Assembly (NCBI GenBank): GCA_902792635.1
Contig: CADBAG010000018.1
Span: 3,379 to 67,378, forward strand
DNA from: an uncultured Prevotellaceae bacterium
Lineage (GTDB): Bacteria; Bacteroidota; Bacteroidia; Bacteroidales; Bacteroidaceae
Direction of reading: 5' to 3'
DNA length: 64,000 nt
Below the pieces are notes generated by a model that worked only from the letters and a program-made list of their open reading frames with translations, searched no databases and had not been told where the DNA came from. Positions within the stretch are counted from its first letter, which is position 1. Each line of letters opens with the position of its first letter. Position numbers and translations under genes: made by a program. This document shows, one piece after another, positions 1 through 64,000 of this stretch.

Positions 1-65
1 ACATCGTTGATGAAGTAATCGATTACCTTAAGGCTCATAATCCATCATTTATTACCAGCAAATGA
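1..65 (+). CDS. 3' end of a small ORF, probably DUF3791-like (partial, window edge)
   Basis: Frame from base 3 reads IVDEVIDYLKAHNPSFITSK*. Its TGA (63-65) overlaps the ATG of the next gene (ATGA). The DEV motif resembles the C-terminus of the 550..774 protein. Confidence 0.5.
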   Translation, partial: IVDEVIDYLKAHNPSFITSK

Positions 66-553
66 AAGTCTATCACGGATCTACAGAGAAAATAACGTCT
101 CCTCTTGTCAATGTAGGCAGAAAGAACTTGGATTTTGGACAAGGATTCTATGTCACCAATCTGAAGCAACAAGCAATATCATGGGCTACACGGCCCGCCA
201 ATCAAGGAGAAAAGAAATACCTCAATATCTACGAGTTAGACATAGAGGATATCCATCAATCAAATTTTCGAATTCTCCAATTTAGCAAGTATGGAAGAGA
301 ATGGCTTGACTTTGTCGTAGCTAACAGAAAAGGGCAAGGACTTTGGAAGAAATATGATGTGGTAGAAGGCGGCATTGCCAACGATAGAGTCTTCAATACG
401 GTAGAACTCTACGCCGCCGATCTGATAACTGCAGAAGAAGCTCTTCAGCGTCTTAGTTATCACAAGCCCAACAATCAGATCTGTATTATCAATCAAGAAA
501 TAATTGAGCGATATCTTCACTTTATTGAATCCGTAAAAATTGAGGACAAATGA
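62..553 (+). CDS. DUF3990-family protein, ADP-ribosyltransferase-like fold
   Basis: N-terminal YHGS and DFGQGFY motifs, then QAISWA and YDVVEGGIAND, typical of DUF3990. ATGA overlaps at both ends. Confidence 0.8.
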   Translation: MKVYHGSTEKITSPLVNVGRKNLDFGQGFYVTNLKQQAISWATRPANQGEKKYLNIYELDIEDIHQSNFRILQFSKYGREWLDFVVANRKGQGLWKKYDVVEGGIANDRVFNTVELYAADLITAEEALQRLSYHKPNNQICIINQEIIERYLHFIESVKIEDK

Positions 554-774
554 TAAAAGATAACCCATTGATAAATAAGATACTCCTGCAGATGAAGTTT
601 GCAAGGATCATCATTATCTTGTCAAGACGTTTGAATATATCTCAGGCCAAGGCATTACATCTCTTCTACTCCACGAAAGTCTATCAGTATATGTGTAACC
701 TACAGTTTCACCTCCACAATATGAGCGATGACTACTGTGCTGACGAAGTGATGTTAGAACTGGAAAATGCATAA
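550..774 (+). CDS. DUF3791-family small protein
   Basis: 74 aa with LQMKFARII, ALHLFYS and LHNMSDDYCADEV. Coupled to DUF3990 by an ATGA overlap. Confidence 0.7.
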   Translation: MIKDNPLINKILLQMKFARIIIILSRRLNISQAKALHLFYSTKVYQYMCNLQFHLHNMSDDYCADEVMLELENA

Positions 775-885
775 GGTATTGGCTTCGCCAAGAATCAAAC
801 AAATCAATTCAAATCTTTCAGCAGTTGATAGCCCAACAACTCAAGAATATCCAAGGAATAAAAATTGAAGATTGGATAGATAGGA

Positions 886-2034
886 ATGACTAACATTTTG
901 CGTCTAATGGAAAACCAAAACAATATAGCTTCTGAAAGCACAACTCAGAAAAACGACAAGGTTAACAGTTCAAATAGTCATAAGATAAATGTTGACCTTG
1001 TCGCCCTCTTCCTCCTCATTACCCACAAGTGGAAATTTATTGCCATCACATTACTTGTCTGGGCAATATTTGGCATATGGTATGCTTTTCAGCAACCCAA
1101 AGAGTACAGGTCTACGGTCATGCTCGCGCCAGAGACGACAAGCAATAACCTGGCCAGTAAGATATCGTCTATCACATCCATGGTAGGACTCTTTGACGAG
1201 GCCAACCCCACAGGAGACGCCATCTACCCGGAGATCTATCCGGACATGATGTCTTCCAATGACTTTCTCGTCAAGTTGCTTCCTGTCAAGGTGAAGACAC
1301 TGGACAACAAAGTAAACACCAACTTCTACGACTATCAGAAGAACAAGACCAAGAAGACTTTCTTCATGAAAGTGGGAGGAGGAATACAGCACTTTTTCGC
1401 CTCACTCTCTAAGAAAGATGAGGTTCAGCCGCGCGTAGACTCCCTCCATCCTGATCCCCATCATCTGACAAAAATAGAGGATGGTATCGTAAACAGTATG
1501 AGAAAGGACTTCACTTGCCAGGTGGACAAGAAGACGAATGTCATCACCATCAGTGCACAGACGGAAGATCCACTGGTGTCGACCATTATGGCGAATGCCA
1601 TCAAAGATGAACTGCAGAAGTTCATCACCAAATATAAGACGGAGAAGTCGCGCAATGATGTTAAATATATGAGTGAGATCAACCGTAAGGCCAAGCTCGA
1701 CTATTCGAGAGCCAGACAAAAATATGCAGCATATTGTGATGCCAATACGGATGTCACACTCGAATCGGTAAAATCGAAGCAAGAGGATCTGGAGAATGAC
1801 ATGCAGTTGAAATACAATATCTACACGCAGACCATGCAGCAGCTTCAAATGTCAATGGCCACCCTTCAGGACAACACCCCCGCCTTTACGACCATCCAGT
1901 CGGCTTCAGTTCCTTTGAAGCACTGCAACACTCCAAAGATTTTCATCCTCATTACCTTCTTGATCATCGGTTCGCTTATTGACCTTTTGATTATAGCTAT
2001 AAGATACCGTAAGAACATCATACAGATTGCATAG
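886..2034 (+). CDS. wzz: Wzz-type polysaccharide chain-length determinant
   Basis: Two TM segments flank a large coiled-coil periplasmic region, with a Pro-rich motif before the C-terminal TM (ASVPLKHCNTPK). Confidence 0.85.
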   Translation: MTNILRLMENQNNIASESTTQKNDKVNSSNSHKINVDLVALFLLITHKWKFIAITLLVWAIFGIWYAFQQPKEYRSTVMLAPETTSNNLASKISSITSMVGLFDEANPTGDAIYPEIYPDMMSSNDFLVKLLPVKVKTLDNKVNTNFYDYQKNKTKKTFFMKVGGGIQHFFASLSKKDEVQPRVDSLHPDPHHLTKIEDGIVNSMRKDFTCQVDKKTNVITISAQTEDPLVSTIMANAIKDELQKFITKYKTEKSRNDVKYMSEINRKAKLDYSRARQKYAAYCDANTDVTLESVKSKQEDLENDMQLKYNIYTQTMQQLQMSMATLQDNTPAFTTIQSASVPLKHCNTPKIFILITFLIIGSLIDLLIIAIRYRKNIIQIA

Positions 2035-2058
2035 GTTCCCGGATAACACTATGAATAT

Positions 2059-2994
2059 ATGAAGTGGACACAGCTTATCTGCCGATACAAGATCCTCCTC
2101 ATCAGTTCTTTGGCTATTGCAATCGTTGGCAGCACCGTTGTCTCGGTATCCATTCCCAAGTCTTATTGCTCCATCAAAAAGATATCCATCAATGCGAGCG
2201 AAGATAAACTGGAGAAGGCTACCAACAAGCTGAAGCTTCTCTTCCAGAATCCTACTATAGAGCCGAGCAATGTGACCACAGAGCCCAACGTTATCAATGA
2301 GCTTTTAAAGTCGCCCAAACTCTTCCGGCTGATGGGAGAAGCGTATGTCAAGACCTCTGACAACAAAAGGCTCAAGTTGAAAGATTATCTGCTTTTTAGT
2401 CGTGAGCCTTGGTGGAGCCGGTTCTTCAACAGTCAAGATGAAGAAAACCGGCTGGAGCGCTGTATGATGACGGAGGTGGATCTAAAAACGGGAATCATCA
2501 GTATTAAAGGTATGGCTCAGGATCCCTTGGTTGCCTATGAGATTACCGAGATAGCCTCAGCCTCCTTACGGGCTATACTTCAGGCATACACGAAGCATAT
2601 TGCGGTTATCAATACGAACAACATGCGGAAGCAATGCATCAGCAGCAAGAAGAAATATGACCAGGCCATGAAGGCCTATGCCAAATATGTGGACAGCAAC
2701 ACTTCTCCCACTTTAATGGAAGAGCTGAGTATCATTGACAGTCTTCAGAAGAATGTAGACAATGCATTGGAAGAATACAACAAGGCTAACCTGCAGTACC
2801 ATCTGGCTGCAATGAAAGAGCAAAGGCATCAGATCAATTTCATCTCTCTCAATGACGGGAATATTGCCAAGAGCCCGGAGCATCCCAGAACGTTCATCAA
2901 CCTGCTCATCTGGTTGTTTTATGCGTTGTTATTCGACTTCTGGACTATATCCCTCCACAACAAGTTAAGCAGCAGAATTCATGGCAAACAATAG
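2059..2994 (+). CDS. Second, divergent Wzz-like protein
   Basis: Same topology as the upstream gene (N-terminal TM, coiled coil, PEHPR plus C-terminal TM). Shared segments such as VDLKTGIISI vs VDKKTNVITI. Confidence 0.7.
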   Translation: MKWTQLICRYKILLISSLAIAIVGSTVVSVSIPKSYCSIKKISINASEDKLEKATNKLKLLFQNPTIEPSNVTTEPNVINELLKSPKLFRLMGEAYVKTSDNKRLKLKDYLLFSREPWWSRFFNSQDEENRLERCMMTEVDLKTGIISIKGMAQDPLVAYEITEIASASLRAILQAYTKHIAVINTNNMRKQCISSKKKYDQAMKAYAKYVDSNTSPTLMEELSIIDSLQKNVDNALEEYNKANLQYHLAAMKEQRHQINFISLNDGNIAKSPEHPRTFINLLIWLFYALLFDFWTISLHNKLSSRIHGKQ

Positions 2995-4300
2995 AAGCCA
3001 ACTCTTAAAGAAAAACATTCTCTTTTCCTTTGTTATCAAAGGATGGGCTGGCATTGTTCAGATACTGCTGGTGCCGATTACCATCCATTGCCTGGGCAAC
3101 TATATCAATGGCATCTGGATGGTTATCAGTTCTGTTCTTATATGGATCGACTCTCTTGACATCGGACTTGGCAATGGACTGAGAAACAAGCTCTCTGAAC
3201 GTATAGCACTCAGAGACTCACGCGGTGCAAAGGAATATGTTTCCACGACTTTCTTTACACTGATCGGAATCATCATTCCCGCAATAGTTCTCATTCTATT
3301 AGCTTGTACGAATATCGACTTATACAAACTGCTAAACGTAGACCCACGCATCATCCCCAATCTCACGGCGGTGATCTGTCTTTCTGTCGTACTCGTCGGA
3401 AACACTTTCATCTTTAAGTTTTTAGGAAACGTTTACCTCGCCTTACAGTTACCTGCTGTCAATAACGCGTTGGTGACCTTAGGCCAGACGGTAACGTTGC
3501 TGGCAGTTTTCATTCAGCAGGTCTTCCATATCCACTCGCTGACATGGGTAGCAATAGCCTATACCGGAGGTCCTCTGCTCACTTATCTGATAGCATATCC
3601 GGTCACCTTTCATTGGAAATATAAGGAGCTCTCACCTTCGTGGAGATTCTTCAAAAAGAACAAGATAAAAGAACTTTTCTCTCTTGGCATCAAGTTCTTT
3701 GTGCTGCAGATTGCCGGCATTGTGCTCTTTGCATCAACAAATATCTTGATTTCCAGACTTTTCTCTCCCGAGTTGGTCACTCCTTACCAGGTGACCTACC
3801 GCTACTATTCGTTTATCGTTATGCTCTTCACCATCATTGCCATTCCATTCTGGAGTGCTACCACTGATGCCTATGCGAAGCATGATGTCAAGTGGATACG
3901 ATCCTCGGTAAGGAAACTCAACCTCATTGTCCTGTCCATGTTGCTGATCATCATTGTGATGACGCTCGTTTCACCTTTTGTTTACAATATCTGGGTAGGA
4001 TCGGGAGTGAAGACCAACATGATGTTATCCAGCATCATGGGGGCTTATATATTTGTGATTGTCTTCAGCCTTAGCTATTCGTATATTCTCAATGGCATAG
4101 GTGCGCTCAACCTTCAATTGATCGCAACGGTTATAGCGGCGCTTCTCTATTTGCCTTTAGCCTGGCTGCTTGCCCAAAGATTAGGTATCAACGGAATAGC
4201 TTTGGCACTTGTCATCGTGAATATCCCGGGGGCTATTCTCAATCGGATACAGTACAAGAAGATCATCTCGGGCAATGCCTCGGCATTCTGGACCAAATAA
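2981..4300 (+). CDS. wzx: Wzx flippase (MATE/MOP family)
   Basis: About 12 hydrophobic segments, a DIGLGNGLRN motif and polysaccharide-locus context. Confidence 0.85.
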   Translation: MANNRSQLLKKNILFSFVIKGWAGIVQILLVPITIHCLGNYINGIWMVISSVLIWIDSLDIGLGNGLRNKLSERIALRDSRGAKEYVSTTFFTLIGIIIPAIVLILLACTNIDLYKLLNVDPRIIPNLTAVICLSVVLVGNTFIFKFLGNVYLALQLPAVNNALVTLGQTVTLLAVFIQQVFHIHSLTWVAIAYTGGPLLTYLIAYPVTFHWKYKELSPSWRFFKKNKIKELFSLGIKFFVLQIAGIVLFASTNILISRLFSPELVTPYQVTYRYYSFIVMLFTIIAIPFWSATTDAYAKHDVKWIRSSVRKLNLIVLSMLLIIIVMTLVSPFVYNIWVGSGVKTNMMLSSIMGAYIFVIVFSLSYSYILNGIGALNLQLIATVIAALLYLPLAWLLAQRLGINGIALALVIVNIPGAILNRIQYKKIISGNASAFWTK

Positions 4301-4336
4301 TGATCCAGACAAAATGAATAATCGTAAACGCTAACG

Positions 4337-5548
4337 ATGGGTATAACGCTTATCATTATATTAACGGCATTTCTTGTCCTATTCTATTTTTTTCGGATAG
4401 GCGATGCTTTCTCTCCATGGTTCATCACTACAGCTATCTGGCTGGTGATGATACTGCTTCTCAATGCGGGAGATACTGGTTTGTATCCTCTACAGAGCCG
4501 GTTCTATATCTGTACTTTCTTATGGGTACCGATACTCTCTGCCACAGCCATACTCACTTATTACGCTACCCCCGCCTCCAGCAAAGCCAGCAAAGAAGAG
4601 ACACACATCAATCTCGCTTGGCTGAACTTTTTCTTTGCCCTTTCCCTTGTCTTCACGCCGATCTATGTTTTCCGTATCATCAAGACGGTTACAATGTTCG
4701 GTACTGAGGATCTGCTGTCAAACCTCCGAGTATTAGCCGATGCCGGTCAGGAAGACGCCATAGGTACACTCCTGAAATATATCAGTGCCATCAACCAGGC
4801 GTTGTTCATTGTTTGTATCTGGTTCTATAAACAGGTCGGGAAGACGAGAATGACGATCATTACCCTTGCCAACCTGATGTGCGCCTTTGCTATCATGGAG
4901 AAAGGCTCCTTATTCTTCCTCGGGTTAATTGCCATGTTTGTGTTATACGAGAAGAATGTCATCAAACTGAGAACTATCGCCCTCTGTGGCATAGGTATCA
5001 TCATTCTCTTCTACGGCATCAATGTTGCAAGAACGACATCTGACAAACAGCAGGACAGCAATCTCTTCGATTTTATCGCCATGTACATTTTGTCACCTCC
5101 TGTTGCCTTCGAACAAGTACAACAAAAGGTGACTGAACAATTTGGCTCCCGAACCTTTGCCTTCTTTTATGCTTTCGTGACTAAATTGGGAATAGCCAAC
5201 TATACCATTGAGCCTAAGCTCCAGCCCTTTGTGTTCGTACCCGTTTCGACAAACGTCTATACGGTCTACCAACCTTTCTTCCAGGACTTTGGCTATAAAG
5301 GTGTAGCATTCTTTGCATCTGTTTACGGAGTGTTCACCGGATGGGTGTACAGAAAGTTCAAGAATGGCGGGGCTATTTTTAAATGCCTCTATGCTTATAT
5401 TGCAGAGATATTGGTTCTCCAGTTCTTTCAGGAAAACCTGATCCTAAGTTTGTCGACTCTGTTCCAATACTTGTTCGTCATCATCTTAACGCTTCAGGAC
5501 AAGTACAAGCTACTGATCCATCAAACGAGAATCAGTCCATCAAAATAG
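4337..5548 (+). CDS. wzy: Wzy O-antigen/repeat-unit polymerase
   Basis: Polytopic membrane protein with a large loop and TNVYTVYQPFFQDFG motif, directly after wzx. Confidence 0.8.
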   Translation: MGITLIIILTAFLVLFYFFRIGDAFSPWFITTAIWLVMILLLNAGDTGLYPLQSRFYICTFLWVPILSATAILTYYATPASSKASKEETHINLAWLNFFFALSLVFTPIYVFRIIKTVTMFGTEDLLSNLRVLADAGQEDAIGTLLKYISAINQALFIVCIWFYKQVGKTRMTIITLANLMCAFAIMEKGSLFFLGLIAMFVLYEKNVIKLRTIALCGIGIIILFYGINVARTTSDKQQDSNLFDFIAMYILSPPVAFEQVQQKVTEQFGSRTFAFFYAFVTKLGIANYTIEPKLQPFVFVPVSTNVYTVYQPFFQDFGYKGVAFFASVYGVFTGWVYRKFKNGGAIFKCLYAYIAEILVLQFFQENLILSLSTLFQYLFVIILTLQDKYKLLIHQTRISPSK

Positions 5549-5555
5549 TGGTGAT

Positions 5556-6410
5556 ATGAACAAAGACATAGCCCTTGTAATCGTTATTCTCCAGCCGAGC
5601 GCTGAGGAACTCGATCAGATTAAAAGGCTTTCTACAGCATACGCAGGGGTTGTCGTGGACAACAGCTCCAAGCCAATAACCGACGATGACATTGGCTCCC
5701 TTCACTATATGTATAATGGCAACAAAGACGGCATTGCCGGAGCCCAGACTCTTGCGGTCAGCTATCTGTTGGAAAAGAAGATAGCTGACTATGTAGTGTT
5801 CGTTGACCAAGATAGCAGTATCAATCTTGATTACCCAGCATCCATCTGCAGAGAATATCAATCCATTGCCAAGAAATTCCCATTGGCTATCCTTGGACCT
5901 ACAGTATTGCACAAGGATGACGGAGAAGAATATAAATCTGTTGTACATAAAGACAAACTTTTAGACCATGGCTTCATTCCCCGACGGGATGTTATATCCT
6001 CAGGTTCATGCATCAAACTATCCTTGTTTAATGGCACGCTGAAGATCGACAAAGCCTTGTTTATCGACTATGTCGATTTTGATTTGTGCTGGCAAGCTGA
6101 AAGCAAGGGGCTTGTCTGCGGGATAACAAGCAAAATAAAGATTAGACACAAAGTCGGACAGAGAGAATTGTCGTTAGGGAAATATAAGGTCATTATATCC
6201 AACCCCAAAAGGTATTTCTTCCAATACCGGAATTATCTGTGGCTGGCTAAAAGAAGATATGTGCCATTCCAATGGAAAGTCGCCTCTGGCATAAAATTAA
6301 TTCTAAGATTCTTTTATTTTCCTTTATTATTAAAAGATGGTCCTAGAATTTGGATAAACATGGCTAAAGGAATCTTCGCTGGACTCAATTGCAAAATGAA
6401 AATAAGATGA
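5556..6410 (+). CDS. GT2 glycosyltransferase, rhamnosyltransferase-like
   Basis: VVVDNS, GIAGAQ, DQDS, ISSGS and LFIDYVDFD motifs. Confidence 0.8.
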   Translation: MNKDIALVIVILQPSAEELDQIKRLSTAYAGVVVDNSSKPITDDDIGSLHYMYNGNKDGIAGAQTLAVSYLLEKKIADYVVFVDQDSSINLDYPASICREYQSIAKKFPLAILGPTVLHKDDGEEYKSVVHKDKLLDHGFIPRRDVISSGSCIKLSLFNGTLKIDKALFIDYVDFDLCWQAESKGLVCGITSKIKIRHKVGQRELSLGKYKVIISNPKRYFFQYRNYLWLAKRRYVPFQWKVASGIKLILRFFYFPLLLKDGPRIWINMAKGIFAGLNCKMKIR

Positions 6411-7273
6411 AAATCGGAGCATTAATAATCTTTTATAATCCAGATTTGGAAGTTGCAAACAAGGTTATCTGCGATTTATCAATACAGGTTAATAAGATTT
6501 GTATTGTAGATAACTCTAAGCAACAATGCAAGTATCCTTTTAAGTCCGATAAAATAAAATATATATTTATGAATGGCAATAAAGGTATTGCTGCGGCTCA
6601 AAATCAAGGAATTAAATACTTCATACAGGAGGACTACGACTATATTATTTCTTGCGATCAAGATACTCTTATAGGAAGGACAACTATCATTGATTTATTA
6701 CAAACAATGGAAGACTTAACAAAAGCTGGCGTTCCTATAGGCGCAATTGCTCCTATAGGAATAGACCATTATAGCCACAAAAAATTATCGTATAGTATCG
6801 CAAAAATAAGAGAGACCTTTATCGCAGGTCATGAACTCTTAGAAGTTACGCATACCATGAATTCTATGTCACTTATCCCTGTAAGATTATTTAAGGAAGT
6901 AGGAGGTATGGAAGAAGATCTATTCATTGATGCTGTTGATTGTGAATGGTGCTGGAGAGCACATTACCTTACAAAGGTGAGATTTTTTTATGACACCAAC
7001 ATCTTAATGGATCATAGGTTAGGTATAGCAACAAAAAAGTGTTCAAAGGTATACGAAATACATATTACACCTCCTTTTCGCATGTACTTTCAATACCGAA
7101 ATTATCTTTGGTTAATACATAGAAAATATACTCCTCAAAAATGGATCTTATATAATGGGATAAAATATATTGCAAAGATTATTTACTATACATTATTTAG
7201 CTCTGAAAGAATTTCGTATCTCAAACATATAATAAAAGGAATGAAGGACGGAATAAAATCTCAGTCTCGTTAA
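6407..7273 (+). CDS. GT2 glycosyltransferase, rhamnosyltransferase-like (paralogue)
   Basis: IVDNS, GIAAAQN, DQD and LFIDAVDCEWCWR motifs. Start placed at the ATG at 6407, which overlaps the previous stop. Confidence 0.8.
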   Translation: MKIGALIIFYNPDLEVANKVICDLSIQVNKICIVDNSKQQCKYPFKSDKIKYIFMNGNKGIAAAQNQGIKYFIQEDYDYIISCDQDTLIGRTTIIDLLQTMEDLTKAGVPIGAIAPIGIDHYSHKKLSYSIAKIRETFIAGHELLEVTHTMNSMSLIPVRLFKEVGGMEEDLFIDAVDCEWCWRAHYLTKVRFFYDTNILMDHRLGIATKKCSKVYEIHITPPFRMYFQYRNYLWLIHRKYTPQKWILYNGIKYIAKIIYYTLFSSERISYLKHIIKGMKDGIKSQSR

Positions 7274-7287
7274 CAATACATAAATAC

Positions 7288-8082
7288 ATGACAGAATTAA
7301 GACATCTACAATTAGTTATACTTAGCATTGCCAAAGACATTGATGAGCTTTGTATAAAAAATGGCATAGAATACAGCCTCAATGGAGGCTCTGCTATTGG
7401 AGCTATTCGACATCATGGTTTCATTCCCTGGGATGATGATTTGGATATACAGATGACACCACCCAACTATAGAAAGTTCATTCAGGTCTGCCGTGAACAA
7501 CTTAACACAGAGAAGTACTATTTTGAAGAAGGATTAGTAGATTGGCCACTTGATTTTTGCAAGGTAAAACTAAAAGGTACTTATATGGAAGAGGTTGAGG
7601 GGTATGCTGGTAAGCAGAACCAGCTTGGTATCTTTATTGATATATTCAGAGTTGACGGAGGAGCCCCCACTAAAATAGGTAGAGCATGGCAATATATCTG
7701 CGCTCGATATCGAACAGCATTTCTAATGCGGAAGCGTGGATATAAAAGTGCTTCCTTGGTAAAGAAGATTGCTATGGCATTATCTTTCCCACAATATTTA
7801 TATCCAATTGGACAATTCTTTCAGCATGAGAAAGAAAAATATAATGGCGAGGAAACTGGCTATTATGCTTTCCTTTCAGAAAGAACTTCCTATAGACATG
7901 CCTTTTGCAGGAAAGAAGTTTTTGAAGGGACGTTACGCGTACCTTTCGAAGATATTAATTTGCCTGTTCCAATTCTCTATGATGAATATCTCAAAATTGT
8001 TTTCGGCGATTACATGAAACTTCCTCCAAAAGAAGAACAAGTACCAGCACACCATAAAAGAATAGATTTCGGAAAATACTAA
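7288..8082 (+). CDS. licD: LicD-family phosphotransferase (CDP-alcohol donor)
   Basis: GGSAIGAIRHHGFIPWDDDLDI signature and IFIDIF. Confidence 0.9.
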   Translation: MTELRHLQLVILSIAKDIDELCIKNGIEYSLNGGSAIGAIRHHGFIPWDDDLDIQMTPPNYRKFIQVCREQLNTEKYYFEEGLVDWPLDFCKVKLKGTYMEEVEGYAGKQNQLGIFIDIFRVDGGAPTKIGRAWQYICARYRTAFLMRKRGYKSASLVKKIAMALSFPQYLYPIGQFFQHEKEKYNGEETGYYAFLSERTSYRHAFCRKEVFEGTLRVPFEDINLPVPILYDEYLKIVFGDYMKLPPKEEQVPAHHKRIDFGKY

Positions 8083-8086
8083 GAAT

Positions 8087-9907
8087 ATGCAAGCAATCAT
8101 ATTAGCAGCAGGCATGGGCAAACGTCTTGGCGAGTACACCAAAAATAATACCAAATGTATGGTGGAAGTCAATGGCATTAAACTTATAGACCGGGCTATC
8201 ACACAGTTAGCACACTTTCACCTTAGTCGACTTGTAATCGTAATAGGATATAAGGGAAACGAGCTTAAAGAATATATAGGCCATCGGTATGACAAGGTCC
8301 TGAAAATTGAGTATATCGAGAATAAGGTTTACGACAAGACAAACAACATCTACTCGTTGGCCCTTGCTAAGGACGAGTTGTGTAAAGATGACACGATTCT
8401 ATTAGAATCGGATATTATCTTTGAAGACAGTGTACTTCAAAAATTAATAAATGATCCTTATCCGAATCTTGCCCTCGTTGATAAATATCAATCATGGATG
8501 GATGGCACCATGGTCACTATTAACGAGAACAATGAAATAGAGAACTTCATTAATAAGTCTTCCTTCAGATACCAGGACAAAGACTCTTATTATAAAACTG
8601 TTAATCTTTACAAGTTCAGCAAGGAGTTTTCAACCGGAGTATATGTTCCTTTCCTCGAAGCCTACTGCAAAGTAATGGGGAACAATCAGTATTATGAAGA
8701 AGTTTTACGCGTACTGACTGTTATCCATCAGTCAAGTCTTCATGCGCTTCCCCTGCAAGATGACAAATGGTACGAGATAGACGACGTACAAGATCTTGAC
8801 ATTGCATCCACCCTTTTCTCAAGCGATGCAGACAAATTTTATATGTACCACAAGAGATATGGTGGATTCTGGCGCTTCCCTAAGCTCTTAGATTTCTGTT
8901 ATCTTGTCAATCCCTATTTCCCAAATGAAAGGATGATAGAGGAGATGAAGTCAAACTTTGAGATCTTGCTAAGAGAATACCCATCGGGAATGTACGTCAA
9001 CTCTTTGCTTGCTGCTAAATATTTTTCTGTTAGGCAAGAGTTTATAGTTGTGGGTAATGGAGCTGCGGAGCTAATCAAGAATGTTATGGAGGAACATGCC
9101 GGAAAGAAGGTGGGCGTCTTGTTCCCTACGTTTGACGAATATCCGAACAGGCTGCATAAGGATCAAATCGTAGCTTTCGTTTCACAAAAAGATGATTTCT
9201 CATACACGATTGACGACCTTATTAACTTCTTTGGAGACAAAGACATTTCGTTACTGCTACTCATTAATCCCGATAATCCTTCCGGACACTTTATTGAGAA
9301 GAAGGATCTGCTGAAACTCATATCCTGGTGCTTAGAAAGAAACATTCGAATCATCGTTGACGAAAGTTTCGTAGACTTTACGGACAATTATGAGAAGAAC
9401 AGCCTACTTTCAAATGACATTCTATTGAGATTCCGTAACCTTATGGTTATGAAATCTATCAGCAAGTCGTATGGCGTTCCTGGACTTCGTTTAGGGATAC
9501 TTGCCTCAGCTGATACTTCTCTCATAGATCGAGTGAAAAAGGAAGTATCCATCTGGAATATTAACTCATTTGCAGAATACTATATGCAGATATTCGGCAA
9601 GTATGAATCTGATTACAAGAAAGCTTGCAGACTATTTGTTCGAGAAAGAGAATTATTCTATAAAGACTTACAGACTATTTCCTTCTTGCGTGTATTCCCA
9701 TCACAAGCATATTTCTTTCTTTGTGAAATTACAAATAAGTATTCATCGGCAGAGTTAGCAAATGAACTGATTAAGAGAGATATTCTCATCAGCAATTGCT
9801 CTACTAAAAACCACATGGGAGAGACTGGGAAACAACTTATTCGTCTAGCTATCCGTGATAGGGAAGACGATTCCTACCTCATAGATACTCTTCATAGCCT
9901 TGAATAA
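8087..9907 (+). CDS. Fusion of a LicC/PntC-like cytidylyltransferase and a class I/II PLP enzyme (CobD/HisC-like)
   Basis: N-terminal half has ILAAGMGKRL and WYEIDDVQDL. C-terminal half has NPDNPSG, VDESFVDF and SISKSYGVPGLRLG (PLP lysine). Confidence 0.85.
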   Translation: MQAIILAAGMGKRLGEYTKNNTKCMVEVNGIKLIDRAITQLAHFHLSRLVIVIGYKGNELKEYIGHRYDKVLKIEYIENKVYDKTNNIYSLALAKDELCKDDTILLESDIIFEDSVLQKLINDPYPNLALVDKYQSWMDGTMVTINENNEIENFINKSSFRYQDKDSYYKTVNLYKFSKEFSTGVYVPFLEAYCKVMGNNQYYEEVLRVLTVIHQSSLHALPLQDDKWYEIDDVQDLDIASTLFSSDADKFYMYHKRYGGFWRFPKLLDFCYLVNPYFPNERMIEEMKSNFEILLREYPSGMYVNSLLAAKYFSVRQEFIVVGNGAAELIKNVMEEHAGKKVGVLFPTFDEYPNRLHKDQIVAFVSQKDDFSYTIDDLINFFGDKDISLLLLINPDNPSGHFIEKKDLLKLISWCLERNIRIIVDESFVDFTDNYEKNSLLSNDILLRFRNLMVMKSISKSYGVPGLRLGILASADTSLIDRVKKEVSIWNINSFAEYYMQIFGKYESDYKKACRLFVRERELFYKDLQTISFLRVFPSQAYFFLCEITNKYSSAELANELIKRDILISNCSTKNHMGETGKQLIRLAIRDREDDSYLIDTLHSLE

Positions 9908-10751
9908 TTTGAATTCATTTATCAATTACCCTCCTTTTTCCGTTCTTCTTTCTCTTTATAAAAAGGAGAAGCCGGAATATCTGAAGGAGGCTTTAGACAG
10001 CGTCTTCGCACAGACTATAAAGTCGGATGATGTCGTACTTGTCGAAGACGGACGGTTGCCGGAAGACTTGGAGACTGTGGTCTGCAATTATGAAAGCCGT
10101 TATCCAGCGCTTCACGTGGTCCGATTTGAGCAGAACCGGGGCTTGGGAGTAGCGCTTAATGAGGGTATGAAATACTGTCAGCACGACATTATTGCCAGGG
10201 CCGACACCGACGACATCAATCACCCTGACCGCTTCGAAAGAGAAATAGCTGTCTTCGCTGAGCATCCGGAATATGATCTTGTATCTGCATGGATCGACGA
10301 ATTCATTGATACTCCCGATCATATACACTCTCAACGAAGACTACCCGAGAAGTCTGAGGACATTTATCAGTATGGCAAGCATCGTTGCCCGGTCAATCAT
10401 CCCGTAGCTATGTATCGACGGAGCGCCGTTGAGCGCGTAGGCGGCTATCAAACTGATCTCTTCCCCGAAGATTACTATCTTTGGATGAAGATGCTGAGAG
10501 CGGGAAGCCTGTTCTATAACATCCAGGACAGTCTGCTCGCCTTTAGATACAATCCTCAGACCATTAGGAAAAGAGGCGGCTGGAAATATGCGGTGGATGA
10601 AGCGAGAACGCAATGGAGAGCCTATCGGCAGTTGCATTATCTTTCCTTTACCGACTTCTGCTTCAATGTCTCCATCCGGTTTACAACCCGAATCATCCCT
10701 AACAAGCTCCGACAGCTCATCTACGCTACTATGCGAAAAGTTGCAAAATAA
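9900..10751 (+). CDS. GT2 glycosyltransferase (AmsE/WbbD-like)
   Basis: FSVLLSLYKKE, VEDG, NRGLGVALN, ARADTDD and EDYYLW motifs. TTG start is uncertain. Confidence 0.85.
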   Translation: MNNLNSFINYPPFSVLLSLYKKEKPEYLKEALDSVFAQTIKSDDVVLVEDGRLPEDLETVVCNYESRYPALHVVRFEQNRGLGVALNEGMKYCQHDIIARADTDDINHPDRFEREIAVFAEHPEYDLVSAWIDEFIDTPDHIHSQRRLPEKSEDIYQYGKHRCPVNHPVAMYRRSAVERVGGYQTDLFPEDYYLWMKMLRAGSLFYNIQDSLLAFRYNPQTIRKRGGWKYAVDEARTQWRAYRQLHYLSFTDFCFNVSIRFTTRIIPNKLRQLIYATMRKVAK

Positions 10752-10827
10752 GAACAAAAAAGATTTCTTTTTAATACAATATATCGATAGTCTCAGCGTT
10801 TAATAATCAATAAAGAATGACTATTAA

Positions 10828-11940
10828 ATGCAAGGCTATCTACTATATTTCGGAGCAGTGTTGATAAGCATGGGATGCGGATTTGCCGTCATCCCCGCAA
10901 TCACTAAGTTCTGCCTCAAATATAACTTTTACGACCAGCCCAACGGCCGAAAGATTCACCACGAGCCCATCCCGCGGCTTGGCGGCATCTCTTTTGTGCC
11001 CGGCATGCTTCTGACCTCTGTCATCGTGCTTTTTCTTATGAGCACGGGTCATAACAGAGAAGTGCAGGTGAGTCTTTGGAGCCTCTACTTCTGCGTAAGC
11101 CTGCTCATTATTTATTTTACGGGCATCGTTGACGATCTCGTGGGCCTCAACGCCACCGTAAAATTTATGATTGAGATTGCAGCCACCTGTATCTTACCCG
11201 CTGCCAATCTCTATATCAACAACCTCTATGGGCTGTTCGGTATCTACACCATTCCTTTCTGGGTTGGTGCTCCTCTGACAATCCTCGTTTTAGTTTTTAC
11301 CTGCAATGCCATCAACCTCATCGATGGCATCGATGGATTGTCTGCATCCCTTACGATTATCGCTCTGATAGGATTCTTCATATGTTTCTATTCAGAGAAT
11401 CTAACCTACTATTGCGTCTTGATTGCTGCTTTAGTGGGCGTGCTCATACCTTACCTTTATTATAATGTGTTCGGAAGCATAGAGAAACACAAGAAGATTT
11501 TCATGGGCGACTCAGGCAGTCTGAGCCTTGGTTACATACTTGGGTTTCTTGCTGTGAAACTGTGCATGGACACGCCACGCGTAGCCTACGAACCAAGCAG
11601 GATCGTATGGGCGTGGTCGTTGCTTGCCGTGCCGTGCTTCGACGTGGTGCGCGTCTTCTTCTTCCGTATCATCCACGGGCGCTCACCCTTTCAGCCTGAC
11701 AAGAATCATATCCACCATAAACTTATGGCCTGCGGGCTTAGTCAGCACCAGGCACTGGTTACAATCGTAGCTTTCCAGTTCTTGATCATTGCAGCCAATT
11801 TTGCTTTGGCAGACATCATATCTTCCACCGCAATACTCTGCATTGACGTAGCCATGTATTTCATCTTTAATCTCGTTACTAACCTGGTATCCAACCAGAA
11901 AAGCGCATTGGTAAGCGAGGCTCAGCACATTACAAAATGA
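10828..11940 (+). CDS. MraY/WecA-family undecaprenyl-phosphate sugar-1-P transferase
   Basis: GIVDD, NAINLIDGIDGL, FMGDSGS and PDKNHIHH motifs. Confidence 0.9.
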   Translation: MQGYLLYFGAVLISMGCGFAVIPAITKFCLKYNFYDQPNGRKIHHEPIPRLGGISFVPGMLLTSVIVLFLMSTGHNREVQVSLWSLYFCVSLLIIYFTGIVDDLVGLNATVKFMIEIAATCILPAANLYINNLYGLFGIYTIPFWVGAPLTILVLVFTCNAINLIDGIDGLSASLTIIALIGFFICFYSENLTYYCVLIAALVGVLIPYLYYNVFGSIEKHKKIFMGDSGSLSLGYILGFLAVKLCMDTPRVAYEPSRIVWAWSLLAVPCFDVVRVFFFRIIHGRSPFQPDKNHIHHKLMACGLSQHQALVTIVAFQFLIIAANFALADIISSTAILCIDVAMYFIFNLVTNLVSNQKSALVSEAQHITK

Positions 11941-12512
11941 AAAGAGTCATCGACTTCATATTGGCTATCATCTGTCTGATACTTTTCTCTCCGCTCATGG
12001 CTTTCTGCGCCATTGCCATCAAGCGCGAGGACGGTCTGCCCGTCATCTATAGCCAGGAGCGCATCGGACGTCATGGCAAGCCTTTCAGGATTTACAAGTT
12101 CCGCACCATGAAAAAGGATGCGGAAGATGGCGGCATACCCAAACTTGTCGAGACGCCCAATGACCCCCGACTGACGCATATTGGAGCCAAACTGCGCAAG
12201 CACCACCTCGATGAGCTTCCCCAACTGTGGAATGTCGTCAAAGGTGATATGGCGTTCATTGGTCCACGCCCTGAGCGCCAATATTATATCGACAAGATCA
12301 TGCAGCATGATCCGCGATATGAGCAGCTCTATGCGCTCCGCCCGGGCGTTACAAGCTATGCCACATTATATAATGGGTATGCCGACACGATGGAGAAAAT
12401 GCTGCGACGCCTTGAACTTGACCTTTACTACCTTCAGCATCATTCGCTTTGGATGGATGCTTCTATCCTCTTTAAAACCTTTCTCAGCATTGTTTCTGGG
12501 AAAGTCTTCTGA
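11937..12512 (+). CDS. Small initiating phosphoglycosyltransferase (Bac_transf, WcaJ/PglC-like)
   Basis: KRVIDF, KFRTM, LDELPQLWNVVKGDM, GPRP and PGVT motifs. Confidence 0.9.
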   Translation: MKRVIDFILAIICLILFSPLMAFCAIAIKREDGLPVIYSQERIGRHGKPFRIYKFRTMKKDAEDGGIPKLVETPNDPRLTHIGAKLRKHHLDELPQLWNVVKGDMAFIGPRPERQYYIDKIMQHDPRYEQLYALRPGVTSYATLYNGYADTMEKMLRRLELDLYYLQHHSLWMDASILFKTFLSIVSGKVF

Positions 12513-12687
12513 CGCTTTGCTGTATATTTATTCGCAAAACGACAATCTGTTAACAAATCTCCTCCATTTTTATTGATTTAAGGCCCAATAAGCCGCCTGC
12601 AACTTACAAATCATTACTTAATTGTTAAAAAGCAATGAAAGAATAAATAAAATTGCAGTTCTACTTTCTATTTAGCATTAAATTGCT

Positions 12688-12695
12688 TAATTTTG
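12688..12695 (+). promoter_or_regulatory. Bacteroidota sigma -7 box for gltBD
   Basis: TAATTTTG matches TAnnTTTG, 38 nt before the gltB ATG. Confidence 0.6.
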
Positions 12696-12733
12696 CAAAT
12701 GAATTGATAGGTAAATTACAAAAACATTAGCAA

Positions 12734-15700
12734 ATGCAAACAAATGGACTGTACAACAGTTCCTACGAGCATGACGCTTGTGGCGTAGGAATGGTAGTGA
12801 ACATCCATGGTGGAAAGAGTCACCAGCTTGTTGACGATGCACTGAAAGTTCTTGAGAACTTGCGTCACCGTGGCGCAGAAGGTGCTGACGGCAAGACCGG
12901 TGATGGAGCAGGTATCTTGCTTCAGATCCCCCATGAGTTTATTCTTCTTCAAGGCATCCCAGTACCTGAAAAGGGAAAATATGGCACAGGACTCATATTC
13001 TTACCTAAGGACGAGAAACGCCAGCAGGAGATTCTCTCCATCATGATTGAGGAAATAGAGCGCGAGGGATTACAACTCATGCACCTGCGCACGGTCCCCA
13101 CAAACCCCGACTGCCTCGGTGAGGCTGCCGCTGAATCGGAGCCGGCCATCAAGCAGGTCTTCATCACGGGTGTGTCCGATGACAAGGTGCCCGTCTTTGA
13201 ACGGATGCTCTATATCATCAGAAAGAAGATAGAGCGTCGTGTCCACGACAAGGACTTCTACATTTGCTCACTCTCCAGCAAGAATATTGTTTATAAAGGT
13301 ATGCTGTCGAGCCTTCAGCTCCGTCAGTATTATCCCGACCTGACGAACAGCTATTTCACGAGCGGTCTGGCCCTCGTGCACAGCCGTTTCTCAACAAACA
13401 CCTTCCCCACATGGTCGCTGGCTCAGCCGTTCCGTCTCTTAGCGCACAACGGTGAGATCAACACTATCCGCGGTAACCGCTCGTGGATGAAAGCGCGCGA
13501 GGCTGTGCTCTCTTCTGACGCTCTCGGTGATATCCATGAGATCTCGCCAATCATCCAGCCTAACATGAGTGACTCGGCAAGCTTAGACAACGTCTTCGAG
13601 TTCTTCGTCATGAACGGCATGTCGCTGCCGAAGGCCCTGAGCATCATGGTGCCGGAGAGCTTCAACGACAAGAACCCTATCTCCGAGGATATCAAGGCTT
13701 TCTACGAGTACCACTCTATCCTGATGGAGCCATGGGACGGTCCTGCCGCCCTGCTGTTCTCCGACGGCCGCTATGCCGGTGGCATGCTTGACCGTAACGG
13801 TCTGCGTCCGGCACGATACACCATCACCAAAGATGGTATCATGGTTGTGGCTTCCGAGGTCGGTGTCATGGACTTCGATCCGACAGTCATCGCAGAGAAA
13901 GGACGTCTGCAGCCGGGAAAGATCCTGCTTATCGATACACAGGAAGGCAAGATCTACTACGACGGTGAGATCAAGGATCGTCTCGCTCATGAGCATCCTT
14001 ACCGCCAGTGGCTGAACACCAACCGTATACAACTTGAGAAGATTCATACGGGCCGTAAGGTGAGCAACGCCGTTGACCATCTTGAGGCAAAAGAGGTAGA
14101 GTTCGGATTCGGTGAGGAAGATGTTGCTGATACACTGATCCCAATGGCTATCAAAGGCCAAGAGCCTACCGCTTCCATGGGTAACGATACGCCGCTCGCC
14201 GTGCTCTCTGACCAGCCGCAGATCTTCTTCAACTATTTCCGTCAGCAGTTTGCTCAGGTCACCAACCCTGCTATCGACTCCATCCGCGAGCAGCTCGTCA
14301 TGAGTCTCGCTGAGTATATCGGCCGCGTGGGTACGGGTATTCTCAACCCGAACGAGACCAACTGTAAGATGGTTCGTCTGCCCCACCCGATCCTGACAAA
14401 CAGTCAGCTCGATATCCTTCAGAACATTCGATATAAAGGCTTCAATACTCGCAAGCTCAGCATCACGTTCACTCCGTCTGCGGACAACTCCGAGCATCCG
14501 GGTGAGGCTCTACGCGAAGCCCTCGACAAGCTCTGTCACGATGCAGAGCAGAGCGTGGACGAAGGCTACAACTATATCATCCTCTCCGACCGCGACGTCG
14601 ACAAGGATCATGTCGCCATTCCTTCTCTGCTCGCAGTGAGCGCCGTACACCACTACCTCATTGACGCAGGTAAGCGTGTGCAGACAGCTCTGATTGTTGA
14701 GAGCGGTGAGATCCGCGAGGTGATGCATGCAGCCCTGCTCTTAGGCTACGGCGCTTCTGCCCTGTGTCCGTACATGACCTATGCTATCCTCGACGACCTC
14801 GTGAAGAAAGGCAAGATCCAGGAGAACTACGCTACGGCAGAGGCCAACTATATCAATGCCGTCAAGAAAGGTCTGCTGAAGATCATGGCTAAGATGGGTA
14901 TCTCTACGATCCGTTCTTACCGTGGTGCACAGATCTTCGAGTCTATCGGTCTGTCAGAAGGTCTGCTCCGCACATACTTCGGTACAGAGACGAGCACCGT
15001 CGGCGGTATCGGTCTCGACACCATTGCCCGCGACGCCAAGGCTTATCACGATAAAGCTATCCGCGAGGAGCAGATGGACGTGGAGCGCCCATTGCCTAAC
15101 CTCGGACAGTTCCACTGGCGTGAGGATGGTATCAAGCACGCTTGGAACCCGGAGACGATCGCTACACTGCAGCTCGCTACGCGTACAGGCAACTACGAGC
15201 TATTCAAGAAGTTTGAGAATCTCGTCGACAACAAGCCAGAGCCTCTGTTCCTCCGCGACTTCCTCGACTGGAAACGTAACCCAATAGATATCGACAAGGT
15301 AGAACCTGTCGAGAAGATTGTCAAGCACTTCGTCACCGGTGCTATGTCATTCGGTGCTCTGTCAGCAGAGGCCCATGAGGCGCTGTGTCTGGCAATGAAC
15401 AAACTCGGCTCACGTTCCAACACCGGTGAGGGTGGTGAGGACAATGAGCGTTATCACAAGACGGTAGACGGCATTAGTCTCTCCTCCAAGACCAAGCAGG
15501 TTGCTTCCGGCCGTTTCGGTGTAACAACTGAATATCTCGTCAATGCTGAGGAGATTCAGATCAAGGTCGCACAAGGTGCTAAGCCTGGTGAGGGTGGTCA
15601 GCTTCCCGGCTTCAAGGTGAATCAGATCATCGCCAAGACACGTAACTCTATCCCCGGCATCTCCCTCATCTCGCCACCGCCTCATCACGATATCTACTCT

Positions 15701-17257
15701 ATCGAGGATCTGAAGCAGCTCATTTTCGACTTGAAGAACGTCAACCCGAAGGCTGCTATCAGCGTGAAGCTCGTAGCAGAGAGTGGCGTAGGAACGATCG
15801 CAGCCGGTGTCGTCAAGGCTAAGGCTGACCTCGTGGTCGTCTCCGGTGCAGAAGGTGGTACAGGTGCAAGCCCTGCTTCCTCCATGCGTTTCGCCGGTAT
15901 CTCGCCTGAGATCGGTATCGCAGAGACACAGCAGACACTCGTCAAGAACGGTCTGCGCTCGCTGACACGCCTGCAGGTCGATGGTCAGATGAAGTCAGCC
16001 CGCGACGTCATCATCATGGCTCTGCTCGGTGCAGAGGAGTTCGGCTTCGGTACAGCGCCGTTGATCACACTCGGTTGTGTCATGATGCGTAAATGCTCGT
16101 CCAACACCTGTCCTATGGGCGTGGCCACACAGGATGAGCGCCTCCGCAAACATTTCCGCGGCGATTACCACTATGTCATCAACTACTTCACGTTCCTGGC
16201 ACAGCATGTCCGCGAGTATCTCGCAGAGATGGGCTTCACAAGTCTCAACGACATCGTGGGTCATACAGAACTGCTCACCAAGCGTGACACTTCCAAGATT
16301 TGGGCTCCTGTTCTGCCGAAGACACAGGCTAAATGGGAGAGCCTCGACTTCTCTCGCTTAGAGAAGAAAGAGACGGGCGATGTGAGCCTCTACTGCACAA
16401 AGACACAAGACCACGAGCTTAATAATCTCCTTGACCAGCAGATTATAGCCAGTGCGCAGAAGTCTATTCAGGACAAGGAAGAGGTGAACCTCGACTTCGC
16501 TATCCGCAACACGAACCGTGCCGTGGGTGCTATGCTCTCAGGTATCATTGCCGAGAAGTACGGTGAGGAAGGCTTGCCCGAGGATACGATCAACGTACGC
16601 TTCAAGGGTTCTGCCGGTCAGAGCTTCGGTGCATTCCTCGTTCACGGTGTCAACTTCAAGCTTGAGGGTGAGACCAACGACTACTTCGCCAAAGGACTCT
16701 CCGGTGGCCGCATCAGTATTCTGCCGCCGATCCGTTCCAACTTCAATGCTGAGGACAACATCATCGCTGGCAACACGGGTCTCTACGGTGCTACAACCGG
16801 TGAGCTCTATGTCAACGGTAAGGTCGGTGAGCGCTTCGCTGTGAGAAACTCCGGTGCTATCGCCGTCGTTGAAGGAGCCGGTGATCACTGCTGTGAGTAT
16901 ATGACCGGTGGCCGCGTGGTAGTCCTCGGAAAGACGGGCCGCAACTTTGCCGCAGGTATGTCTGGTGGTGTAGCTTATGTCTGGGACAAGGACCACAACT
17001 TCGACTACTACTGTAACATGGGTATGGTGGAGATCAACCTCGTGGAAGACACCACTTACCGTAAGGAGCTGCATGAGCTCATCCGTCAGCACTATCTCTA
17101 CACAGGCTCTAAGCTCGCCCGCACAATGCTCGACGACTGGAACCGATATGTGGAAGACTTCATACAGGTTGTGCCTATCGAGTACAAGCGCGTACTGCAG
17201 GAAGAGCAAGTGAAGAAACTTCAACAGAAGATCTCTGACATCCAGAGAGACTATTAA
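12734..17257 (+). CDS. gltB: Glutamate synthase large subunit
   Basis: 1507 aa, N-terminal EHDACGVG (Ntn cysteine), HSRFSTNT, AQGAKPGEGGQL and the CVMMRKCSSNTC Fe-S motif. Confidence 0.98.
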   Translation: MQTNGLYNSSYEHDACGVGMVVNIHGGKSHQLVDDALKVLENLRHRGAEGADGKTGDGAGILLQIPHEFILLQGIPVPEKGKYGTGLIFLPKDEKRQQEILSIMIEEIEREGLQLMHLRTVPTNPDCLGEAAAESEPAIKQVFITGVSDDKVPVFERMLYIIRKKIERRVHDKDFYICSLSSKNIVYKGMLSSLQLRQYYPDLTNSYFTSGLALVHSRFSTNTFPTWSLAQPFRLLAHNGEINTIRGNRSWMKAREAVLSSDALGDIHEISPIIQPNMSDSASLDNVFEFFVMNGMSLPKALSIMVPESFNDKNPISEDIKAFYEYHSILMEPWDGPAALLFSDGRYAGGMLDRNGLRPARYTITKDGIMVVASEVGVMDFDPTVIAEKGRLQPGKILLIDTQEGKIYYDGEIKDRLAHEHPYRQWLNTNRIQLEKIHTGRKVSNAVDHLEAKEVEFGFGEEDVADTLIPMAIKGQEPTASMGNDTPLAVLSDQPQIFFNYFRQQFAQVTNPAIDSIREQLVMSLAEYIGRVGTGILNPNETNCKMVRLPHPILTNSQLDILQNIRYKGFNTRKLSITFTPSADNSEHPGEALREALDKLCHDAEQSVDEGYNYIILSDRDVDKDHVAIPSLLAVSAVHHYLIDAGKRVQTALIVESGEIREVMHAALLLGYGASALCPYMTYAILDDLVKKGKIQENYATAEANYINAVKKGLLKIMAKMGISTIRSYRGAQIFESIGLSEGLLRTYFGTETSTVGGIGLDTIARDAKAYHDKAIREEQMDVERPLPNLGQFHWREDGIKHAWNPETIATLQLATRTGNYELFKKFENLVDNKPEPLFLRDFLDWKRNPIDIDKVEPVEKIVKHFVTGAMSFGALSAEAHEALCLAMNKLGSRSNTGEGGEDNERYHKTVDGISLSSKTKQVASGRFGVTTEYLVNAEEIQIKVAQGAKPGEGGQLPGFKVNQIIAKTRNSIPGISLISPPPHHDIYSIEDLKQLIFDLKNVNPKAAISVKLVAESGVGTIAAGVVKAKADLVVVSGAEGGTGASPASSMRFAGISPEIGIAETQQTLVKNGLRSLTRLQVDGQMKSARDVIIMALLGAEEFGFGTAPLITLGCVMMRKCSSNTCPMGVATQDERLRKHFRGDYHYVINYFTFLAQHVREYLAEMGFTSLNDIVGHTELLTKRDTSKIWAPVLPKTQAKWESLDFSRLEKKETGDVSLYCTKTQDHELNNLLDQQIIASAQKSIQDKEEVNLDFAIRNTNRAVGAMLSGIIAEKYGEEGLPEDTINVRFKGSAGQSFGAFLVHGVNFKLEGETNDYFAKGLSGGRISILPPIRSNFNAEDNIIAGNTGLYGATTGELYVNGKVGERFAVRNSGAIAVVEGAGDHCCEYMTGGRVVVLGKTGRNFAAGMSGGVAYVWDKDHNFDYYCNMGMVEINLVEDTTYRKELHELIRQHYLYTGSKLARTMLDDWNRYVEDFIQVVPIEYKRVLQEEQVKKLQQKISDIQRDY

Positions 17258-17292
17258 TAATTAGTAATTAATAATTAGTAATTAGTAATTAA
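17258..17292 (+). repeat. Five tandem TAATTAR heptamers filling the gltB-gltD spacer
   Basis: taattag taattaa taattag taattag taattaa read directly. Confidence 0.9.
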
Positions 17293-17295
17293 AGT

Positions 17296-18708
17296 ATGGG
17301 TAATCCAAGAGGATTTTTGGAGGTAGAGCGGAAAGAAGCCGGCTACCGTCCAATACACGATAGAATACACGATTTCGGCGAGGTGGAGCAGACGCTCAAC
17401 TCGCGCGACCGGCAGTTGCAGGCAAGCCGCTGCATGGACTGCGGCGTACCTTTCTGCCACTGGGCTTGTCCGCTGCACAATAAGATGCCGGAATGGAACG
17501 ACGCGCTCTACAAAGGTGATTGGAGACTCGCCTATGAACTGCTGAGCGAGACCAATGACTTCCCTGAGTTCACGGGCCGTGTCTGCCCGGGACTCTGCGA
17601 GAAGGCCTGTGTGCTCAATCTGATGGAGCATGAGCCGACAACCAACCGCGAGAACGAGGCTGCCATCGCTGAGTATGCTTACAACGAGGACTTTGTACAT
17701 CCACATATCCCCACTCGTAATGGCAAGAAGGTGGCTGTCGTCGGAGCTGGTCCTTCAGGACTCAGCACAGCTACACAGCTCAACCAGAAAGGCTATGAAG
17801 TGACAGTGTTTGATGCTCGCGAAGATGCCGGAGGTCTGCTCCGCTTCGGCATTCCTAACTTCAAGCTCAATAAAGCCATCATCGATCGAAAGATGGATAT
17901 CTTGAAGCAGGAAGGCATCAAGTTTGAGTTCGGTGTAATGCTTGTGCCTGTCAATCCGACAGAGCCCGTCTGCATCCAGAACGACAACACGCTGGAGAAC
18001 ACCAAGAAGACGACTATTGAGCAACTGTCCAAGGAATACGATGCCGTTGTCGTCTGCACGGGAACACCACAGGCACGTGACCTGAAGATTCCTGGACGAG
18101 ATCTTAAAGGTGTCTACTTTGCCCTTGAGATGCTCTCGCAGCAGAACAGAATACTCATGGGAGAGGATATCCCCAAAGACAAGCTCGTCAATGCCAAAGG
18201 CAAGGATGTGTTGGTCATCGGTGGTGGTGATACCGGCTCCGACTGTATCGGAACTGCTCACCGTCAGGGCTCTAAGAGCGTCACTCAGATCGAGATCATG
18301 CCGAAACCCGTCGATGGTCCCGACGATCCGAAGAACCCTTGGCCAAACTGGCCTCGTACGCTGAAGACAACCTTCGCACACGAGGAAGGCTGTATCCGCC
18401 GTTGGAACATCAACTCTCTTGAGTTCCTCGGAAAGAACGGAAAACTCACGGGCGTGAAGGTTCAGGAGATAACATGGGAGCCCAACCCCAACGGTGGACG
18501 CCCCATCATGAAACCTGCCAAGGATCCCGAGGTCATCAAGGCAGACATGGTGCTGCTCGCCATGGGATTCCTCAGACCACAACAACCCGAATACCCGGCC
18601 AACGTCTTCGTTGCAGGTGACGCAGCCAACGGCGCAAGCCTCGTGGTACGCGCATTGGCAAGTGGCAGAAAAGTAGCTGCTGAAGTGGATGGTTACTTGA
18701 GAAAGTAA
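17296..18708 (+). CDS. gltD: Glutamate synthase small subunit
   Basis: RCMDCGVPFCHWACP, GRVCPGLCE, GAGPSG and GGGDTG motifs, directly after gltB. Confidence 0.97.
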   Translation: MGNPRGFLEVERKEAGYRPIHDRIHDFGEVEQTLNSRDRQLQASRCMDCGVPFCHWACPLHNKMPEWNDALYKGDWRLAYELLSETNDFPEFTGRVCPGLCEKACVLNLMEHEPTTNRENEAAIAEYAYNEDFVHPHIPTRNGKKVAVVGAGPSGLSTATQLNQKGYEVTVFDAREDAGGLLRFGIPNFKLNKAIIDRKMDILKQEGIKFEFGVMLVPVNPTEPVCIQNDNTLENTKKTTIEQLSKEYDAVVVCTGTPQARDLKIPGRDLKGVYFALEMLSQQNRILMGEDIPKDKLVNAKGKDVLVIGGGDTGSDCIGTAHRQGSKSVTQIEIMPKPVDGPDDPKNPWPNWPRTLKTTFAHEEGCIRRWNINSLEFLGKNGKLTGVKVQEITWEPNPNGGRPIMKPAKDPEVIKADMVLLAMGFLRPQQPEYPANVFVAGDAANGASLVVRALASGRKVAAEVDGYLRK

Positions 18709-18736
18709 CCTACCTATCAATTTTATATTTTAGCAG

Positions 18737-18770
18737 AGGCAGGATACCGGTGGGCATCCTGCCTTTTTTT
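18737..18770 (+). terminator. Intrinsic terminator after gltD
   Basis: aggcaggat / atcctgcct stem followed by a T run. Confidence 0.8.
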
Positions 18771-18924
18771 AATTATATGTATATTTAATAATAATGTCAA
18801 AACAAAAAAAATACAAATACGACTAAAATATTTCGCAAAATATAACAACAGTATCAAAAAAATATGCTAACTTTGCCGCACGTTTCAACTAGGGATTAGT
18901 TTTACAATTTAATTTTAAACAATT

Positions 18925-20013
18925 ATGAAAAAGATCCTCTTAGCAGCGGCTTTCGTCGCTATGGGCCTTGGAAGCGCCAATGCTCAGACAGGGTTGCAGA
19001 CTTCCAAGTTCCTTGACAACTGGTATTTGGGAGCAAAGGCTGGTGTTTCTACACCCCTTACTTTTAATCACACTTTCCCACTCAATCCGAACTTCGGTAT
19101 TAAGCTGGGCAAGAACTTCTCTCCGGTCTTCGGTGCTAATATCGAGGCCCTTGCAGGCTTTGGCGACAACCAGTTTGTTGCACAGGTTCCTGAGCACATG
19201 GTTCTCGATTCCAAGACATTCGTAAAGACATTCAACCTCGGTTTGAATGGAACTATTAACTGGACAAACCTTTTCCTCGGCTACAACGAGAACAAGGTGT
19301 TTCACTTCGGTACTGAGGCCGGAATTGGCTGGGGTACATACTTCGGTGACAGAGGTCACATCAACGACGCCAACAACTGGGGCGACAACGACGATCTCAC
19401 AGCAAAGACTTCTCTGACTTTCACATGGGATCTCGGTGGTGCAGCTAAGCCTTGGCAGATTTATGTTGAGCCGGGTATCTATTGGAACCTCACTCACGGA
19501 CCTAAGGATGCTGTTCAGTTCGACAAGCGCGCTGCTCAGCTCGCTCTGCAGGTCGGCTTCAACTACAAGTTCAAGACATCTAACGGCACTCACAACTTCA
19601 AGACTCTTGACCTCACAGCAGCCAACAACGAGATCAACGATCTCCGCGCTCAGCTCGCTAAGAAGCCTAAGGAGGTTATCAAGACTGTGACGAAGGAAGT
19701 TCCTGTTGAGAAGACAACAACGAACACTGTTCGCATGGACAACCTCTACTTCGTAACATTCCAGCAGGGTAAGTCTAACCTGACTGCTGCTGCTAAGAAG
19801 TCTCTTGACAAGATCAAGGAAGGCAGCCACGTAGAGATCGTTGGTACAGCTTCTCCTGAGGGTTCTAAGGAGATCAACGACCGTCTGTCTCAGGCTCGTG
19901 CAGATGTTGTTGCTAACTATCTGAAGGGTCGTAAGGTCAATGTTGACAGCGCTACAGGTAAGGGTGTACAGGGTGTTACATCTAACCGTATTGCAGTCGT
20001 TTACGTGAAGTAA
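18925..20013 (+). CDS. OmpA-family outer-membrane protein
   Basis: Signal peptide, beta-barrel-like N-terminal region and C-terminal OmpA domain (GTASPEG, RLSQARA). A TAACTTTG box lies at 18868-18875. Confidence 0.85.
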   Translation: MKKILLAAAFVAMGLGSANAQTGLQTSKFLDNWYLGAKAGVSTPLTFNHTFPLNPNFGIKLGKNFSPVFGANIEALAGFGDNQFVAQVPEHMVLDSKTFVKTFNLGLNGTINWTNLFLGYNENKVFHFGTEAGIGWGTYFGDRGHINDANNWGDNDDLTAKTSLTFTWDLGGAAKPWQIYVEPGIYWNLTHGPKDAVQFDKRAAQLALQVGFNYKFKTSNGTHNFKTLDLTAANNEINDLRAQLAKKPKEVIKTVTKEVPVEKTTTNTVRMDNLYFVTFQQGKSNLTAAAKKSLDKIKEGSHVEIVGTASPEGSKEINDRLSQARADVVANYLKGRKVNVDSATGKGVQGVTSNRIAVVYVK

Positions 20014-20035
20014 ACAATATCATTCACTTCTATAT

Positions 20036-20068
20036 AAGCGGAGCAGGTATTCCTGCCCCGCTTTTTTT
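20036..20068 (+). terminator. Intrinsic terminator after the ompA-like gene
   Basis: aagcggagcagg-tatt-cctgccccgc followed by a T run. Confidence 0.8.
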
Positions 20069-20148
20069 GTCTTAAAAAAAAGCAATAACTAAGAGATTCT
20101 TTGTACCTTTGCATCCAGAAAGTAAATACTTAAAAAACATACAGCGTT

Positions 20149-21438
20149 ATGCTTACATTAAAACTCATTACAGAGGAGACGGAGCGCGTTGTCAAGGGAC
20201 TTGAGAAGAAACATTTCCCCAACGCTCGCGAGGCCGTGGAAAAGGTGCTCGAATACGACAAGATACGCCGCGAGGCACAACAGAAGCTTGATGCCAACAA
20301 GCAACAGCAGAATCAGCTTTCCAAGCAGATTGGCGGTCTGATGAAGCAAGGCAAGAAGGAGGAGGCCGAGAAGATTAAGGCTCAGGTCGCTGACCTCAAG
20401 GCTGACGACAAGGCACTGCAGGAGCTCTATGACAAGGCTCAGGCTGACATGACCCATGAGCTTCTCGATATTCCTAACATCCCTAACGACAAGGTGCCGG
20501 AGGGTAAAGATGCTTCCAGCAACGTTGTCATCAAGGAAGGTGGTGTCATTCCCGAGCTTCCCGAAGGTGCTCTGTGCCACTGGGATCTGCTGAAGAAGTT
20601 CCACCTTGTAGACTTCGACCTCGGTGTGAAGATCACTGGTGCAGGCTTCCCGGTCTATATCGGCAAAATGGCTCGCTTCCAGCGTGCCCTCGAGGCTTTC
20701 TTCCTCGACGAGGCTCGCAAAGCAGGCTATACTGAGATCCAGCCGCCTTACGTCGTCAATGAGGCTTCCGGCTACGGCACCGGTCAGCTTCCTGACAAGG
20801 AAGGTCAGATGTACCACGCCAACCTCGATAACCTCTTCCTCATCCCGACAGCTGAGGTACCTGTAACAAACCTCTTCCGTGATGAGATCCTCGATGAGAA
20901 GGACCTGCCTATCAAGTGCTGCGCATACTCTGCTTGCTTCCGTCGTGAAGCTGGCTCTTATGGTAAGGATGTGCGTGGTCTGAACCGCCTGCATCAGTTC
21001 GATAAGGTAGAGATCGTACGTATCGATACTCCTGAGCACTCCTACCAGTCCTGGCATGAGATGCTCGACCATGTAGAGGGTCTGCTGAAGAAGCTTGAGC
21101 TCCCTTATCACCTCCTGCTGCTCTGCGGCGGTGATATGAGCTTCACTTCCAGCATCTGCGTCGACTTTGAGACCTATTCTGCTGCACAGAAGCGCTGGCT
21201 CGAGGTAAGCTCAACAAGTAACTTCGAGAGCTATCAGGCTAACCGTCTGCACTGCCGCTTCCGTCGTGCTGACAGCAAGAAGATTGAGCTCTGCCACACC
21301 CTCAACGGTTCTGCACTCGCTCTGCCGCGTATCGTTGCCACCATTTTAGAGAACAACCAGACACCGGATGGTATCCGCGTACCGAAGGTGCTCGTTCCTT
21401 ACTGTGGCTTCGAGATGCTCGATGACAAGAACGACTAA
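20149..21438 (+). CDS. serS: Seryl-tRNA synthetase
   Basis: N-terminal coiled coil, LIPTAEVP, FRREAGSYG, RLHQFDKVE and HTLNGSALA motifs. A TACCTTTG box lies at 20104-20111. Confidence 0.97.
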   Translation: MLTLKLITEETERVVKGLEKKHFPNAREAVEKVLEYDKIRREAQQKLDANKQQQNQLSKQIGGLMKQGKKEEAEKIKAQVADLKADDKALQELYDKAQADMTHELLDIPNIPNDKVPEGKDASSNVVIKEGGVIPELPEGALCHWDLLKKFHLVDFDLGVKITGAGFPVYIGKMARFQRALEAFFLDEARKAGYTEIQPPYVVNEASGYGTGQLPDKEGQMYHANLDNLFLIPTAEVPVTNLFRDEILDEKDLPIKCCAYSACFRREAGSYGKDVRGLNRLHQFDKVEIVRIDTPEHSYQSWHEMLDHVEGLLKKLELPYHLLLLCGGDMSFTSSICVDFETYSAAQKRWLEVSSTSNFESYQANRLHCRFRRADSKKIELCHTLNGSALALPRIVATILENNQTPDGIRVPKVLVPYCGFEMLDDKND

Positions 21439-21563
21439 GCTTCTCAAGGACAGAACACAATAAATAAGACAACTCTTTATCAGGTACCTTTGAGGTGCCA
21501 ATATCGCCAAGGCCGGACTTCGCAAGAATGTCACGGCCTTTTTTAGTTCGTCCGTATTTCGAG

Positions 21564-21608
21564 CTGATGGGTTCACACAACCTCGAAGAGGTTGTGTACG
21601 CCCATCAG
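21564..21608. repeat. Solo hairpin with the CCTC-GAA-GAGG core of the REP/MITE family
   Basis: ctgatggg..cacaacctc-gaa-gaggttgtg..cccatcag. Confidence 0.75.
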
Positions 21609-21703
21609 TACAAATTCGAAAGATCCTTTTTTAGTTTACATAACGCCGTGACTGTGGAAAAAACGGGAAAATGATTGGAATATACGCATTCTCTTCAAAA
21701 AAG

Positions 21704-21717
21704 GTGTAATAATACAC
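21704..21717. promoter_or_regulatory. Palindromic operator candidate GTGTA-N4-TACAC upstream of GH51
   Basis: gtgtaataatacac. The same palindrome recurs at the susC promoter. A TACCTTTG box lies at 21739-21746. Confidence 0.6.
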
Positions 21718-21790
21718 TCTTCTTTGAGAAGTTTCTTGTACCTTTGCCGTAGACTTAAGTAAAACAACAAAACTAACGAGAATCAAAAAC

Positions 21791-23755
21791 ATGAAAAGAA
21801 AGAAGATCTTATCTTTGCTCTTAACGGCAGCACTCGCGATGACGGCCAATGCCCAGACACGCGAGCTCACCGTAGAAGCGGGCAAGCCTGGCGCCGTAGT
21901 ACAACCAACGATGTATGGTATCTTCTTTGAGGATATCAATTTTGGCGCTGACGGCGGATTGTATGCAGAGATGGTTGAAAACCGCAACTTCGAGTTTCCA
22001 CAAAACCTCATGGGTTGGAACACTTTCGGCAAGGTGGCTGTGAACGATTACGAACCAGCTTTCTCCCGCAACCCCCATTATGTCACGATCTCACCGAGTG
22101 GCCACAAAGAAAAACAAAGTGGACTGGAGAACCACGGCTTCTTCGGCATGGGCCTGAAGAAAGGCATGAAGTATGACTTCACCGTCTATGGCCGTCTCAA
22201 TGCACTGCAAGGCAAAGGAGCCAAGATTCGCGTAGAGCTCGTCGATGACAACGATGTGCCTATAGACGGACAGGAGATCACTATAACCGACAACAAATGG
22301 CACAAGTACACAACGACTCTCACAGCCGACAAGACCCTTCAGAAAGGTATGCTCCGCATCTTCCTTGATGGCAATGAGGCCGTAGACCTCGATTATGTCT
22401 CGCTCTTCCCTGAGGACAACTGGCACGGACTCCGCGCTGACCTCGTGAAAGACCTCGAAGACCTGCACCCGGGCATCTTCCGTTTCCCCGGCGGATGCAT
22501 CGTGGAAGGTACCGACCTTGCTACTCGCTATCAGTGGAAGAACTCCGTGGGTGACCCGGAGAACCGCCCACTGAATGAGAACCGCTGGAACTACACGTTC
22601 CCGTATCGCCTCTACCCAAACTACTATCAGAGCTATGGTCTCGGTTTCTATGAGTATTTCCTGCTCTCTGAGAAGATTGGCGCAGAGCCTCTGCCCGTGC
22701 TATCTGTAGGCCTCGCCTGCCAGTATCAGAACAGCGACAACGACGCTAACGCTCATGTGGCCGTGAAGGACCTGCAGCCGTATATTGACGATGCCCTCGA
22801 CCTGATTGAGTTTGCCAATGGCGCAACAACAACCAAGTGGGGCAAGCTGCGTGCTGACATGGGCCACCCAAAGCCGTTCAACCTCAAGCAGATTGGTATC
22901 GGCAATGAACAGTGGGGACCACTCTATCCCGAGCGTCTCGCAGAGTTTGTGAAGCAGATTCGCGCTAAATATCCGAACATCAAGATCTGCGGTTCTGCCG
23001 GACCACTCGCAGAAGGTAAGAACTTCGACTATGGGTGGCAGGAGATGCGCAAGCTCAATGTAGACCTCGTGGATGAACATTACTATAAGTCACCCGACTG
23101 GTTCTTCAAGAATGCCGGTCGCTACGACAACTACTCTCGCAAAGGCCCGAAGGTGTTTGCCGGTGAATACGCATCGCATGTAAAGAACATGGATGACAAG
23201 CCGACTGTTGCCAAGAACGACTTCGAGGCTGCACTCTCTGAGGCTTGTTTCATGACCGGCTTGGAGCGCAATGCCGATGTCGTTTATCAGGCTACTTATG
23301 CACCGCTCTTCGCCCATGTCGATGGTTGGCAGTGGAGACCGGACCTCATCTGGTTTGATAACCTCAACTCAGTGCGTACTCCCAACTGGTACGTTCAGAT
23401 GCTCTACGGCACAAACAAGGGCACCAATGTACTGAAACTGACTGAGAACGGCAGCGCCGTAAAAGGCGACAACGGGCTCTATGCAAGCGCAGTGCTCGAC
23501 AAGAATAAGAAACAATATATCGTAAAGATTGGCAACAGTCTCGCTCAGCCGCAGACAGTAAGCATCAACCTCAAAGGTGCCAAGAAGCTCACCTCTGCCA
23601 CACAGACACTGCTCACTGCCAAACTCACAGATACAAACGACCTGCAGCATCCCGACAATGTGAAGCCTGTGACCAAAGCAGTCACGCTCAATGGTTCCAA
23701 CATCACCGTGACGCTGCCTGCTCAGAGCTTCAGTGTGTTCATTGCAGAGGAATAG
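21791..23755 (+). CDS. GH51 alpha-L-arabinofuranosidase with signal peptide
   Basis: GIFFEDIN, RFPGGC, IGNEQWG, DEHYY, GEYA, GLERNADVV and YAPLF motifs. Confidence 0.93.
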   Translation: MKRKKILSLLLTAALAMTANAQTRELTVEAGKPGAVVQPTMYGIFFEDINFGADGGLYAEMVENRNFEFPQNLMGWNTFGKVAVNDYEPAFSRNPHYVTISPSGHKEKQSGLENHGFFGMGLKKGMKYDFTVYGRLNALQGKGAKIRVELVDDNDVPIDGQEITITDNKWHKYTTTLTADKTLQKGMLRIFLDGNEAVDLDYVSLFPEDNWHGLRADLVKDLEDLHPGIFRFPGGCIVEGTDLATRYQWKNSVGDPENRPLNENRWNYTFPYRLYPNYYQSYGLGFYEYFLLSEKIGAEPLPVLSVGLACQYQNSDNDANAHVAVKDLQPYIDDALDLIEFANGATTTKWGKLRADMGHPKPFNLKQIGIGNEQWGPLYPERLAEFVKQIRAKYPNIKICGSAGPLAEGKNFDYGWQEMRKLNVDLVDEHYYKSPDWFFKNAGRYDNYSRKGPKVFAGEYASHVKNMDDKPTVAKNDFEAALSEACFMTGLERNADVVYQATYAPLFAHVDGWQWRPDLIWFDNLNSVRTPNWYVQMLYGTNKGTNVLKLTENGSAVKGDNGLYASAVLDKNKKQYIVKIGNSLAQPQTVSINLKGAKKLTSATQTLLTAKLTDTNDLQHPDNVKPVTKAVTLNGSNITVTLPAQSFSVFIAEE

Positions 23756-24032
23756 GGGCGTCCGCACCTCGAAGAGGTGCCACATGGTTAGCTCCACGTG
23801 AGGCGTAGCCGAAACGTGGGGTTACAGTTGGAGCGAGTGACCTGAATACCGGCCTCGAAGAGGGCGAACATGGTTTAAACACCAATCACCCATCACCTAT
23901 AACCAGCATCCCGCCCATGTACGCCCTCTTCGAGGCCGGATTGCAACAAGACTACACCGGACCTAAACCCCATGCTGCGTCGCTTCGCTCCTTGCATGGG
24001 GCTAACCATGTGCAACCTCTTCGAGGTTGACT
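23756..24032. mobile_element. REP/MITE-like multi-hairpin element, copy 1 (no ORF)
   Basis: Four CCTC-GAA-GAGG hairpins, two direct and two inverted, interleaved with two longer hairpins. Aligns along its length with the reverse complement of 36461-36731. Confidence 0.8.
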
Positions 24033-24065
24033 ATAGTATCAACCTCAAAAGATGAGAACATAAAT

Positions 24066-24153
24066 AAGCTATTTATCGATTAAAAACAGCTTGATTATCG
24101 ATTAAAAACAAGTTGATTATTGATTAGAAACAAGTTATTTATTGCTGAGAAAT
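24066..24153. repeat. Four degenerate 22-bp tandem units
   Basis: The ttatcgatt-like core starts at 24073, 24095, 24117 and 24139. Confidence 0.85.
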
Positions 24154-24232
24154 AAGCTAAGTTTCATTGCTTTAGAATAGAATTGGTAAAATGAATGCGG
24201 CCGTGAAGATTTTTCTTCACGGCCGCTTCGCG

Positions 24233-25231
24233 TTATTGCTTCAATTCTGGCCACCCATCGACCCAGTGAATATCGCGCTGGACAAGCACCGACTCGCCAC
24301 CGGGCATACGGTAGCCGTGACAGAGGAAAAGATCTTTGTCGCCAAAATGATAGACGGCACAATGGCCGGCAGCCTCATAGTGGGTTTTATCTCCCCCAAT
24401 GACTGGCACACCGCCACCATTGAGCATGTCAACTCCCCATTTATCTACATAAGGACCTTCCACCGACTTGCTACGCCCTACCACGACCCTGTAAGTGCTC
24501 TTCATCCCCATGCAACAGTAATCCCATGACACGAAGAGATAATAATAACCGTCATGACGGAAGATGAAAGGCGCCTCTATCGCATTCTGCCCCGCATTCT
24601 TGTCGTAATGTCCGGGCACGACTTTCTTTGGTCCGCCTTCCGACTCAGGAACATCTCGCATATTAAACGCGAAACGGCGCGCGATGGTCCGTGGCTTGGC
24701 GCCTTCTTTGACGTGCATGGTCTTGTCGAGCGGAATGAGCTGGATGCCATCCCAGAACGAGCCCCACGTCATCCAAGGGTTACCCTTTTCATCAATGACA
24801 AAGTTAGGATCGATAGCATTCCAGTTGTCCCGTCCGCCTTTAGATGCAATGATACAGCCTTCATCCTTCCAACCAGAATCATTCGAGAGCTTGTCGTTAG
24901 AGAGCAAACCTATCGCTGACGTGTTGCTGCCAAACGTAGAGCATGAGTAAGCCATGTACCACCTATTATTAAAATGGATCACATCGGGCGCCCACAGGTG
25001 ATGCTTGAGCCCCGGCACAGAGTCGTAGGTCCATGCCGGCTGTTTGCATTCAAGCACGCCATCACGACTCACAGTCCACGTCTTGAGATCGCGACTCGTC
25101 GCCTGTGCTATGCCCATGCCGGTACTGTAGAGATAATAAGTACCATCCTCGTAGGCCATGACAGGATCATGCACAAAAGGGGTAGATGCAGTGAAAAACA
25201 TCACTGCACCCAAAAGAGAAGAAAAGATCAT
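24233..25231 (-). CDS. GH43 endo-1,5-alpha-L-arabinanase (AbnA/Arb43A-like)
   Basis: HDPVM, WAPDV, AIDP, WGSFWDGI, AIEAPF and GHC motifs. Confidence 0.88.
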   Translation of the reverse strand: MIFSSLLGAVMFFTASTPFVHDPVMAYEDGTYYLYSTGMGIAQATSRDLKTWTVSRDGVLECKQPAWTYDSVPGLKHHLWAPDVIHFNNRWYMAYSCSTFGSNTSAIGLLSNDKLSNDSGWKDEGCIIASKGGRDNWNAIDPNFVIDEKGNPWMTWGSFWDGIQLIPLDKTMHVKEGAKPRTIARRFAFNMRDVPESEGGPKKVVPGHYDKNAGQNAIEAPFIFRHDGYYYLFVSWDYCCMGMKSTYRVVVGRSKSVEGPYVDKWGVDMLNGGGVPVIGGDKTHYEAAGHCAVYHFGDKDLFLCHGYRMPGGESVLVQRDIHWVDGWPELKQ

Positions 25232-25242
25232 AAGCTCAAAAA

Positions 25243-27891
25243 TTACTTCTGCAGAACCTTCTTACCATTCCGTATAACGACGCCACGATAGTTCTTCGAG
25301 ACTCTCTGACCGGAGAGATTGTAGGAATAAGGACAGTTCTTTCGTGAATTGACCACAATTTTCTCTATTCCTGTCAAAGAAGAACCATCAATGTAGGAAC
25401 CTTCATTGACGAAGAAAAGGGTCAGTTTTGATGGAGATGGAGACAAGGTCTTAGTATAAGAATAACTATAGCTCTTACCCGACGTCGTCGTGATTGTCGA
25501 AGTCATCGTAAAGACGCCCGTTTGTGAGTAATCGACCTCCATGCTGACATGAGAACCATTCATGTCTGCTTTAAACGTGTCCCAATTATAGTTACTGGTG
25601 CAACCGGTATTTGATGATGTTGTATTGTCCCAGTTATCGCAACGTATACCAAAATACTCCGTGTAATTAGCTCCGCCGTGTGTAGTACTGGCCCCATAAA
25701 GACACCAGTTGCAATAATTTGCCGACTCATTGCTATAGTTGTAGAACTCAAACTTTGCCTTTGCTCCTTTCGCCAGGGTATAGTCAGCTTTGGAGAAATT
25801 TGCCCACCAACCAGATGACGTGTTCTTTATAGAAGACTCTGGATAATAGACTGGTGTCGAGCTCGTGCCGTTCATGCTCACTGTGAGCTTATACTCCTTC
25901 GAATAAGAATAACCATCTTTGCTCACCGTCATTGTCAGCACCACAGGTCCGTCGGCAACGGGCTCACCAAAGTCGTCATCGTAGACATTCTCGTCGCTCG
26001 ACTTCCATGTCACCGTAGCGCCAAGGTTACCTTTGGCTGTAGGCAGCAACACATCTTTATTGATTGTAGCTCCATCCGAGAAAGGCACCTGATAATGATC
26101 GAGCGTGTACTTGATGGCAGCTTTGGCGTCGACCTTAGAGGCCCATATCTCCTTCGCCGTCGAAGCTCCCGAAGAGAGGGCGGAGATGTTCAGTGAGTTC
26201 ATGTCGGTATAGTCGACAATCTGATTAAACAATACGCCTTTGTAAGCCACCCCTGCTAAAGTAAGTGTTACATAGTCGGTGCCAGCAGTACGCTTCCAGG
26301 AACCCGTCAAGTCGCCCGAGACAGAGCCATCGGCGTTCAGCGTGATATTCTTAGGCTGCTGAAGCGTTGCCGTTGTTGCCTGGTTAGAACTGGAGACAGC
26401 TGCAAACGACTGCTTATATTCGTGCTGGATAATCTGATAGCTACCGGGGATGTCACTGTCGGAAATGCTTGCAGCAGAAGCAATCTTAGCATCGGTAGTC
26501 GTGCCGCCGTCAAACTCATAAGGAGCGGCTACAAGCCAACCATCCTCGTTAAGGAAGAGCTGATGCACACGTACCTGATGACCGAAAGTGCCGTCGTTGA
26601 ACTTCGTATGATAAACGACAAACTCACGGCCCTGAGCATCAACGAAAGCAGAGTTATGTCCCTGAGCGACCTCGCCGGTAGACATTGTCTCCCACTGATA
26701 ACCATCCATCAGAAGGACGCCGCGGTTTGTAGCAGCGCTACTACCATAGTTCATCTGATATTTTGTATATATAGCCGAGGTTCCGTTCGCATCAACATAC
26801 GGTCCCGTCGGGTTCTCCGAGCGGAAAATTCTCATCTGATAGCCCTGGCTTGGATTCAGACCGCCATAGCTGAGGAAAAGGAACCAGTATTTACCAACCT
26901 TTTGGATGTAGCTACCCTCGCCCGATACATAATATCCTCCGGCAATCTTCTTGCCGAAATAAGGATCAGAGGTACAAGCCTTGCTGGCCGCACCCGGCGT
27001 TTGCGTAACGCCATTGATCTGATATGGATAAGTATAGGTATAATCGCGAAGACCGGTGTTAGCATCAAGCTTCAGCATAAAGATACCACCCGACCATGAG
27101 CCGTAACTCATCCAGAGGTTATTGTCATCATCGTAGAAGACACACGGATCGATGCAGTTAGGCCAATAGTTGCCATAGTTGTCTGATGTGTTATAACGTG
27201 CAGGCAAAGACGTAGCCCCCGTAGCTAACGCGAGGTCTGTGCGCTTCCAGTCGTCGGTGCCACTGTATCCGTTATGTGTGTAGCCTTTACCGAAGCCGGA
27301 CATCACGACCGGTCCCTGATAGATCCACGGACCCTCCGCACTGTCAGAAGTGAAGAGCACGATGCTCGAGCACCAGTTGTCACCATTGAGCGACATATAC
27401 ATGCACCATTTCTTCATCGTCTTGTTGTAGATGATGTCTGGTGCCCACTCCATGCCTTGCACATTGTTGCCCTTATATTGCCAGGCATGGGCATCGAAGC
27501 GCACGAAGTCAGTCTCCTCGCCGGCATAGTTCTTCACCTTGCCCGTGTAAGCCTGAGAGGAATAGGCATCAGCAAAGTTGATTAGATTGCCTGAAGCGTT
27601 GGCAAACAAGGAGCCCGTCGTACCGGTGCTCTCACCTGCTCCCCATGTTGTCCATGTCTGGTAGTTACTGGCAGCCGACGTCTCGCCATGCCCCAGATGT
27701 GAGCCATAGATGTAATAGTTGTCACCATCGGCAACAATCGAAGGGTCATGGACGGAGATACGCCCAGTGACAGTCTTCGTGTGATAGGCATCCGTCAGAT
27801 CTGCATCCGTCAAAGCAGTCTGTGCCGAGACGGGAAGCACGAGAGACAGTGCCAGCGCCGAGAGTAAAGAATGTTGAATAAGACTATCCAT
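25243..27891 (-). CDS. Multidomain secreted GH43 arabinanase with an Ig-like domain, a Trp-rich domain and a type IX-like C-terminal tail
   Basis: Start taken at MDSLIQH (27891), followed by a signal peptide. HDPSIV, WAPDI, CIDP and EGSYI motifs. Tail YNLSGQRV..GVVIRNGKK. Confidence 0.85.
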   Translation of the reverse strand: MDSLIQHSLLSALALSLVLPVSAQTALTDADLTDAYHTKTVTGRISVHDPSIVADGDNYYIYGSHLGHGETSAASNYQTWTTWGAGESTGTTGSLFANASGNLINFADAYSSQAYTGKVKNYAGEETDFVRFDAHAWQYKGNNVQGMEWAPDIIYNKTMKKWCMYMSLNGDNWCSSIVLFTSDSAEGPWIYQGPVVMSGFGKGYTHNGYSGTDDWKRTDLALATGATSLPARYNTSDNYGNYWPNCIDPCVFYDDDNNLWMSYGSWSGGIFMLKLDANTGLRDYTYTYPYQINGVTQTPGAASKACTSDPYFGKKIAGGYYVSGEGSYIQKVGKYWFLFLSYGGLNPSQGYQMRIFRSENPTGPYVDANGTSAIYTKYQMNYGSSAATNRGVLLMDGYQWETMSTGEVAQGHNSAFVDAQGREFVVYHTKFNDGTFGHQVRVHQLFLNEDGWLVAAPYEFDGGTTTDAKIASAASISDSDIPGSYQIIQHEYKQSFAAVSSSNQATTATLQQPKNITLNADGSVSGDLTGSWKRTAGTDYVTLTLAGVAYKGVLFNQIVDYTDMNSLNISALSSGASTAKEIWASKVDAKAAIKYTLDHYQVPFSDGATINKDVLLPTAKGNLGATVTWKSSDENVYDDDFGEPVADGPVVLTMTVSKDGYSYSKEYKLTVSMNGTSSTPVYYPESSIKNTSSGWWANFSKADYTLAKGAKAKFEFYNYSNESANYCNWCLYGASTTHGGANYTEYFGIRCDNWDNTTSSNTGCTSNYNWDTFKADMNGSHVSMEVDYSQTGVFTMTSTITTTSGKSYSYSYTKTLSPSPSKLTLFFVNEGSYIDGSSLTGIEKIVVNSRKNCPYSYNLSGQRVSKNYRGVVIRNGKKVLQK

Positions 27892-27975
27892 AATATTAAG
27901 CTTAATATTTAACCCAAAGAGGCATGACCACACTTTCATGCAGCCATGCCCGCAAATTATTATCTACCTATGCAA

Positions 27976-29077
27976 CTATCTGCGATGTACATAATGACGC
28001 TTAGCAGAAGACGAGCTGCCGAAGACGAGATGGCAGTTATCCACCGTAAAGTCGACATTCAGGTCGGAAGGATCAACGGTGCTTATACCCAAATAGTATT
28101 GCGTGTAAGTCTTACCGTCTGTGCCGTGCATCACTGCCTGCACATCAGCTGTACCGTTGCCGACATTCGTTACATAGAGATCAACCTTTGCTCCATTCAT
28201 AGCAGCCAGCCATGTAGCCCAGTCAGCCTGACCACCGCTCGTTCTGGCAGAGCTATAACCGTTGCCCCAGCCATAGTTGTCGGAGCGAACTACTGCATAT
28301 TCAGCCAACGCAGCATTGCGCAACACTACAACCCAGTTGTTCCAGTTATTGGCACCGGCATAGTTAGTGAATGCGAAGTGACGTGTTTCGCCCAAAGGTA
28401 CATTGATATCCTTATCTAAGTGCGCACCCCACCAAGCTGTTGTGTTATCTGTAGCACCAAGCGTTGTCGGCGAAGGTGTAACGGTTGTTGCCGTAGAAGC
28501 ACTGACCTTAACGTTCACCGTTGTCTTAGCCTTGCCACGAGTGATCGTGACTGTGTGTGTTCCTTCAGAAGCGGGGATAGAAGAGAACGTGAGTTTACTG
28601 TTGTCAATAGCTGCGGTCGTACCGTCAGGGAAGGTTCCTGTGACGACCATGCCCGTAGGATCGAAAGCCAGCGTGCGGTCTGCCATGTCACTCGTAGCAG
28701 CCGACGAATAGTAAGCATAACGGCGATAGGTCGGCCTTGTTGTCACCTCTATTGAAGTAGGAAGCAGAACGACCTTGAACTTTGCCTGAGCAGAGATAGG
28801 CTTTGTCGCAGCCTCTCCTTTGAAGGTCTTGTTATAGACAACGACAAGGTTCTTCTCACCCTCTGTACTCATGTCAGGAGCAGAGACGAAGTAGAGCTGA
28901 TCGGCAGGGACAGTGGCTGTAACGCCTTCCTCATAGGTCACGGTAGCCGAGACATTCTGCATGGCTGTTTCGAGTGGCGTGCCCATAGCTACCTCATCAG
29001 GAACATTATTCAGAACCATAGATACCGGCTGTTTATCCAAAGCGGATGTATAGCCACCAACAGGCTCGACGTTAGAC
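27976..29077 (-). pseudogene. 5'-truncated remnant of a surface glycan-binding-type protein (Ig-like repeats plus a Trp-rich C-terminal domain)
   Basis: Protein-like sequence begins only at about SSNVEPVGG. The first ~65 aa of the ORF-track entry are out-of-frame susC. No signal peptide remains. Confidence 0.7.
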
Positions 29078-30718
29078 GACCAAGGCATCAGAATAATCGC
29101 GTGAGCCCTTTGTGAGCCGCTCATTGCTCTTGGCCAGATAAACACGGTTTGACTGGATCCAGGCAGGAATCCAAGTCTTATCGAAGGCATGTGTCTTACT
29201 GTAAGAGAGATTAATGTTATAGTGCAGGCTGTGGTTCTTGCTCTGCAGTCCGACCATCTTGAAGAGGTCGACATCAGCAGAAGCCGTACCTACGAAACGG
29301 TCAACGAGTGTTTTACGTGTCAGTTTATTGTTTACGAGTAGAGGATTTGAAGCGGAGATATCACCATGAATATTGTCATAATAGACACCGTAGCCGTAAG
29401 CATCGTAGTTGTAAGAGGAAGCAGAACCAACCTTATCGTCAAGCACCCATGTTGAAGGATCGTAAGCCTTAATGGTCGGCTGCATCAGGAGCGTGCCACG
29501 AAGCACGTTGGTGACGTCACCATACAGACCCTGCACATACTCAGAAGCATTACTCAATGCCATGTTATCCTGATTAGAGTGAGTATAGGTCAGGCCCGTA
29601 CGGAACTTGATGAACTTAGTGTCGAAAGTGTTGTTGACACGTGCGGTATAACGCTTATAGTTAGGACCGGCACCTTCGATGATGCCTTTCTGATTGTAAT
29701 AGTCAAGTCCTACATTATAAGTATTGTGGGAGCCACCACCTGAGAGATCTACGTGGTGGTTCATACGAGTACCCGTCTTGAAGACCTCATCAAACCAGTC
29801 GGTGTTGGTGTTATCCATGAAGTGGTAAACGCCATTAGCGTCAGCTGTATAACCTCCAGGCACAGGAGTACCTGAATTGTTGGCAGCCTGACCGATATAC
29901 TCACTGTACTGGTCGGCATTCATAACATCGTAGACACCCTTGTCGGCAGTATCGACGCCAAAATAGCCAGAGTAGTTTACCTTCAGCGGCTGGTCTTTCT
30001 TACCATTCTTCGTAGTGATGATAATGACACCGTTAGCAGCACGTGAACCATAGATGGCACCGGCGGCAGCATCCTTCAAGACTTGGATAGTTTCAATATC
30101 ATTCGGGGAGAAGTCACGGATGGTCGTTCCCATTGGCACGCCATCGATGACATAGAGAGGAGCCTGCGAGCCGAAAGTACCGATACCACGAATACGCACC
30201 GACGGATCGGCACCCGGCTGACCATCAGAGGTGATCTGCACGCCGGCAACCTTACCTTCAAGCATCGTGGAGATGTTAGAGTTGGACACTTTCTTAAGTT
30301 CCTCGGCATTGACCACAGCGACAGACCCTGTCAGGTCTGCCTTCTTCTGGGTACCATAACCGACGACGACGACCTGGTCGAGCGTGCGGTCGTCCTGCTC
30401 CATCTGAATCTGACTAATGATAGCGCGCCCGCGTACAGCTACCTCACGGTCTTTATAACCGACATAGCTCACGACAAGCGTAGCGTTGGCAGGGGCATCA
30501 AGCGAGAAGTTACCGTCAAGATCCGTGACGGCTCCGTCCTTCGCGTTCTTCACCTTAATGGTAGCACCGATGAGCGGTTCCCCTTTCTCATCGACAACCT
30601 GTCCCTTGACCTTGATGGTCTGGCTTTGTGAGACGGCAGCTAAAACGGGAGTAGGCATTGTGGCCATTCCACCCATGGCGCCTAAACAAAGCATGACTGA
30701 GAAGAGTTGTTTCCTCAT
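29072..30718 (-). pseudogene. susC: 3'-truncated SusC TonB-dependent transporter (548 aa)
   Basis: Signal peptide, CarboxypepD-like domain and plug (VVVVGYGTQKK, DIETIQVLKDAAAGAIYGSRAANGVIIITTK). It stops mid-barrel at DALVV* with no terminal Phe, and no susD follows. Confidence 0.85.
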
Positions 30719-30841
30719 ATTTACCTGTTTTTAGTTTTATAAATTATTTCCACTTGGTTTTCACGTCTTCGAGGCCTCAGCCTCTTAGTCCTGCCGTCCA
30801 CGAACAATGATAATCGTACGTAAACTACAAAACTTGTGCTG

Positions 30842-30899
30842 CAAAGATACTAAGGGTGTAAATCTACACGGTGGAAAAACAGAAATATAAGGTGGAAAT
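30842..30899 (-). promoter_or_regulatory. susC promoter with -7 box, GTGTA-N4-TACAC palindrome and 21-bp-spaced GGTGGAAA repeats
   Basis: TATCTTTG on the minus strand at 30842-30849, gtgtaaatctacac at 30856-30869, and ggtggaaa at 30870 and 30891. Confidence 0.65.
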
Positions 30900-30926
30900 A
30901 TTGCTTTTAGCGCAATTTTCTACTCT

Positions 30927-33908
30927 TTAGCTCTTCTTATACGCTGATGGAGCCATGCCAAAGCGCTGCGAGAAACAACGGGTAAAATATTTAGGATCAT
31001 TGAAGCCCACCCGGAACGCAATCTCGGTGATGTTACGGTCTGCAACATTGTCCTCCAACATCTTCTTGGCAAGATCGAGGCGATAATTGCGGATAAACTG
31101 TGAGGTTGTCACACCCACATTATCCTGCAACTGCTTACTGACCTCTGTCCGTTGCATGCGCATGGCATCGGCAATCATCTTGACATTCAGTTCGGGGTTG
31201 GCATAGTTCTCCTCCATGACCTTCATGATACGATCCATGAACGGCATCTCCTTAGCCTGCGTCTCCGCCTTATCCTTGTCAATCGACTGTCTCTGACTTT
31301 CTTGGTAGAGATGTTCGTTCTGAAGAATCTTCTGGATACGCGACTGCAAGAGCTCCGGCTCTTTACTGTCTTTCAAAGCTGACTCAATAGGACGATACAG
31401 CTGTTCTGCCACTCGGTCACGCATGAGCCTCATACGGCGCTTATAAGCTTTATAGGCAAGGAACACAAGGCTGATGAAGAGCAAGGTCAGGAACCACCAG
31501 CTCTTCCAGAAGTAAGGCGTCACCGTCACACCGACAGAGGCTATCTGCTCCTTCCCGGCACCCATTGGAGGAATATAACGCACTTCGAAAGTATAATGTC
31601 CCGCAGGAAGGGTCGAATATCTCACGCTATGCTCACCGACCTGCATCGGGATCCATTCATCTTCATAGCCTTTCATGCGATAGGCGAAAGCGCCCTGGCC
31701 ATCCCCATCATAGCTGAGTGTAGAGAACTCGAAAGCAAAGCTGCGGTCGCTCTCATGAAGACAGATTTCTTTGCTTATAGAGATATCTTCTTTTAAATAA
31801 TCAGAACCTGCCGTCACATAGCGATTGTTGACATAAAGCGCCGTGAGCGTGAGATGACCCACATTGTCAACATTGGGATTGATTCCTTCTAACAGAGTAA
31901 GCCCCTTGTCACTACCGAGCCATAACTTTCCATGATCACCCTGAAAGAGTCCATTGAAATAGAACTGATTGCTCAGCAGGCCATCAGCTACCGTAAAGTT
32001 GTCAAAGGTCTCAGTTCGAGGATTCATACACGACAGCCCGTCATCCGTAGCAATCCATAACAATCCACTCTTGTCAGCTGCTAACCCTTTCACACCATTA
32101 TTGGCAAGACCATCAGCCATGGTGAAGCAACGTACGGATGCGCTGTCCGGCATGGAACCTCGCATTCTGTAGATGCCGTCTCCGTTACTGCCTATCCAAA
32201 CGATTCCATCTTTGGTCTGAAAGAAAGATGTAATCTTCTCAAAAGCTTTTGACGATGGATTATCAAGCTTATATATATAATGTGTAAAAGAAAATCGGCC
32301 TTTCCTGTCAGGTCCTTTCTTCAGATCGACAACAACCATTCCCGGCAAACAGCCCATCAGCAACTTGCCGTCCCGTGTCACCAAACTGCCTATAGCACCA
32401 TTAATCGTACGGCATTCCGGGAAAGGATCACGTACCTTCTGCGTCCGAAAATCATAAAAGAACAGACCTGCATTGGCACCTATCCACATACCATGGTTGT
32501 AGGGGTCATAAGCCATAGCACCGATAAACAGTAAGTCTGCGGCATGCGCTGCATCAGTAGCAAGCGGCCGAATACTCTCATGGGAGCACACAGCTACGCC
32601 TCCACCCCATGTACCTATCCAGACATTCCCCACATTGTCCGGTGCCAATACCGAGACAGAGTTATGCGGAAGGTTCGAATTGGAAGCCGTGAAATGCACA
32701 AAGTCATGAGTTCCTTTACGTAATAGATTAAGTCCGCCTTCTACAGTTCCAACCCAAAGGTCACCGGCAGGCGATTCGTACATCGCATTGACAGCACCGG
32801 CGCTCAATGATCCTGACAGACTATTGTCATGAATAAAATTCGTGATATTGATTTTCCGGGGTCTGAGCTGAGTAATGCCTCCCGTCTCCGTGCCAACCCA
32901 CAGCTGTCCACCAATGGTAAGAAGACAGTTAACAAAATTGCTTGATAGGGGCATCAGCTCGTCTTTACAGTTCCAATGTTCCCAAAAGGTGCGGTCTCGT
33001 TTTAGAAAATCAACACCACATAAGGTACCGACGACCAGGCATTCTCCATCCGTAGACGTAGCAAGAGCTGTTACCGTCTCATGCTGCAGGCCATTGGCTG
33101 TCCCATTGAAATGGATACCCTTATCACGAAAGACACTACTGTAGAGGCCACGGTTGGTTCCGAACCATTTCTCTCCATTCCATTTAGCAAAAGACCCAAT
33201 AATCGTACCATTCAACTGTGGATAGTGCGCAGAGAGATCTGATACCACCAAACGACCATTCTTGACAAAAACTTTATTCAGATGAAGGTTCAGCCCGATA
33301 TAAATAGAGCCATCTTCGTCAAGATCAGCCATGGCGAGGTCGGGGACCTTCGTTTGATACGCAACCATCAGCGCATTCGTGATGTTTCCTTCAGCATCAA
33401 AGGACAACTGGCAAAGAAATGAGACAGTAAGAAGCCAGATATTCCCCTTCGAATCACAATAAACTCTCAGGCTTGGAGACATCATGATTTTTCTGACCTT
33501 CTCTTGTATCTTTGAGTCTTTGACCTTCGGAAAATCCGTGTTCCCCTTCACCATATCAAGACACTTGGTACCTTCATCAAAAGCTATCCACAGGCGCCCG
33601 AAACGATCTTCCACGACATTATGACAACTATTAGAGAACAAACTGAGTCCAAAGTCTCCACTCAGTCCAAAATTCATATAAGAATAGCCATCATAGCGCA
33701 ACAATCCACTGCCATGCGTAGAGATCCAAATAAATCCATGAGAATCACGATAGATGTCATCCACATAGTTGGCGGGCATGCCCGTATTGAGATTGAGATA
33801 AGAGACATTATAGCCAAACTGCGGCTCTCCTCGAAGCGGAAGAACCGATAGCGTTGCTATCAGCAACATGAAGAGGCAACTTGTCCAAGTGTCTGTTATA
33901 TGTCTCAT
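30927..33908 (-). CDS. Transmembrane sensor-regulator: beta-propeller repeats, Y_Y_Y domain, TM and AraC HTH, with no kinase or receiver
   Basis: Repeated D..G.LWIGT units, YSTLPAGHYTFEVR and PYFWKSWWF. About 60 aa after the TM the AraC domain begins (NITEIAFRVGFNDPKYFTRCF). Confidence 0.85.
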   Translation of the reverse strand: MRHITDTWTSCLFMLLIATLSVLPLRGEPQFGYNVSYLNLNTGMPANYVDDIYRDSHGFIWISTHGSGLLRYDGYSYMNFGLSGDFGLSLFSNSCHNVVEDRFGRLWIAFDEGTKCLDMVKGNTDFPKVKDSKIQEKVRKIMMSPSLRVYCDSKGNIWLLTVSFLCQLSFDAEGNITNALMVAYQTKVPDLAMADLDEDGSIYIGLNLHLNKVFVKNGRLVVSDLSAHYPQLNGTIIGSFAKWNGEKWFGTNRGLYSSVFRDKGIHFNGTANGLQHETVTALATSTDGECLVVGTLCGVDFLKRDRTFWEHWNCKDELMPLSSNFVNCLLTIGGQLWVGTETGGITQLRPRKINITNFIHDNSLSGSLSAGAVNAMYESPAGDLWVGTVEGGLNLLRKGTHDFVHFTASNSNLPHNSVSVLAPDNVGNVWIGTWGGGVAVCSHESIRPLATDAAHAADLLFIGAMAYDPYNHGMWIGANAGLFFYDFRTQKVRDPFPECRTINGAIGSLVTRDGKLLMGCLPGMVVVDLKKGPDRKGRFSFTHYIYKLDNPSSKAFEKITSFFQTKDGIVWIGSNGDGIYRMRGSMPDSASVRCFTMADGLANNGVKGLAADKSGLLWIATDDGLSCMNPRTETFDNFTVADGLLSNQFYFNGLFQGDHGKLWLGSDKGLTLLEGINPNVDNVGHLTLTALYVNNRYVTAGSDYLKEDISISKEICLHESDRSFAFEFSTLSYDGDGQGAFAYRMKGYEDEWIPMQVGEHSVRYSTLPAGHYTFEVRYIPPMGAGKEQIASVGVTVTPYFWKSWWFLTLLFISLVFLAYKAYKRRMRLMRDRVAEQLYRPIESALKDSKEPELLQSRIQKILQNEHLYQESQRQSIDKDKAETQAKEMPFMDRIMKVMEENYANPELNVKMIADAMRMQRTEVSKQLQDNVGVTTSQFIRNYRLDLAKKMLEDNVADRNITEIAFRVGFNDPKYFTRCFSQRFGMAPSAYKKS

Positions 33909-34012
33909 ATTTTAGTATTCCAAGTAGTTATTCACGGTCTTTGTTATTGCAAAATTACTAAATATCTTCGAATTCAACTCATTTCCCTTATTTTTTCTGT
34001 AACTTTGTAAGC

Positions 34013-34744
34013 ATGAACACAACCGATATCATAAAGGAGCACGACAAGCTGTCAGAGAGAATCTCGCTCATTGCCTTCGATGCCGACGACACGCTATGGG
34101 ACTGCCAAGGGCATTTCGACGACGTGGAAGCAGACTATTGCCGTTTGCTCGCTCCTTATGGTTCCCAAGATGAGATTGCCGCAAAGCTTTTTCAGACGGA
34201 AAACAGCAACATGCCGCTCTTAGGCTATGGCAGCAAGGCTTTCACCATCTCTCTTGTGGAGAATGCCATTAAGTTGACGAAGGGGAACATAAGTGGAGAC
34301 GAACTGCTGAAGATTATCGATTTAGGCAAGACTCTGCTCAATATGCCGGGTACTCCGCTCGAGGGAGTCGAAGAGACCTTGAAGGAACTACATAAGAAAG
34401 GTACCTACAAGATGGTTGTCTTCACGAAAGGCGACAACCTCGACCAGGAGAACAAGTTCAAGCGCTCCGGTCTGGCCAAGTATTTCGACGACTGCATCGT
34501 GGTAGCCGACAAGACGCCACACGAATATATGCACCTCTGCCGCCTCTTCGATACGAACATTGGCCGGCTATGCATGGTTGGCAACTCGTTCAAGAGTGAC
34601 ATTCTGCCCGTACTGAAACTCGGCGGCTATGCCATCCATATCCCCTACGAACTGGAATGGCAGATGGAGCAGACGGAGGAAAAGACAGAACACCCCAAAT
34701 ACCGACGTATTGACGCGTTCAAACAACTTCTTACATTGCTTTAG
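34013..34744 (+). CDS. HAD-superfamily hydrolase
   Basis: FDADDTLW, TKGD and MVGNSFKSDI motifs. Confidence 0.88.
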   Translation: MNTTDIIKEHDKLSERISLIAFDADDTLWDCQGHFDDVEADYCRLLAPYGSQDEIAAKLFQTENSNMPLLGYGSKAFTISLVENAIKLTKGNISGDELLKIIDLGKTLLNMPGTPLEGVEETLKELHKKGTYKMVVFTKGDNLDQENKFKRSGLAKYFDDCIVVADKTPHEYMHLCRLFDTNIGRLCMVGNSFKSDILPVLKLGGYAIHIPYELEWQMEQTEEKTEHPKYRRIDAFKQLLTLL

Positions 34745-34750
34745 TACAAT

Positions 34751-35419
34751 ATGGAACAAAAGATACTTGACAAACTTGCTCACTGTCCGCTTTTTGCAGG
34801 CATGAGCCCCGTAGAAATAGAAATAGCGCTCAGTGGCGTCAAATGGTCCACCGTGCATTATGATGCTCACGACATCTATGCCCTTGCCAACATGCCCTAC
34901 CAGCATCTTGACATCGTCCTCAGCGGCACACTTATCTGCCGTATGTCTTCTTTGTCAGGCAAGCAAGTGGAAGTGAGCCGCCTGCGCGACGGCAATATCG
35001 TGGCACCTGCCTTCGTCTTTTCGAAAGATAGCAGCATGCCCGTGGGCGTAGAGACCGGTACACCCGTCACTGTCTTCCGCATGCGCAAGCAGGAGTTTGA
35101 ACAGTTGCTTCGCGACAACTGGCAACTGTCGATGAACTTCATGCGGGTGTTGTCCAACATCAACTCGTTCCTCACGAAGCGTATGCGGGTGCTGAGCCTC
35201 TATACCGTAAGAGAAAAGGTAGCATGGCTTCTCCTTGAACGTGCCGGTGAGCAAGGATCCAATGTCATCCACCTCTTCCGCTCACGCCAGGAGATTGCCG
35301 ACTCGTTCGGTATTCAGAAGTTCTCTCTGCTCCGCGTACTCTCCGACTTCCAGAAAGAGGGAGCCATCAAGATCAACGGGCGTGAGATAACGATCTTAGA
35401 CCGACAGAAGATGAAGTAG
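34751..35419 (+). CDS. Crp/Fnr-family regulator (HcpR-like)
   Basis: cNMP-binding-like N-domain and C-terminal HTH (SRQEIADSFGIQKFSLLRVL). Confidence 0.88.
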   Translation: MEQKILDKLAHCPLFAGMSPVEIEIALSGVKWSTVHYDAHDIYALANMPYQHLDIVLSGTLICRMSSLSGKQVEVSRLRDGNIVAPAFVFSKDSSMPVGVETGTPVTVFRMRKQEFEQLLRDNWQLSMNFMRVLSNINSFLTKRMRVLSLYTVREKVAWLLLERAGEQGSNVIHLFRSRQEIADSFGIQKFSLLRVLSDFQKEGAIKINGREITILDRQKMK

Positions 35420-35740
35420 CACAACAGCATTGTTGTGCTGTTCATCCTTGGCGCCATAAAGCAGCGTCACCTTATCGTGCTGACGCAGTTCGTCTAGGAT
35501 CGGAGCAACCTCGGGATTGGCCTTCAGTTCCTCTACATATTTCTTTGAGAACTCCTCGAAACGCTCGGGGATATGGTTGAACCACTTACGCAGTTCTGCA
35601 GAGGGTGCGAGCGCTTTGGCCCATAGGTCAATCTTCGCATTCTCTTTCTTGATGCCGCACGGCCAAAGCCGATCTACGAGCACGCGGTAACCGTCACTGT
35701 CTTCAGCAGGCAGGTAGACCCTTTTGATGCTGATGTTCAT
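35396..35740 (-). CDS. DUF488-family protein (YeaO-like)
   Basis: IKRVY, RVLVDRLWP.GIKKE, APSAELRKWF and HNNAVVL motifs. Its 3' end overlaps the Crp/Fnr gene by 24 bp. Confidence 0.9.
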   Translation of the reverse strand: MNISIKRVYLPAEDSDGYRVLVDRLWPCGIKKENAKIDLWAKALAPSAELRKWFNHIPERFEEFSKKYVEELKANPEVAPILDELRQHDKVTLLYGAKDEQHNNAVVLLHLLSV

Positions 35741-35746
35741 TATCTG

Positions 35747-36295
35747 TTATTGATTCTCACGTTCCATTCTCAGAGCCATCGGGAAGAGCACCTCGTTCTC
35801 TACCCAGATATGCTCAAGCAACCAGTCGCGGAACTCACGAAGCCGGTCCAAGACTTGCTGATACTGTGGCTCAGCGCCTTCTGGTGCCGTATAGTTGTTG
35901 GTCAACTCAGCGATGCGCTCATGACGGCTCATCTCATCATCGTGCTCCATCATCATCTTCTGGATAGGAGCCTGGATAGTACCGCAATGGAACGGAGCAA
36001 TATGCTGACCGGCCTCATGAGCGTTGTACATCTCCATGATATAAGGATAGAGCACCTGCTCCTCCTTCATGCAGTGGTTGTCAAGGTCCTGGATACTGTT
36101 ACGGAAATGATCCGCCACCTTGTCGAGCTCGTGATGGCGGCTGTCCACATCGAGCAACAAGTTGTAAATCTCCGCACCATACTTGCGTGTGTTGCGGTGA
36201 TGAAACTTCAAAACATAGTCGACCAACAAGTCGAGGTCCCACTTCTCGAAAGGTATTCCTTTTGCAATCTCCGGTTTATTCATTTTATCTAACAT
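35747..36295 (-). CDS. Hemerythrin-domain protein, RIC/YtfE/ScdA-like, without the N-terminal ScdA_N domain
   Basis: Di-iron ligand pattern FHH, HCMKEEQVLYP, EHDDE and HIWVENEVLFP. Confidence 0.85.
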   Translation of the reverse strand: MLDKMNKPEIAKGIPFEKWDLDLLVDYVLKFHHRNTRKYGAEIYNLLLDVDSRHHELDKVADHFRNSIQDLDNHCMKEEQVLYPYIMEMYNAHEAGQHIAPFHCGTIQAPIQKMMMEHDDEMSRHERIAELTNNYTAPEGAEPQYQQVLDRLREFRDWLLEHIWVENEVLFPMALRMERENQ

Positions 36296-36319
36296 TAAGT
36301 TCTACGATATTTGGTTCAC

Positions 36320-36348
36320 CGTAGGGGCGGCCCTTGTGGCCGTCCTAC
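36320..36348. repeat. GTAG-family REP hairpin
   Basis: cgtaggggcggcccttgtggccgtcctac is a near-exact reverse complement of 49851-49881. Confidence 0.85.
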
Positions 36349-36387
36349 CATTCGCTTGCAAAGGTAACCATAAACGCTTAACAGCAC

Positions 36388-36405
36388 CGGTAACAATTGT
36401 TATCC
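36388..36405. promoter_or_regulatory. Crp/Fnr-type dyad site upstream of the ric promoter
   Basis: Perfect palindrome TAACAATTGTTA (36391-36402), centred about 30 nt upstream of a minus-strand TACCTTTG box (36359-36366). Confidence 0.6.
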
Positions 36406-36460
36406 GATGCCGTTAAACATTATAAAAAAGTGATTCTTCCGGTTTTCGGATTGCTACTAC

Positions 36461-36731
36461 AGTCAACCTCGAAGAGGTTGTACATGAGTAGCCCCAGGTA
36501 AGGAGCGCAGCGACGCAACCTGGGGCTTCGGCCCAGTGTATTTTCGTTGCAATCCGGCCTCGAAGAGGGCGAACATGGACGAGATGCTGGTTATAGTTGG
36601 TGGGTTTTTAAACCATGTTCGCCCTCTTCGAGGCCGGTATTCAGGTTATCTGCACCCATCCACCACCCCACGTTTCGGCTGTGCCTCACGTGGGGCTAAC
36701 CATGTAGCACCTCTCCGAGGTGCGGGCGCTC
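36461..36731. mobile_element. REP/MITE-like multi-hairpin element, copy 2 (inverted relative to copy 1)
   Basis: Same order of hairpins and shared linkers, e.g. cctgaataccggcctcgaagagggcgaacatggtttaaa. Confidence 0.8.
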
Positions 36732-36745
36732 AAAAACATTAATTG

Positions 36746-37612
36746 CTATCCTATCGTGATGACATACTCGCTCATGAAGCTGCTGCCGGGGAGGAGCTGG
36801 TTCATGAGGTAACGGTCCTTGATGTCGCCGTCATACTCTGCCCAGTCGGAGACGCCATACCACGGCTCGACACAGATGAAAGGAGCGTGCTTGCCGCACG
36901 GAGTCCAGAGACCTACAGCCGGTGTTTTGATGTCGAGTGCCACATGTGTCTTACCAGTCTCATCGAGCAGTTCGATATGACGGAGCTGACTGTGGTCAAA
37001 GACGATAGCGTCGTCCTTGAAACTGTCTTCCGTAAAGTGGAACAGGCCATTGTCGGTCTCTACCTTGTGGTAGCCCTTAGCCAGACAACCTTCTACGTTG
37101 GCATAGAGGCGCATCGGCTCAGGATTATCAAAACGCAGCGTACCCTTCACAGGCTCACCAGCCTTGGCTCCGGGAATACGAAAAGCCGGATGGCCGCCAA
37201 TCTGGAAATAGATGATCTTATCATCCGTGTTCTCCACATGCCACACCACGTGAATCTTGTTGTCGACGAGCTTATAACTCACAGCAAGGTTAAAATGATA
37301 AGGATAGACCTTCATCGTCTCAGGCGTGTCGTGCAAGCCATAAACGACCTGCTCATCGCCCTTGGCAAGGAGCGTGAAGTCGGTGTCGCGTGCGAAGCCG
37401 TGACGCGAGAGATGATATTCCTTCCCGTTGACACGATAAGTATCTTTCCACAGGCCGCAGACTATCGGGAAGAGAATCGGTGAGCGACGGGGCCAGTAAG
37501 CCGGATCACCCTGCCAAAGATATTCTTCACCACCATTGTCCTTTATACTCTGGAGCTCCGCTCCATGCTCAGAGACCTCTACTTTTAACTTATCATTTTT
37601 GATCGTTTCCAT
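36746..37612 (-). CDS. Aldose 1-epimerase family protein (LacX-like)
   Basis: YLWQGD, SPILFP, HGFARD, GGHPAF and FICVEPW motifs. Confidence 0.9.
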   Translation of the reverse strand: METIKNDKLKVEVSEHGAELQSIKDNGGEEYLWQGDPAYWPRRSPILFPIVCGLWKDTYRVNGKEYHLSRHGFARDTDFTLLAKGDEQVVYGLHDTPETMKVYPYHFNLAVSYKLVDNKIHVVWHVENTDDKIIYFQIGGHPAFRIPGAKAGEPVKGTLRFDNPEPMRLYANVEGCLAKGYHKVETDNGLFHFTEDSFKDDAIVFDHSQLRHIELLDETGKTHVALDIKTPAVGLWTPCGKHAPFICVEPWYGVSDWAEYDGDIKDRYLMNQLLPGSSFMSEYVITIG

Positions 37613-37643
37613 GATTTGTTGTTAGATTAAGATTAGTAATGCT

Positions 37644-37755
37644 ATTGGCCGACACGTGACAACCAATTGGCCGACACGTGACAACCAATTGGCCGACACG
37701 TGACAACCAATTGGCCGACACGTGACAACCGACTGGCTGTCACGTGTCAGCCAAT
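37644..37755. repeat. Four near-perfect 22-bp tandem units plus one inverted unit
   Basis: attggccgacacgtgacaacca starts at 37644, 37666, 37688 and 37710. An inverted copy with 2 mismatches lies at 37735-37755. Confidence 0.95.
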
Positions 37756-37760
37756 GGCGA

Positions 37761-37961
37761 TTACTTGTTTTTATGTTGACTTTTGCGGTTTGCCCGCTGC
37801 TCTCTGTACTTAGCTTTCTGCTTCGCTGAGCCTGAGCCGTGGGCACCCGTGATATATTTTTTCTTCTTGGCTTTGGTTTTCACCTTGTCGTCGGTCTGTT
37901 TTGGGCCCGACGCTTTCTTGAAGGTAATACCATTGACAAGAATATCCTCGAAATCATCCAT
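37761..37961 (-). CDS. Small Lys-rich hypothetical protein (66 aa)
   Basis: Starts 10 bp after the AICAR transformylase stop. Acidic N-terminus and basic C-terminus with YITGAHGSGSAKQKAKYR. Confidence 0.7.
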   Translation of the reverse strand: MDDFEDILVNGITFKKASGPKQTDDKVKTKAKKKKYITGAHGSGSAKQKAKYREQRANRKSQHKNK

Positions 37962-37971
37962 ATGTAAGAGA

Positions 37972-39153
37972 TTAGTGGTGGAACAGACGCACGTGGGTCA
38001 TTGCCATGGCGATGTCGTACTTGTCGCAGGTCTCAATGACATTGTCGTCACGGATAGAGCCACCTGCCTGTGCAATATATTTCACTCCACTCTTGTGCGC
38101 ACGCTCGATGTTGTCGCCGAAGGGGAAGAAAGCATCGGAACCGAGACATACGTTTGTGTTCTTGGCGATCCACTCTTTCTGCTCAGGGCGGGTGAACGGC
38201 TCGGGCTGTTCTGTAAACCACTGCTGCCAGGCACCGTCACGCAACACATCCTCATACTCCTCAGAGAGATAGACGTTGATGCAGTTGTCGCGGTCGGCAC
38301 GGCGGATATGATCCTTGAACGGGAGGTTGAGCACCTTCGGGCTCTGACGCATCCACCACTCATCAGCCTTGCTACCTGCCAAGCGTGTGCAGTGGATACG
38401 GCTCTGCTGACCGGCACCGATACCGATAGCCTGACCGTCCTTTGTGTAGCAAACGGAGTTGGACTGCGTATACTTCAGTGTGATGAGCGCAATCTTCAGG
38501 TCACGCAGAGCTTCCGGTGTGAACGTCTTGTTCTTTGTCGGCACATCCTCGAAGAGCTTCGGATCAGAGAGGTCCACATTGTTGCGGCCCTGCTCAAAGG
38601 TGATGCCGAAGACCTGCTTGTGCTCAATGGGATCTGGCACATAGTCGGGGTCGATCTTGATAACGCAGTAAGTACCCTTGCGCTTTGCCTTGAGAATCTC
38701 CAGGGCCTCAGGGGTGTAACCCGGTGCGATGACACCGTCGCTCACCTCACGCTTGATCAGGCGGGCTGTTGCCTCATCGCATGTATCGCTCAGTGCGCAG
38801 AAGTCACCGTAGGAGCACATACGGTCAGCACCACGGGCACGGGCATAAGCATTAGCCAACGGCGTCAGCTCAAAGTCGATATCGTCGACGAAGTAGATCT
38901 TCTTCAGCGTATCGCTCAGCGGCAAACCGACAGCAGCACCGGCAGGGCTGACATGTTTGAACGAAGCAGCAGCGGGCAGACCCGTAGCAGCCTTGAGCTC
39001 CTTCACAAGCTGCCAGGAGTTGAGGGCATCGAGAAAGTTGATGTAACCGGCACGGCCGTTGATAACCTCAACGGGCAGTTCTCCATGTTCCATGTAGATG
39101 CGGGCGGGCTTCTGATTAGGGTTGCACCCGTACTTTAGTGCGTATTCCTTCAT
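37972..39153 (-). CDS. purH: Stand-alone AICAR transformylase (PurH C-terminal domain only)
   Basis: Starts at LKYGCNPNQ and has SFKHVSPAGAA, KYTQSNSV, GAGQQSRI and SDAFFPF. The N-terminal IMP cyclohydrolase domain is absent. Confidence 0.92.
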   Translation of the reverse strand: MKEYALKYGCNPNQKPARIYMEHGELPVEVINGRAGYINFLDALNSWQLVKELKAATGLPAAASFKHVSPAGAAVGLPLSDTLKKIYFVDDIDFELTPLANAYARARGADRMCSYGDFCALSDTCDEATARLIKREVSDGVIAPGYTPEALEILKAKRKGTYCVIKIDPDYVPDPIEHKQVFGITFEQGRNNVDLSDPKLFEDVPTKNKTFTPEALRDLKIALITLKYTQSNSVCYTKDGQAIGIGAGQQSRIHCTRLAGSKADEWWMRQSPKVLNLPFKDHIRRADRDNCINVYLSEEYEDVLRDGAWQQWFTEQPEPFTRPEQKEWIAKNTNVCLGSDAFFPFGDNIERAHKSGVKYIAQAGGSIRDDNVIETCDKYDIAMAMTHVRLFHH

Positions 39154-39241
39154 TATTAATATAGATTTAATCTTTCTTGTGGCAAAGGTAACAAAAAAAG
39201 TCGTATCTTTGCCACGCGTTATAGAAAAAGTATGTGAGAAA

Positions 39242-39532
39242 ATGAAAAGGGACTTAAAACTGCTCTTTCAGGAAGCAGGAAAGAAGGTCAAAGAGGGAGA
39301 ACATGAGATTGGCCACGACTTGGATGGTCTTTCCAAAAAGTTGGAGAGGCACCATATCAATCTGAGCGTGGCGTCATTGAAAAAGCTGATGGAGCTCGTC
39401 ACCGGTAAGCGCAAACTCTCGCCGGCCGCCAAGAACCGTCTGGCGCTCTTCGCCGGTTTCCAGACATGGGATGATCTCGACGAAGCCTTGCATGGGGAAG
39501 CCGATGGAGATGAGAACTATGCAGTGAGATAA
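39242..39532 (+). CDS. Hypothetical helical protein, divergent from purH
   Basis: ATG at 39242 follows a TATCTTTG box (39204-39211). The ORF-track extension upstream overlaps purH. Confidence 0.65.
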   Translation: MKRDLKLLFQEAGKKVKEGEHEIGHDLDGLSKKLERHHINLSVASLKKLMELVTGKRKLSPAAKNRLALFAGFQTWDDLDEALHGEADGDENYAVR

Positions 39533-39538
39533 GACAAT

Positions 39539-39573
39539 AAAAGCATGACATTCGAAAGAATGCCATGCTTTTT
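39539..39573. terminator. Bidirectional terminator
   Basis: aaaagcatg-a-cattc-gaaa-gaatg-c-catgctttt lies between convergent genes. Confidence 0.8.
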
Positions 39574-39596
39574 GTTTCTTAACGAAGAGGAGGAGA

Positions 39597-39956
39597 TTAC
39601 TCGCCTGCAACGACGCGCTTCTCCTGAATGCGTGCAGCCTTACCTGTGAGCTTGCGCAGATAGTAAAGCTTAGAACGACGCACCTTACCATGCTTGTTAA
39701 CCTCGATGTGGTCGATAGCGGGAGACTCAGCAGGGAAGATACGCTCTACACCCACTGTTCCTGACATCTTACGCACGGTGAAGCGCTTCTTGTCTCCATG
39801 ACCGCTGATCTTGATAACGATACCGCGGTAGAGCTGGATACGCTCCTTTGAACCCTCGACGATTTTGTAAGCGACAGTGATCGTGTCACCTGCCTTGAAT
39901 GCAGGAATCTGCTTGCCGGTTGCAAATGCTTCCTCAGCAACTTTAATTAAATCCAT
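39597..39956 (-). CDS. rplS: 50S ribosomal protein L19
   Basis: [31 protein letters not shown] and [11 protein letters not shown]. Start at MDLIK (39956). Confidence 0.97.
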
Positions 39957-40154
39957 TTTGATTGTAATGATTAAATGTTGTCCGTCGCTCCAACCCGACA
40001 TAGCCTGAGGACTCTTCCCTCAACCAGCGGTCAGGCCGAAAAGCGGTGCAAAGGTACTGACTTTTAATGGAATAGCGAAACAGCAACGGCTTTTTCTTTA
40101 TTTTTTAACAGTTGTTTCTCTTTCTACAACCGTTTCAATACCGCACAGGAGTTC

Positions 40155-40985
40155 TTAACGCCGCACATGGCTTTTCAATGCCGGCACTTCCTTGCCGATT
40201 GCCTTTGCAAGGGCTTTCGCCATGACACGAGCACCATATATATTATAATGTGTATTGTCCTGCCGACCCTTGGGTGCCCACGAATACTTTCCAGGTTCTA
40301 CCCACATGTGAAGCTTGCGAGAGCCCTCCACACCGAGTTTCTGCTCAATGTCGTGGGAGATCTTGTTGGCATCGACGAAAGGCACACCGTATTGCTTAGC
40401 CACGCGCTGGGCCACATAGCGATAGGCTCCATGGGTATCGACAAGCGTGTCGGAGTTGACATGCTCACCTTTAAACGTTGTCTCGCGGAGTTTCTCGTCG
40501 TCATCCTGCTTCGCAGGCATTAAGTAAAAATTGCGACGCGTCATAGGACTCATCAAGATAGGCGTGGCTCCCTTGGCCTTCGTCTCAATGACATACTGAG
40601 CAAGATGGGCATCGAACGTGGTGCCGACATCCGTATGGCGGTCCGGCTTCGGCTTCTCATCATTGTGTCCAAACTGGATGATGACATAATCGCCGGGCTT
40701 GACCTTGTCGATAACTTTCTTCCAACGGCCTTCTGAATAGAAGGAGCGTGACGAGCGGCCATTGACCGCATGATTCTCTACACGCACCCCATCGTCGAAG
40801 AACTCTTGAAGCATCATGCCCCATCCGCGTTCTATCTTGCCCTGTGTCGTATCTTTCTGCGCTGCTGTAGAATCGCCGATGATATAAATGACGGGTGTGT
40901 TAGGCTCAAAAGCCATCAACAAGAAGGCAACAGAGACAATAGTTGCTGCCACTAAAGAAGTAAATCGTTTCATCTTTTCAATCAA
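40155..40985 (-). CDS. Rhamnogalacturonan acetylesterase-like SGNH/GDSL esterase
   Basis: IGDST, GWG, NHAVNGRSSRSF, IQFGHND and DNTH motifs. The start may be at 40973. Confidence 0.88.
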   Translation of the reverse strand: MIEKMKRFTSLVAATIVSVAFLLMAFEPNTPVIYIIGDSTAAQKDTTQGKIERGWGMMLQEFFDDGVRVENHAVNGRSSRSFYSEGRWKKVIDKVKPGDYVIIQFGHNDEKPKPDRHTDVGTTFDAHLAQYVIETKAKGATPILMSPMTRRNFYLMPAKQDDDEKLRETTFKGEHVNSDTLVDTHGAYRYVAQRVAKQYGVPFVDANKISHDIEQKLGVEGSRKLHMWVEPGKYSWAPKGRQDNTHYNIYGARVMAKALAKAIGKEVPALKSHVRR

Positions 40986-41055
40986 TTTTTCATTAATTCA
41001 TTATTTCAATCTTTCATTTTTTCAATCTGTTCCGGTTTTCGGATTGATAGTGTGG

Positions 41056-41282
41056 TACAGCCTCGGAGAGGCTGACTCTGCATAACCCCAGGCAAGGAGC
41101 GCAGCGACGTAGCCTGGGGTATGTTAGGTTAATGGATCGTATCATACGAAACATTGCGCGCCAAGGCGCAGTCAGCCTCTCCGAGGCTGGCATTCAGGTA
41201 TTCCACATGCGACCTACTCCCCAGGCTGCGTCGCTACGCTCCTTGCCTGGGGTTAGAAAGAGTGTGCCTCTCCGAGGCACTT
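41056..41282. mobile_element. REP/MITE-like multi-hairpin element, shorter variant 3
   Basis: CCTC-GGA-GAGG hairpins at 41058, 41173 and 41264. The ccccagg..aaggagcgcagcgacg..cctgggg hairpin occurs direct at 41086 and inverted at 41219. Confidence 0.8.
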
Positions 41283-41312
41283 ATCAACCCGAAAAGAGAA
41301 CCTTTCATTCTC

Positions 41313-42149
41313 TCAATTTTTCAATATTAAAGCCATTTCCCCGATATATATGCCGCTCTTGCCGTTTTGATCGTCGGGCACCGGCTTGCCATCGAGGTTG
41401 TTGACATAGCGAAGCTGCTTGAAATAGGTGTGGCTATGACCACCAAGCACGAGGTCTATGCCGCGCGTGTGGCTAATAACCTCCTGGTCACCCATACCCT
41501 TCTCTTCCCAGCCAAGGTGCGAGATGCAGATGACGAGGTCGCAGTGCTTCTTTTTTAAGATGTCTGCCATCTCCTGCGCCGTCTTTACGGGGTCGAGATA
41601 CTCCGTGGAGCGATAGTTCTTGTGGTCAACCAATCCGTCGAGCTGCGGCGAAAGGCCGAAGACGCCGATCTTCAAACCATTACGCTTAAGGATGACGTAT
41701 GGCTTGACAATCTTATCAAGGTCATACTCATGAAAACGATAGTTGGCGCAGACAATGGGGAAGTTGAGACGTTTGAACACACGCGCCAAGTTCTCCAAAC
41801 CGAAGTCGAACTCATGGTTGCCAATCGTGCCGGCATCATAATGCATCATATTCATCAGCCCGGTCTCGACATCGCCCTTGAACAAGGTGTAGTAAGGTGA
41901 GCCTTGACAGAAGTCGCCACTGTCGAAGAGCAACAAGTTCGGGTCCTTCTCCCGTTCTTCCTTCAGCATGGCGATACGACGCAGAAACCCACCGCGCCCG
42001 GCTTGCAGCGTATCAGCAAGATGGGTGGACAGCGGCATGATGCAACTGTGCGTATCGTTGGTATGGAGAATGGTCAAGTGCTTCTGAGCATAGAGCACGA
42101 CATTGCCGCAAAGCAGCAACAATATAAGTAAATATTTTGCAGTCTTCAT
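41313..42149 (-). CDS. 5'-nucleotidase N-terminal metallophosphoesterase domain protein
   Basis: HTNDTHS, DSGDFCQG, GNHEFD, SHLG and GGHSH motifs. Confidence 0.92.
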   Translation of the reverse strand: MKTAKYLLILLLLCGNVVLYAQKHLTILHTNDTHSCIMPLSTHLADTLQAGRGGFLRRIAMLKEEREKDPNLLLFDSGDFCQGSPYYTLFKGDVETGLMNMMHYDAGTIGNHEFDFGLENLARVFKRLNFPIVCANYRFHEYDLDKIVKPYVILKRNGLKIGVFGLSPQLDGLVDHKNYRSTEYLDPVKTAQEMADILKKKHCDLVICISHLGWEEKGMGDQEVISHTRGIDLVLGGHSHTYFKQLRYVNNLDGKPVPDDQNGKSGIYIGEMALILKN

Positions 42150-42150
42150 A

Positions 42151-42924
42151 TTATTCTACGTTTACTCTTCCTTCTACTTTCGTGTCAGCGGCTTTCCCCT
42201 GCGCCTTGAGATGCTTGAAATAATTGACAATGATATATCGCACGTCGTGAGCCTCATCATCAGGCGACACAGCATCGGTCTTGTCCTTAAATGCCGTCAG
42301 CCCGTCATTGCCCTGAGCCAGATAGTCGAGGGTAGCGATGCGGTAGCTCTTCTGCGGATCAACGGGAGCACCATTGACCGTCACCGACTTCAGTGTGCCG
42401 TCTTTTGTGATGGTCATCCGCACGCTGTGGCTTACGCCCTCTCCGCCGCGCACTGCCATCTCCTGGAAGAGCTGAAGCGTCTTCTCACCGGAGAGCGTCA
42501 GGAAGCAGATATGATTTTCAAAGGGTGCCACATTGAGCACATCGCCATAGGTAATATCGCCTTGAGGCAGCGAGGCACGGATACCGCCCATGTTATAGAC
42601 ACCGAAGTCGGGTTTCTCATTAAACTCTTCCCCACCCCACACAAGGATGTCGGCAAGGAGATTGCTGAGGTTGCTCTCCGGCTGATGGGCTATCATAGGC
42701 TCAGCGGTACTACCTACCACAGGTTTCATCAGCGAGTCGACGGTATGCTCGTAAGGCTTGATGAAATCCGCAGCGGCGGCATCTGGATGAGCATCATAAC
42801 GGTTATCGATCAGAATGCGTGTTCTGTCTATACTCGTAAGATGATAAGGAGTATGACAGGACGCTGTCAAGAGGAGCAGCGTTACAAAAGGCAAGGAGCC
42901 CTTAATTAAATTAGTATGTCGCAT
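42151..42924 (-). CDS. 5'-nucleotidase C-terminal-domain lipoprotein
   Basis: Lipobox TASC, ESNLSNLLAD, NMGGIRA, PFENH and TLDYLAQGNDG motifs. Confidence 0.88.
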   Translation of the reverse strand: MRHTNLIKGSLPFVTLLLLTASCHTPYHLTSIDRTRILIDNRYDAHPDAAAADFIKPYEHTVDSLMKPVVGSTAEPMIAHQPESNLSNLLADILVWGGEEFNEKPDFGVYNMGGIRASLPQGDITYGDVLNVAPFENHICFLTLSGEKTLQLFQEMAVRGGEGVSHSVRMTITKDGTLKSVTVNGAPVDPQKSYRIATLDYLAQGNDGLTAFKDKTDAVSPDDEAHDVRYIIVNYFKHLKAQGKAADTKVEGRVNVE

Positions 42925-42934
42925 GAAATAATTA

Positions 42935-43675
42935 TTATTCGAAATAGAACGTAAGCACTATCATCTTAGAATGGGCCTGATTGACTGAGTTGGCGAAGGG
43001 CCGCATCGTAGCATCGCGTAGGCGTTGAGCATGGTCGGTGTCGAGACTGTTAGTCAAGCCGAACATGAACTTCAGCTCGGGACGAAGTTTGAAATAAGGC
43101 AGATAGAAATCGCAGCCCACACCCGTCTCGAAGAAGACATCGTAGCGCTTAAGCTTGAGGATATCGTCGTTTCGCCCACTAAGGTTAATGACCGGGCTCA
43201 GGCCTGCCATGAGATAAGGCCGATGGTTACCAGCACGCTTAGAGGCGTAGATGATGTCGGCAGAACAAGAGATATAGATAGTCTTGAGATTCTGAGTGCG
43301 GCTTCGCAAACTGTCAGGAGCCTGAGGATCATTGTTGTGGAAGGTCACATGTCGGCTGCCAAAATAGAGAGCGGGGGCAAGGCGGAATGAGAAGTAGTCG
43401 TTCAGGCGTGCCTCACCGAGCACACCTACATTAAAACCATTGTCCCATGAGTCTTGGTCAGCGGTAATCGTATACGACTGAGTAGATCCATCATCAAGTG
43501 TAATGGTCTGCGGCCCGACATTCAGCAGTTCCATATCTTGCAGGTGTGTTCCCACAAGGATACCGAAATGGAACGGCCGCAAATCCGTATACGGCCGATT
43601 CTGCACCGTGCGGTCCTGAGCATAGGCACAAGCACAGAGCAACAAAGCGAAAATGGAGCAAACAAGACTCTTCAT
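42935..43675 (-). CDS. porT: PorT/SprT-family outer-membrane beta-barrel (type IX secretion)
   Basis: QNRPYTDLRPFHFG, GFNVG, DFYLPYFKLRPELKF and terminal FYFE. Confidence 0.8.
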   Translation of the reverse strand: MKSLVCSIFALLLCACAYAQDRTVQNRPYTDLRPFHFGILVGTHLQDMELLNVGPQTITLDDGSTQSYTITADQDSWDNGFNVGVLGEARLNDYFSFRLAPALYFGSRHVTFHNNDPQAPDSLRSRTQNLKTIYISCSADIIYASKRAGNHRPYLMAGLSPVINLSGRNDDILKLKRYDVFFETGVGCDFYLPYFKLRPELKFMFGLTNSLDTDHAQRLRDATMRPFANSVNQAHSKMIVLTFYFE

Positions 43676-43910
43676 ATTAAAGACAACGCTAATATTATTA
43701 TAATATTGTGCAAGTAACCATCTTTAGGTATGCCTATCCCACACAAATGTTAAATCTGAAAAAAATCTCTCACCATTTGTAGGTATTCCAGCAAAAGTGA
43801 TTATCTTTGCAAAACCGAAATAAGGGAAGCCAGCCTAAAAGCCGTAAGGCACCTATGAGGTAAGCAACGATTATACAAAAACATTATTAATTTTCTAAAC
43901 TTACAAAATT

Positions 43911-44081
43911 ATGGCATACGTAATTGGTGACAACTGTGTTGCATGTGGAACATGTATCGATGAGTGCCCCGTAGGCGCTATCTCTGAGGGCGATATCTAT
44001 CACATCAACCCCGATATGTGCACAGAGTGCGGCACATGCGCTTCTGTTTGCCCCAACGAGGCAATCAGCCTTCCTGAGTAA
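43911..44081 (+). CDS. 2[4Fe-4S] ferredoxin, 56 aa (absent from the ORF track)
   Basis: Translated by hand: MAYVIGDNCVACGTCIDECPVGAISEGDIYHINPDMCTECGTCASVCPNEAISLPE. It has two CxxCxxCxxxCP motifs. Confidence 0.97.
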   Translation: MAYVIGDNCVACGTCIDECPVGAISEGDIYHINPDMCTECGTCASVCPNEAISLPE

Positions 44082-44105
44082 ATCATTTACTTTTTAAGGA
44101 TACGA

Positions 44106-44139
44106 AAATCCCCGGTTCTGAGCTCAGAACCGGGGATTT
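44106..44139. terminator. Perfect 34-bp palindrome, likely bidirectional terminator
   Basis: aaatccccggttctgag|ctcagaaccggggattt lies between convergent genes. Confidence 0.8.
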
Positions 44140-44157
44140 CTTATTCTTATGATATCG

Positions 44158-44799
44158 TTATTTCTTCACGAACACCAAAGGCACGGCATTGGAGATAGAG
44201 ACGGTAGGCTGCACACCATCTATGGTAGCACCAGCCAACAGGATCTGTGTAGACATACCCCGCGTTGTTACATTCATTACACCATATGAACTTGTAGAGT
44301 TGCCCCAGAAGCCTATCACCACGTTATGACTTGCCCCGTTGACGGAAACATTGAAGGTTACTCCCGTTGGATAGATAAACCAGAAAGGATAAGTGCTCCA
44401 CTGCTGATAATACTTGTAGAAGTTAATGTAGCAATTCACGTTCACCGGATCCTGTGCTGCCACAGCTTCACGGATAGCCTTGTGCTCAGCCGTGGTTGTA
44501 TCGATGGCGAGAGCTAAGAGCCGAGCTGGTACATAGTTGAGTACCATCGTGGAATCGGTGTTGATGCTGCATACTACATCAGCACTGTCGGTTGGCGTTG
44601 ATTTACCTGTCTGTACATTGGTACCAATAGAATAGATCTTGCCACTGTAGGCACCCTTCACCGAATTGAACATCTGTGCTTTCTCCGCAGCTGTAGGCAC
44701 GCCATTGCTATTGTCGTCATCGTCGTTCAAACAAGATGTCAACGTGAAGGCCGAGACTGCCACCAAAAGGCACAAGCCCAAAAGTCTTAGTTTTTTCAT
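44158..44799 (-). CDS. Lipoprotein, DUF4840-like
   Basis: Lipobox LTSC followed by the acidic LNDDDD surface-export-type signal. The family call is by resemblance. Confidence 0.6.
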   Translation of the reverse strand: MKKLRLLGLCLLVAVSAFTLTSCLNDDDDNSNGVPTAAEKAQMFNSVKGAYSGKIYSIGTNVQTGKSTPTDSADVVCSINTDSTMVLNYVPARLLALAIDTTTAEHKAIREAVAAQDPVNVNCYINFYKYYQQWSTYPFWFIYPTGVTFNVSVNGASHNVVIGFWGNSTSSYGVMNVTTRGMSTQILLAGATIDGVQPTVSISNAVPLVFVKK

Positions 44800-44873
44800 T
44801 TTTACTATAATTTTGTTTGTTTTTACCTCTCAGTAAATGCAAAGATAACGATAATCTTGCATCCCAACAACAA

Positions 44874-46952
44874 CTATTTTTTATTTTTTATAATCTTATC
44901 CGGATACTGTATGCGCGTGTGATAGATAGCTTTCAGACGCTCAATGAGAACTTGTTTGGCCACAGCAATATCGTAGAAAGTAATTTTGCACTCACTGAAC
45001 AGCCCGTCCTTGACCTGCTGGTCCACAAGCTGATTGACGAGCTTGGAGATACTCTCCTCCGTATATTCTTTCAGAGAGTGAGAAGCGGCCTCACAAGTGT
45101 CGGCCATCATCAGGATAGCCTGCTCACGCGTTGAAGGATTAGGACCCGGATAAGTGAAGACGCTCTTGTCAACGACTTCGTCGGGATGCTCATTCTGATA
45201 CTTGATATAGAAATACTTCGCCATGCCACAACCATGATGGGTCAGGATAAAGTCGCGTATGACCACAGGGAGGTTATTCTCTTCGGCGAGCTTCACGCCA
45301 TCGGTGACATGGGCAATAATGATACGTGCACTCTCTTTTTCCGTGAGGTTGTCATGCGGATTGATGCCACCTTGCTGGTTCTCGGTAAAGAAAGCAGGAT
45401 TCCTCATCTTACCTATATCATGATAGAGGGCCCCGGTACGTACAAGGGTGGCCTTGGCACCAATCTTATTGGCTATCTCCGATGCGAGGTTTCCCACCGT
45501 AATAGAATGCTGGAAGGTGCCGGGAGCAACCTCTGAGAGCTTTCGAAGCAGTCCCTTATTGGTATCGGACAATTCGATAAGTGTCAATACCGACACGAAG
45601 CCAAAGGTCTTCTCCACAACGAACATCAGCGGGTAAGCCAAGAGCAGCAGCACACCATTGATCAGGAAATGATAGTACATACTGTGTCCGAAGCGGAATT
45701 CACCGCCACTCTCCATGAGTTTGAGCGCGAAATAGACGACACAGGTAGAAAGGAATACCCACAGTGCCGTGCGGAAGATCTGCGAACGTGTGGAGACCTC
45801 ACGAAGGGAATAGATAGCGACAAGTCCTGCCACGGTCTGTATGATAATAAAATCGAACTGATAACGCAAGGCGCAGGCAGAGATAAGCACTGTGACAAGA
45901 TGGGTGATGAAGGCCGTGCGCGAGTCCATGAAGATTCGAACGAAGATAGGCCCGAGAGCAAAAGGAAGCACATAGACGGAGAAGTTGAAGTAGCTATGCT
46001 CCATCATTAGAGAGACGCAGACCGGGAAGATAGCGATGAGCGTGTAAAGCATCGCCACACAGCGAGGCTTGGAGAAATAGTCGCGGCGGAAGAGCGATAA
46101 GTACAACGTAAAGAGGAAGACAAACGCAAAGACGTAGATCGCATTACCAACAAGATGACGCGTAATCTGTGACTTGCCGACCTGACGACGCTCCATTTCC
46201 TTCTCCATCGAGTTGAGCACCCGATAGTTGTACTCATCAACCATATCGCCCTGGCCGATAATCTTCTGTCCGGCCATGACCATGCCGCTTGCCGGTGAGA
46301 TACTGGACAGGAGGTCGTTGCGTGCTGTCTCCGTACGGTGACTGTCGTAGATGAGGTTAGGAACAATGAAATTGTTCATATTTAACTTCTGCATCAGTCC
46401 CCGCTCCTTGGCAAGATGCTCATCACCGAGAAGCTGCTCATAGGCTGACATTGTTGAATAGAGGAAACTGACCTGCACACTCTCTGCATCCTTTCCAAAG
46501 ATGATACGCACCTGAGAGGTTGTGTCATTGCGGAAGGCATTATATCCAGGCGTGTCCATGATGCCCGACTGATAGAAATGGTGCAGCTTCTCAATGACCG
46601 CAGCCTCAAAGCCCGTAGGCAGCGGTCCCACCTTCGATAATGCAACGCGCAGACGCGCTATCTGGACCGGCTCCACGCTGTTGTCATAGTTGTAGTAAGG
46701 CTGAAAACTGCGCAGCAACGAGTCGCGCTCACGCTGAATGGCTTCATCCGTCTTATAGACAGGGAAGTCGTATTTGGCAATGAGCGTACCATAATGCCAT
46801 GGTTCTCCCACCTCGTAGGCAAACTGCTTAGCCTCGTTGCGAGGAAGGAACCAGACGATGACAAAAGAGGTAAGAAGCACAAGACCCGTGCGGATAGCGA
46901 GACTCCGCCATACGTTCTCCTCATTGCCTATTATCTTTCTGAAAGTGTTCAT
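44874..46952 (-). CDS. 7TM-HD (HDIG) phosphohydrolase, PgpH-like
   Basis: Extracellular domain, 7 TM segments, APGTFQHS, LYHDIGK, HHG and MADTCEAA motifs. Confidence 0.9.
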   Translation of the reverse strand: MNTFRKIIGNEENVWRSLAIRTGLVLLTSFVIVWFLPRNEAKQFAYEVGEPWHYGTLIAKYDFPVYKTDEAIQRERDSLLRSFQPYYNYDNSVEPVQIARLRVALSKVGPLPTGFEAAVIEKLHHFYQSGIMDTPGYNAFRNDTTSQVRIIFGKDAESVQVSFLYSTMSAYEQLLGDEHLAKERGLMQKLNMNNFIVPNLIYDSHRTETARNDLLSSISPASGMVMAGQKIIGQGDMVDEYNYRVLNSMEKEMERRQVGKSQITRHLVGNAIYVFAFVFLFTLYLSLFRRDYFSKPRCVAMLYTLIAIFPVCVSLMMEHSYFNFSVYVLPFALGPIFVRIFMDSRTAFITHLVTVLISACALRYQFDFIIIQTVAGLVAIYSLREVSTRSQIFRTALWVFLSTCVVYFALKLMESGGEFRFGHSMYYHFLINGVLLLLAYPLMFVVEKTFGFVSVLTLIELSDTNKGLLRKLSEVAPGTFQHSITVGNLASEIANKIGAKATLVRTGALYHDIGKMRNPAFFTENQQGGINPHDNLTEKESARIIIAHVTDGVKLAEENNLPVVIRDFILTHHGCGMAKYFYIKYQNEHPDEVVDKSVFTYPGPNPSTREQAILMMADTCEAASHSLKEYTEESISKLVNQLVDQQVKDGLFSECKITFYDIAVAKQVLIERLKAIYHTRIQYPDKIIKNKK

Positions 46953-47073
46953 TTTTCCTATTCTTGTGATGGCTCTAAAGCCGTTGCATGATTATTTTGG
47001 TGCGAAAATACGAAAAATATCCGTTAAAGCAGAAAAAAAATATTAATTTTGCACCAAAATTATTCTTTTGGTT

Positions 47074-48591
47074 ATGTCAGAAAGAAAAGTGAGGGTACGT
47101 TTTGCCCCAAGTCCTACCGGTCCGCTGCATATTGGCGGCGTACGCACGGCTTTATACAATTATCTCTTTGCCCGTCAGCACGGCGGCGATTTAGTGTTCC
47201 GTATTGAGGACACTGACAGTCATCGTTTTGTGCCCGGTGCAGAAGACTATATCATTGAGTCGTTCAAGTGGCTCGGCATCAAGTTTGACGAAGGTGTGTC
47301 CTTCGGTGGTGACTATGGTCCCTACCGTCAGAGCGAGCGCCGGAAGATCTATAAGAAATATGTGCAGCAGCTTCTCGATAACGGCAAGGCTTATCTTGCC
47401 TTCGATACGCCCGAGGAGTTAGAGAAGAAGCGCGAGGAAGTGAAGAACTTCCAGTACGACGCTCATACTCGCCTTTCCATGCGCAACTCGCTCTCTCTTC
47501 CTAAAGATGAGGTAGAACGCCTGCTTGCAGACGGTGCTCAGTATACGGTTCGCTTCAAGGTAGAGCCGGGAGAGGAGATTCATGTCAACGACATGATTCG
47601 TGGTGACGTATGTGTCAAGAGCGATATCCTCGACGACAAGGTGCTATACAAGAGTGCCGACGAGCTGCCTACATATCATCTCGCCAACATCGTGGATGAC
47701 CATCTCATGGAGATCACGCACGTCATCCGTGGCGAGGAGTGGCTGCCGAGCGCCCCGCTCCACGTGCTGCTCTATAAAGCCTTCGGCTGGGAAGACACGA
47801 TGCCGCGTTTTGCTCACCTGCCGTTGCTCCTCAAGCCGGAAGGCAAAGGTAAGCTGTCGAAGCGCGACGGTGACCGCCTCGGATTCCCCGTGTTCCCATT
47901 AGAGTGGCATGATCCCAAGACTGGCGAGGTGTCATCGGGATACCGTGAGAGCGGCTATTTCCCTGAGGCTGTCATCAACTTCCTCGCGCTCTTAGGTTGG
48001 AATCCAGGCACCGATCAGGAGATCTTCTCTCTCGATGAGCTTGTGAAAGCCTTCGACATCACCAAGTGTTCAAAGAGCGGCGCTAAGTTCGACTATCAGA
48101 AAGGTATCTGGTTCAATCACGAGTATATCCTCCGCAAGAGCGATGAAGAGATAGCTGAGCTCTTCGCTCCTATCGTTGCCAACAATGGTGTGGAAGAGTC
48201 CTTCGACCGCATCAAGCAGGTTGTCCATCTGATGAAAGACCGTGTCAACTTCGTTAAGGAGCTCTGGCCACTGTGCGCTTTCTTCTTCATTGCACCGACA
48301 TCCTACGATGAAAAGACAGCGAAGAAGCGCTGGAAAGACTACTCTGCCCAGCAGATGACGGAGCTCATTGAAGTGCTGAAAGGTATCGACGACTTCTCCG
48401 TTGAAGGTCAGGAGGCTGTCGTAGAGAAATGGATTGCTGACAAAGGCTACAAGCTCGGCGACGTGATGAACGCCTGGCGCCTGGCACTTGTCGGTATCGG
48501 TAAAGGTCCCGGCATGTTCGACATCTCAGCTTTCCTTGGCAAAGACGAGACGATCAGAAGAATGCAGAAAGCTATAGAGACATTGGGATAA
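47074..48591 (+). CDS. gltX: Glutamyl-tRNA synthetase
   Basis: [25 protein letters not shown] and KLSKR motifs. ATG at 47074. Confidence 0.97.
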
Positions 48592-48603
48592 GGTATTGAG
48601 GCA

Positions 48604-49848
48604 ATGTACAATTTCTTCATCTTCCTATATAATATAGGTGTATGGATTGCGACATTCTTCTCTAAAAAGGTCAGCACGATGTGGAAAGGCGAGCACGAGA
48701 CTTTCCGCATTCTTGAAGAGAAAGTTGATCCCAACGCCAAGTACATCTGGTTTCATGCCGCCTCGCTCGGTGAATTCGAGCAAGGACGACCAATCATGGA
48801 GAAGATTAAGCAGACACACCCTGAATACAAGATTCTGCTTTCATTCTTCTCCCCTTCAGGCTATGAAGTGCGCAAGAACTATGCAGGTGCCGACATTATT
48901 GTTTATCTTCCGATAGACACTATCAGCAATGCGCGCCGTTTCTTGCGGACTGTGCGCCCTGTCATGGCGTTCTTCATCAAGTATGAGTTCTGGTCCAACT
49001 ACCTCCATATCCTCAAACACCGTCAGATACCTCTCTACTCGGTATCGAGCATTTTCCGGCCCAACCAGGTATTCTTCCGTTGGTATGGAAAAGGTTATGG
49101 CGAGGTGTTGGACTGCTTCACCCATTTCTTCGTTCAGAACGAAGAGAGTAAGCAACTGCTCCACTCCATCGGTATTGATTGCGCATCGGTAACGGGTGAC
49201 ACACGCTTTGACCGCGTGCTGCAGATAAGAGATGCCGGTAAGTCGTTGCCTATTGTTGAAGCATTCCTTAACTCTCAAGAGCAGACATCTGACACCCAGA
49301 ACCCTCCTGTGTTTATCGCAGGCAGCAGCTGGCCACCCGATGAGGAGATCTTCATTAAATACTTCAATGAGCACCGCAACTGGAAGCTGATCATCGCTCC
49401 ACATGTCATTGGCGAGGATCATCTTAAGCAGATTCTTTCCAAGCTGCAGCGTAAGACCGTACGCTATACGCAGGCCACAACGGAGAACGTGAGAGATGCA
49501 GAGTGTCTCATCATCGATTGCTTCGGTCTGCTGTCAAGTATCTACCGATATGCTGATGTCACATACGTTGGTGGAGGATTCGGCGTAGGCATTCACAATG
49601 TTTTGGAAGCAGCCGTGTGGGACAAGCCTGTCATCTTCGGACCAAACAATAAGCACTTCCAAGAAGCTTTGGGACTTATCAAAGCCGGCGGAGGATTCGA
49701 GATTAAAGACTATGGCGAGTTCACCGGACTCATGCGGAAGTTGGAAGGCAACAAAGACTTCCTTCAGAAGACAAGCGAGGAAGCCGGAACGTTTGTAGAG
49801 AGCCTTGCCGGTGCTACCGACAAGATCCTTGATGCAGTGAAACTATAA
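48604..49848 (+). CDS. waaA: Kdo transferase
   Basis: WFHAASLGEF, LPID, GDTRFD, IIAPH and HNVLEAA motifs. Confidence 0.93.
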   Translation: MYNFFIFLYNIGVWIATFFSKKVSTMWKGEHETFRILEEKVDPNAKYIWFHAASLGEFEQGRPIMEKIKQTHPEYKILLSFFSPSGYEVRKNYAGADIIVYLPIDTISNARRFLRTVRPVMAFFIKYEFWSNYLHILKHRQIPLYSVSSIFRPNQVFFRWYGKGYGEVLDCFTHFFVQNEESKQLLHSIGIDCASVTGDTRFDRVLQIRDAGKSLPIVEAFLNSQEQTSDTQNPPVFIAGSSWPPDEEIFIKYFNEHRNWKLIIAPHVIGEDHLKQILSKLQRKTVRYTQATTENVRDAECLIIDCFGLLSSIYRYADVTYVGGGFGVGIHNVLEAAVWDKPVIFGPNNKHFQEALGLIKAGGGFEIKDYGEFTGLMRKLEGNKDFLQKTSEEAGTFVESLAGATDKILDAVKL

Positions 49849-49850
49849 CA

Positions 49851-49881
49851 CGTAGGGGCGGCCACAAGGGCCGCCCCTACG
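49851..49881. repeat. GTAG-family REP hairpin between convergent waaA and patB-like genes
   Basis: cgtaggggcggcc-acaag-ggccgcccctacg forms a perfect 13-bp stem. Confidence 0.9.
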
Positions 49882-49887
49882 GTATTG

Positions 49888-51045
49888 TTATTGTAACGTT
49901 TTAACAATACGGCTTAATCCTTCTTTAAGCACTGCCCTCGGACAAGCAAGATTGATGCGTATGAAACCTTCACCTGCCTCCTTGCCATAGAGCGTACCAT
50001 TAGAGACAAAGACATGGCCTTCTTTGAGCAACTTCTTCGTTACCGCATCACTCGTCATGCCCAGACTGCTGATATCCACCCACGCGAGATAGGTTCCCTC
50101 AAGCCTTGTTACTTTAAGCGAAGGCAACTGCTGAGCGAAGGTCTCTTTCAGTAATTGGTAGTTGCCCCAAATATATTCGTTGAGTTCATCTAACCATTCC
50201 TCACTCTCATTATAAGCTGCCTTCAGCGCCACAGGACCGAAAGGATTGACATCGCATACCTCAAAGATATTAATGACACGATCGATCCGTCTGCGTATCT
50301 CATCATCCTTGCAGATGATGTTCGCGATCTGCAAGCCCGCCGTATTGAAACTCTTCGATGGTGAACTGAGCGTGACACTATTGCGCAGATTCACATCATT
50401 CACTGCAGCAAAAGGCGTAAACTTATAACCTGGCATCACAAGCTCACAGTGGATTTCATCACTGATGACAAAAACATGATGCTTGGCACAGATCGCTCCC
50501 ATCTTTGCTAACTCATCTTTTGTCCAGACCCGACCACCGGGATTATGAGGATCGCAGAGCAAGAACACAGTTGTCTTCTCATCTGCACACTTGCGCTCAA
50601 AATCTTCCCAGTCGATGACATAACTGTCATCTTTTCGCACGAGCCTGTTCTCTACGATCTGGCAGCCCTGATTGCGTATCGACGAGAAGAAACAATTATA
50701 GACAGGTGTCTGCACAAGCACGTTCTCTCCGGGAAGCGTCAGAGCCTTAATGCTACAGCTGATAGCCGGCACCACTCCACTTGTATAAAGCATCCATCGG
50801 CGGTCTATTGACCATTGATGCCGACGCTGATACCACGACAGGACAGCTTCGTAATAACTGTCATCAATCTGCGTATAGCCAAACACGCCATGAGCCACCC
50901 TATCAGCCAACGCTTTCTTGATAGCGGGCGCCACTTCAAAGTCCATGTCAGCGACCCACAAGGGTAAAGCGTCCTCCGGAATAGAGTCCCATTTGTAGGA
51001 CCCTGAATGCCGGCGTGGCACTATCTTATCAAAGTCGTACTTCAT
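49888..51045 (-). CDS. MalY/PatB-family PLP C-S lyase
   Basis: LPLWVADMDF, HGVFGY, PHNPGG, SDEIH and SPSKSFN motifs. Confidence 0.92.
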   Translation of the reverse strand: MKYDFDKIVPRRHSGSYKWDSIPEDALPLWVADMDFEVAPAIKKALADRVAHGVFGYTQIDDSYYEAVLSWYQRRHQWSIDRRWMLYTSGVVPAISCSIKALTLPGENVLVQTPVYNCFFSSIRNQGCQIVENRLVRKDDSYVIDWEDFERKCADEKTTVFLLCDPHNPGGRVWTKDELAKMGAICAKHHVFVISDEIHCELVMPGYKFTPFAAVNDVNLRNSVTLSSPSKSFNTAGLQIANIICKDDEIRRRIDRVINIFEVCDVNPFGPVALKAAYNESEEWLDELNEYIWGNYQLLKETFAQQLPSLKVTRLEGTYLAWVDISSLGMTSDAVTKKLLKEGHVFVSNGTLYGKEAGEGFIRINLACPRAVLKEGLSRIVKTLQ

Positions 51046-51060
51046 TTTTTATTCAGCTAA

Positions 51061-51088
51061 TTCTTCACTCTTCGTTCTTCACTCTTCA
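51061..51088. repeat. Four (T/C)TCTTC(A/G) heptamers that supply the stop codon of the DUF3737 gene
   Basis: ttcttca ctcttcg ttcttca ctcttca. The tca at 51079-51081 is the minus-strand TGA. Confidence 0.75.
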
Positions 51089-51933
51089 CTTCCCCTTCTC
51101 ATAATTTCAGTTTCGTGTCCTTTGGCAAACTCGTCATAGGTCACGGAGCCAATCTTATCAGCAATGATCTTTCCACTGATAGGGTTCTTGATATTGGTGA
51201 TAGAGCCTTTGACGGATACATTTAGATTTCTGCAATCTTCGAACATACGGTCACAAGAAGGGTCAATGGTACAGTCCTCAAGCGTAAGGTTGTCGGCATA
51301 GCAGAACAACTGCTCGCCACTGAAATGACAACGCACGAACTTAATGTTCTTCGAGTGCCAGGCAATGTACTCGCCGTCAATCTCCGAATCGTAGACCGTC
51401 ACATTCTCACACTCCCAGAAAGAGTCCTTCGTCGTGATATGCGCATTGTGCACCTCCACATCCTTACAATACTGGAAGATGTACTTAGCATCAGAAGTCA
51501 GGCCGTCAACATAGATATGGTCGGCATGCATGAAGGGATAGGTGCCCTGATGAAGCGTCACATTCTTGATCTTCACGTTATGAACATGCCAGAATGTCTC
51601 ATCGGCATCGTTGATCTTGACGTTCTCTAACGTCAGGTTGTTCATCTCACGGAAGAACTTAGGACCATCGATGACACAGTCCTTCATCACCATGTCGTTG
51701 CTGTACCAGATAGCAGAGCGTGAGCCTTCGGCGAAATAGCAACTCGTGATGAGACTGCGGTCAACATGCCACCAAGGGTACTTGCCGAAGAACTTACTGT
51801 CATGGCACTCGATGTCATGGCAACATTTGATACCAGACTCGCCATCAGTGATGGTTATATTGTCAAGCTTGACGTCGTGAGCACCGAACAGCGGGCGCTC
51901 ACCTCCAAAAGTTAAATCGTGAATGGAATCCAT
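51079..51933 (-). CDS. DUF3737-family beta-helix protein
   Basis: GGERPLF, GESGIK, GKYPWWH and repeated beta-helix turns, upstream of the patB-like gene. Confidence 0.85.
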   Translation of the reverse strand: MDSIHDLTFGGERPLFGAHDVKLDNITITDGESGIKCCHDIECHDSKFFGKYPWWHVDRSLITSCYFAEGSRSAIWYSNDMVMKDCVIDGPKFFREMNNLTLENVKINDADETFWHVHNVKIKNVTLHQGTYPFMHADHIYVDGLTSDAKYIFQYCKDVEVHNAHITTKDSFWECENVTVYDSEIDGEYIAWHSKNIKFVRCHFSGEQLFCYADNLTLEDCTIDPSCDRMFEDCRNLNVSVKGSITNIKNPISGKIIADKIGSVTYDEFAKGHETEIMRRGSEE

Positions 51934-52138
51934 ATATTCTTATTTTATTATTTGAAATCAATACAATATAATAATGTGCCTGCAAAGGTACAAACATTAT
52001 GCCAAACTCTCCAAACCCTAATTGCGGATAAAAGAACCTTAAAGCATGATGATTAGAAAAAACCTCCTTATGTTTACGTATTTGTCTTAAGTTTGCCGTA
52101 CCTTTGCATAAGAAACAAACATAAAGACTTAAAAGAAC

Positions 52139-53749
52139 ATGTTGAAACAACTAACAATGGCAATGGCGTCATGCCTTGCATTATCTTTGCCCCTAAACGC
52201 ACAGAATCCTGTCAGAGGAGATTATGGCTATCTCTACTGCCACATGAGTGACCAGGGAGAATGGACGGCTTATGCCGTGAGCCGGGACGGTTACCACTAT
52301 CAGGACATCCTCGGTGGCAACGCTATCTTCAATCCCGATGAGCTCGCAAAGATAGAAGGCGGCACACGCGACGCTTATATCACACGCGCTGCCGACAAGA
52401 AGGGCTACCTCATGGTGACCACTGATATGTGTGTGCGCAGAAGTCACAAATGGGACAACTATGGCATTGATCTGCTCAAAAGCAAAGACCTTATCCACTG
52501 GGAGAGCACGACCTTCGACTTCCGAAAAGGAGCCTCCATCTTCTGTGATGGCGCTACGGCGAAGCAACCTTATAAGGACTGGACCACGATCAACCGCGTG
52601 TGGGCTCCGCAGATCTTCTGGGATCCCAACTATACATGGAGCAACGGCGAAAAAGGTGGATACCTTATCTATTACTCCATGCTCAACCGCCCCGAAGAGC
52701 AATACGACCGTATGTATTACAGCCATGCCGACCGTTCGTTTACGAAAATAACCACACCCCAGCTGCTCTTCGACTGGGGCTATGCCACCATCGATGCAGA
52801 CATCAACTACCTTCCCTCCGACGGCCTCTACCACATGCTCATCAAGAAGGAAGGCGGCAAACCTGGCATCTACACAGCCACGAGCAAACATCTCACCCAC
52901 GGCTGGGGAGAGCCGGACGACAGCGACTTCGTGAGTTTCGAAGGGCACAAGAAGTGCGAAGGCAGTTCCGCTTTCCAGCTCATCGGCGACAGCACCTGGC
53001 GTGTGGCGTATATCCAGTACAGCGACAACCCCAAACACTATCGCATCTGCAAGGCTGACGCACACCTCCGCCATTTCAGTGATCCGGTGGACATAGAAGG
53101 GGTCACGGCACCACAGCACGGCTCCTTCATGCGCATCACGAAAGATGAGTACGACAGACTCCTCCAACTCAATGACACAAGAATATACACCGAACCCTAT
53201 TCCAAGACTGCTCAACTAGAAGCCAAGAAGTGGATGAAAGCGGGCTCCTGGCGCAACGGACTTACGAAAGCTTCGCCAGACAAGACCGTCAACGCCGCTG
53301 AGTTCCAGCGCCAATATACAAAGAACAAGGCACAGTGGGACGCACTCTTCGCATGGGTTGAGAACACGGACCTGACCAAACTCTCTGCCGGCAACCATCC
53401 CATCCCCGGCACTACAATGACAGCCTCGATACAGGATGACGTCAATCTGCCAATAGAGAAGCGGGGCACGGAGAGCCACCGCAAGAAAATCGACTTCCAG
53501 TATGTAGTCTGTGGCACCGAAGGCTTCGCACTCATCGACCATAACTCTTCCAAGCCCAACTGCAACTACAACGACAAAAAGGATGTCATCCACTACGATT
53601 ACGACAAGACGAAAGCATGGGTCTTCCCCAGCACAAAGAACTGTTTCAACATCTTCTTCCCGGGCGACTGGCATATTGCCAAAGTCTCAACGAAGAAGAA
53701 AGACCAGCACTTCCGTGTCGTCGTTGTCAAGGTCGACTACAAGGACTAA
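52139..53749 (+). CDS. Secreted GH43-like five-bladed propeller fused to a YhcH/YjgK/YiaL (NanQ-like) domain
   Basis: Signal peptide, then RDAYI, WAPQIFWD, IDADI and CEGS motifs. C-terminal ESHRKKIDFQY and IFFPGDWH. Confidence 0.8.
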   Translation: MLKQLTMAMASCLALSLPLNAQNPVRGDYGYLYCHMSDQGEWTAYAVSRDGYHYQDILGGNAIFNPDELAKIEGGTRDAYITRAADKKGYLMVTTDMCVRRSHKWDNYGIDLLKSKDLIHWESTTFDFRKGASIFCDGATAKQPYKDWTTINRVWAPQIFWDPNYTWSNGEKGGYLIYYSMLNRPEEQYDRMYYSHADRSFTKITTPQLLFDWGYATIDADINYLPSDGLYHMLIKKEGGKPGIYTATSKHLTHGWGEPDDSDFVSFEGHKKCEGSSAFQLIGDSTWRVAYIQYSDNPKHYRICKADAHLRHFSDPVDIEGVTAPQHGSFMRITKDEYDRLLQLNDTRIYTEPYSKTAQLEAKKWMKAGSWRNGLTKASPDKTVNAAEFQRQYTKNKAQWDALFAWVENTDLTKLSAGNHPIPGTTMTASIQDDVNLPIEKRGTESHRKKIDFQYVVCGTEGFALIDHNSSKPNCNYNDKKDVIHYDYDKTKAWVFPSTKNCFNIFFPGDWHIAKVSTKKKDQHFRVVVVKVDYKD

Positions 53750-53838
53750 CTGTTAAGCTGAGTTTTTCTCATCGGCGACTTATCCGTCTAAAAAGATGGC
53801 ATTATCTTTGCTCATGTTATCTAAAAGGGAAGCAATAA

Positions 53839-54360
53839 ATGAAGTATCATCACATAGCCTCCGCGATCGTCCTACTTGCTCTCACTGCTTCATGCAATGA
53901 GAGCAGCCAGAAGGCCATCAAAGAAGGCAACAATACGAATGTGGCTAAAGCCGCCACGCAGCAAACAAACCCTAAAGTTAAACAACAAAAGAAAGGAAAG
54001 AAAATGGTTACAGAACTTACAGCAGAGATGTTCAAAGAGCGCATCATGGACTACAGCAACCACCCTGACAAGTGGAGCTACAAAGGCACACGCCCGGCCA
54101 TCATCGATTTCTATGCCACCTGGTGCGGCCCATGCAAGGCTACGGCACCCGTCGTAGAGAAGCTCTCTGAGGAGTATAATGGAAAGATCGACTTCTACAA
54201 GGTGGATGTCGACCAGCAGGAGGAGCTTGCGGGGCTCTTCGGCGTTCAGTCGATCCCTACCCTGCTTTTCATCCCCACAGAGGGCAACCCTGTGAAGAGT
54301 GTCGGGGCCATGGGCTATGAGCAGTTCAAGGAAGCTATCAACGAAGTGTTCAACAAATAA
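53839..54360 (+). CDS. Thioredoxin with an N-terminal lipoprotein-like extension
   Basis: [10 protein letters not shown] active site, VQSIPT and lipobox-like TASC. Confidence 0.9.
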
Positions 54361-54373
54361 CAGCCTTAAAAGC

Positions 54374-54409
54374 AAAAGCCTCTTGCAGATTGCTCTGCAA
54401 GAGGCTTTT
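54374..54409. terminator. Bidirectional terminator
   Basis: aaaagcctcttgcaga / tctgcaagaggctttt stem. Confidence 0.85.
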
Positions 54410-54412
54410 CTT

Positions 54413-54487
54413 TGGTAGTGGATAGGGGAATCGAACCCCTATGCCAAGATTGAGAATCTTGTATCCTAACCATTAGATGAATCCACC
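54413..54487 (-). tRNA. tRNA-Glu(CTC), CCA encoded
   Basis: Cloverleaf with anticodon arm CAAGA-TT-CTC-AA-TCTTG, T-loop GTTCGATT and 3' ACCA. Confidence 0.93.
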
Positions 54488-54564
54488 ATCTGGTTTCCAT
54501 TGAGAGAATAAAAAAGCCTTGTCGGCATGTTGCATGTTAACAAGGCTCAACTCCTTGAAGGAAG

Positions 54565-54636
54565 TAGTCGGTAAGAGAATCGAACTCTTATGCCAAGATT
54601 GAGAATCTTGTATCCTAACCATTAGATGAACCGACC
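54565..54636 (-). tRNA. tRNA-Glu(CTC), second copy, CCA not encoded
   Basis: Identical D and anticodon arms. Acceptor and T stems differ by paired changes. Confidence 0.93.
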
Positions 54637-54657
54637 ATCTGAAGGCTATTTCCTTTG

Positions 54658-54746
54658 CGGAAGCTGGGGGATTCGAACCCCCGGTACGCGTAAATGCGCA
54701 CGGCAGTTTAGCAAACTGCTGGTTTCAGCCACTCACCCAAACTTCC
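54658..54746 (-). tRNA. tRNA-Ser(GCT)
   Basis: GCAGT-TT-GCT-AA-ACTGC anticodon arm, long variable arm and GTTCGAAT. A minus-strand TACCTTTG box lies at 54797-54804. Confidence 0.93.
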
Positions 54747-54899
54747 AATCCGTTGGTTCTTTGACCTCACAGCATTCGTTTTTCGGAATGCGGGTGCAAA
54801 GGTAGGCAAAAGAATCGGTTCCGCCAAATCTTTTGCCATCTTTTTTCAATTTTACCTCAATTTTACTGCAAAAGGAGGCTCATTATGTGCTATATCGCC

Positions 54900-55009
54900 T
54901 CGCGATACCGATTGAATCGCGCTGCGATTACGGTGAAATCGTACTGCGATTACGGTGAAATCGAACTGCGATTACGATTAAATCGCAAGCCGATAACAGT
55001 GCAATCGCA
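54900..55009. repeat. Five degenerate 22-bp tandem units
   Basis: ctgcgattacggtgaaatcg(t/a)a at 54922 and 54944, with degenerate units at 54900, 54966 and 54988. Confidence 0.88.
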
Positions 55010-55092
55010 GACACGCTTTGACGTATGCAGACAAAAAAGAAAAGAAAACTTTGAGAATCTAAAATATTCTCCTTATCTTTGCACTGATTATT

Positions 55093-57018
55093 ATGAACTT
55101 CCGAATAAAGAAACTCGACATATTTATCGCCAAGCAGTTCTTGCTGCTTTTCGCGGGTACCTTCTTCATCTGCCTCTTTGTGCTGATGATGCAGTTCTTA
55201 TGGCGTTATGTAGACGACCTCATCGGCAAGGGCCTGACAATGGATGTCCTTGCCCAGTTCTTCGAATACATGGCGCTGATGATGGTGCCTCAGGCGCTGC
55301 CGCTCGCCATTCTTTTGAGCTCACTCATCACTTTCGGTAACCTCGGTGAAAGTTCTGAGCTTACCGCCATCAAAGCCTCTGGTATCTCGCTGATGCAGAG
55401 CTTCCGCTCGCTCATCGTCATCACCGTGCTTATCATGTGCACGTCGTTCGTCTTTCAGAACAACGTCGGGCCCCATGCCAACATGAAGCTCGCACAGCTG
55501 CTGATCTCCATGAAGCAGAAGAGTCCGGAGCTCGAGATTCCGGAAGGCGTGTTCTACGACGGTATCCCCAACTCAAACATTTACGTACAGAAGAAGGATA
55601 TCAAGACCGGCAAGCTCTATGGTATCATGATCTACCGTATGACAGAGAGCTATGAGGACGCCGCCATCATCCTCGCCGACTCCGGTATGCTTCAGTCTAC
55701 AGCCGAGAAGAAGCACCTTGTGCTCTCCCTCTGGAGCGGTGAGTGGTTCGAGAACATGCGCGAGTCGGATCTCGGCGGAAGTGCAGCCGTACCCTACCGC
55801 CGCGAGACTTTCACCGACAAGAAAGTGATCCTCGACTTCGACGGCAACTTCTCTCTGATGGACGCCGCAGCACTGTCCAATAATGCTCAGGGAAAGAGCC
55901 TTGCACAAATCAGATTCGATATCGACTCTCTTAATGAGACCTACGACAGCATCGGCAATGCTTTCTGGGGCGATACGAAACGCATTTGCTTCCCTACGAT
56001 GGGAATCAGCAAGCGCGACTCTATCAGTCAGACGCGGCTGGCACAAAACGGGAAGATCGACATCGACAAGCTATACAAGGGAATGCCGCTGGAACAGCAG
56101 CAGCAAGCAATGTCCACGGCTCTGAGCAACGTGCAGCGTGAGACTTCCGACCTCGACTTCAAGGCGATGATGACACAAGACAATGAGCGCATCCTAAGAA
56201 ACCACCAGCTCGAGGCACAGAATAAGTTCACGCTTGCCTTACAGTGTCTGATCTTCTTCTTTATCGGCGCACCACTCGGAGCTATCATCCGCAAAGGTGG
56301 TCTCGGCATGCCTATCATCGTCTCTGTGCTCGTGTTCATCGTTTATTATATCCTTGACAACTCGGGCTACCGCATGTCACGACAAGGTTCCTGGCCTATT
56401 TGGGTGGGACACTTGCTCGCACCCGCCATAATGATTCCTCTCGCCGTCTTCGTCACCTACAAGGCCATGAACGATTCGATGGTATTTAACGCTGATGTAT
56501 GGAGACGATTCTTCACGAAAGCCTTCGGTTTGCGTTCAAAGAGAAGCATACAAGGCAAGGAGGTCATCATAGAGACGCCACATTATGCAGATGACAATGC
56601 CGCCCTGCTGAAGATCAACAATGAGGTCAGAAGTTATTCAGCAAGACATAACCTCAAGTCGCCACCAAACATCATCAAGGTGTTCTTCAAATATGAGGAG
56701 GATCACGATATTGAGAAGATCAACGACGAGTTGGAGAAAGTCATACGCGACCTCTCTAACACACGCGACAATCAGGTGCTGCACCTCATCAACCAGTATC
56801 CCGTGCTAATGGTCAAGGCACATACGCGACCGTTCGACAGGAAATGGCTGAATGTCCTATCCGCCATCATCGTGCCCGTTGGTGTGTTCTTCTATTTCCG
56901 CATGTGGCGCTTCCGCCTGCGCCTGCTGCGCGACCTTAAGGTTATCCGATATACCGACACCAACATCGTCAATTATACGGAAAAGCGAATGGACAGACTC
57001 GAAAAAGAGGCTGAATAA
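55093..57018 (+). CDS. LptF/LptG-family permease
   Basis: ALPLAILLSSLITFGNLGESSELTAIKASGISL and FFFIGAPLGAIIRKGG motifs, with a C-terminal extension. Confidence 0.88.
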   Translation: MNFRIKKLDIFIAKQFLLLFAGTFFICLFVLMMQFLWRYVDDLIGKGLTMDVLAQFFEYMALMMVPQALPLAILLSSLITFGNLGESSELTAIKASGISLMQSFRSLIVITVLIMCTSFVFQNNVGPHANMKLAQLLISMKQKSPELEIPEGVFYDGIPNSNIYVQKKDIKTGKLYGIMIYRMTESYEDAAIILADSGMLQSTAEKKHLVLSLWSGEWFENMRESDLGGSAAVPYRRETFTDKKVILDFDGNFSLMDAAALSNNAQGKSLAQIRFDIDSLNETYDSIGNAFWGDTKRICFPTMGISKRDSISQTRLAQNGKIDIDKLYKGMPLEQQQQAMSTALSNVQRETSDLDFKAMMTQDNERILRNHQLEAQNKFTLALQCLIFFFIGAPLGAIIRKGGLGMPIIVSVLVFIVYYILDNSGYRMSRQGSWPIWVGHLLAPAIMIPLAVFVTYKAMNDSMVFNADVWRRFFTKAFGLRSKRSIQGKEVIIETPHYADDNAALLKINNEVRSYSARHNLKSPPNIIKVFFKYEEDHDIEKINDELEKVIRDLSNTRDNQVLHLINQYPVLMVKAHTRPFDRKWLNVLSAIIVPVGVFFYFRMWRFRLRLLRDLKVIRYTDTNIVNYTEKRMDRLEKEAE

Positions 57019-57050
57019 ATATAAACATATAAAAAGAAGGAGATAATAAT

Positions 57051-58262
57051 ATGTCAGATTTCAAACTGAGTAGCATAGAAGATGCCTTGGACGATTTCAA
57101 GCAAGGCAAGTTCGTTATCGTTGTAGATGACGAAGACCGTGAGAACGAGGGCGACCTCATCACGGCTGCAGAGATGATCACACCGGAAAAGATCAACTTC
57201 ATGTTGAAGAACGCACGTGGCGTGCTCTGTGCTCCTATCACGATCAAACGCGCCGAGGAACTCGACCTGCCCCATCAGGTCGATGAGAACACATCCGTGC
57301 TCGGCACACCGTTCACCATCACCGTGGACAAGCTCGAAGGCTGCACTACCGGCGTGTCAGCCCACGACCGCGCTGAGACTATCCGTGCCCTCGCTGATCC
57401 GGCTTCAACACCTCAGACCTTCGGACGCCCGGGACATATCAATCCGCTCTATGCCCAGGACAATGGCGTACTGCGCCGCTCAGGCCATACGGAGGCTGCC
57501 ATCGACCTCTGCAAGCTATCGGGGCTGTACCCTGCCGGTGCACTGATGGAGATCATGAACGACGACGGCACGATGGCACGCATGCCACAGCTTCAGGAGA
57601 AAGCCAAGGAATGGGGATTGAAGATCATCAGCATTAAAGACCTTATCGCTTACCGACTGAAGCACGAGAGCAGCATTGAGGTGGGTGTAGAAGTTGATAT
57701 GCCTACCATTTATGGGCATTTCCATCTCATTCCTTTCCGTCAGGTGAGCAACGGCCTGGAGCACATGGCGCTCGTCAAGGGCACATGGAAAGAAGACGAG
57801 CCGATCCTCGTGCGCGTGCACTCTTCATGTGCAACGGGTGATATCCTCGGAAGCATGCGCTGCGACTGCGGCGAACAGCTCCATAAATCCATGCAGATGA
57901 TTGAGAAGGAAGGCAAAGGCGTGCTTATCTATATGCAGCAGGAAGGACGAGGAATCGGTCTGATGAATAAGATTGCGGCCTACAAACTGCAGCAGGAAGG
58001 TCTCGACACCGTCGATGCCAACATCCATCTCGGTTTCAAGCCTGACGAGCGCGACTATGGCTGCGGCGCGCAGATGCTGCGCCACCTCGGTGTGCATAAG
58101 ATGCGCCTCATGACCAACAACCCCACCAAACGAGTCGGACTGGAGGCTTACGGACTGGAGATCGTAGAGAACGTGCCTATCGAGATCACACCTAACAGAT
58201 ACGACATCAAATATCTGCGCACAAAGCGTGACCGCATGGGACATACACTCCACCTCGAGTAA
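57051..58262 (+). CDS. ribBA: Bifunctional DHBP synthase / GTP cyclohydrolase II
   Basis: [32 protein letters not shown] and EGRGIG motifs. Confidence 0.96.
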
Positions 58263-58470
58263 TCTTAAGAACCGGCCAAGGCCGGTCTCCTATCTTATAT
58301 ATAATAAGGTGAAATGTTGCAAAAGTGTGTCATTCTTAACTTCGAGCGCAATTTAACTGCAATATTGAAAAATAAAAAACGCTTTTCTTCGTTTTGAATA
58401 ATAAAATGCGTACTTTTGCATACAGTTTCATGGACTGTTTGATAAAAGAATAACAAAACAACAATACATT

Positions 58471-59676
58471 ATGCCACAAACAACAGGTTGTCTTTCAGAT
58501 CGTCTTAACAGACTTGCCCCATCGGCTACTCTCGCCATGTCACAGAAGAGCAGCGAGATGAAGGCGCAAGGTATTGATGTCATCAATATGAGTGTCGGTG
58601 AACCGGACTTCATGACCCCCGACTTCATTAAAGAAGCTGGCAAGAAGGCTATCGACGACAACTACTCTAAATACTCTCCCGTCCCTGGCTATATGGACCT
58701 CCGAGAAGCTATCTCAGAGAAGTTGGCTAAAGAGAACCACCTGACCTATACTCCGCAGGAGACTATCGTCGGGACCGGTGGCAAGCAGGGTGTCTGCAAC
58801 GCTATTCTTGCGCTCATCAACCCGGGTGACGAGGTTATCATTCCCGCTCCTTACTGGGTCAGTTATCCGCAGATGGTGAAGCTCGCCGGTGGCACACCCG
58901 TAGCTCTTCGCACTCCGTTGGAGAGCGACTTCAAGCTTACTCCCGAGCAGCTCGAAGCAGCCATCACGCCGAAGACAAAGATGCTTATTCTTTGTTCGCC
59001 GAGCAACCCGACAGGAAGTGTCTATACCCAGGATGAACTGAACGCACTCGCTGAGGTCGTGAAGAAACATGAAGGTATCTACGTGCTGTCTGACGAGATT
59101 TACGAGCATATTAACTACGTAGGCTTCTCTGCAAGTATCGCTGCTGCTCCGGGCATGAAAGAGCGCACCATCATCTGCAACGGTGTAAGTAAGGCTTACG
59201 CCATGACAGGCTGGCGCCTCGGATGGGTCGCTGCACCAGAGTGGATCATCAAAGGCATGAACAAGCTCCAGGGTCAGTATACCAGTGGTACGAACGACGT
59301 AGCACAGCGCGCAGCACTCGCAGCTTACAAGGGCGACCAGCAGTGCGTGGAGGACATGCGCAAGGCTTTCGAGCGCCGTCGTGACCTCATCGTGAAACTG
59401 GCTAAAGAGATTCCTGGCCTCGAGGTCAACGTCCCTCAGGGAGCCTTCTACCTCTTCCCCCATTGCAAGAAACTCTTCGGAAAGAGCTACAAGCAATATA
59501 CCATCAACACATCTACCGACTTCGCCATGTATCTGCTTCAGGAAGCACACGTCGCTACCGTAGCAGGTGATGCATTCGGTGAGCCCGATGGATTCCGCAT
59601 GAGCTACGCCACGAGCGATGACAACATCCGCGAAGCGCTCAAGCGAATCAAAGAAGCGTGCGAAAAGCTCAAATAA
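58471..59676 (+). CDS. aspC: Aspartate aminotransferase-like class I aminotransferase
   Basis: GEPDF, SPSNPTG, SDEIYE and SKAYAMTGWRLG motifs. Confidence 0.88.
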   Translation: MPQTTGCLSDRLNRLAPSATLAMSQKSSEMKAQGIDVINMSVGEPDFMTPDFIKEAGKKAIDDNYSKYSPVPGYMDLREAISEKLAKENHLTYTPQETIVGTGGKQGVCNAILALINPGDEVIIPAPYWVSYPQMVKLAGGTPVALRTPLESDFKLTPEQLEAAITPKTKMLILCSPSNPTGSVYTQDELNALAEVVKKHEGIYVLSDEIYEHINYVGFSASIAAAPGMKERTIICNGVSKAYAMTGWRLGWVAAPEWIIKGMNKLQGQYTSGTNDVAQRAALAAYKGDQQCVEDMRKAFERRRDLIVKLAKEIPGLEVNVPQGAFYLFPHCKKLFGKSYKQYTINTSTDFAMYLLQEAHVATVAGDAFGEPDGFRMSYATSDDNIREALKRIKEACEKLK

Positions 59677-59879
59677 GTGCTATAAAAGGTGTCATGCATA
59701 GATAAGACAACAAGATTAAGAAAAAGAGTGTTAAATAAACGACAACTCGATTATTCTATATCAAAAAGTTACTATCTTTGCGTGACATTAATGAAAAGCG
59801 CATAGAAAAACACACTTTGGAATTACAGAAACAATAATTCAATTAATAAATTCACAACCAAAAATTAACATCAAGTACT

Positions 59880-60725
59880 ATGGCAACTTCACAAAAAGCC
59901 GCAGCCCCCAAGGCTGCAAAGAAGTCTCAGGGCTTCACAGGTATTAGAGGAGCATTCTGGATCATCGTCCTCTGCTTCATCGCTGCACTCTGCATCTTCA
60001 ACCTCTGGTTGGGTAACGGTGCTAACTTCCAGGGCGGTGACAATGCAAACGCTCCTGCAAACATCTTCGGTACAATCTACAAAGGTGGCTATGTGGTGCC
60101 TATCATCCACACACTGTTGCTCACCGTGCTCTGCCTCGCTGTTGAGCGCTACTTCGCACTGAAGACCGCTTTCGGTAAGGGCTCTCTGACAAAGTTCGTG
60201 GCCAACATCAAGGCTGCCCTCGCTGCTAACGATTTCGACAAGGCAGAGGATCTGTGCAACAAGATGCAGGGTTCTGTTGCTAACGTCGTGCTTGCTTCTC
60301 TGCACGCTTATCGCGCTATGGAGAGCGGTGCTAACGCTTCTCTGAAGAAGAGCCAGAAGGTCGCTCGCATCGAGCAGGCTCACGAGGAGGCTACTCAGCT
60401 CGAGATGCCTACTCTGCAGATGAACCTTCCTATCGTCGCTACTATCGTAACGCTCGGTACACTTACCGGACTGCTCGGTACCGTGACCGGTATGATTCGT
60501 TCATTCCAGGCTCTGGCTGCTGGTGGTGGCGGTGACTCTCTCGCTCTGTCTACCGGTATTTCTGAGGCTCTGGTCAACACAGCCTTCGGTATCGCAACAT
60601 CTTGGTGCGCCGTTGTCACTTACAACTTCTTCACTAACAAGATTGATAAGCTGACATACGCACTCGACGAGGTAGGTTACACAATCGCACAGACATACGA
60701 AGCAAACCACACCGACGAAGCTTAA
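59880..60725 (+). CDS. exbB: ExbB/TolQ/MotA proton channel
   Basis: TLGTLTGLLGTVTGMI and GISEALVNTAFGI motifs. A TATCTTTG box lies at 59773-59780. Confidence 0.92.
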   Translation: MATSQKAAAPKAAKKSQGFTGIRGAFWIIVLCFIAALCIFNLWLGNGANFQGGDNANAPANIFGTIYKGGYVVPIIHTLLLTVLCLAVERYFALKTAFGKGSLTKFVANIKAALAANDFDKAEDLCNKMQGSVANVVLASLHAYRAMESGANASLKKSQKVARIEQAHEEATQLEMPTLQMNLPIVATIVTLGTLTGLLGTVTGMIRSFQALAAGGGGDSLALSTGISEALVNTAFGIATSWCAVVTYNFFTNKIDKLTYALDEVGYTIAQTYEANHTDEA

Positions 60726-60761
60726 TTGATCTTGGCCCTTTAACTTTAAATTCTTTAGTGT

Positions 60762-61388
60762 ATGGCTAAGATTAAAATTAAGAAAGCGGACGTCTGGATC
60801 GACATGACCCCTATGTCGGACGTGATGGTGCTTTTGCTGACCTTCTTCATGCTGACGTCTACATTCGTCAAGCAGGAGCCGGTGAAAGTACAAACGCCTG
60901 GCAGTGTGTCTGAGATTAAGGTTCCAGAAAACAACGTCCTTAACGTCCTCGTCGGAAATGACGGAAAGATCTTCATGAGCATGGACAAGACCACCGACAC
61001 GCAGGCCGCTCTCGCAAGCGTAACTGATCAGTTCGGTATCACCCTTACTCCCGCTCAGGAGAAAGCTTTCCTCGACGATCCTATGTGGGGTGTTCCGATG
61101 CAGAAGCTTCAGGCTTACCTGAGCCTCGACAAGAACACTCGTCCTCAGGAACTCAAAAACTTCGGTATCCCTACCGACTCCGTAAAGGGTAAGACAGGTG
61201 ATGCCGCTATGAGCGAGTTCCAACTCTGGGTGAAAGCCGCCAAAGAAGCCAACCCTGATGCCAAGATCGCTATCAAGGCTGACGAGAAGACTCCTTACAA
61301 GACTGTAAAGAAGATCATGAGCGAGCTTCAGGATATGAATGAGAACCGTTACTATCTGATTACTCAATACAAGAAAGCGGAGGATTAA
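60762..61388 (+). CDS. exbD: ExbD/TolR family protein 1
   Basis: IDMTPMSDVMVLLLTFFML and IKADEKTPY motifs. Confidence 0.9.
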   Translation: MAKIKIKKADVWIDMTPMSDVMVLLLTFFMLTSTFVKQEPVKVQTPGSVSEIKVPENNVLNVLVGNDGKIFMSMDKTTDTQAALASVTDQFGITLTPAQEKAFLDDPMWGVPMQKLQAYLSLDKNTRPQELKNFGIPTDSVKGKTGDAAMSEFQLWVKAAKEANPDAKIAIKADEKTPYKTVKKIMSELQDMNENRYYLITQYKKAED

Positions 61389-61390
61389 AG

Positions 61391-62044
61391 ATGGCTGCAG
61401 GAAAATCGAAACAGAAGAAAATGAATGTCCGCGTCGACTTCACGCCGATGGTGGATATGATGATGCTTCTTATCACGTTCTTCATGCTCTGTACATCTCT
61501 TGCTAAACCGCAGACGATGGAATTGAGTATGCCGAGTAACGATAAGAATATTCAAGATCAGGATAAGACTGTTACTAAGGAGTCGTATACCATTACGATT
61601 TATTGTACAGCCGACAACCAGATCTACTATGTGGCTGGAATGGTGAAGCCCGAAGATCCTAAGTGTCTGAAGAAGACAACCTGGGGCGCTAAGGGTATTC
61701 GCTCTGTTATTATCAACCATACTACCGAGGATGGCACACAGCCTACGATCGATGTCATGAAGGCAAAGATCGAGCTCGATAAAAAACATGAGAACCCGGA
61801 TCCTAAACAGAAGATGCCGGATTCCATCTATAATCAGCAGCTCGCACAGATCAAAGCCGGTAACATCAATGGCAGACACATCAACACGCTGACTGTCATC
61901 ATCAAGGCAACCGACGATGCTTCTTACAAGAACCTTGTCGACGCCCTCGATGAGATGAACATCTGCTCAATCGGTAAATATGTGATTGATAAAATCAACG
62001 ATAACGACTTGAAGCTTCTCAAAGAAAACAACGTCAAGTTATAA
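61391..62044 (+). CDS. exbD: ExbD/TolR family protein 2
   Basis: VDFTPMVDMMMLLITFFML and IKATDDASY motifs. Confidence 0.9.
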   Translation: MAAGKSKQKKMNVRVDFTPMVDMMMLLITFFMLCTSLAKPQTMELSMPSNDKNIQDQDKTVTKESYTITIYCTADNQIYYVAGMVKPEDPKCLKKTTWGAKGIRSVIINHTTEDGTQPTIDVMKAKIELDKKHENPDPKQKMPDSIYNQQLAQIKAGNINGRHINTLTVIIKATDDASYKNLVDALDEMNICSIGKYVIDKINDNDLKLLKENNVKL

Positions 62045-62073
62045 GGTAACATAGCTAAACGAAAGGTTAAGAA

Positions 62074-62925
62074 ATGGCACAAATTGATTTAACAAGAAAT
62101 GGCTGGTGTGACCTTATCTTCGAAGGAAGAAACAAAGAGTATGGAGCCTACAAGCTCCGTACTCAGACGGGTAAGAGAAACTTAAAAGCCATTATAACGA
62201 TTGCAATCCTCGCTGCACTTTGCATCGTTCTCTTCTACATCAAGGCTGGATATGACGCATATCAGGCTGCACATGCAAAGAATGAGAACGTCACAGAGCT
62301 CTCCGCACTCAACCAGCCTAAGAAAAAGGCTGAGGCAAAAGTTCAACGTAAAGTTCAGGTTGAGGAAAAGAAAGAAGTAGTGAAAGAGGTCAAGTCTTCT
62401 ATCAAGTTCACAGCTCCTGTCATCAAGAAGGATGCAGAGGTAAAGCCTGAGGACGAGATGAAGACACAGGATCAGATCATGCAGACCAACACCGCTATCG
62501 GTGCTCTCGATGTAAAGGGTAACTCTGATCAGGGTGAAATCCTGAAGGTTACACAGCGCGTGGAGACAGAGCCGGTAAAAGCCGAGGCTCCAAAGCCAGA
62601 GGTTGAGAATAAGGTCTTCGATGTCGTAGAACAGATGCCTTCATTCCCCGGTGGTCAGGGTGCGCTGATGCAATATCTGGCCAACAACATTAAGTATCCT
62701 GTCGTAGCACAGGAGAACGGTGTTCAGGGTCGTGTTGTTGTATCCTTCGTCGTAGAGCGTGACGGTAGCATCACTGATGTCCAGGTTGTCCGCTCCGTTG
62801 ACCCGTCACTTGACCGTGAGGCACAGCGTGTGGTAAGAAGCATGCCGAGGTGGATTCCCGGTAAGCAGAATGGTCAGGCCGTACGTGTGAAATACAACGT
62901 ACCGGTATCATTCCGTCTGCAGTAA
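62074..62925 (+). CDS. tonB: TonB-family energy transducer
   Basis: IFEGRNKEYGAY, single TM, and C-terminal MPSFPGG, YPVVA and GRVVVSFVVERDG. Confidence 0.92.
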   Translation: MAQIDLTRNGWCDLIFEGRNKEYGAYKLRTQTGKRNLKAIITIAILAALCIVLFYIKAGYDAYQAAHAKNENVTELSALNQPKKKAEAKVQRKVQVEEKKEVVKEVKSSIKFTAPVIKKDAEVKPEDEMKTQDQIMQTNTAIGALDVKGNSDQGEILKVTQRVETEPVKAEAPKPEVENKVFDVVEQMPSFPGGQGALMQYLANNIKYPVVAQENGVQGRVVVSFVVERDGSITDVQVVRSVDPSLDREAQRVVRSMPRWIPGKQNGQAVRVKYNVPVSFRLQ

Positions 62926-62962
62926 TCTTTCAACAATAGATTGCATCATTAATTATTTGAAC

Positions 62963-63925
62963 ATGAAACTCACATCTTACATAATTGTAGGATTAGCATT
63001 AACTTCCATCCTTGCAGCTTCTTGTGGCAACAACAGCAAGAAGGGTAAGGATGGAAGGACAGATACTTACTCGTCAGGGACCATCTCTTTCGTCTCTGAC
63101 GAGAGTTTTAGTCCTATCATAGAAGAAGAAAGAGAAATTTTCCAACACGACTATCCCGACGCAAAAGTCAAGCCTATCTATACTAACGAATCAGACGGTA
63201 TCAATATGCTGCTGCATGGTAAGACCTGGCTCGTCTTTGCTGCAAGAGATTATAAGCCTGCTGAGAAGAAAAGTCTTGAGGCACAACAATACATGCCCAC
63301 GTCTTTCAGTATTGCTTATGACGCCTTAGCTTTCATTGTCAACAAGAACAACACTGATACACTACTCTCCGTCAAAGAGGTCCGAGACATCATGAACGGA
63401 AAGATAACGAAGTGGAATCAGTTAAGCAATGGCAATAGGAAAGGCACGATAACAGTGGTATTTGACAATCCTAAGTCAAGCACCGTCCATTACATTGAAG
63501 ATTCCGTCCTTGGTGGCAAGCCTATCATCAACAAGAATGTAGCTGCTGTTAAGAAAACTGCCGAGGTGATTAAATACGTTGAACAGAACCCGAACGCCAT
63601 AGGTATTATTGGTAACAACTGGCTGAACGACAAGCGCGATACAACAAACCTGACTTTCAAGCGCAATATCCGCGTGATGAGCCTCAGTAAATTGTATCCT
63701 GCTACAGCAGCTAACAGCCGTAAGCCTTATCAGTATTACATTTACAATGGCGAATATCCGTTGATCCGCACCATCTATGCACTTCTCAACGATCCAAGAC
63801 AAGGATTGCCATGGGGTTTTGCACATTTCATACAAGGACCAAAGGGACAGCGCATCGTCATGAAGACAGGATTATTGCCAGTATTAGGCAATATCAATGT
63901 CAGAGATGTTAACACAGCGCCATAA
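62963..63925 (+). CDS. PstS/PBP-fold substrate-binding lipoprotein
   Basis: Lipobox AASC, DESFSPII, FDNPKSST and GEYPLIR motifs. ATG at 62963. Confidence 0.8.
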   Translation: MKLTSYIIVGLALTSILAASCGNNSKKGKDGRTDTYSSGTISFVSDESFSPIIEEEREIFQHDYPDAKVKPIYTNESDGINMLLHGKTWLVFAARDYKPAEKKSLEAQQYMPTSFSIAYDALAFIVNKNNTDTLLSVKEVRDIMNGKITKWNQLSNGNRKGTITVVFDNPKSSTVHYIEDSVLGGKPIINKNVAAVKKTAEVIKYVEQNPNAIGIIGNNWLNDKRDTTNLTFKRNIRVMSLSKLYPATAANSRKPYQYYIYNGEYPLIRTIYALLNDPRQGLPWGFAHFIQGPKGQRIVMKTGLLPVLGNINVRDVNTAP

Positions 63926-63949
63926 ATGATAAAAAAGAGATAAAGAAAT

Positions 63950-63980
63950 AGCACAGAAGGTAACTTCTATGCTTTTCTTT
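63950..63980 (+). terminator. Intrinsic terminator candidate
   Basis: agcacagaag-gtaa-cttctatgct followed by a T-rich tail. Confidence 0.6.
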
Positions 63981-64000
63981 CGTTTATAGAGATAGTAGAA

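Follow-up and report, generated by a model that had tools for sequence, protein, structure and literature searches.

The window analysed here is a 64,000-nucleotide stretch of one contig (L002) in the 3.16 Mb assembly of an uncultured Prevotellaceae bacterium, and its position 1 corresponds to contig base 3379. Three short co-oriented genes, designated A, B and C, occupy the first 774 positions, and the following features were delineated within and immediately beyond them:

1..65, + strand: 3′ end of gene A, encoding a DUF3791 protein; the full gene (L002:3204-3443, 79 aa) starts 174 bases 5′ of the window
62..65, + strand: ATGA overlap between the stop of A (TGA, 63-65) and the start of B, read directly from the sequence
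62..553, + strand: gene B, encoding a predicted DUF3990 / Tox-ART-HYD2-type ART-fold protein of 163 aa, the presumed toxin or enzyme
550..553, + strand: ATGA overlap between the stop of B and the start of C, also read from the sequence
550..774, + strand: gene C, encoding a diverged DUF3791 paralogue of 74 aa
886..2034, + strand: wzz, chain-length determinant (Pfam Wzz, E 3.3e-8), the downstream border of the insertion site and outside the cassette

An earlier reading of the sequence alone had described three ORFs chained by ATGA overlaps at the head of a polysaccharide locus, the first of them cut by the window edge. The overlaps at 62-65 and 550-553 are plainly present, and the upstream contig completes the truncated ORF as the 79-residue gene A. 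The position has to be revised, as the cassette is internal to the locus, with gene order wza-A-B-C-wzz on a single strand. The gene 5′ of A encodes an 866-aa Wza-type exporter with Poly_export and SLBB domains (Pfam), and 3′ of C the Wzz gene is followed by a second Wzz-like gene and then by a MatE/Polysacc_synt flippase-like gene.

Protein B was assigned to Pfam DUF3990 (PF13151) over the entire profile (positions 1-152 of 152; E 4.4e-48, 163.2 bits against a cut-off of 32.2), and its first 57 residues, the H..Y half, gave an additional weak match to ART-PolyVal in Pfam. Protein A belongs to DUF3791 (PF12668; E 6.5e-21, 74.5 bits against a cut-off of 25). Protein C scored under the curated cut-off of 25 for the same family (E 7.5e-4, 19.9 bits). 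Comparison by hhalign of profiles built from 30 upstream (A) and 34 downstream (C) partners gave a probability of 90.6% (E 1.3e-6), indicating that A and C are old, diverged paralogues. PDB sequence searches with B, A and the B profile yielded nothing useful, the only match being a spurious one to a PDE5 GAF domain.

The three genes matched, in order, the PADLOC models for PDC-M13 (A, E 9e-26; B, E 7e-57; C, E 3e-17), an assignment that denotes model matches of three adjacent co-oriented genes. Among PADLOC defence families, B matched solely PDC-M13, PDC-M10 and PDC-M42 at E up to 1. PDC-M13 (Payne et al. 2024, bioRxiv 10.1101/2024.01.29.577857) is the same family in the same gene order, with no structural difference from the present cassette, and the related candidate PDC-M10 is a two-gene version. 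PDC candidates, PDC-M13 included, owe their nomination to ‘guilt by embedding’ in loci for restriction-modification, BREX or DISARM, and are untried (Payne et al. 2024, bioRxiv 10.1101/2024.01.29.577857), whereas the copy described here is embedded in a capsule locus. A rumen survey contains 3,324 PDC-M13 calls (PMC13356809), and DUF3990 has already been placed in the Pfam ART clan (PMC7955679). A cassette catalogued as PDC-M13, in the Pfam ART clan and by a Tox-ART-HYD2 signature is not a new kind of system, and this copy adds a clean example of insertion into a capsule operon and nothing further that is special. What is added here is the empty-site evidence at the capsule locus, the full set of pairwise fusions and the absence of a conserved catalytic Glu. 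The literature searched yielded no experiment, phage challenge included, on any member of the DUF3990/DUF3791 cassettes.

Partner genes were surveyed at 40 related loci from the same taxonomic family. The complete A-B-C architecture was found at 28 loci, B-C at 6, A-B at 2 and B alone at 4, and a C-type gene lies 3′ of B at 34 of the 40. Among the 28 A-B-C loci, a 4-base A/B overlap recurs in 22 and a 4-base B/C overlap in 17, with most of the other B/C pairs within 7 bases. The prevalence of the full architecture, together with these recurrent overlaps, argues for a coupling of the genes beyond chance. The partners also occur as natural fusions: a 149-aa protein on pMMCAT plasmids carries a C-type and then an A-type domain and overlaps a DUF3990 gene, P0220 joins A to B, B is fused to C in seven representative clusters, and the ESM Atlas holds a 109-member DUF3791-DUF3990 fusion cluster. 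Since fusions exist in all pairings (C-A, A-B and B-C), we argue for a single A·B·C complex in which each enzyme is paired with two distinct DUF3791 domains. The earlier suggestion that the small helical DUF3791 proteins are partners of DUF3990 is upheld by conserved order, overlaps and fusions, which mark them as dedicated to it.

The AlphaFold model of protein A (pLDDT 96.2) is a small all-helical bundle. H53 never varies across 36 homologues, and Y49 is conserved in at least 90% of them. In a structural search with this model, the convincing fold relatives were other DUF3791 proteins only, and no DNA-binding or HTH-like fold matched above noise. In some lineages the DUF3791 module carries a DNA-binding domain typical of antitoxins, as a 59-member ESM Atlas cluster combines DUF3791 with Xre-HTH, the usual antitoxin architecture.

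Protein B, as modelled by AlphaFold (pLDDT 94.8, 59-sequence alignment), is predicted to have an ADP-ribosyltransferase (ART) fold. An exhaustive structural search with the model returned 36 solved chains with Z >= 5, and the matches listed belong nearly all to the ART superfamily. ParT ranked highest (Z 9.4), followed by the Xre-RES toxin (Z 8.5), the SAIP catalytic domain (Z 8.3), MbcT (Z 8.1) and diphtheria toxin (Z 7.7), with tankyrases, PARPs and exotoxin A at Z about 7; RhsP2, NatT, Arr, Tpt1 and DarT scored lower. Foldseek agreed weakly, with a RES toxin in first place (probability 0.92), and yielded nothing informative against Swiss-Prot models. The ART proteins anticipated for 62..553 were therefore found by the structural search, led by ParT, and weakly by Foldseek.

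The best of these matches come from toxin-antitoxin systems. The toxins of ParST, Xre-RES and MbcTA are small cytoplasmic NAD+-using ART-fold proteins with a small neutralising partner encoded alongside, and their likeness to B lies in the fold (Z 9.4, 8.5 and 8.1). They differ in motif class, R-E-S as opposed to the H-Y class of B, and in having a single Xre/DUF2384 antitoxin where B is flanked by two DUF3791 proteins. Pfam gave no RES domain in B at E up to 0.1, and the resemblance to the Xre-RES/ParST family is structural only. A second comparison is provided by type VI secretion Rhs effectors, in which DUF3990 forms the C-terminal domain (Serratia Rhs5 and Enterobacter RhsA; PMC4524185, PMC10763514). 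In these effectors it is delivered as a killing domain, whereas cassette B has neither an Rhs or PAAR carrier nor a secretion signal. A role for B as a secreted toxin was considered and rejected on sequence inspection, which revealed no signal peptide and no carrier domain.

Residue conservation was assessed in an alignment of 310 DUF3990 family members. In the strand-1 motif, H5 is conserved in 99%, G6 in 92% and S/T7 in 95% of sequences. The other conserved positions are D24 (100%), G26 (99%), G28 (98%), F29 (100%), Y30 (99%), T32 (96%), Q37 (96%), W81 (100%), R89 (99%), D99 (98%), G103 (99%), D108 (98%) and Q139 (99%). The YHGS and GQGFY motifs reported for the middle ORF lie at B residues 4-7 and 26-30, and H5-G6-S7 and G26-x-G28-F29-Y30 sit on strands 2-7 and 29-32 of the model. 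Conservation of 92-100% across the 310 sequences agrees with the interpretation of HGS and GxGxY as a PARP/diphtheria-toxin-like NAD-pocket signature, an interpretation that is already in the literature. For Tox-ART-HYD2, Zhang et al. (2012; PMC3482391) gave the signature ‘H, D, GFY, W, R’, to which H5, D24, G28-F29-Y30, W81 and R89 of B correspond, all conserved at 98-100%.

The Tox-ART-HYD2 clade has been linked by the Aravind group to a new class of toxin-antitoxin systems (PMC3482391, PMC5512222), and its catalytic triad is given as H of strand 1, Y of strand 2 and D of strand 5 (Iyer et al. 2017, PMC5512222). Two differences from the published settings were evident. B is a stand-alone cytoplasmic protein with partners, not the tip of a secreted polymorphic toxin, and, in contrast to ART-PolyVal, it does not form part of a larger polyvalent protein from a phage or plasmid.

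The catalytic Glu of an H-Y-E triad, which begins the later core strand, was sought in the same alignment, and no position in the 310 sequences holds a conserved Glu. The name ‘ADP-ribosylating’ consequently derives from the fold and not from a complete triad, and classical ADP-ribosyl transfer by B is not assured. Of the sequence-only proposal that DUF3990 is an ADP-ribosylating enzyme, the ART fold and the H/Y pocket motifs stand, while the family conserves no catalytic Glu at any position.

Candidates for the third catalytic residue, an Asp of strand 5 in the published Tox-ART-HYD2 scheme, are D99 (98%), D108 (98%) and Q139 (99%). The C-terminus of the model runs strand, helix, strand, as in diphtheria toxin. 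By this order Q139 may lie where the Glu is normally found (E148 of diphtheria toxin, E988 of PARP1), a place that the published assignment gives to an Asp, and the ranges of the structural matches are compatible with both D99 and Q139 as the third residue. Alignment of the B family with four ART-PolyVal sequences by hhalign reached a probability of 46%, with an unreliable C-terminal alignment. Among the 310 sequences, the two without H5 have also lost D108 and Q139 and retain D99, and D99 alone is lost in four otherwise intact sequences.

Few unexplained small operons of gut and rumen Bacteroidales are as common as the DUF3990/DUF3791 cassettes. Of 200 genomes sampled from the same taxonomic family, 101, spread over 22 of 27 genera, carried the DUF3990 family at 1-6 copies, and the best identity to B among 24 sampled species of the genus was 54%. 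Homologues were found in 85 plasmid records and on 5 virome contigs, and in one record the plasmid copy lies beside HipBA. Small, adjacent, coupled genes with a patchy and mobile distribution, the pattern of type II toxin-antitoxin systems, are therefore what was found. The pMMCAT plasmids (~98 kb, in many Bacteroides and Parabacteroides species) carry the pair formed by the C-A fusion and DUF3990 in an accessory patch (L106, NZ_CP072219.1, 64159-74635) that also contains an IS4 transposase, a phosphoribosyltransferase + SLOG protein pair, a HipBA system and a DNA methylase.

We also asked what surrounds related cassettes. The 131 nearest neighbours from 36 loci comprise 161 Pfam families, none of which occurs in more than 3 neighbours, and the 25 commonest of these families include neither Wza nor Wzz. 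Distant members follow KduI or UPF0102, occupy the YceG-Omp28 interval, or separate YbeY from a zinc-ribbon gene. Type I restriction-modification genes flanked 2 of the 36 loci, and a few MADS- or AriA-like matches were present among the 131 neighbours.

At the capsule locus itself, 19 congeners with an orthologous wza (58-74% identity) all have no cassette downstream of this gene. In 8 of the 19, wzz is the next recognised gene after wza, at a distance of 9-320 bases in 7 and about 740 bases in one. Metagenomic relatives at 92% identity retain the wza-ABC-wzz position with different downstream glycan genes, among them different glycosyltransferase and Wzy genes, and one congener (G006) probably has a cassette in the same wza-wzz position. 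The GC content steps from 55-60% in wza (L002:364-2964) to 36-41% in the cassette, and over the cassette and downstream glycan genes together (window 1-6000) it is 36-46%; the step fits a conserved exporter gene placed before a horizontally exchanged variable region. No target-site duplication was found at the cassette, and repeats of 12-15 bases, seen where wza ends and again in the 3′ ends of A and C, are accounted for by a shared D-E-V protein motif. Taken together, the empty sites, unrelated neighbours, plasmid copies and GC break argue that the wza-wzz location is an accident of insertion and has no part in capsule synthesis. Adjacency to surface-glycan genes had been taken to fit a defence role, and this argument fails on the empty site in the 19 congeners and the lack of recurrent neighbours elsewhere.

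With moderate confidence, we interpret the cassette as a self-contained, horizontally acquired PDC-M13 / Tox-ART-HYD2 module of the toxin-antitoxin or abortive-infection type. According to this model, B would be a cytoplasmic ART-fold enzyme with an intact nicotinamide pocket formed by H5-G-S, G26-x-G-F-Y30, Q37-A38 and an aromatic residue at 41. A and C, translated in step with B, would most likely bind it jointly as A·B·C and keep it inactive. A trigger, either phage infection or loss of the partners, would then allow B to use NAD+ to modify or deplete an essential target, and growth would stop. We infer each of these properties, namely the toxicity of B, its neutralisation by A and C, the use of NAD+, the target and any anti-phage effect.

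Several observations point in this direction. The best fold matches of B are the toxins ParT, Xre-RES and MbcT, which supports a toxin reading, and the service of DUF3990 as an Rhs killing domain supports a toxic potential. Patchy presence, plasmid copies, varied neighbours and empty sites suggest the behaviour of a selfish, mobile module. Other observations count against toxin-antitoxin function: A has no DNA-binding fold, unlike most type II antitoxins, and a classical labile antitoxin is not usually fused covalently to its enzyme. The occurrence of B alone at 4 of 40 loci argues against strong toxicity, unless these copies are inactive or their partners unrecognised, and with type I restriction-modification at only 2 of 36 loci, the association with defence genes is weak in this sample. 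Toxin-antitoxin or defence is nevertheless the best available reading.

The same fusions can be accommodated differently if A and C are not antitoxins but indispensable subunits that target or activate a three-part modifying enzyme, one that is harmless to its own cell and acts, for example, on phage or plasmid molecules or on a host regulator. Fusions in all three pairings imply a stable complex and not a labile inhibitor, two distinct DUF3791 paralogues have been retained, some loci carry B alone, and the related ART-PolyVal domains have been proposed to modify host proteins for mobile elements (PMC5512222). We nonetheless judge this arrangement unlikely, as the nearest structural relatives of B are toxin-antitoxin toxins, DUF3990 serves as a killing domain in Rhs proteins, the DUF3791 + Xre-HTH fusions resemble antitoxins, and the spread of the cassette, which extends to plasmids and there to a site next to HipBA, resembles that of an addiction module.

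A more speculative possibility, to which we give little credence, is an obligate three-part machine in which a Glu-less ART, with Gln139 at the Glu position and D108 and R89 nearby, is held by two DUF3791 clamps. Instead of classical protein ADP-ribosylation, such a machine might attack a phosphate-bearing acceptor (a nucleic-acid end or nucleotide) or phosphorolyse NAD+. If this were true, it would mean new chemistry for an abortive-infection module carried by about half of Prevotellaceae-type genomes.

B might also be a non-catalytic or non-transferase ART-fold protein, such as an NAD+/ADP-ribose sensor, an NAD+ glycohydrolase or an MbcT-like phosphorylase. In favour of this are the lack of a conserved Glu and the possible placement, by strand order, of Gln139 (99%) where diphtheria toxin has E148 and PARP1 has E988. 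The NAD+ phosphorylase MbcT and the RES NADases rank among the top fold matches, and the joint loss of Q139 and D108 with H5 in two sequences that keep D99 points the same way. Against this, Glu-less ARTs with activity exist, Arr and PARP10 being examples, near-total conservation of about 15 pocket residues argues for catalysis, and the clade has been published as an active H-Y-D triad (PMC5512222). On balance, a B protein that is not a transferase seems quite improbable.

A role in the polysaccharide locus, for instance in the control of capsule export or the protection of a glycan used as phage receptor, is highly improbable: the cassette lies between wza and wzz on the same strand, keeps that position in the 92%-identical relatives and probably in G006, and is contiguous with both genes in RNA-library contigs, but the site is empty in 19 congeners with orthologous wza (wzz being the next recognised gene in 8), other members lie at unrelated sites (KduI, YceG/Omp28, YbeY/zinc-ribbon, UPF0102) or on plasmids, Wza and Wzz fall outside the 25 commonest neighbour families, and the GC break is sharp.

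Thousands of genes would gain an annotation from one experiment on any copy, which would also show if two paralogous partners and a Glu-less ART fold make up a toxin-antitoxin pair, a defence system or something different.

Expression signals were sought around the cassette. A scan for sigma-70 promoters and terminators, using a model that is not applicable to Bacteroidota, found nothing; the 240-base spacer 5′ of A lacks the Bacteroidetes -7 motif TAnnTTTG in its strict form; and Rfam gave no real RNA family, its matches being chance similarities to snoRNAs. Contigs from bovine rumen RNA libraries, which may contain DNA, span wza-A-B-C-wzz unbroken at ~99% identity. They are compatible with read-through transcription from wza and do not constitute proof of it.

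Directly after the wza stop, at L002:2971-3003 and thus some 400 bases 5′ of the window, a perfect 10-bp stem (ATAGGGAGCT / AGCTCCCTAT) encloses a 13-base loop. This hairpin may be a terminator. Two further short palindromes are present in the 240-base spacer 5′ of gene A. Downstream of the cassette, the tandem Wzz-like genes (window 886-2994) encode 382 and 311 aa, the second with a weak Pfam match (E 0.025). Two proteins are encoded at window positions 4337-6410, one of 403 aa that crosses the membrane several times and is Wzy-like by position, the other of 284 aa, and neither matched Pfam at E up to 0.001. At the start of the contig (L002:58-380), overlapping ORFs in multiple frames contain repeated peptide strings, which suggests a short tandem or inverted repeat array.

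Follow-up and report, generated by a model that had tools for sequence, protein, structure and literature searches.

A LicD gene beside a cytidylyltransferase-PLP fusion in a Prevotella surface-polysaccharide locus: a predicted kinase-free route to phosphoethanolamine decoration

Introduction

Phosphoethanolamine and phosphocholine on surface glycans affect charge and recognition by the immune system, as well as phage adsorption and the ability to resist cationic peptides. To our knowledge, the bacterial routes described so far either import choline, as Lic1 does, or derive the head group from phospholipids of the membrane. In Lic1 (LicA kinase, LicB permease, LicC and LicD), imported choline is phosphorylated ahead of the last two steps, formation of a CDP-amino-alcohol and transfer by LicD. 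Neither decarboxylases nor aminotransferases come up anywhere in a 2023 survey of bacterial phosphocholine pathways.

Several described enzymes resemble parts of the system reported here. FrbH, of FR-900098 biosynthesis in Streptomyces rubellomurinus, couples a LicC-like nucleotidyltransferase at its N-terminus to a PLP-dependent decarboxylase at its C-terminus, which we take to be CobD-like; it acts on 2-amino-4-phosphonobutyrate, so that an amino acid ending in a phosphorus acid becomes an amine linked to CMP. It belongs to an antibiotic pathway where the phosphonate is made by PEP mutase and the CMP is removed later. The PntC-AEPT fusion Tde1415 of Treponema denticola (6PD1/6PD2) also joins a LicC-like N-domain to a fold-type-I PLP C-domain, with LicD-like genes nearby, but it relies on PEP mutase, and its PLP enzyme is an AEP transaminase of class V, not a CobD-like decarboxylase. 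SMUL_1544 (SmCobD, 6OUX), the norcobamide L-serine-O-phosphate decarboxylase of Sulfurospirillum multivorans, and Salmonella CobD (1LC5-1LC8) yield ethanolamine phosphate or aminopropanol phosphate; both stand alone and are encoded beside CbiB in cobamide clusters. Each of the two shows some promiscuity, accepting both Ser-P and Thr-P, and homology alone therefore cannot fix the substrate of a relative. For the capsule of C. jejuni, the Raushel and Holden laboratories have reportedly assigned Cj1436 to the conversion of phosphoserine to ethanolamine phosphate and Cj1437 to that of DHAP to serinol phosphate; the products are dephosphorylated and amide-linked to glucuronate, with neither CTP activation nor LicD.

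Results

The window (the whole 64,000-nucleotide stretch analysed) comes from Prevotella sp. UBA2725, whose genome is 99.8% complete. A licD gene (7288-8082, +, 264 aa; stop codon TAA at 8080-8082) and, four bases (gaat) further on, a fusion gene starting with ATG at 8087 (8087-9907, +, 606 aa) both lie inside a Wzx/Wzy surface-polysaccharide locus; these reading frames are exactly as an earlier note on this DNA had described them. The locus comprises:

886..2034, +, Wzz-type chain-length determinant, gene 1 of the polysaccharide operon (Pfam Wzz, 3.3e-08)
2059..2994, +, EpsF-like chain-length determinant C-terminal-type protein (NCBIfam TIGR03017, 2.2e-07, far under cut-off)
2981..4300, +, Wzx-type flippase (Pfam MatE / Polysacc_synt)
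4337..5548, +, Wzy-type repeat-unit polymerase (NCBIfam TIGR04370, 5.9e-43, over cut-off)
5556..6410, +, glycosyltransferase, rhamnosyltransferase-like (NCBIfam TIGR01556, 1.6e-30, under cut-off)
6389..7273, +, GT2 glycosyltransferase, rhamnosyltransferase-like, opening the low-GC block (Pfam GT2; TIGR01556, 1.5e-47)
7288..8082, +, LicD-family phosphotransferase (Pfam LicD, 1.6e-36, full model)
8087..8860, +, fusion N-terminal LicC/PntC-type cytidylyltransferase domain, residues 1 to ~255 (PDB matches 6pd1, 1jyk)
8864..9907, +, fusion C-terminal CobD/SMUL_1544-like PLP decarboxylase domain, residues ~260-606 (PDB matches, Foldseek, TIGR01140)
9900..10751, +, GT2 glycosyltransferase, overlapping the fusion stop by 8 bp (Pfam GT2, 2.1e-25)
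10828..11940, +, WecA-like initiating phosphoglycosyl transferase (Pfam Glycos_transf_4, 5e-32; TIGR02380, 1.8e-47)
11937..12512, +, Bac_transf small sugar transferase, final gene of the locus (Pfam Bac_transf, 2.1e-63)

The locus is followed by a gene for glutamate synthase (gltB). GC content is 32-40% over positions ~6000-10000, against 43-50% in the flanks. The two chain-length genes (886..2034 and 2059..2994) might be taken for a single Wzz split by a nonsense mutation; we rejected this because two in-frame stops separate them. A promoter and terminator scan, whose coverage lies outside Bacteroidota promoters, gave counts no higher than in shuffled sequence.

Residues 3-123 of the fusion match Pfam NTP_transf_3/NTP_transferase, and the best PDB matches of the N-domain are 6pd1 (PntC-AEPT; 4.3e-12) and 1jyk (LicC; 6.7e-11). 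G9, G11, R13, K23, E107 and D109 are kept in 96-99 of 101 diverse representatives of the family, the GxGxR(L) loop and catalytic Lys (G9, G11, R13, K23) in 96-97 of them. K23 is the counterpart of the conserved cytidylyltransferase Lys, K25 in Tde-PntC and K38 in FrbH (PMC6697681). The LLESD motif is identical to that of Tde-PntC, in which its Glu (Tde Glu104) hydrogen-bonds the primary amine of AEP (PMC6697681); the acidic residue at this amine-contacting position is thus Glu in the fusion (E107, kept in 98/101) and in Tde-PntC, and Asp in LicC. The N-domain is predicted to be a CTP-using cytidylyltransferase of the LicC/PntC type.

The C-terminal domain matches Pfam Aminotran_1_2 (residues 310-600, E 2.8e-26), and its closest solved relatives in both sequence and fold are SMUL_1544 and CobD. 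PDB searches gave 6oux (SMUL_1544) at 2.4e-41, 3ftb at 3.2e-31, 1lc5 (CobD) at 7.3e-28 and a true HisC, 8bj1, at 2.7e-25; the score against SMUL_1544 is 145 bits and against CobD 101 bits, and Foldseek TMt values to 6oux and 1lc5-8 are 0.78-0.84 (0.84 for 1lc5). Of the NCBIfam models, TIGR01140 (CobD) fits best (1.3e-52; 179 bits, under its cut-off of 290.55), with TIGR01141 (HisC) at 1.9e-39 (135.6 bits, under its cut-off of 276.55), and the genome's own HisC-like gene is just 24% identical to the domain. Judged by its sequence, the domain is a relative of CobD and not a CobD equivalog. Unlike SMUL_1544 and CobD, it forms part of a larger protein that carries a cytidylyltransferase as well. 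A homologue on a Sulfurospirillum plasmid, annotated 'norcobamide biosynthesis serine-O-phosphate decarboxylase', shares 30% identity over residues 264-605. The description of the protein in the earlier note as a LicC/PntC-type cytidylyltransferase joined to a CobD/HisC-like PLP domain therefore holds, with the PLP domain nearest to SMUL_1544 and CobD and not to true HisC.

The SISK motif which that note had named as carrying the PLP lysine is present, and K460 (codon 9464-9466) aligns with the Schiff-base Lys216 of CobD; D425, N397 and R468 align likewise with CobD D185, N157 and R224, and with R586 these residues are kept in 86-100 of the 101 representatives. The same PLP Lys, Asp, Asn and Arg are shared with SMUL_1544. 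The DESF motif (F428) matches the DE[AS]F of CobD, 6oux and 3ftb, where true HisC has DEAY, with the Tyr that meets PLP O3'; Phe stands at this position in 92/101 family members. A further motif, CYLxNPY, is common to the fusion and 6oux only, among the structures compared. CobD R337 aligns with R586. At the position of CobD Arg323 (we take R323 and R337 to bind the substrate phosphate), 6oux, 3ftb and HisC have Arg, the fusion has Ser569 (codon 9791-9793) and 85/101 representatives have Lys, so the substrate pocket differs from those of the characterised decarboxylases. We did not accept Ser569 as a sign of inactivity, because it marks a whole subclade (L012-L035) whose members keep the usual partner genes.

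Both domains of the fusion are predicted with confidence in an AlphaFold2 model (pLDDT 90.8, pTM 0.85). Tde1415 is the top Foldseek match for the whole model, but the packing of the domains differs (TM 0.36-0.39). PDB searches with the fusion gave no close match to Cj1436 or Cj1437.

LicD matches PF04991 at 127 bits (cut-off 22.6) over model positions 1-227. Its core motif GGSAIGAIRHHGFIPWDDDLD can be aligned to the FKRP catalytic core (6kaj), and the acidic DxD-type motif is present (PWDDDLD, against IPWDYDVD in the FKRP core). The enzyme's predicted substrate is a CDP donor, whose phospho-alcohol it would hand to the repeat unit. A second LicD in the genome has its own IspD-like cytidylyltransferase and an SDR partner, so that each LicD adjoins its own donor synthase.

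The claim that the locus has no choline kinase, choline transporter or PEP mutase was borne out by Pfam and NCBIfam searches of the locus, in which no LicB-like transporter turned up. Searches of the genome found no choline kinase (PF01633, LicA), no CbiB (PF03186) and no PEP mutase; the sole PF13714 match is PanB, which lies between PanC and CoaBC and is without the EDK motif. SerC is present, and would supply phosphoserine from serine biosynthesis, so that neither a kinase nor import is needed.

Among 80 related loci, 62 have LicD within 8 kb of the fusion, and the pairing recurs across phyla; some related loci stand among housekeeping genes, with no LicD close by. The gene directly 3' of the fusion encodes an opine dehydrogenase in 36/80 and an OCD-family reductase in 17/80 (53/80 together). 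Other relatives have a SAM methyltransferase, fused or adjacent, one has its PLP domain fused to a TagF-like transferase, and on a cyanobacterial plasmid the order is GT-GT-fusion-methyltransferase-LicD. A phylum-wide search of 400 genomes with a methyltransferase-bearing triple fusion as representative found no such protein. The 308-aa 'unk308' neighbour in some loci was considered as an amine-tailoring enzyme and rejected, as its only matches are weak and GT-A-like. Distant homologues sit in phosphonate or small-molecule clusters, adjoining PEP mutase or in an FR-900098-like setting; a cluster look-up of distant representatives returned generic names only. On a Bacillus cereus plasmid, the neighbours of a full-length homologue (33% identical) include a copy of DXR, an N-acetyltransferase and a 5'-nucleotidase, a context that suggests a likeness to FrbH.

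Discussion

Our best reading, which we consider probable, is that the locus makes CDP-ethanolamine from phosphoserine and that LicD transfers phosphoethanolamine from it. The two domains of the 606-aa fusion would together form a bifunctional donor synthase, in which the PLP domain would remove CO2 from the O-phospho-L-serine skeleton to leave that of ethanolamine phosphate, and the N-domain would couple the phosphate to CMP from CTP, so that phosphoserine and CTP would give CDP-ethanolamine, CO2 and PPi. LicD would then move phosphoethanolamine onto a sugar in the repeat unit; this unit, linked to undecaprenyl, would be built by the WecA-like and GT2 enzymes, flipped by Wzx and polymerised by Wzy. 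We infer substrate, product, acceptor and order of steps from the genes. In Lic1 terms, the last two steps are the same, but here the head group is predicted to be made de novo by a PLP enzyme.

The partner genes of the relatives bear on the product independently: opine dehydrogenases, OCD-family reductases and N-methyltransferases indicate that the product has a free primary amine. The window has the minimal form, with neither tailoring gene nor Gtp1-like reductase. The earlier proposal of a two-gene pathway thus stands for this locus but not as a rule, since the window has a minority, minimal version of what is usually a three-gene cassette.

That proposal had decarboxylation precede activation by CTP. 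The pathway itself is supported by the gene content, but the reverse, FrbH-like order (CTP first, giving CDP-serine and then CDP-ethanolamine) had not been considered, and we regard the two orders as about equally likely. FrbH, compared here by description and not by sequence, has the same domain order, and we read its substrate as the C-P isostere of phosphoserine; the fusion differs in lying in a Wzx/Wzy glycan locus of a genome without PEP mutase, with a CDP product predicted for LicD. It is possible, and we suggest it tentatively, that FrbH has its primary-metabolism counterpart in the fusion family, which would make CDP-ethanolamine de novo and without a kinase, via CDP-serine that is decarboxylated on the nucleotide. 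The change of the second phosphate-binding Arg to Lys or Ser would then reflect a diester substrate. Partner enzymes would go on to modify the amine: an opine dehydrogenase or OCD reductase would yield N-carboxyalkyl, opine-type groups, and a methyltransferase would yield N-methyl groups or a choline head group for which no choline is used. Attachment of the products to glycans would fall to LicD or TagF-like enzymes, and the window would hold the unadorned form, giving a gut Prevotella a zwitterion-carrying polysaccharide that bears phosphoethanolamine. A full-text literature search, in an incomplete collection, found no paper characterising the fusion family.

Of the three products between which the earlier note did not choose, the gene evidence clearly favours ethanolamine phosphate as the likely one, and serinol and aminopropanol phosphate are minor rivals. 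Transaminases that turn DHAP into serinol phosphate are known from C. jejuni (Cj1437) and Bradyrhizobium (the RtxA N-domain), and the good matches to HisC models and structures would suit a transaminase acting on DHAP, or another keto-phosphate, with glutamate to give serinol phosphate and then CDP-serinol; every decarboxylase relative, however, outscores any true HisC, the HisC Tyr is replaced by the Phe of the decarboxylases CobD and SMUL_1544 and of 3ftb, and FrbH, the sole characterised enzyme of the same domain order, is described as a decarboxylase, all of which make this route improbable. An L-threonine-O-3-phosphate decarboxylase of the CobD type, leading through CDP-(R)-1-amino-2-propanol to an aminopropanol-phosphate decoration, would agree with CobD as the top NCBIfam model and with its high structural match. 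Yet SMUL_1544 outscores CobD and shares CYLxNPY, and Thr-P is no general metabolite: it requires a dedicated kinase, of which a locus-level search found none, and a genome without CbiB has no cobamide loop assembly calling for it. As a cassette of two or three genes moving among many genomes must use a universal precursor, we consider this route quite improbable.

Two further rivals abandon the amino-alcohol phosphate altogether. The cassette could correspond to the pneumococcal genes for CDP-2-glycerol, with the fusion as Gtp2 plus Gtp3, the opine-dehydrogenase-like partner of relatives as Gtp1 and LicD as WchX, adding glycerol-2-phosphate; the pneumococcal annotations (gtp1 dehydrogenase, gtp2 nucleotidyl transferase, gtp3 phosphotransferase, wchX glycerol phosphotransferase) invite this. 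Gtp3 is said to have been described as a glycerol-2-phosphotransferase by Wang et al., 2010 J Bacteriol. In the comparison, made by annotation only, Gtp3 is a phosphotransferase, whereas the PLP lysine and ligands are near-invariant in about 100 divergent members of the fusion family and a mere phosphotransferase would not need them; the place of the opine dehydrogenase is taken by an OCD-family imine reductase in 17 loci and by an N-methyltransferase elsewhere, which fits amine chemistry and not glycerol chemistry, and the window is without a Gtp1-like reductase. We regard this reading as very unlikely. Least credible of all is a phosphonate route, in which the fusion would use a C-P amino acid, like FrbH and PntC, and LicD would install an aminoalkylphosphonate: the PntC-AEPT fusion is the closest whole-protein fold match and the setting of some distant homologues is phosphonate-related, but a nearly complete genome without PEP mutase leaves this extremely unlikely.

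A two-gene, kinase-free module of this kind would draw on phosphoserine, and so could decorate glycans independently of diet or host supply. The fusion family may also explain choline-independent phosphocholine, and it provides candidate genes for opine-type aminoethyl-phosphate residues, which belong to Proteus O-antigen chemistry. For enzymology, it raises the question of whether decarboxylation takes place on free phosphoserine or on CDP-serine.

Genes for the predicted route are common in gut bacteria. We found the fusion in 58 of 301 sampled species of the family and in 4 of 16 of the genus; such patchy spread, together with the low-GC block, agrees with a serotype determinant that moves among Bacteroidales of the gut and rumen.

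The cassette within a polysaccharide operon

Gene calls and profile searches place licD and the gene for the cytidylyltransferase-PLP fusion in one + strand operon of the window (886-12512), after which come glutamate synthase genes.

Genes of the polysaccharide operon, in order
Operon gene 1, +, Wzz-like protein
Operon gene 2, +, second chain-length-type protein
After the chain-length-type genes, +, Wzx flippase
After Wzx, +, Wzy polymerase
Between Wzy and LicD, +, two rhamnosyltransferase-like glycosyltransferases, the second a GT2 (6389-7273)
7288-8082, +, LicD (264 aa; Pfam LicD, 1.6e-36)
8087-9907, +, fusion (606 aa)
Directly after the fusion, +, GT2 whose start overlaps the fusion end by 8 bp
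End of the operon, +, WecA-like transferase, then Bac_transf initiating transferase

Four bases separate the licD stop codon (TAA, 8080-8082) from the ATG of the 606-aa gene. Pfam assigns residues 3-123 of the fusion to a MobA-like/NTP-transferase domain and residues 310-600 to a class I/II aminotransferase domain; an AlphaFold2 model made from 41 relatives has high confidence over its whole length (pLDDT 90.8, pTM 0.85), and in it a complete nucleotidyltransferase fold extends to about residue 255, with the PLP fold starting at about residue 260. The earlier note's description of licD and a two-domain fusion 4 bp apart thus holds for reading frames, domains and spacing alike, and the SISK motif that it gave for the PLP domain is present. 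The head of the locus (62-553) encodes a DUF3990 protein (Pfam 4.4e-48) that also matches ART-PolyVal faintly.

Two domains related to LicC/PntC and to SMUL_1544

The solved relatives of the C-terminal domain are led by SMUL_1544, the phosphoserine decarboxylase of norcobamide synthesis, and Foldseek agrees with the ranking by sequence.

Solved relatives of the C-terminal PLP domain
6oux, SMUL_1544 (best), 2.4e-41, 145 bits
3ftb, Clostridium entry, 3.2e-31, 112 bits
1lc5, Salmonella CobD, 7.3e-28, 101 bits
8bj1, true plant HisC, 2.7e-25, 93 bits

SMUL_1544 is reported by Keller et al. (2019, FEBS Letters) to turn L-serine phosphate into ethanolamine phosphate; the Foldseek title of 6oux is ‘SMUL_1544, a decarboxylase from Sulfurospirillum multivorans’, and NCBI annotates a Sulfurospirillum plasmid homologue as ‘norcobamide biosynthesis serine-O-phosphate decarboxylase’. 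The PLP lysine K460 (CobD K216), D425, N397, R468 and R586 (CobD R337) are conserved. After the PLP-binding Asp the fusion has DESF, where CobD, SMUL_1544 and 3ftb have DE[AS]F and true HisC has DEAY, and its CYLxNPY motif is common, among the solved relatives compared, to SMUL_1544 only. The fusion falls short of the NCBIfam equivalog cut-offs for both CobD and HisC, and its PLP domain is a distinct subfamily.

One position sets the family apart. The residue at CobD Arg323, one of two arginines holding the substrate phosphate, is Arg also in SMUL_1544, 3ftb and HisC; it is Lys in 85 of 101 diverse representatives of the fusion family. A subclade to which the window's protein belongs has Ser instead (S569, 9791-9793; related loci L012-L035), and we saw no association between this residue and the kind of partner gene. 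Given Lys or Ser here, we propose that the PLP site may receive a phosphodiester (CMP-linked) substrate rather than a phosphomonoester.

For the N-terminal domain, the best solved relatives are PntC of the Treponema PntC-AEPT fusion (6pd1, 4.3e-12) and pneumococcal LicC (1jyk, 6.7e-11), both of which outscore sugar-phosphate nucleotidyltransferases. Of the 101 divergent representatives, 96-99 keep the GxGxR loop, Lys23 and the LLESD motif. Lys23 is equivalent to Lys25 of the Treponema protein (Tde) and Lys38 of FrbH, an FR-900098 biosynthesis enzyme, mutation of which abolishes activity (PMC6697681); the Glu of LLESD in Tde-PntC hydrogen-bonds the primary amine of aminoethylphosphonate, and LicC has a smaller Asp there (PMC6697681).

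Phosphonate-type relatives and the order of reactions

FrbH cytidylylates L-2-amino-4-phosphonobutyrate (Rice et al., PMC6697681), and a review has it activating this compound with CTP and decarboxylating it to CMP-3-aminopropylphosphonate. By our reading, phosphoserine has an ester O where the FrbH substrate has CH2. With FrbH as a precedent, a CTP-first order has to be taken seriously for the fusion too.

Plasmid-borne relatives take the family beyond glycan loci. On a Bacillus cereus plasmid (NZ_CP053657.2; L107:3443-14277) a full-length homologue (33% identity, 6e-94) adjoins an extra DXR gene, an AAC(3)-family N-acetyltransferase, an ACP, an aminoacyl-tRNA-ligase-like protein, an ATP-grasp enzyme and a 5'-nucleotidase. 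The set resembles a phosphonate cluster of the fosmidomycin/FR-900098 type in which the target has a resistance copy, and its combination of a resistance target, N-acetylation and removal of the nucleotide recalls FR-900098 logic; the part of this locus examined contained no PEP mutase. On a Bradyrhizobium plasmid, a PEP mutase adjoins unfused versions of both domains. Erwinia rhapontici plasmid pERA53 (L108:6980-15448) carries the fusion directly followed by a small CDP-alcohol phosphatidyltransferase, together with two HAD proteins, an SDR, an ATP-grasp enzyme and MFS transporters on both sides, and is a putative small-molecule or head-group cluster. The Bacillus and Erwinia homologues have Lys at the CobD Arg323 position. 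The fusion family therefore spans glycan decoration and small-molecule pathways.

Partner genes of the fusion in related loci

Gene context was tallied by profile searches across 80 related loci (57-100% identity, mostly Bacteroidales).

Genes found with the fusion in 80 related loci
LicD-family gene within 8 kb of the fusion, 62 loci
Pfam Octopine_DH protein, mostly directly 3' of the fusion and often with overlapping stop/start, 36 loci
OCD/mu-crystallin protein, mostly in the same slot directly 3' of the fusion, 17 loci
Short LicD and GT-A-like protein, neither reductase, 14 loci
LicD only, as in the window, 7 loci

An opine dehydrogenase or an OCD/mu-crystallin imine reductase thus accompanies the fusion in 53 of the loci (for example L036:9840-10844 and L025:9832-10773; L013-L091). 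The former is a full-length match to scallop octopine dehydrogenase (3.7e-36), and the latter matches imine reductases, alanine dehydrogenase and SbnB. Partners are themselves fused in some of these loci: opine dehydrogenase to LicD in one (L075:5113-7911, 932 aa), and IspD to LicD, upstream, in others (e.g. L058:4358-5929, 523 aa). In the wider library, full-length fusions extend down to 31% identity, and further domains are joined to them: a C-terminal SAM methyltransferase domain in four representatives of 830-854 aa (P0125, P0127, P0220, P0254), and, in one protein, a TagF-like CDP-glycerol-type transferase (Glyphos_transf) domain on a CobD-like PLP domain (P0245, 873 aa). A cyanobacterial exopolysaccharide locus on a Gloeothece verrucosa PCC 7822 plasmid (L110:5974-9436) has, in annotated order, two glycosyltransferases, the fusion, a class I SAM methyltransferase and LicD.

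With two unrelated C=N reductase families in the same slot and an N-methyltransferase as the alternative, the simplest common denominator would be that the fusion's product carries a free primary amine which its partners tailor. The reductase loci suggest N-carboxyalkyl (opine-type) aminoethyl-phosphate head groups, and Proteus O-antigens are known to contain one such residue, 2-[(R)-1-carboxyethylamino]ethyl phosphate; the triple fusions, and fusion, methyltransferase and LicD in a row, could offer a way to N-methylated or choline-type phospho head groups that does not depend on choline. Since the window's locus has no tailoring gene, the plain amine would be its product, and it represents the minimal two-gene form of the cassette.

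Two further arrangements were seen. In some genomes (L021, L022, L063) the fusion and opine dehydrogenase pair has housekeeping genes around it, for signal peptidase, NadA, MetRS and protease S49, and lacks a LicD gene within 8 kb, and in L018 the next gene encodes a 616-aa sulfatase-fold protein.

Substrate supply and the proposed reaction

The genome searched, that of the metagenome-assembled Prevotella sp. UBA2725 (3.16 Mb, 99.8% complete), has the identical locus on one contig. Profile searches found no choline kinase genome-wide; nor was there a PEP mutase, the single weak PF13714 match being PanB, between PanC and CoaBC. The earlier note's statement that both are missing therefore extends to the whole genome. 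SerC is present at full length (442 bits), so phosphoserine is made. CbiB, the cobamide-loop partner of CobD, was found nowhere in this 99.8%-complete genome, leaving no cobamide loop assembly able to use a CobD-like product.

We think it probable that the fusion makes CDP-ethanolamine from phosphoserine and CTP (net: phosphoserine + CTP -> CDP-ethanolamine + CO2 + PPi) and that LicD transfers phosphoethanolamine to the repeat unit; the transfer would take place on the cytoplasmic side, ahead of flipping by Wzx and polymerisation by Wzy. Formation of serinol phosphate by transamination is unlikely, given the decarboxylase-type motifs and scores. A decarboxylase could instead yield aminopropanol phosphate from threonine phosphate; with a locus lacking a kinase and no cobamide context, we consider this quite unlikely. 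A pneumococcal-type CDP-2-glycerol pathway is very improbable in view of the strictly conserved PLP residues and the amine-type partners, and a phosphonate route, for all the phosphonate-type relatives, hardly credible in a genome with no PEP mutase.

The genome's second LicD (279 aa; contig C10, L011:9104-13768) adjoins an IspD-like cytidylyltransferase, an SDR epimerase/dehydratase-type enzyme and glycosyltransferases, and is probably part of a CDP-ribitol-type decoration set separate from the cassette studied here. Each LicD thus has a donor-making enzyme of its own next to it, which supports licD 7288-8082 working with the fusion. DUF6080 genes flank the contig C10 set.

We found no paper on this fusion in the literature searched, and the words ‘decarboxylase’ and ‘aminotransferase’ are both absent from a 2023 survey of phosphocholine pathways in bacteria. 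The proposed chemistry would extend known kinds, namely those of Lic1, PntC, FrbH and SMUL_1544.

Distribution and proposed acquisition of the cassette

Within the genus, 4 of 16 species carry the fusion, and within the GTDB family 58 of the 301 species genomes sampled do, always as an accessory gene; of 400 genomes sampled elsewhere in the phylum, just 2 have it. The closest relatives (L013, L014; 86% identity) are paired with a quite different, short LicD; the donor gene and the transferase therefore recombine independently. In the window, the stretch of about 6000-10000, covering the second GT2 (before licD), licD and the fusion, has 32-40% G+C, where the remainder of the locus has 43-50% and the window as a whole about 49%; this fits the segment having come in as one block.

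Follow-up and report, generated by a model that had tools for sequence, protein, structure and literature searches.

Hairpin-array repeats of a Prevotellaceae genome and their probable origin from an element encoding an IS200-like Y1 transposase

What are the multi-hairpin repeats found in this Prevotellaceae DNA, what keeps their stems paired, and which enzyme moves them? A sequence-only reading of the 64-kb window, by which we mean the whole stretch of DNA analysed, had described three copies and a solo hairpin, in which short and long hairpins alternate in mirror image about a variable centre. All four elements lie where they were reported, the mirrored alternation holds in them, and our module scan found no fifth. 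The short hairpin consists of CCTC-G(A/G)A-GAGG with a variable 3-bp stem extension, and the long hairpin of CCCC-N4…N4-GGGG. The long stems quoted in that reading (CATGC/GCATG, CAGGT/ACCTG and CAGGC/GCCTG) and its short-hairpin flanks (GCA/TGC, CAA/TTG, CAG/CTG and GTG/CAC) are likewise correct. Its coordinates gave the positions properly but not the extents: the elements are larger and include a terminal repeat of ~24 nt (GGTTCTTCCGGTTTTCGGRTTGAT), and the revised bounds of the three large copies are ~23757-24059, 36432-36730 and 41028-41302.

Copy 1 (23757-24059, plus strand) is an inverted doublet of subfamily A whose left end carries no terminal repeat. Its left arm runs through a short hairpin S1 (23764-23780), a long hairpin L1 (23793-23821) and a second short hairpin S2 (23849-23866) into the variable centre, and reads GCACCTC-GAA-GAGGTGC, then the long (C)CCACGT…ACGTGGGG, then CCGGCCTC-GAA-GAGGGCG. 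The right arm is the mirror image of the left one with TTC loops, and comprises S2' (23922-23939), the long hairpin L2 (23968-24001; CCCCATGC…GCATGGGG), S1' (24013-24029) and the terminal repeat (24030-24059). Folded as single-stranded DNA, copy 1 reaches -73 kcal/mol (z -7.9). Copy 2 (36432-36730, minus strand) also belongs to subfamily A, lies in the inverted orientation, carries the terminal repeat GATTCTTCCGGTTTTCGGATTG at its left end and is 84% identical to copy 1 (84-91% over the arms). The two copies show a compensatory difference, with CAGGT/ACCTG in the copy 2 equivalent of L2 where copy 1 has CATGC/GCATG. Throughout the three large copies the long stem changes from ATGC/GCAT (copy 1) to AGGT/ACCT (copy 2) and AGGC/GCCT (copy 3) while the loops remain unchanged. 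Copy 3 (41028-41302, no strand assigned) is of subfamily B, the type that brackets the transposase gene tnpA described below, and has terminal repeats at both ends. In the assembly it is without 63 nt, including one short hairpin, that are carried by 10 out of 10 conspecific metagenome contigs. Copy 2 occupies the same site in such contigs, and an empty-site check found copies 2 and 3 occupied in all the conspecific contigs read, with no presence/absence polymorphism; the 63-nt internal indel was the sole variation at these two copies.

The fourth element, taken at first for a solo hairpin, does contain that hairpin (CAACCTC-GAA-GAGGTTG, 21577-21595) but is actually a 78-nt mini-element (21549-21626) in which two degenerate terminal repeats surround one short hairpin. 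It is flanked by a 10-nt direct repeat, TTTTTTAGTT, at 21539-21548 and 21627-21636, and as single-stranded DNA it folds into a single hairpin of -22.3 kcal/mol (z -7.4). Its insertion point lies directly after a terminator-like hairpin and T-run. When 21-42 kb of the window was searched against Rfam at a permissive E-value, only sub-threshold matches to microRNA and VA models were obtained, which arise because the elements are long palindromes; Rfam thus offers no known RNA family as their identity.

The elements of the window belong to a much larger family. The host genome measures 3.16 Mb in 69 contigs with 50.6% G+C. The sequence-only reading had proposed a genome-wide count, and our BLAST search with the four window sequences returned 1857 high-scoring pairs that merged into 342 loci; together these take up 59.9 kb, 1.9% of the genome. 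The pattern CCTC-NNN-GAGG occurs at 1047 sites, compared with 22-179 for six control palindromes, and 905 of these sites have the loop GAA, GGA, TTC or TCC. Long hairpins with a perfect 8-bp stem (CCCCNNNN/NNNNGGGG) number 433 genome-wide, a figure taken from a perfect-stem census, loop-anchored regular expressions being prone to register slips. Module chaining identified the building block as an S-L-S triplet (short, long, short hairpin) of ~120 nt, arranged as ~100 inverted doublets (S+L+S+ S-L-S-), ~55 single triplets and ~87 solo short hairpins, together with truncated or nested forms. The doublets are palindromic, span ~270-330 bp and are found in both orientations, and in most copies a (G/T)TAG tetranucleotide lies upstream of the long hairpin. 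The median nearest-neighbour identity of 88%, with more than 95% in 35 copies, indicates an old family with some recent members. A DNA search of 30 relatives with copy 1 gave weak matches in one genome only, so the repeat sequence family is species-specific, and our literature search found no description of such repeats in Prevotella-type genomes.

Next, we considered what keeps the stems paired. The proposal that stems covary while loops are kept held across the genome: among 920 copies oriented by their GNA loop, positions 2 and 3 of the short-hairpin extension are Watson-Crick paired in 97% and 96%, compared with 28% and 50% expected from column composition, although these counts are inflated by shared descent and correspond to ~6-8 independent events per hairpin type, not hundreds. 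Position 2 uses all four pair types, and pairing ends abruptly at position 4. Eight perfectly complementary triplet variants occur in at least six copies each (GCA/TGC 165, CAG/CTG 120, CAA/TTG 118, GTG/CAC 86, CTG/CAG 50, TGC/GCA 22, CGA/TCG 8 and TAA/TTA 6). Perfect stems of the long hairpin come in at least seven variants (AGGT 168 copies, ACGT 94, AGGC 52, AGAC 47, AGTC 34, ATGC 20 and ATGT 4), interlinked by single compensatory steps, and mismatched intermediates are rare. This overwhelming covariation supports the earlier suggestion that the hairpin structure is under selection. Perfect stems could alternatively be a by-product of templated palindrome correction acting on a few founder subfamilies, which would yield structure without selection. 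Quasi-palindrome correction is an established mutational process, and the copies do fall into few subfamilies, so that most of the covarying cells are inherited; correction should, however, erase the G·G mismatch that is conserved in 257 inner short hairpins, it does not account for stems that change while loops stay conserved, and the GAA-triloop design recurs with unrelated stems at homologous genes of other families and phyla (see below). We regard this explanation as very improbable.

Selection on the structure remains our reading, and its target appears to be the individual hairpin. The minimum-energy fold of copy 1 favours the long palindrome. The two arms of one element can differ, with GCA against CAA in the short hairpins and ACGT (14-nt loop) against AGGT (18-nt loop) in the long ones, yet every hairpin is locally perfect, which indicates that the conserved feature is the local hairpins and not the long palindrome. 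Hairpins of the IS200/IS605 and REP families form on single-stranded DNA. The short hairpins of the present family have a GNA triloop closed by a C-G pair, the core of the DNA "mini-hairpin" d(GCGNAGC) of extreme stability (PMC13037366), and this fits a hairpin formed on transiently single-stranded DNA.

The same hairpins might instead be kept mainly for a host or RNA role, as a 3'-end mRNA stabiliser, a terminator or a protein-binding site, as is thought for REPs, with the transposase link described below being historical. Genomic placement gives this idea some footing. Using approximate gene calls (crude open reading frames, n = 2139, 86% coding), we found nearly all elements to be intergenic, with 12 of the 342 loci inside an open reading frame, and they occupy 19% of convergent gaps compared with 12% of divergent and 9% of tandem ones. 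Gene 3' ends are nearer (median distance to a stop codon 94 nt, mode 20-40 nt) than 5' ends (median distance to a start codon 165 nt), and copies 2 and 3 are kept in all the conspecific contigs sampled. The statement that each copy begins within 30 bp of a stop codon is true of the three large copies of the window (~1, 15 and 10 nt) but is a mere tendency genome-wide, where ~30% of the family copies lie within 40 nt of one. Against an RNA role, G·T-type (22) and A·C-type (14) stem mispairs are about equal and both rare, which gives no sign of selection on one transcribed strand, since an RNA made from one strand should tolerate G·U alone. Moreover, the doublets are palindromes found in either orientation, selection against promoter insertions and the choice of AT-rich targets would produce the placement bias equally well, and the conserved loop is a DNA mini-hairpin motif. 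A mainly host or RNA role therefore seems improbable to us, although the elements may have side effects for the host, for example through RNA hairpins at 3' ends.

We then turned to the Y1 transposases to which the sequence-only reading had tied such hairpin arrays. A single gene in the whole genome, on contig C25, exceeds the cut-off for PF01797 (2e-25), and encodes a protein of 147 aa. It scores 79.3 bits against the NCBIfam IS200 model NF033573 (cut-off 55) and 37.2 bits against the RAYT model NF047646, below the cut-off of 80. Its nearest solved structures are the Sulfolobus, ISHp608 and ISDra2 TnpA proteins (IS200-type; PDB 2F4F/2A6M relatives), with which the catalytic Tyr aligns, and there are no RAYT structures among its PDB matches. 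The motifs PDHIHV and YIIRQKEHH contain the residues H53-I-H55, Y114, Q118 and H121-H122, and the consensus of 87 homologues reads GMPDHIH … W..gy.aF … YI.nQ..HH with a conserved tail. Quentin et al. 2018 (PMC6006769) characterised subclass 1.2 by DH[IV]H and a Y motif of the Y---Q--HH or YI.NQKEHH type, a length of ~148 aa, a conserved C-terminal domain, low gene copy number and a Bacteroidetes host, and in motifs, length, tail, copy number and host the present protein is alike. By these signatures, it is an IS200-like TnpA_Y1 of subclass 1.2 and not a canonical RAYT. Its closest named relative is from an Alloprevotella.

The decisive observation named in advance was a copy of the repeat that encloses a Y1 gene, and contig C25 provides it. 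There, the intact tnpA is bracketed by half-elements, forming a doublet with tnpA at its centre. Upstream of the ATG lie CAGCCTC-GAA-GAGGCTG, CCCCAGGC…GCCTGGGG and GCCTC-GAA-GAGGC; downstream of the stop codon lie CAGCCTC-TCC-GAGGCTG, CCCCAGAC…GTCTGGGG and GCCTC-TTC-GAGGC, followed by the terminal repeat. The terminal repeat is present on that one side only, the other side being rearranged by a 38-nt tandem triplication. Contig C48 carries the same element with an internally deleted tnpA, of which ~45 N-terminal and ~12 C-terminal codons are left. In the window, the centre of copy 3 keeps ~20 nt matching those that, in the tnpA element, lie immediately inward of the left arm (ctgcacg.tagtgcgctatgt) and another ~20 nt matching those that directly follow the tnpA stop codon (gcgcgcc..ggc.cagt). 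The elements therefore form a graded series, from the gene-bearing element through the deleted gene, the ~300-bp doublet and the single triplet down to the 78-nt one-hairpin mini-element, and this is the expected trail of MITE formation. The tnpA gene showed no synteny with relatives within 1.5 kb. These three cases (C25, C48 and copy 3) support the view that the repeats are REP/MITE-like units, non-autonomous and linked to a Y1 transposase of the HUH class. Specifically, the window elements are probably non-autonomous foldback MITEs of a ~0.75-1 kb element encoding the 147-aa subclass 1.2 Y1 transposase, and we are more confident that the Y1 protein is the cognate partner and source of the family.

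The link between gene and hairpins extends to homologues in other genomes. We assembled 80 loci from species-representative genomes and 10 from the same genus (30-52% identity), of which 77 were scorable, and counted hairpins with a perfect 5-bp stem and a GNA or TNC triloop in 450 nt on each side of the gene, using regions 550-1000 nt away as controls. Such hairpins occur at 2.97 per 900 nt of flank compared with 0.35 in the controls, a ~8-fold difference, with two or more at 49 of 77 loci but at 4 of 65 controls. Inverted repeats that pair one flank with the other and score 40 bits or more were detected at 21 of 77 loci and at none of 65 controls. GAA and TTC are by far the commonest triloops, with GNA loops enriched upstream of the gene and TNC loops downstream. 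The stems, on the other hand, are wholly different between species: CCTC/GAGG in this genome, CCCC/GGGG in the congener G070 and in Alloprevotella sp. Lung230, GACGGT/ACCGTC in another congener, ATCCC/GGGAT and ACCCT/AGGGT in Sinomicrobium, and TGTCC-TAC-GGACA in a Paludibacter MAG. Three of these other genomes contain their own dispersed hairpin repeats: G070 (complete, 4.4 Mb) has at least 40 dispersed copies of a 242-bp doublet at 96-99% identity, Lung230 has at least 49 dispersed matches of its flanking repeats, and Sinomicrobium has ~10 dispersed copies. Homologous Y1 genes elsewhere thus sit between GAA-triloop hairpins of their own, and these hairpins also occur dispersed through the respective genomes. 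Within the genus, tnpA is patchy (33 of 150 sampled genomes, best identity 50%). Subclass 1.2 had been described without associated REP-like repeats (PMC6006769); here, and at the 49 loci just mentioned, the gene is bracketed by dispersed GNA-triloop hairpins.

The ends of the elements raise a separate question. In most complete copies the conserved segment GGTTCTTCCGGTTTTCGGRTTGAT lies outside the outermost short hairpin, inverted at the two ends, and in 86 of 120 occurrences it is 8-15 nt from that hairpin. Just outside the termini GGTTC…GAACC, 27 of 42 two-ended elements carry an 8-nt direct repeat that is exact in 15 and otherwise has one mismatch, whereas 200 trials with shuffled flank partners averaged 4.2 such elements and never exceeded 9. 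In its dominant register the duplication abuts the terminus exactly; its sequence is AT-rich and differs from element to element. In G070, whose terminal repeats read A(T)TCAAGTTTCGCAAGTA…TACTTGCGAAACTTCAGT, exact 5-nt duplications flank 12 of 20 copies, where 1.04 would be expected and none of 500 shuffles exceeded 5. On insertion, 8 bp of AT-rich target become duplicated in the present genome and 5 bp in G070. Copies 1 and 2, like the rest of subfamily A, carry the terminal repeat at a single end and show no clear duplication, none being detectable at the ends that lack the repeat.

Terminal inverted repeats with a target duplication of fixed length are the signature of DDE transposases. To our knowledge no Y1/HUH transposon shows this signature, IS200/IS605, IS91 and Helitrons making no such duplication, and our literature search found no description of a Y1 element with target duplications. 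The sequence-only reading drew on the IS200/RAYT paradigm; the enzyme, however, is of subclass 1.2, and the terminal inverted repeats and target duplications do not agree with that paradigm. Because these ends are a DDE hallmark, we searched for a DDE transposase with eight Pfam transposase families in the 69-contig assembly, and with the terminal repeats in the complete G070 genome. The corresponding explanation is that the elements are DDE-type MITEs moved in trans by a transposase that may be lost, unassembled or borne on a phage or plasmid, with the Y1 gene and hairpins as cargo or lodger; the hairpins would then serve the Y1 protein otherwise, for example in local nicking, resolution or copy control. 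Like the MITEs derived from ISL3, IS5 and IS1595, the present elements have terminal inverted repeats (here 24 nt long and beginning with GG), AT-rich duplications of fixed length (8 bp, and 5 bp in G070), lengths of 80-330 bp and a location between genes, and the terminal repeats are kept by elements of very different hairpin content. The genome also contains an ISL3-type gene, albeit a truncated one.

The search yielded no DDE element with GGTTCTTCCGGTTTTCGG ends in this genome, where no pair of terminal repeats encloses a transposase and orphan terminal-repeat matches are noise or truncated elements. With the Pfam models for IS256, IS1595, IS4/5, IS66 and IS6 this genome gave nothing, or matches below the cut-off, and there is no transposase among its multi-copy proteins. 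ISL3 was rejected as the mover: of its sole gene only a fragment is left, cut short at the end of a contig, and a full-length relative of 96% identity in another species has unrelated 39-nt inverted repeats. The single rve gene, IS3-like and also at a contig end, was rejected as well. In G070, 100 terminal-repeat matches resolved into ~50 MITEs and one coding element of 971 bp, whose sole gene is a subclass 1.2 tnpA. A 3.4-kb interval between two terminal-repeat matches in that genome encodes a primase/helicase-like protein and no transposase, and we judged it a chance adjacency.

These results weigh against a DDE mover. We found no coding DDE element that shares these ends, either in this genome or in the complete G070 genome, whose family at 96-99% identity must have been active recently, and in G070 the tnpA element alone is both coding and bounded by terminal repeats. 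In the genus, the inverted repeats of ISL3 relatives bear no relation to these ends, and the genomes with an ISL3 match do not include G070. At least one short hairpin is kept in 54 of the 55 elements bounded by terminal repeats, and the canonical set of four short and two long hairpins in 28 of them. Finally, in contrast with known DDE-type MITEs, the search brought up no autonomous DDE partner sharing the ends, the sole coding member encodes a Y1 HUH protein, and the interior consists of covarying hairpins in a set order and is no random deletion remnant. We consider a DDE mover unlikely. Since no DDE element was found, the Y1 protein is the only candidate that the data offer, although its known relatives leave no duplication, and we see the chances that it performs the duplication-forming insertion itself as evenly balanced. 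Besides the DDE-like ends, three observations sit uneasily with Y1 as the putative mover: the copies here are old (median nearest-neighbour identity 88%), the tnpA-bearing copy has the terminal repeat on one side, and subfamily A has one terminal repeat and no clear duplication.

Insertion by the Y1 protein could proceed as follows. TnpA would recognise hairpins extruded on single-stranded DNA, and, the arms being inverted, the GNA loops would lie on the top strand of the left arm and on the bottom strand of the right one. If propagation were limited to copies with intact hairpins, compensatory stem changes would result. The inverted ends would have each strand processed at one end, perhaps by a dimeric Y1 enzyme, and joining to staggered nicks in a duplex target might then produce the target duplication. 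In a broader and more tentative proposal, which we place somewhat short of even chances, subclass 1.2 enzymes would drive a separate type of HUH transposon, with inverted GNA-hairpin arrays and terminal repeats, staggered nicks and duplications of 5-8 bp, and would also be the missing partners of hairpin-array MITEs across Bacteroidota and neighbouring phyla. If that were true, the geometry, with staggered nicks in a double-stranded AT-rich target, would be one undescribed for any HUH enzyme.

The family shares features with several known systems. Most known REP/RAYT systems come from Proteobacteria, and the way in which REPs spread is not settled. With REP, BIME and REPIN sequences and their RAYT (TnpA_REP) proteins (Nunvar 2010, PMC2817692; Bertels & Rainey 2011, PMC3116915; Ton-Hoang 2012, PMC3333891) the family shares high-copy extragenic GC-rich hairpins arranged singly or in inverted doublets, one Y1 HUH gene per genome that lies between repeats of its own, and species-specific repeats enriched at gene 3' ends, here with (G/T)TAG before the long hairpin. 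It differs in that the transposase is of class 1 (IS200-like, Y…Q..HH) and not a class 2 RAYT (Y..NP-type motif), the unit has three hairpins of two kinds instead of one, and the gene is not syntenic between species and has a second, decayed copy. A further difference lies in the 24-nt terminal inverted repeats and 8-bp target duplications; we know of no report of either for REP/REPIN-RAYT systems. The IS200/IS605 elements, including their MITE/PATE derivatives, have in common with the family the transposase fold and motifs (PF01797, NF033573), subterminal hairpins and short derivatives formed by internal deletion. Their ends, however, are not inverted repeats of each other, are both processed on one strand and leave no duplication, whereas the present elements have inverted ends, three hairpins per arm, terminal inverted repeats and target duplications.

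A subclass surveyed as repeat-less thus does have a cognate repeat family, which takes up to ~2% of a gut-type Bacteroidales genome, and the graded series from gene-bearing element to mini-element shows how such families arise. The insertion footprints do not match the accepted single-strand Y1 mechanism and point either to an undescribed mode of HUH integration or to an unknown enzyme; G070, with ~50 copies at 96-99% identity, would be a tractable system for deciding. The repeats also have a practical side: 60 of the 342 loci lie at contig ends, which indicates that they break the short-read assemblies of this group, and they could serve as strain markers.

In the congener with a complete genome (G070), a 281-bp MITE and a 971-bp element carrying the Y1 transposase gene tnpA were found side by side (L092:743-2178). 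Both are embedded in near-identical flanking sequence, an arrangement indicating that a segment was duplicated in tandem and that only one of its two copies carries tnpA. On contig C25, which holds the intact tnpA of the genome under study, a 38-nt unit is repeated four times in tandem just before the element's left end (L001:1198-1345), each repeat with a short hairpin inside that is either intact or gutted. The 14-nt string AAAACCGCAGAAATGA is found where the upstream RNase R-like gene stops and again at the start codon of tnpA.

We compared copy 3, a doublet of the hairpin-array family, with the same site in conspecific metagenome contigs (L102-L111). A segment of 63 nt, including one GCCTC-TCC-GAGGC hairpin, is absent from the centre of the copy in this assembly (window 41140) and present in 10 of the 10 contigs, and its absence is explained either by an internal deletion specific to this strain or by collapse of the assembly. 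Four truncated elements (C24:14263, C22:18314, C24:47036 and C36:147) were broken inside the short hairpin, with the breakpoint within its first half (…CCT|ATCAT…). Close to these elements there is often a copy of a third small repeat, GAGCTGTACGGTTGAA; the genome holds 106 matches to it when up to 2 mismatches are allowed. The breaks may reflect a preferred breakpoint, or the hairpin may be targeted by another element.

In a second REP-like family, unrelated to the hairpin arrays, each member is one GC-rich hairpin, CCGTAGGGGCGGCC-cttgt-GGCCGCCCTA, tagged with GTAG on its 5' side; it is found at window positions 36318-36345 and 49856-49883 and has 84 matches across the genome (up to 3 mismatches allowed). 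On contig C48, one such hairpin lies immediately upstream of the element with the decayed tnpA.

Finally, the window contains several tandem arrays. The 22-nt unit ATTGGCCGACACGTGACAACCA, with the palindrome CACGTG within it and 62 unit matches over the whole genome, is repeated 5-6 times between two genes (37622-37758), in what looks like an iteron or transcription-factor binding array. A different 22-nt unit, GCGATTACGGTGAAATCG…, forms 4-5 diverged copies (54902-55011) adjoining a minus-strand tRNA cluster of two tRNA-Glu and one tRNA-Ser (54413-54746). Immediately 3' of copy 1, another main-family doublet, lie three to four AT-rich tandem units of ~21 nt, ttatcgattaaaaacagcttga (24050-24130).

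Follow-up and report, generated by a model that had tools for sequence, protein, structure and literature searches.

A natural 4,208-bp deletion removes susD and parts of the flanking susC and surface lipoprotein genes from a type-I-like arabinan locus of a rumen Prevotella/Hallella-group species

SusC proteins are about 1000 amino acids long, their genes are followed by susD, and the presence of SusC/D is widely used to predict glycan use from the genomes of Bacteroidota. The closest described relatives of the locus analyzed here are the type-I PUL-Ara of Prevotella/Segatella copri DSM 18205 and Phocaeicola vulgatus (PMC8634118), which have a common gene order consisting of a sensor-regulator, a single susC, susD, an SGBP-like gene, and genes for GH43 enzymes, with GH51 nearby. 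In P. copri, an in-frame deletion of the susC gene of this type-I locus abolishes growth on arabinan (Li et al. 2021, EMBO J, PMC8634118). The arabinan PUL of Bacteroides thetaiotaomicron (BT0348-BT0369) targets the same substrate class and similarly combines GH43 endo-arabinanases, GH51, and a periplasmic-sensor regulator; according to the summary given in PMC8634118, its susC1 is required for growth on arabinan. However, this PUL is of type II, with tandem (two) susC/D pairs and a full HTCS. Strain-level lesions in the transport or binding genes of PULs, with other strains intact, have also been described. For instance, inability to use inulin is cited for a P. communis strain from the rumen whose inulin PUL carries deletions (Grabner et al. 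2023, as given in PMC11107044), and in P. copri HDA03 the susC, SGBP, and HTCS genes are truncated (PMC8634118). Both sets of lesions were found in isolates and, as far as these accounts go, were associated with failure to grow on the glycan concerned.

We analyzed a 64,000-nucleotide stretch of DNA (hereafter, the window) from an uncultured Prevotellaceae bacterium (GCA_902792635.1, CADBAG010000018.1:3379-67378), in which an arabinan locus with a deleted importer had been proposed from the sequence alone. The features of this locus are collected in Table 1. The intact allele of the species, described below, has the type-I arabinan gene order, matching that of P. copri and P. vulgatus, and differs from the B. 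thetaiotaomicron PUL in having one susC/D pair; the window lacks susD and retains stumps of susC and of the SGBP gene. We read this as a genuine chromosomal deletion of 4,208 bp that struck the only arabinan locus (type-I-like) of a rumen species in the Prevotella/Hallella group, with the consequences proposed below, and we assign this reading as a whole a probability of roughly 0.88. Compared with the engineered susC deletion of P. copri, the lesion is natural and out of frame, and it also takes susD and the 5' end of the SGBP gene. Compared with the lesions of P. communis and P. copri HDA03, it is known from sequence alone, but its breakpoints are exact and one allele recurs across many rumen metagenomes.

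Table 1. Coordinates of the deletion junction, the truncated genes, and neighboring genes in the window.
Feature	Position	Strand	Description
Truncated susC	29072..30718	-	546 authentic codons, then 2 out-of-frame codons (VV), TAA at 29072-29074
3' remnant of SGBP-like surface lipoprotein gene	27976..29080	-	Codons 262-628 of the intact 628-codon gene
Deletion junction	29080..29081		4,208 bp of the intact alleles missing between these bases; blunt join
Sensor-regulator, 993 aa	30927..33908	-	Reg_prop propellers (periplasmic), Y_Y_Y, AraC-type HTH (Pfam); intact
GH43 endo-arabinanase-like, 898 aa (882 aa from second ATG)	25243..27939	-	GH43 and GH43_C; intact
Second GH43, 332 aa, AbnA-like	24233..25231	-	Profile match; intact
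GH51 alpha-L-arabinofuranosidase, 654 aa	21791..23755	+	ASD1_dom, Alpha-L-AF_C, CBM_4_9; convergent with the operon; intact
PorT/SprT type IX secretion component	42935..43675	-	NF052311 at 272 bits against a cut-off of 125; context, outside the locus

The susC-like ORF encodes a product of 548 amino acids whose C-terminus, translated from the minus strand of the window, is ...SRDYSDALVV. The original prediction had this gene reading normally to ..SRDYSDALV and then meeting the stop codon listed in Table 1, and both the translation and a profile match to positions 1-448 of the 981 in the SusC/RagA model TIGR04056 agree with it; the alignment with the intact susC of the same species ends slightly earlier, at ...SDAL. 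The ORF carries the features expected of the N-terminal part of a SusC/RagA protein, namely the carboxypeptidase-regulatory-like domain, the plug, and the SusC signature motif (profile matches to PF13715, PF07715, and TIGR04057, the last at 63 bits against a cut-off of 46), so that the stump comprises a signal peptide, these two domains, and about the first third of the barrel. A full-length SusC/RagA protein covers the whole model, with a 22-strand barrel and ~1000 residues; the window ORF, at 548 residues, falls well short of this, and of the 1072 residues encoded by the intact allele of the same species. As predicted from its sequence, the stump lacks more than half of the barrel and the C-terminal end, and hence cannot be a transporter. 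ORF and profile searches between 27976 and 30718 found no adjoining SusD ORF.

A second ORF (27976-29274, minus strand) overlaps the susC ORF in another frame. Its first ~65 residues are nonsense, and homology starts at SNVEPVGG, from where it follows a lipoprotein of 596-660 amino acids encoded after susD in relatives. A switch from nonsense to Ig-rich protein had been placed at about 29077-29080, and such a switch is indeed found, the exact breakpoint (29081/29080) lying 1-4 bases from that estimate; Pfam returns a Big_3 (Ig-like) match in this ORF. The remnant reported by gene callers starts at the ATG at 29019 and encodes 347 amino acids that match residues 282-628 of P0037, the intact 628-aa protein, at 100% identity. 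The N-terminus of the intact lipoprotein, with its signal peptide and lipobox, reads MRHLNKIATAFCGLALGLVALSGC. The remnant lacks both of these elements, as well as the linker and the first beta-sandwich domain, and it retains two Ig-like domains and a C-terminal Trp-rich beta-sandwich, as delimited in an AlphaFold model with a mean pLDDT of 78. The lost N-terminal domain is a distant copy of the C-terminal one (26% identity, E=3e-4). A Foldseek search with the model of the whole lipoprotein returned only generic matches to Ig-like, S-layer, and lectin-like beta-sandwich folds, with low TM-scores and none identifying a binding module; these matches are consistent with an SGBP-like multi-domain surface protein.

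What is missing between the two stumps can be read from other genomes. Orthologous susC genes in six genomes of the same genus are 74-80% identical over 547 residues, with open frames of 1063-1082 amino acids. When the window proteins were compared by tblastn with these loci, the surface-protein match resumed ~4.1 kb past the end of the susC match, and in the two genomes for which ORFs were listed this gap contains the remainder of susC, a susD of 585 aa, and ~240 codons from the start of the gene for a lipoprotein of 605-660 amino acids. In the sister species, whose susC is 94% identical, the locus encodes the regulator, SusC (1072 aa), SusD (599 aa), the lipoprotein (596 aa), two GH43 enzymes (905 and 330 aa), and GH51. 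In seven other species, the equivalent position is occupied by the complete set of susC (1063-1082 aa), susD, and lipoprotein gene.

The intact allele also exists in the species of the window itself. A SusC fragment in the 90% protein cluster of the stump (P0020) follows the sequence of the window and not that of the sister species, and its contig, L041, matches the window with 99.86% identity to the left and to the right of the junction and is 4,208 bases longer at this point. A search starting from the L041 susD retrieved eight more contigs with the intact allele, in which the order is HAD hydrolase, regulator (993 aa), susC (1072 aa), susD (598 aa, with PF07980 and PF14322 domains), lipoprotein (628/607 aa), GH43 (882/898 aa), and GH43 (332 aa), with GH51 (654 aa) on the opposite strand. 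Relative to the window, these eight contigs have left flanks that are 99.95-100% identical, right flanks that are 99.0-99.9% identical, and a surplus of exactly 4,208 bases (4,229 in one of them). A scan of JGI metagenomes with the 27-mer left of the junction found a single locus, with the intact allele, which is too few for an estimate of frequency. Thus, the alignment to relatives that the original prediction had suggested for sizing the gap gives 4,208 bp within the species, next to the ~4.1 kb between matches in other species, and the multi-kb deletion it had envisaged, of the 3' half of susC, susD, and the 5' part of a surface protein, is present with exact limits.

Going by the intact alleles, the missing DNA consists of susC codons 547-1072 and the stop (526 codons; 1,581 nt with the stop), a 42-nt spacer, the entire susD (598 codons; 1,797 nt), a 6-nt spacer, and 782 nt from the 5' end of the lipoprotein gene (260 and two-thirds codons). 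The sum of these parts, 4,208 nt, is of the form 3n+2, which explains the frame shift at the junction. On the minus strand, the junction reads ...gatgccttg/gtcgtctaacgtcgag..., with the slash between window bases 29081 and 29080, whereas the intact allele reads ...gatgccttg/atagagaac at the left breakpoint and ...gacttcct/gtcgtctaac at the right one. A gtcg that occurs twice near the join had been taken for junctional microhomology; we reject this, as both copies lie in the right flank, within the lipoprotein gene, and the overlap between the flanks, judged against intact alleles of the same species, is 0 bp, neither flank extending by a single base into the other. No direct or inverted repeats pairing the two breakpoints were found in the intact allele (contig L055), and no recombinase gene was seen among the genes flanking the locus, as judged from called genes and NCBIfam annotation. 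Judged by these sequences, the junction is a blunt illegitimate, non-homologous join, and not the product of slippage, site-specific recombination, or an IS element. A single event of this kind would have removed the 3' end of susC, susD, and the 5' end of the lipoprotein gene, leaving behind a SusC stump predicted to be unable to form a barrel and a lipoprotein remnant that would be unanchored and signal-less.

Recombinase-driven SusC shufflons are known in B. thetaiotaomicron (bioRxiv 10.1101/2025.06.24.661248), and the window could in principle have captured one state of a programmed, reversible rearrangement or phase variation rather than a permanent loss. A SusC shufflon or phase-variable PUL has a site-specific recombinase and repeats at its points of exchange, and the locus shows neither; moreover, the join is out of frame, and since the genome no longer contains the excised DNA, the change is irreversible. 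We regard such a programmed rearrangement as very improbable.

Permanent loss presupposes that the join exists in the cell. The genome is a draft of 69 contigs, and the original prediction held a misassembly equally possible; in that case, two non-adjacent pieces would have been joined, and the real genome would have an intact susC-susD. An exact look-up of the 548-aa product found 18 contigs, and the identical 60-base junction is present in all ten of those that were fetched. At least four assembly pipelines and several samples are represented among the carriers (STEW18 and STEW19 scaffolds, k127_ and k141_ contigs, and two Logan assemblies of separate runs), and one record is labeled with the project PRJEB21624, the Scottish cattle rumen project of Stewart et al. 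2018 (PMC5830445); the literature consulted yielded no mention of the sample accessions of the contigs. Five carriers are identical to the window over the compared stretch, and the others differ by 2-12 SNPs in 7.2 kb and hence are not the same data. Read-level support for the junction is therefore indirect, in the form of contigs assembled independently, by several k-mer-based assemblers, from different samples and projects. Since the breakpoints share no sequence, neither a k-mer nor a repeat that could mislead a de Bruijn assembler, a k-mer-graph assembler makes this join only if the reads contain it. Furthermore, none of the other contigs of the genome, which is 99.8% complete, contains the deleted 4.2-kb segment; a mixture of strains, or relocation of the deleted DNA, was rejected on the same ground. 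An assembly artefact is, in our judgment, next to impossible, and the parity that had been granted to it does not stand.

The deletion leaves the regulator and the three arabinan/arabinose hydrolases untouched. The genes for all four are equal in length in contigs of the species with the deletion and with the intact allele, in keeping with the expectation that they had stayed intact. Within the 993-aa regulator, no histidine kinase (HisKA/HATPase) or receiver domains were detected, only Reg_prop, Y_Y_Y, and HTH_18/AraC; the protein does not have the composition of a hybrid two-component system, in which respect the locus differs from the type-I PUL-Ara, and its architecture is the same in the intact alleles and the sister species. 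The GH51 domains score above the Pfam cut-offs. The large GH43 reaches 243 bits against the AbnB model (equivalog cut-off 750), and the 332-aa GH43 254 bits against the AbnA model (equivalog cut-off 480); likewise, the matches of the window enzymes to BT0360/BT0367-type arabinanase models are weak and far below the equivalog cut-offs, making them relatives and not orthologues. In contrast to the type-I PUL-Ara, the locus has arabinan as a predicted substrate, judged from GH43 and GH51 profiles.

The large GH43 also carries an atrophied Ig domain, a Trp-rich module, and a C-terminal tail of ~45 amino acids that a genome search found in at least eight other large ORFs. Arabinan had been predicted to be cut outside the cell by way of a type IX-like tail on this enzyme. 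The PorT component is in the window, as stated, but the last 100 residues of the large GH43 gave 0 Pfam/NCBIfam matches at E<=1, and thus none to the T9SS sorting-domain profiles (TIGR04183/Por_Secre_tail). With a tail common to at least eight ORFs and PorT present, type IX secretion of the large GH43 is possible, and cutting outside the cell may follow from it.

The proposed consequence of the deletion is that outer-membrane uptake of arabino-oligosaccharides via the arabinan locus is lost. By analogy with the described mutants, growth of carriers on arabinan by way of this locus is not expected; the requirement for the locus in growth and its induction by arabinan are likewise extrapolated from P. 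copri, S. bryantii, and X. ruminicola. The regulator has its sensor in the periplasm, where without import it may never meet its inducer, so that induction of the retained enzymes may be weakened as well. The likely phenotype is thus an inability to grow on arabinan and weak induction of the enzymes that are left, with use of free arabinose retained. The genome has an intact L-arabinose isomerase gene (araA) and three other GH51 genes, and arabinose catabolism is presumably retained.

Whether the loss has an effect may depend on the rest of the genome, in which a search for a second arabinan susCD had been recommended. This search found no close paralogue of susD in the genome, the best match over a substantial length being 30% identical, and no paralogue of the catalytic domain of the large GH43 that could represent a second endo-arabinanase. 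The nearest paralogue of SusC shares ~42-47% identity across the N-terminal part. Among the 31 SusC-like ORFs of the genome, the arabinan-locus susC alone is internally truncated, which points to a specific lesion; general decay of PULs was considered and rejected on this count. These figures bear on the possibility that the deletion is phenotypically silent, another SusC/D pair importing arabino-oligosaccharides so that arabinan use is kept. There is precedent for it, since P. copri strains with pectic-galactan or inulin PULs that lack susC/D still grow on those substrates, and several P. copri PULs are co-induced by arabinan (PMC8634118); the genome of the window, moreover, has ~30 other full-length SusC-like genes and the three other GH51 loci. 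However, the paralogues are distant, deletion of the type-I susC was sufficient to abolish growth of P. copri on arabinan, and, in the summary cited above, susC1 is needed in B. thetaiotaomicron. We therefore consider a silent deletion unlikely, if credible, and loss of arabinan use through the deletion the better account.

The deletion allele and the intact allele coexist in the species. In counts of contigs with the exact proteins, among the matches listed, ~104 carry the near-identical full-length lipoprotein and 17 the remnant. These numbers derive from public assemblies, which are redundant, and from a listing of 15 out of 52 cluster members, and they do not represent a population sample. 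By this crude measure, the deletion allele is in the minority, at about one in seven. The haplotype directly to the right of the junction is common to all carriers, while roughly one in two intact alleles has a divergent block there, a pattern that suggests a single origin on a background like that of the intact contigs L060, L041, or L059. Farther out, carriers differ at sites whose variants also occur in intact alleles, and at two sites, one 118 bp right of the junction and the other ~1 kb left of it, deletion status and SNP state occur in all four combinations. The pattern hints at recombination after the deletion had arisen, no more strongly than contigs from metagenomes allow, as these can be strain chimeras. 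The allele would thus have arisen once and would now segregate as a minority beside the intact allele in cattle-rumen populations, where it is probably close to neutral.

An adaptive history can be set against this. The allele may have been favored for stripping the exposed, non-enzymatic parts of the machinery (SusC barrel, SusD, and lipoprotein anchor), either because a phage or bacteriocin receptor was lost with them or because the machine is costly where neighbors release arabinose (Black-Queen loss); it would then be a selected allele, moved between backgrounds by recombination, and one of several independent knock-outs of susC in the species and its sister. In line with this, the allele turns up in several studies and on apparently different SNP backgrounds, every carrier keeps all enzymes intact, and the same susC is disrupted twice more, by a 1-bp frameshift in the conspecific contigs L041/L042 and, in the sister species, by a foreign insertion 18 bp from the equivalent point. 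Yet possible strain chimerism makes the four-combination evidence weak, mutation alone should give rise to a few null alleles in hundreds of contigs, and carriers diverge by at most 0.17%, too little for decay to show even in retained genes that are useless. We find selection for surface stripping rather improbable and prefer a near-neutral allele. Such selection, if true, would point to a phage, a bacteriocin, or another agent that uses the SusCD-SGBP complex as a receptor, or to Black-Queen loss with arabinose as a public good.

In its nature, the deletion is an ordinary loss-of-function polymorphism, and natural PUL lesions have already been reported in Prevotella; what is new here is that the breakpoints are exact, that the join is independent of assembly, and that one allele circulates widely. 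The genome of the window appears to be the species reference in the genome collection searched, which is our assumption. It would be scored as having arabinan enzymes without an importer, although most conspecific contigs carry the full locus. The deletion provides a defined natural null allele, with exact breakpoints and a 4.2-kb difference that can be distinguished by PCR, and both alleles are present in the cattle rumen. This pair of alleles could be used to test how much SusCD and the SGBP contribute to fitness on pectin-rich feed, and whether enzyme-only strains release arabino-oligosaccharides to their neighbors.

The regulator of the arabinan locus combines a full periplasmic sensor of the hybrid two-component system (HTCS) type with an AraC-type helix-turn-helix (HTH), and no kinase or receiver domains are detectable in it. 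Intact alleles, the sister species and G010, a genome from another species of the genus, all retain this architecture of 992-994 aa, so the form without kinase and receiver reflects conserved design rather than truncation.

Coordinates of features of the arabinan locus (window positions unless prefixed; L041 is a same-species contig with the intact segment)
Feature	Position	Strand	Remark
Regulator	30927-33908	minus	full HTCS-type periplasmic sensor and AraC HTH
C-terminal tail of the large GH43	25243-25380	minus	last ~45 residues, ending …YNLSGQRVSKNYRGVVIRNGKKVLQK
Trp-rich β-sandwich module	27976-28470	minus	C-terminus of the lipoprotein
Trp-rich β-sandwich module	25385-25855	minus	C-terminus of the large GH43
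Trp-rich β-sandwich module, third, distant copy	L041:5716-6318		N-terminal domain of the intact lipoprotein

The lipoprotein and the large GH43 share a Trp-rich β-sandwich module at their C-termini. The intact lipoprotein has a further, distant copy of it as its N-terminal domain (26% identity, E = 3e-4), and this copy was lost with the deletion. The lipoprotein belongs to a very large family (at least 7,951 matches at E ≤ 1e-10, for the most part in Prevotellaceae), whose end domains are without a Pfam model. At least eight further large ORFs of the same genome have C-termini with 38-56% identity to the GH43 tail. The tail matched none of the Pfam and NCBIfam profiles for type IX secretion sorting domains; it may be a divergent sorting signal.

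In one contig with an intact allele, L058 (NCBI GCA_963426465.1), the segment that the window lacks measures 4,229 instead of 4,208 bp. The 21-bp difference (~8800-8890) apparently falls close to the 5' end of the lipoprotein gene, for which gene callers switch between starts that give 628 aa and 607 aa. In L041 (~1484) and L042 (~334/369), same-species Logan contigs from one study that carry the full-length locus, a 1-bp deletion (GG to G) at about codon 336 breaks susC into 375 + 687 aa, and one of the two has an extra 2-bp deletion 36 nt upstream; the 1-bp deletion is either a candidate second null allele of susC or read noise.

In the sister species, whose susC is 94% identical, susC homology in three contigs (in L063, at 6348-6472) ends 18 bp 3' of the equivalent of the left breakpoint, 29081, and gives way to foreign sequence, a disruption of the same gene that is independent of the window deletion. 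The foreign sequence opens with a ~32-nt motif, ACTAAAGAAACCTCCATT..AGACACTATACA, which occurs four times in the same-genus genome G145, always adjoining contig ends and each time followed by hairpin-rich sequence that differs in every case. This motif could mark the terminus of a multicopy mobile element or act as a recombination site.

Elsewhere in the genome of the window, G000:C5:166731-171453 holds an intact L-arabinose isomerase gene and, ~3.6 kb away, another GH51 (553-aa frame). This region, probably an arabinose-utilisation cluster, is untouched by the deletion.
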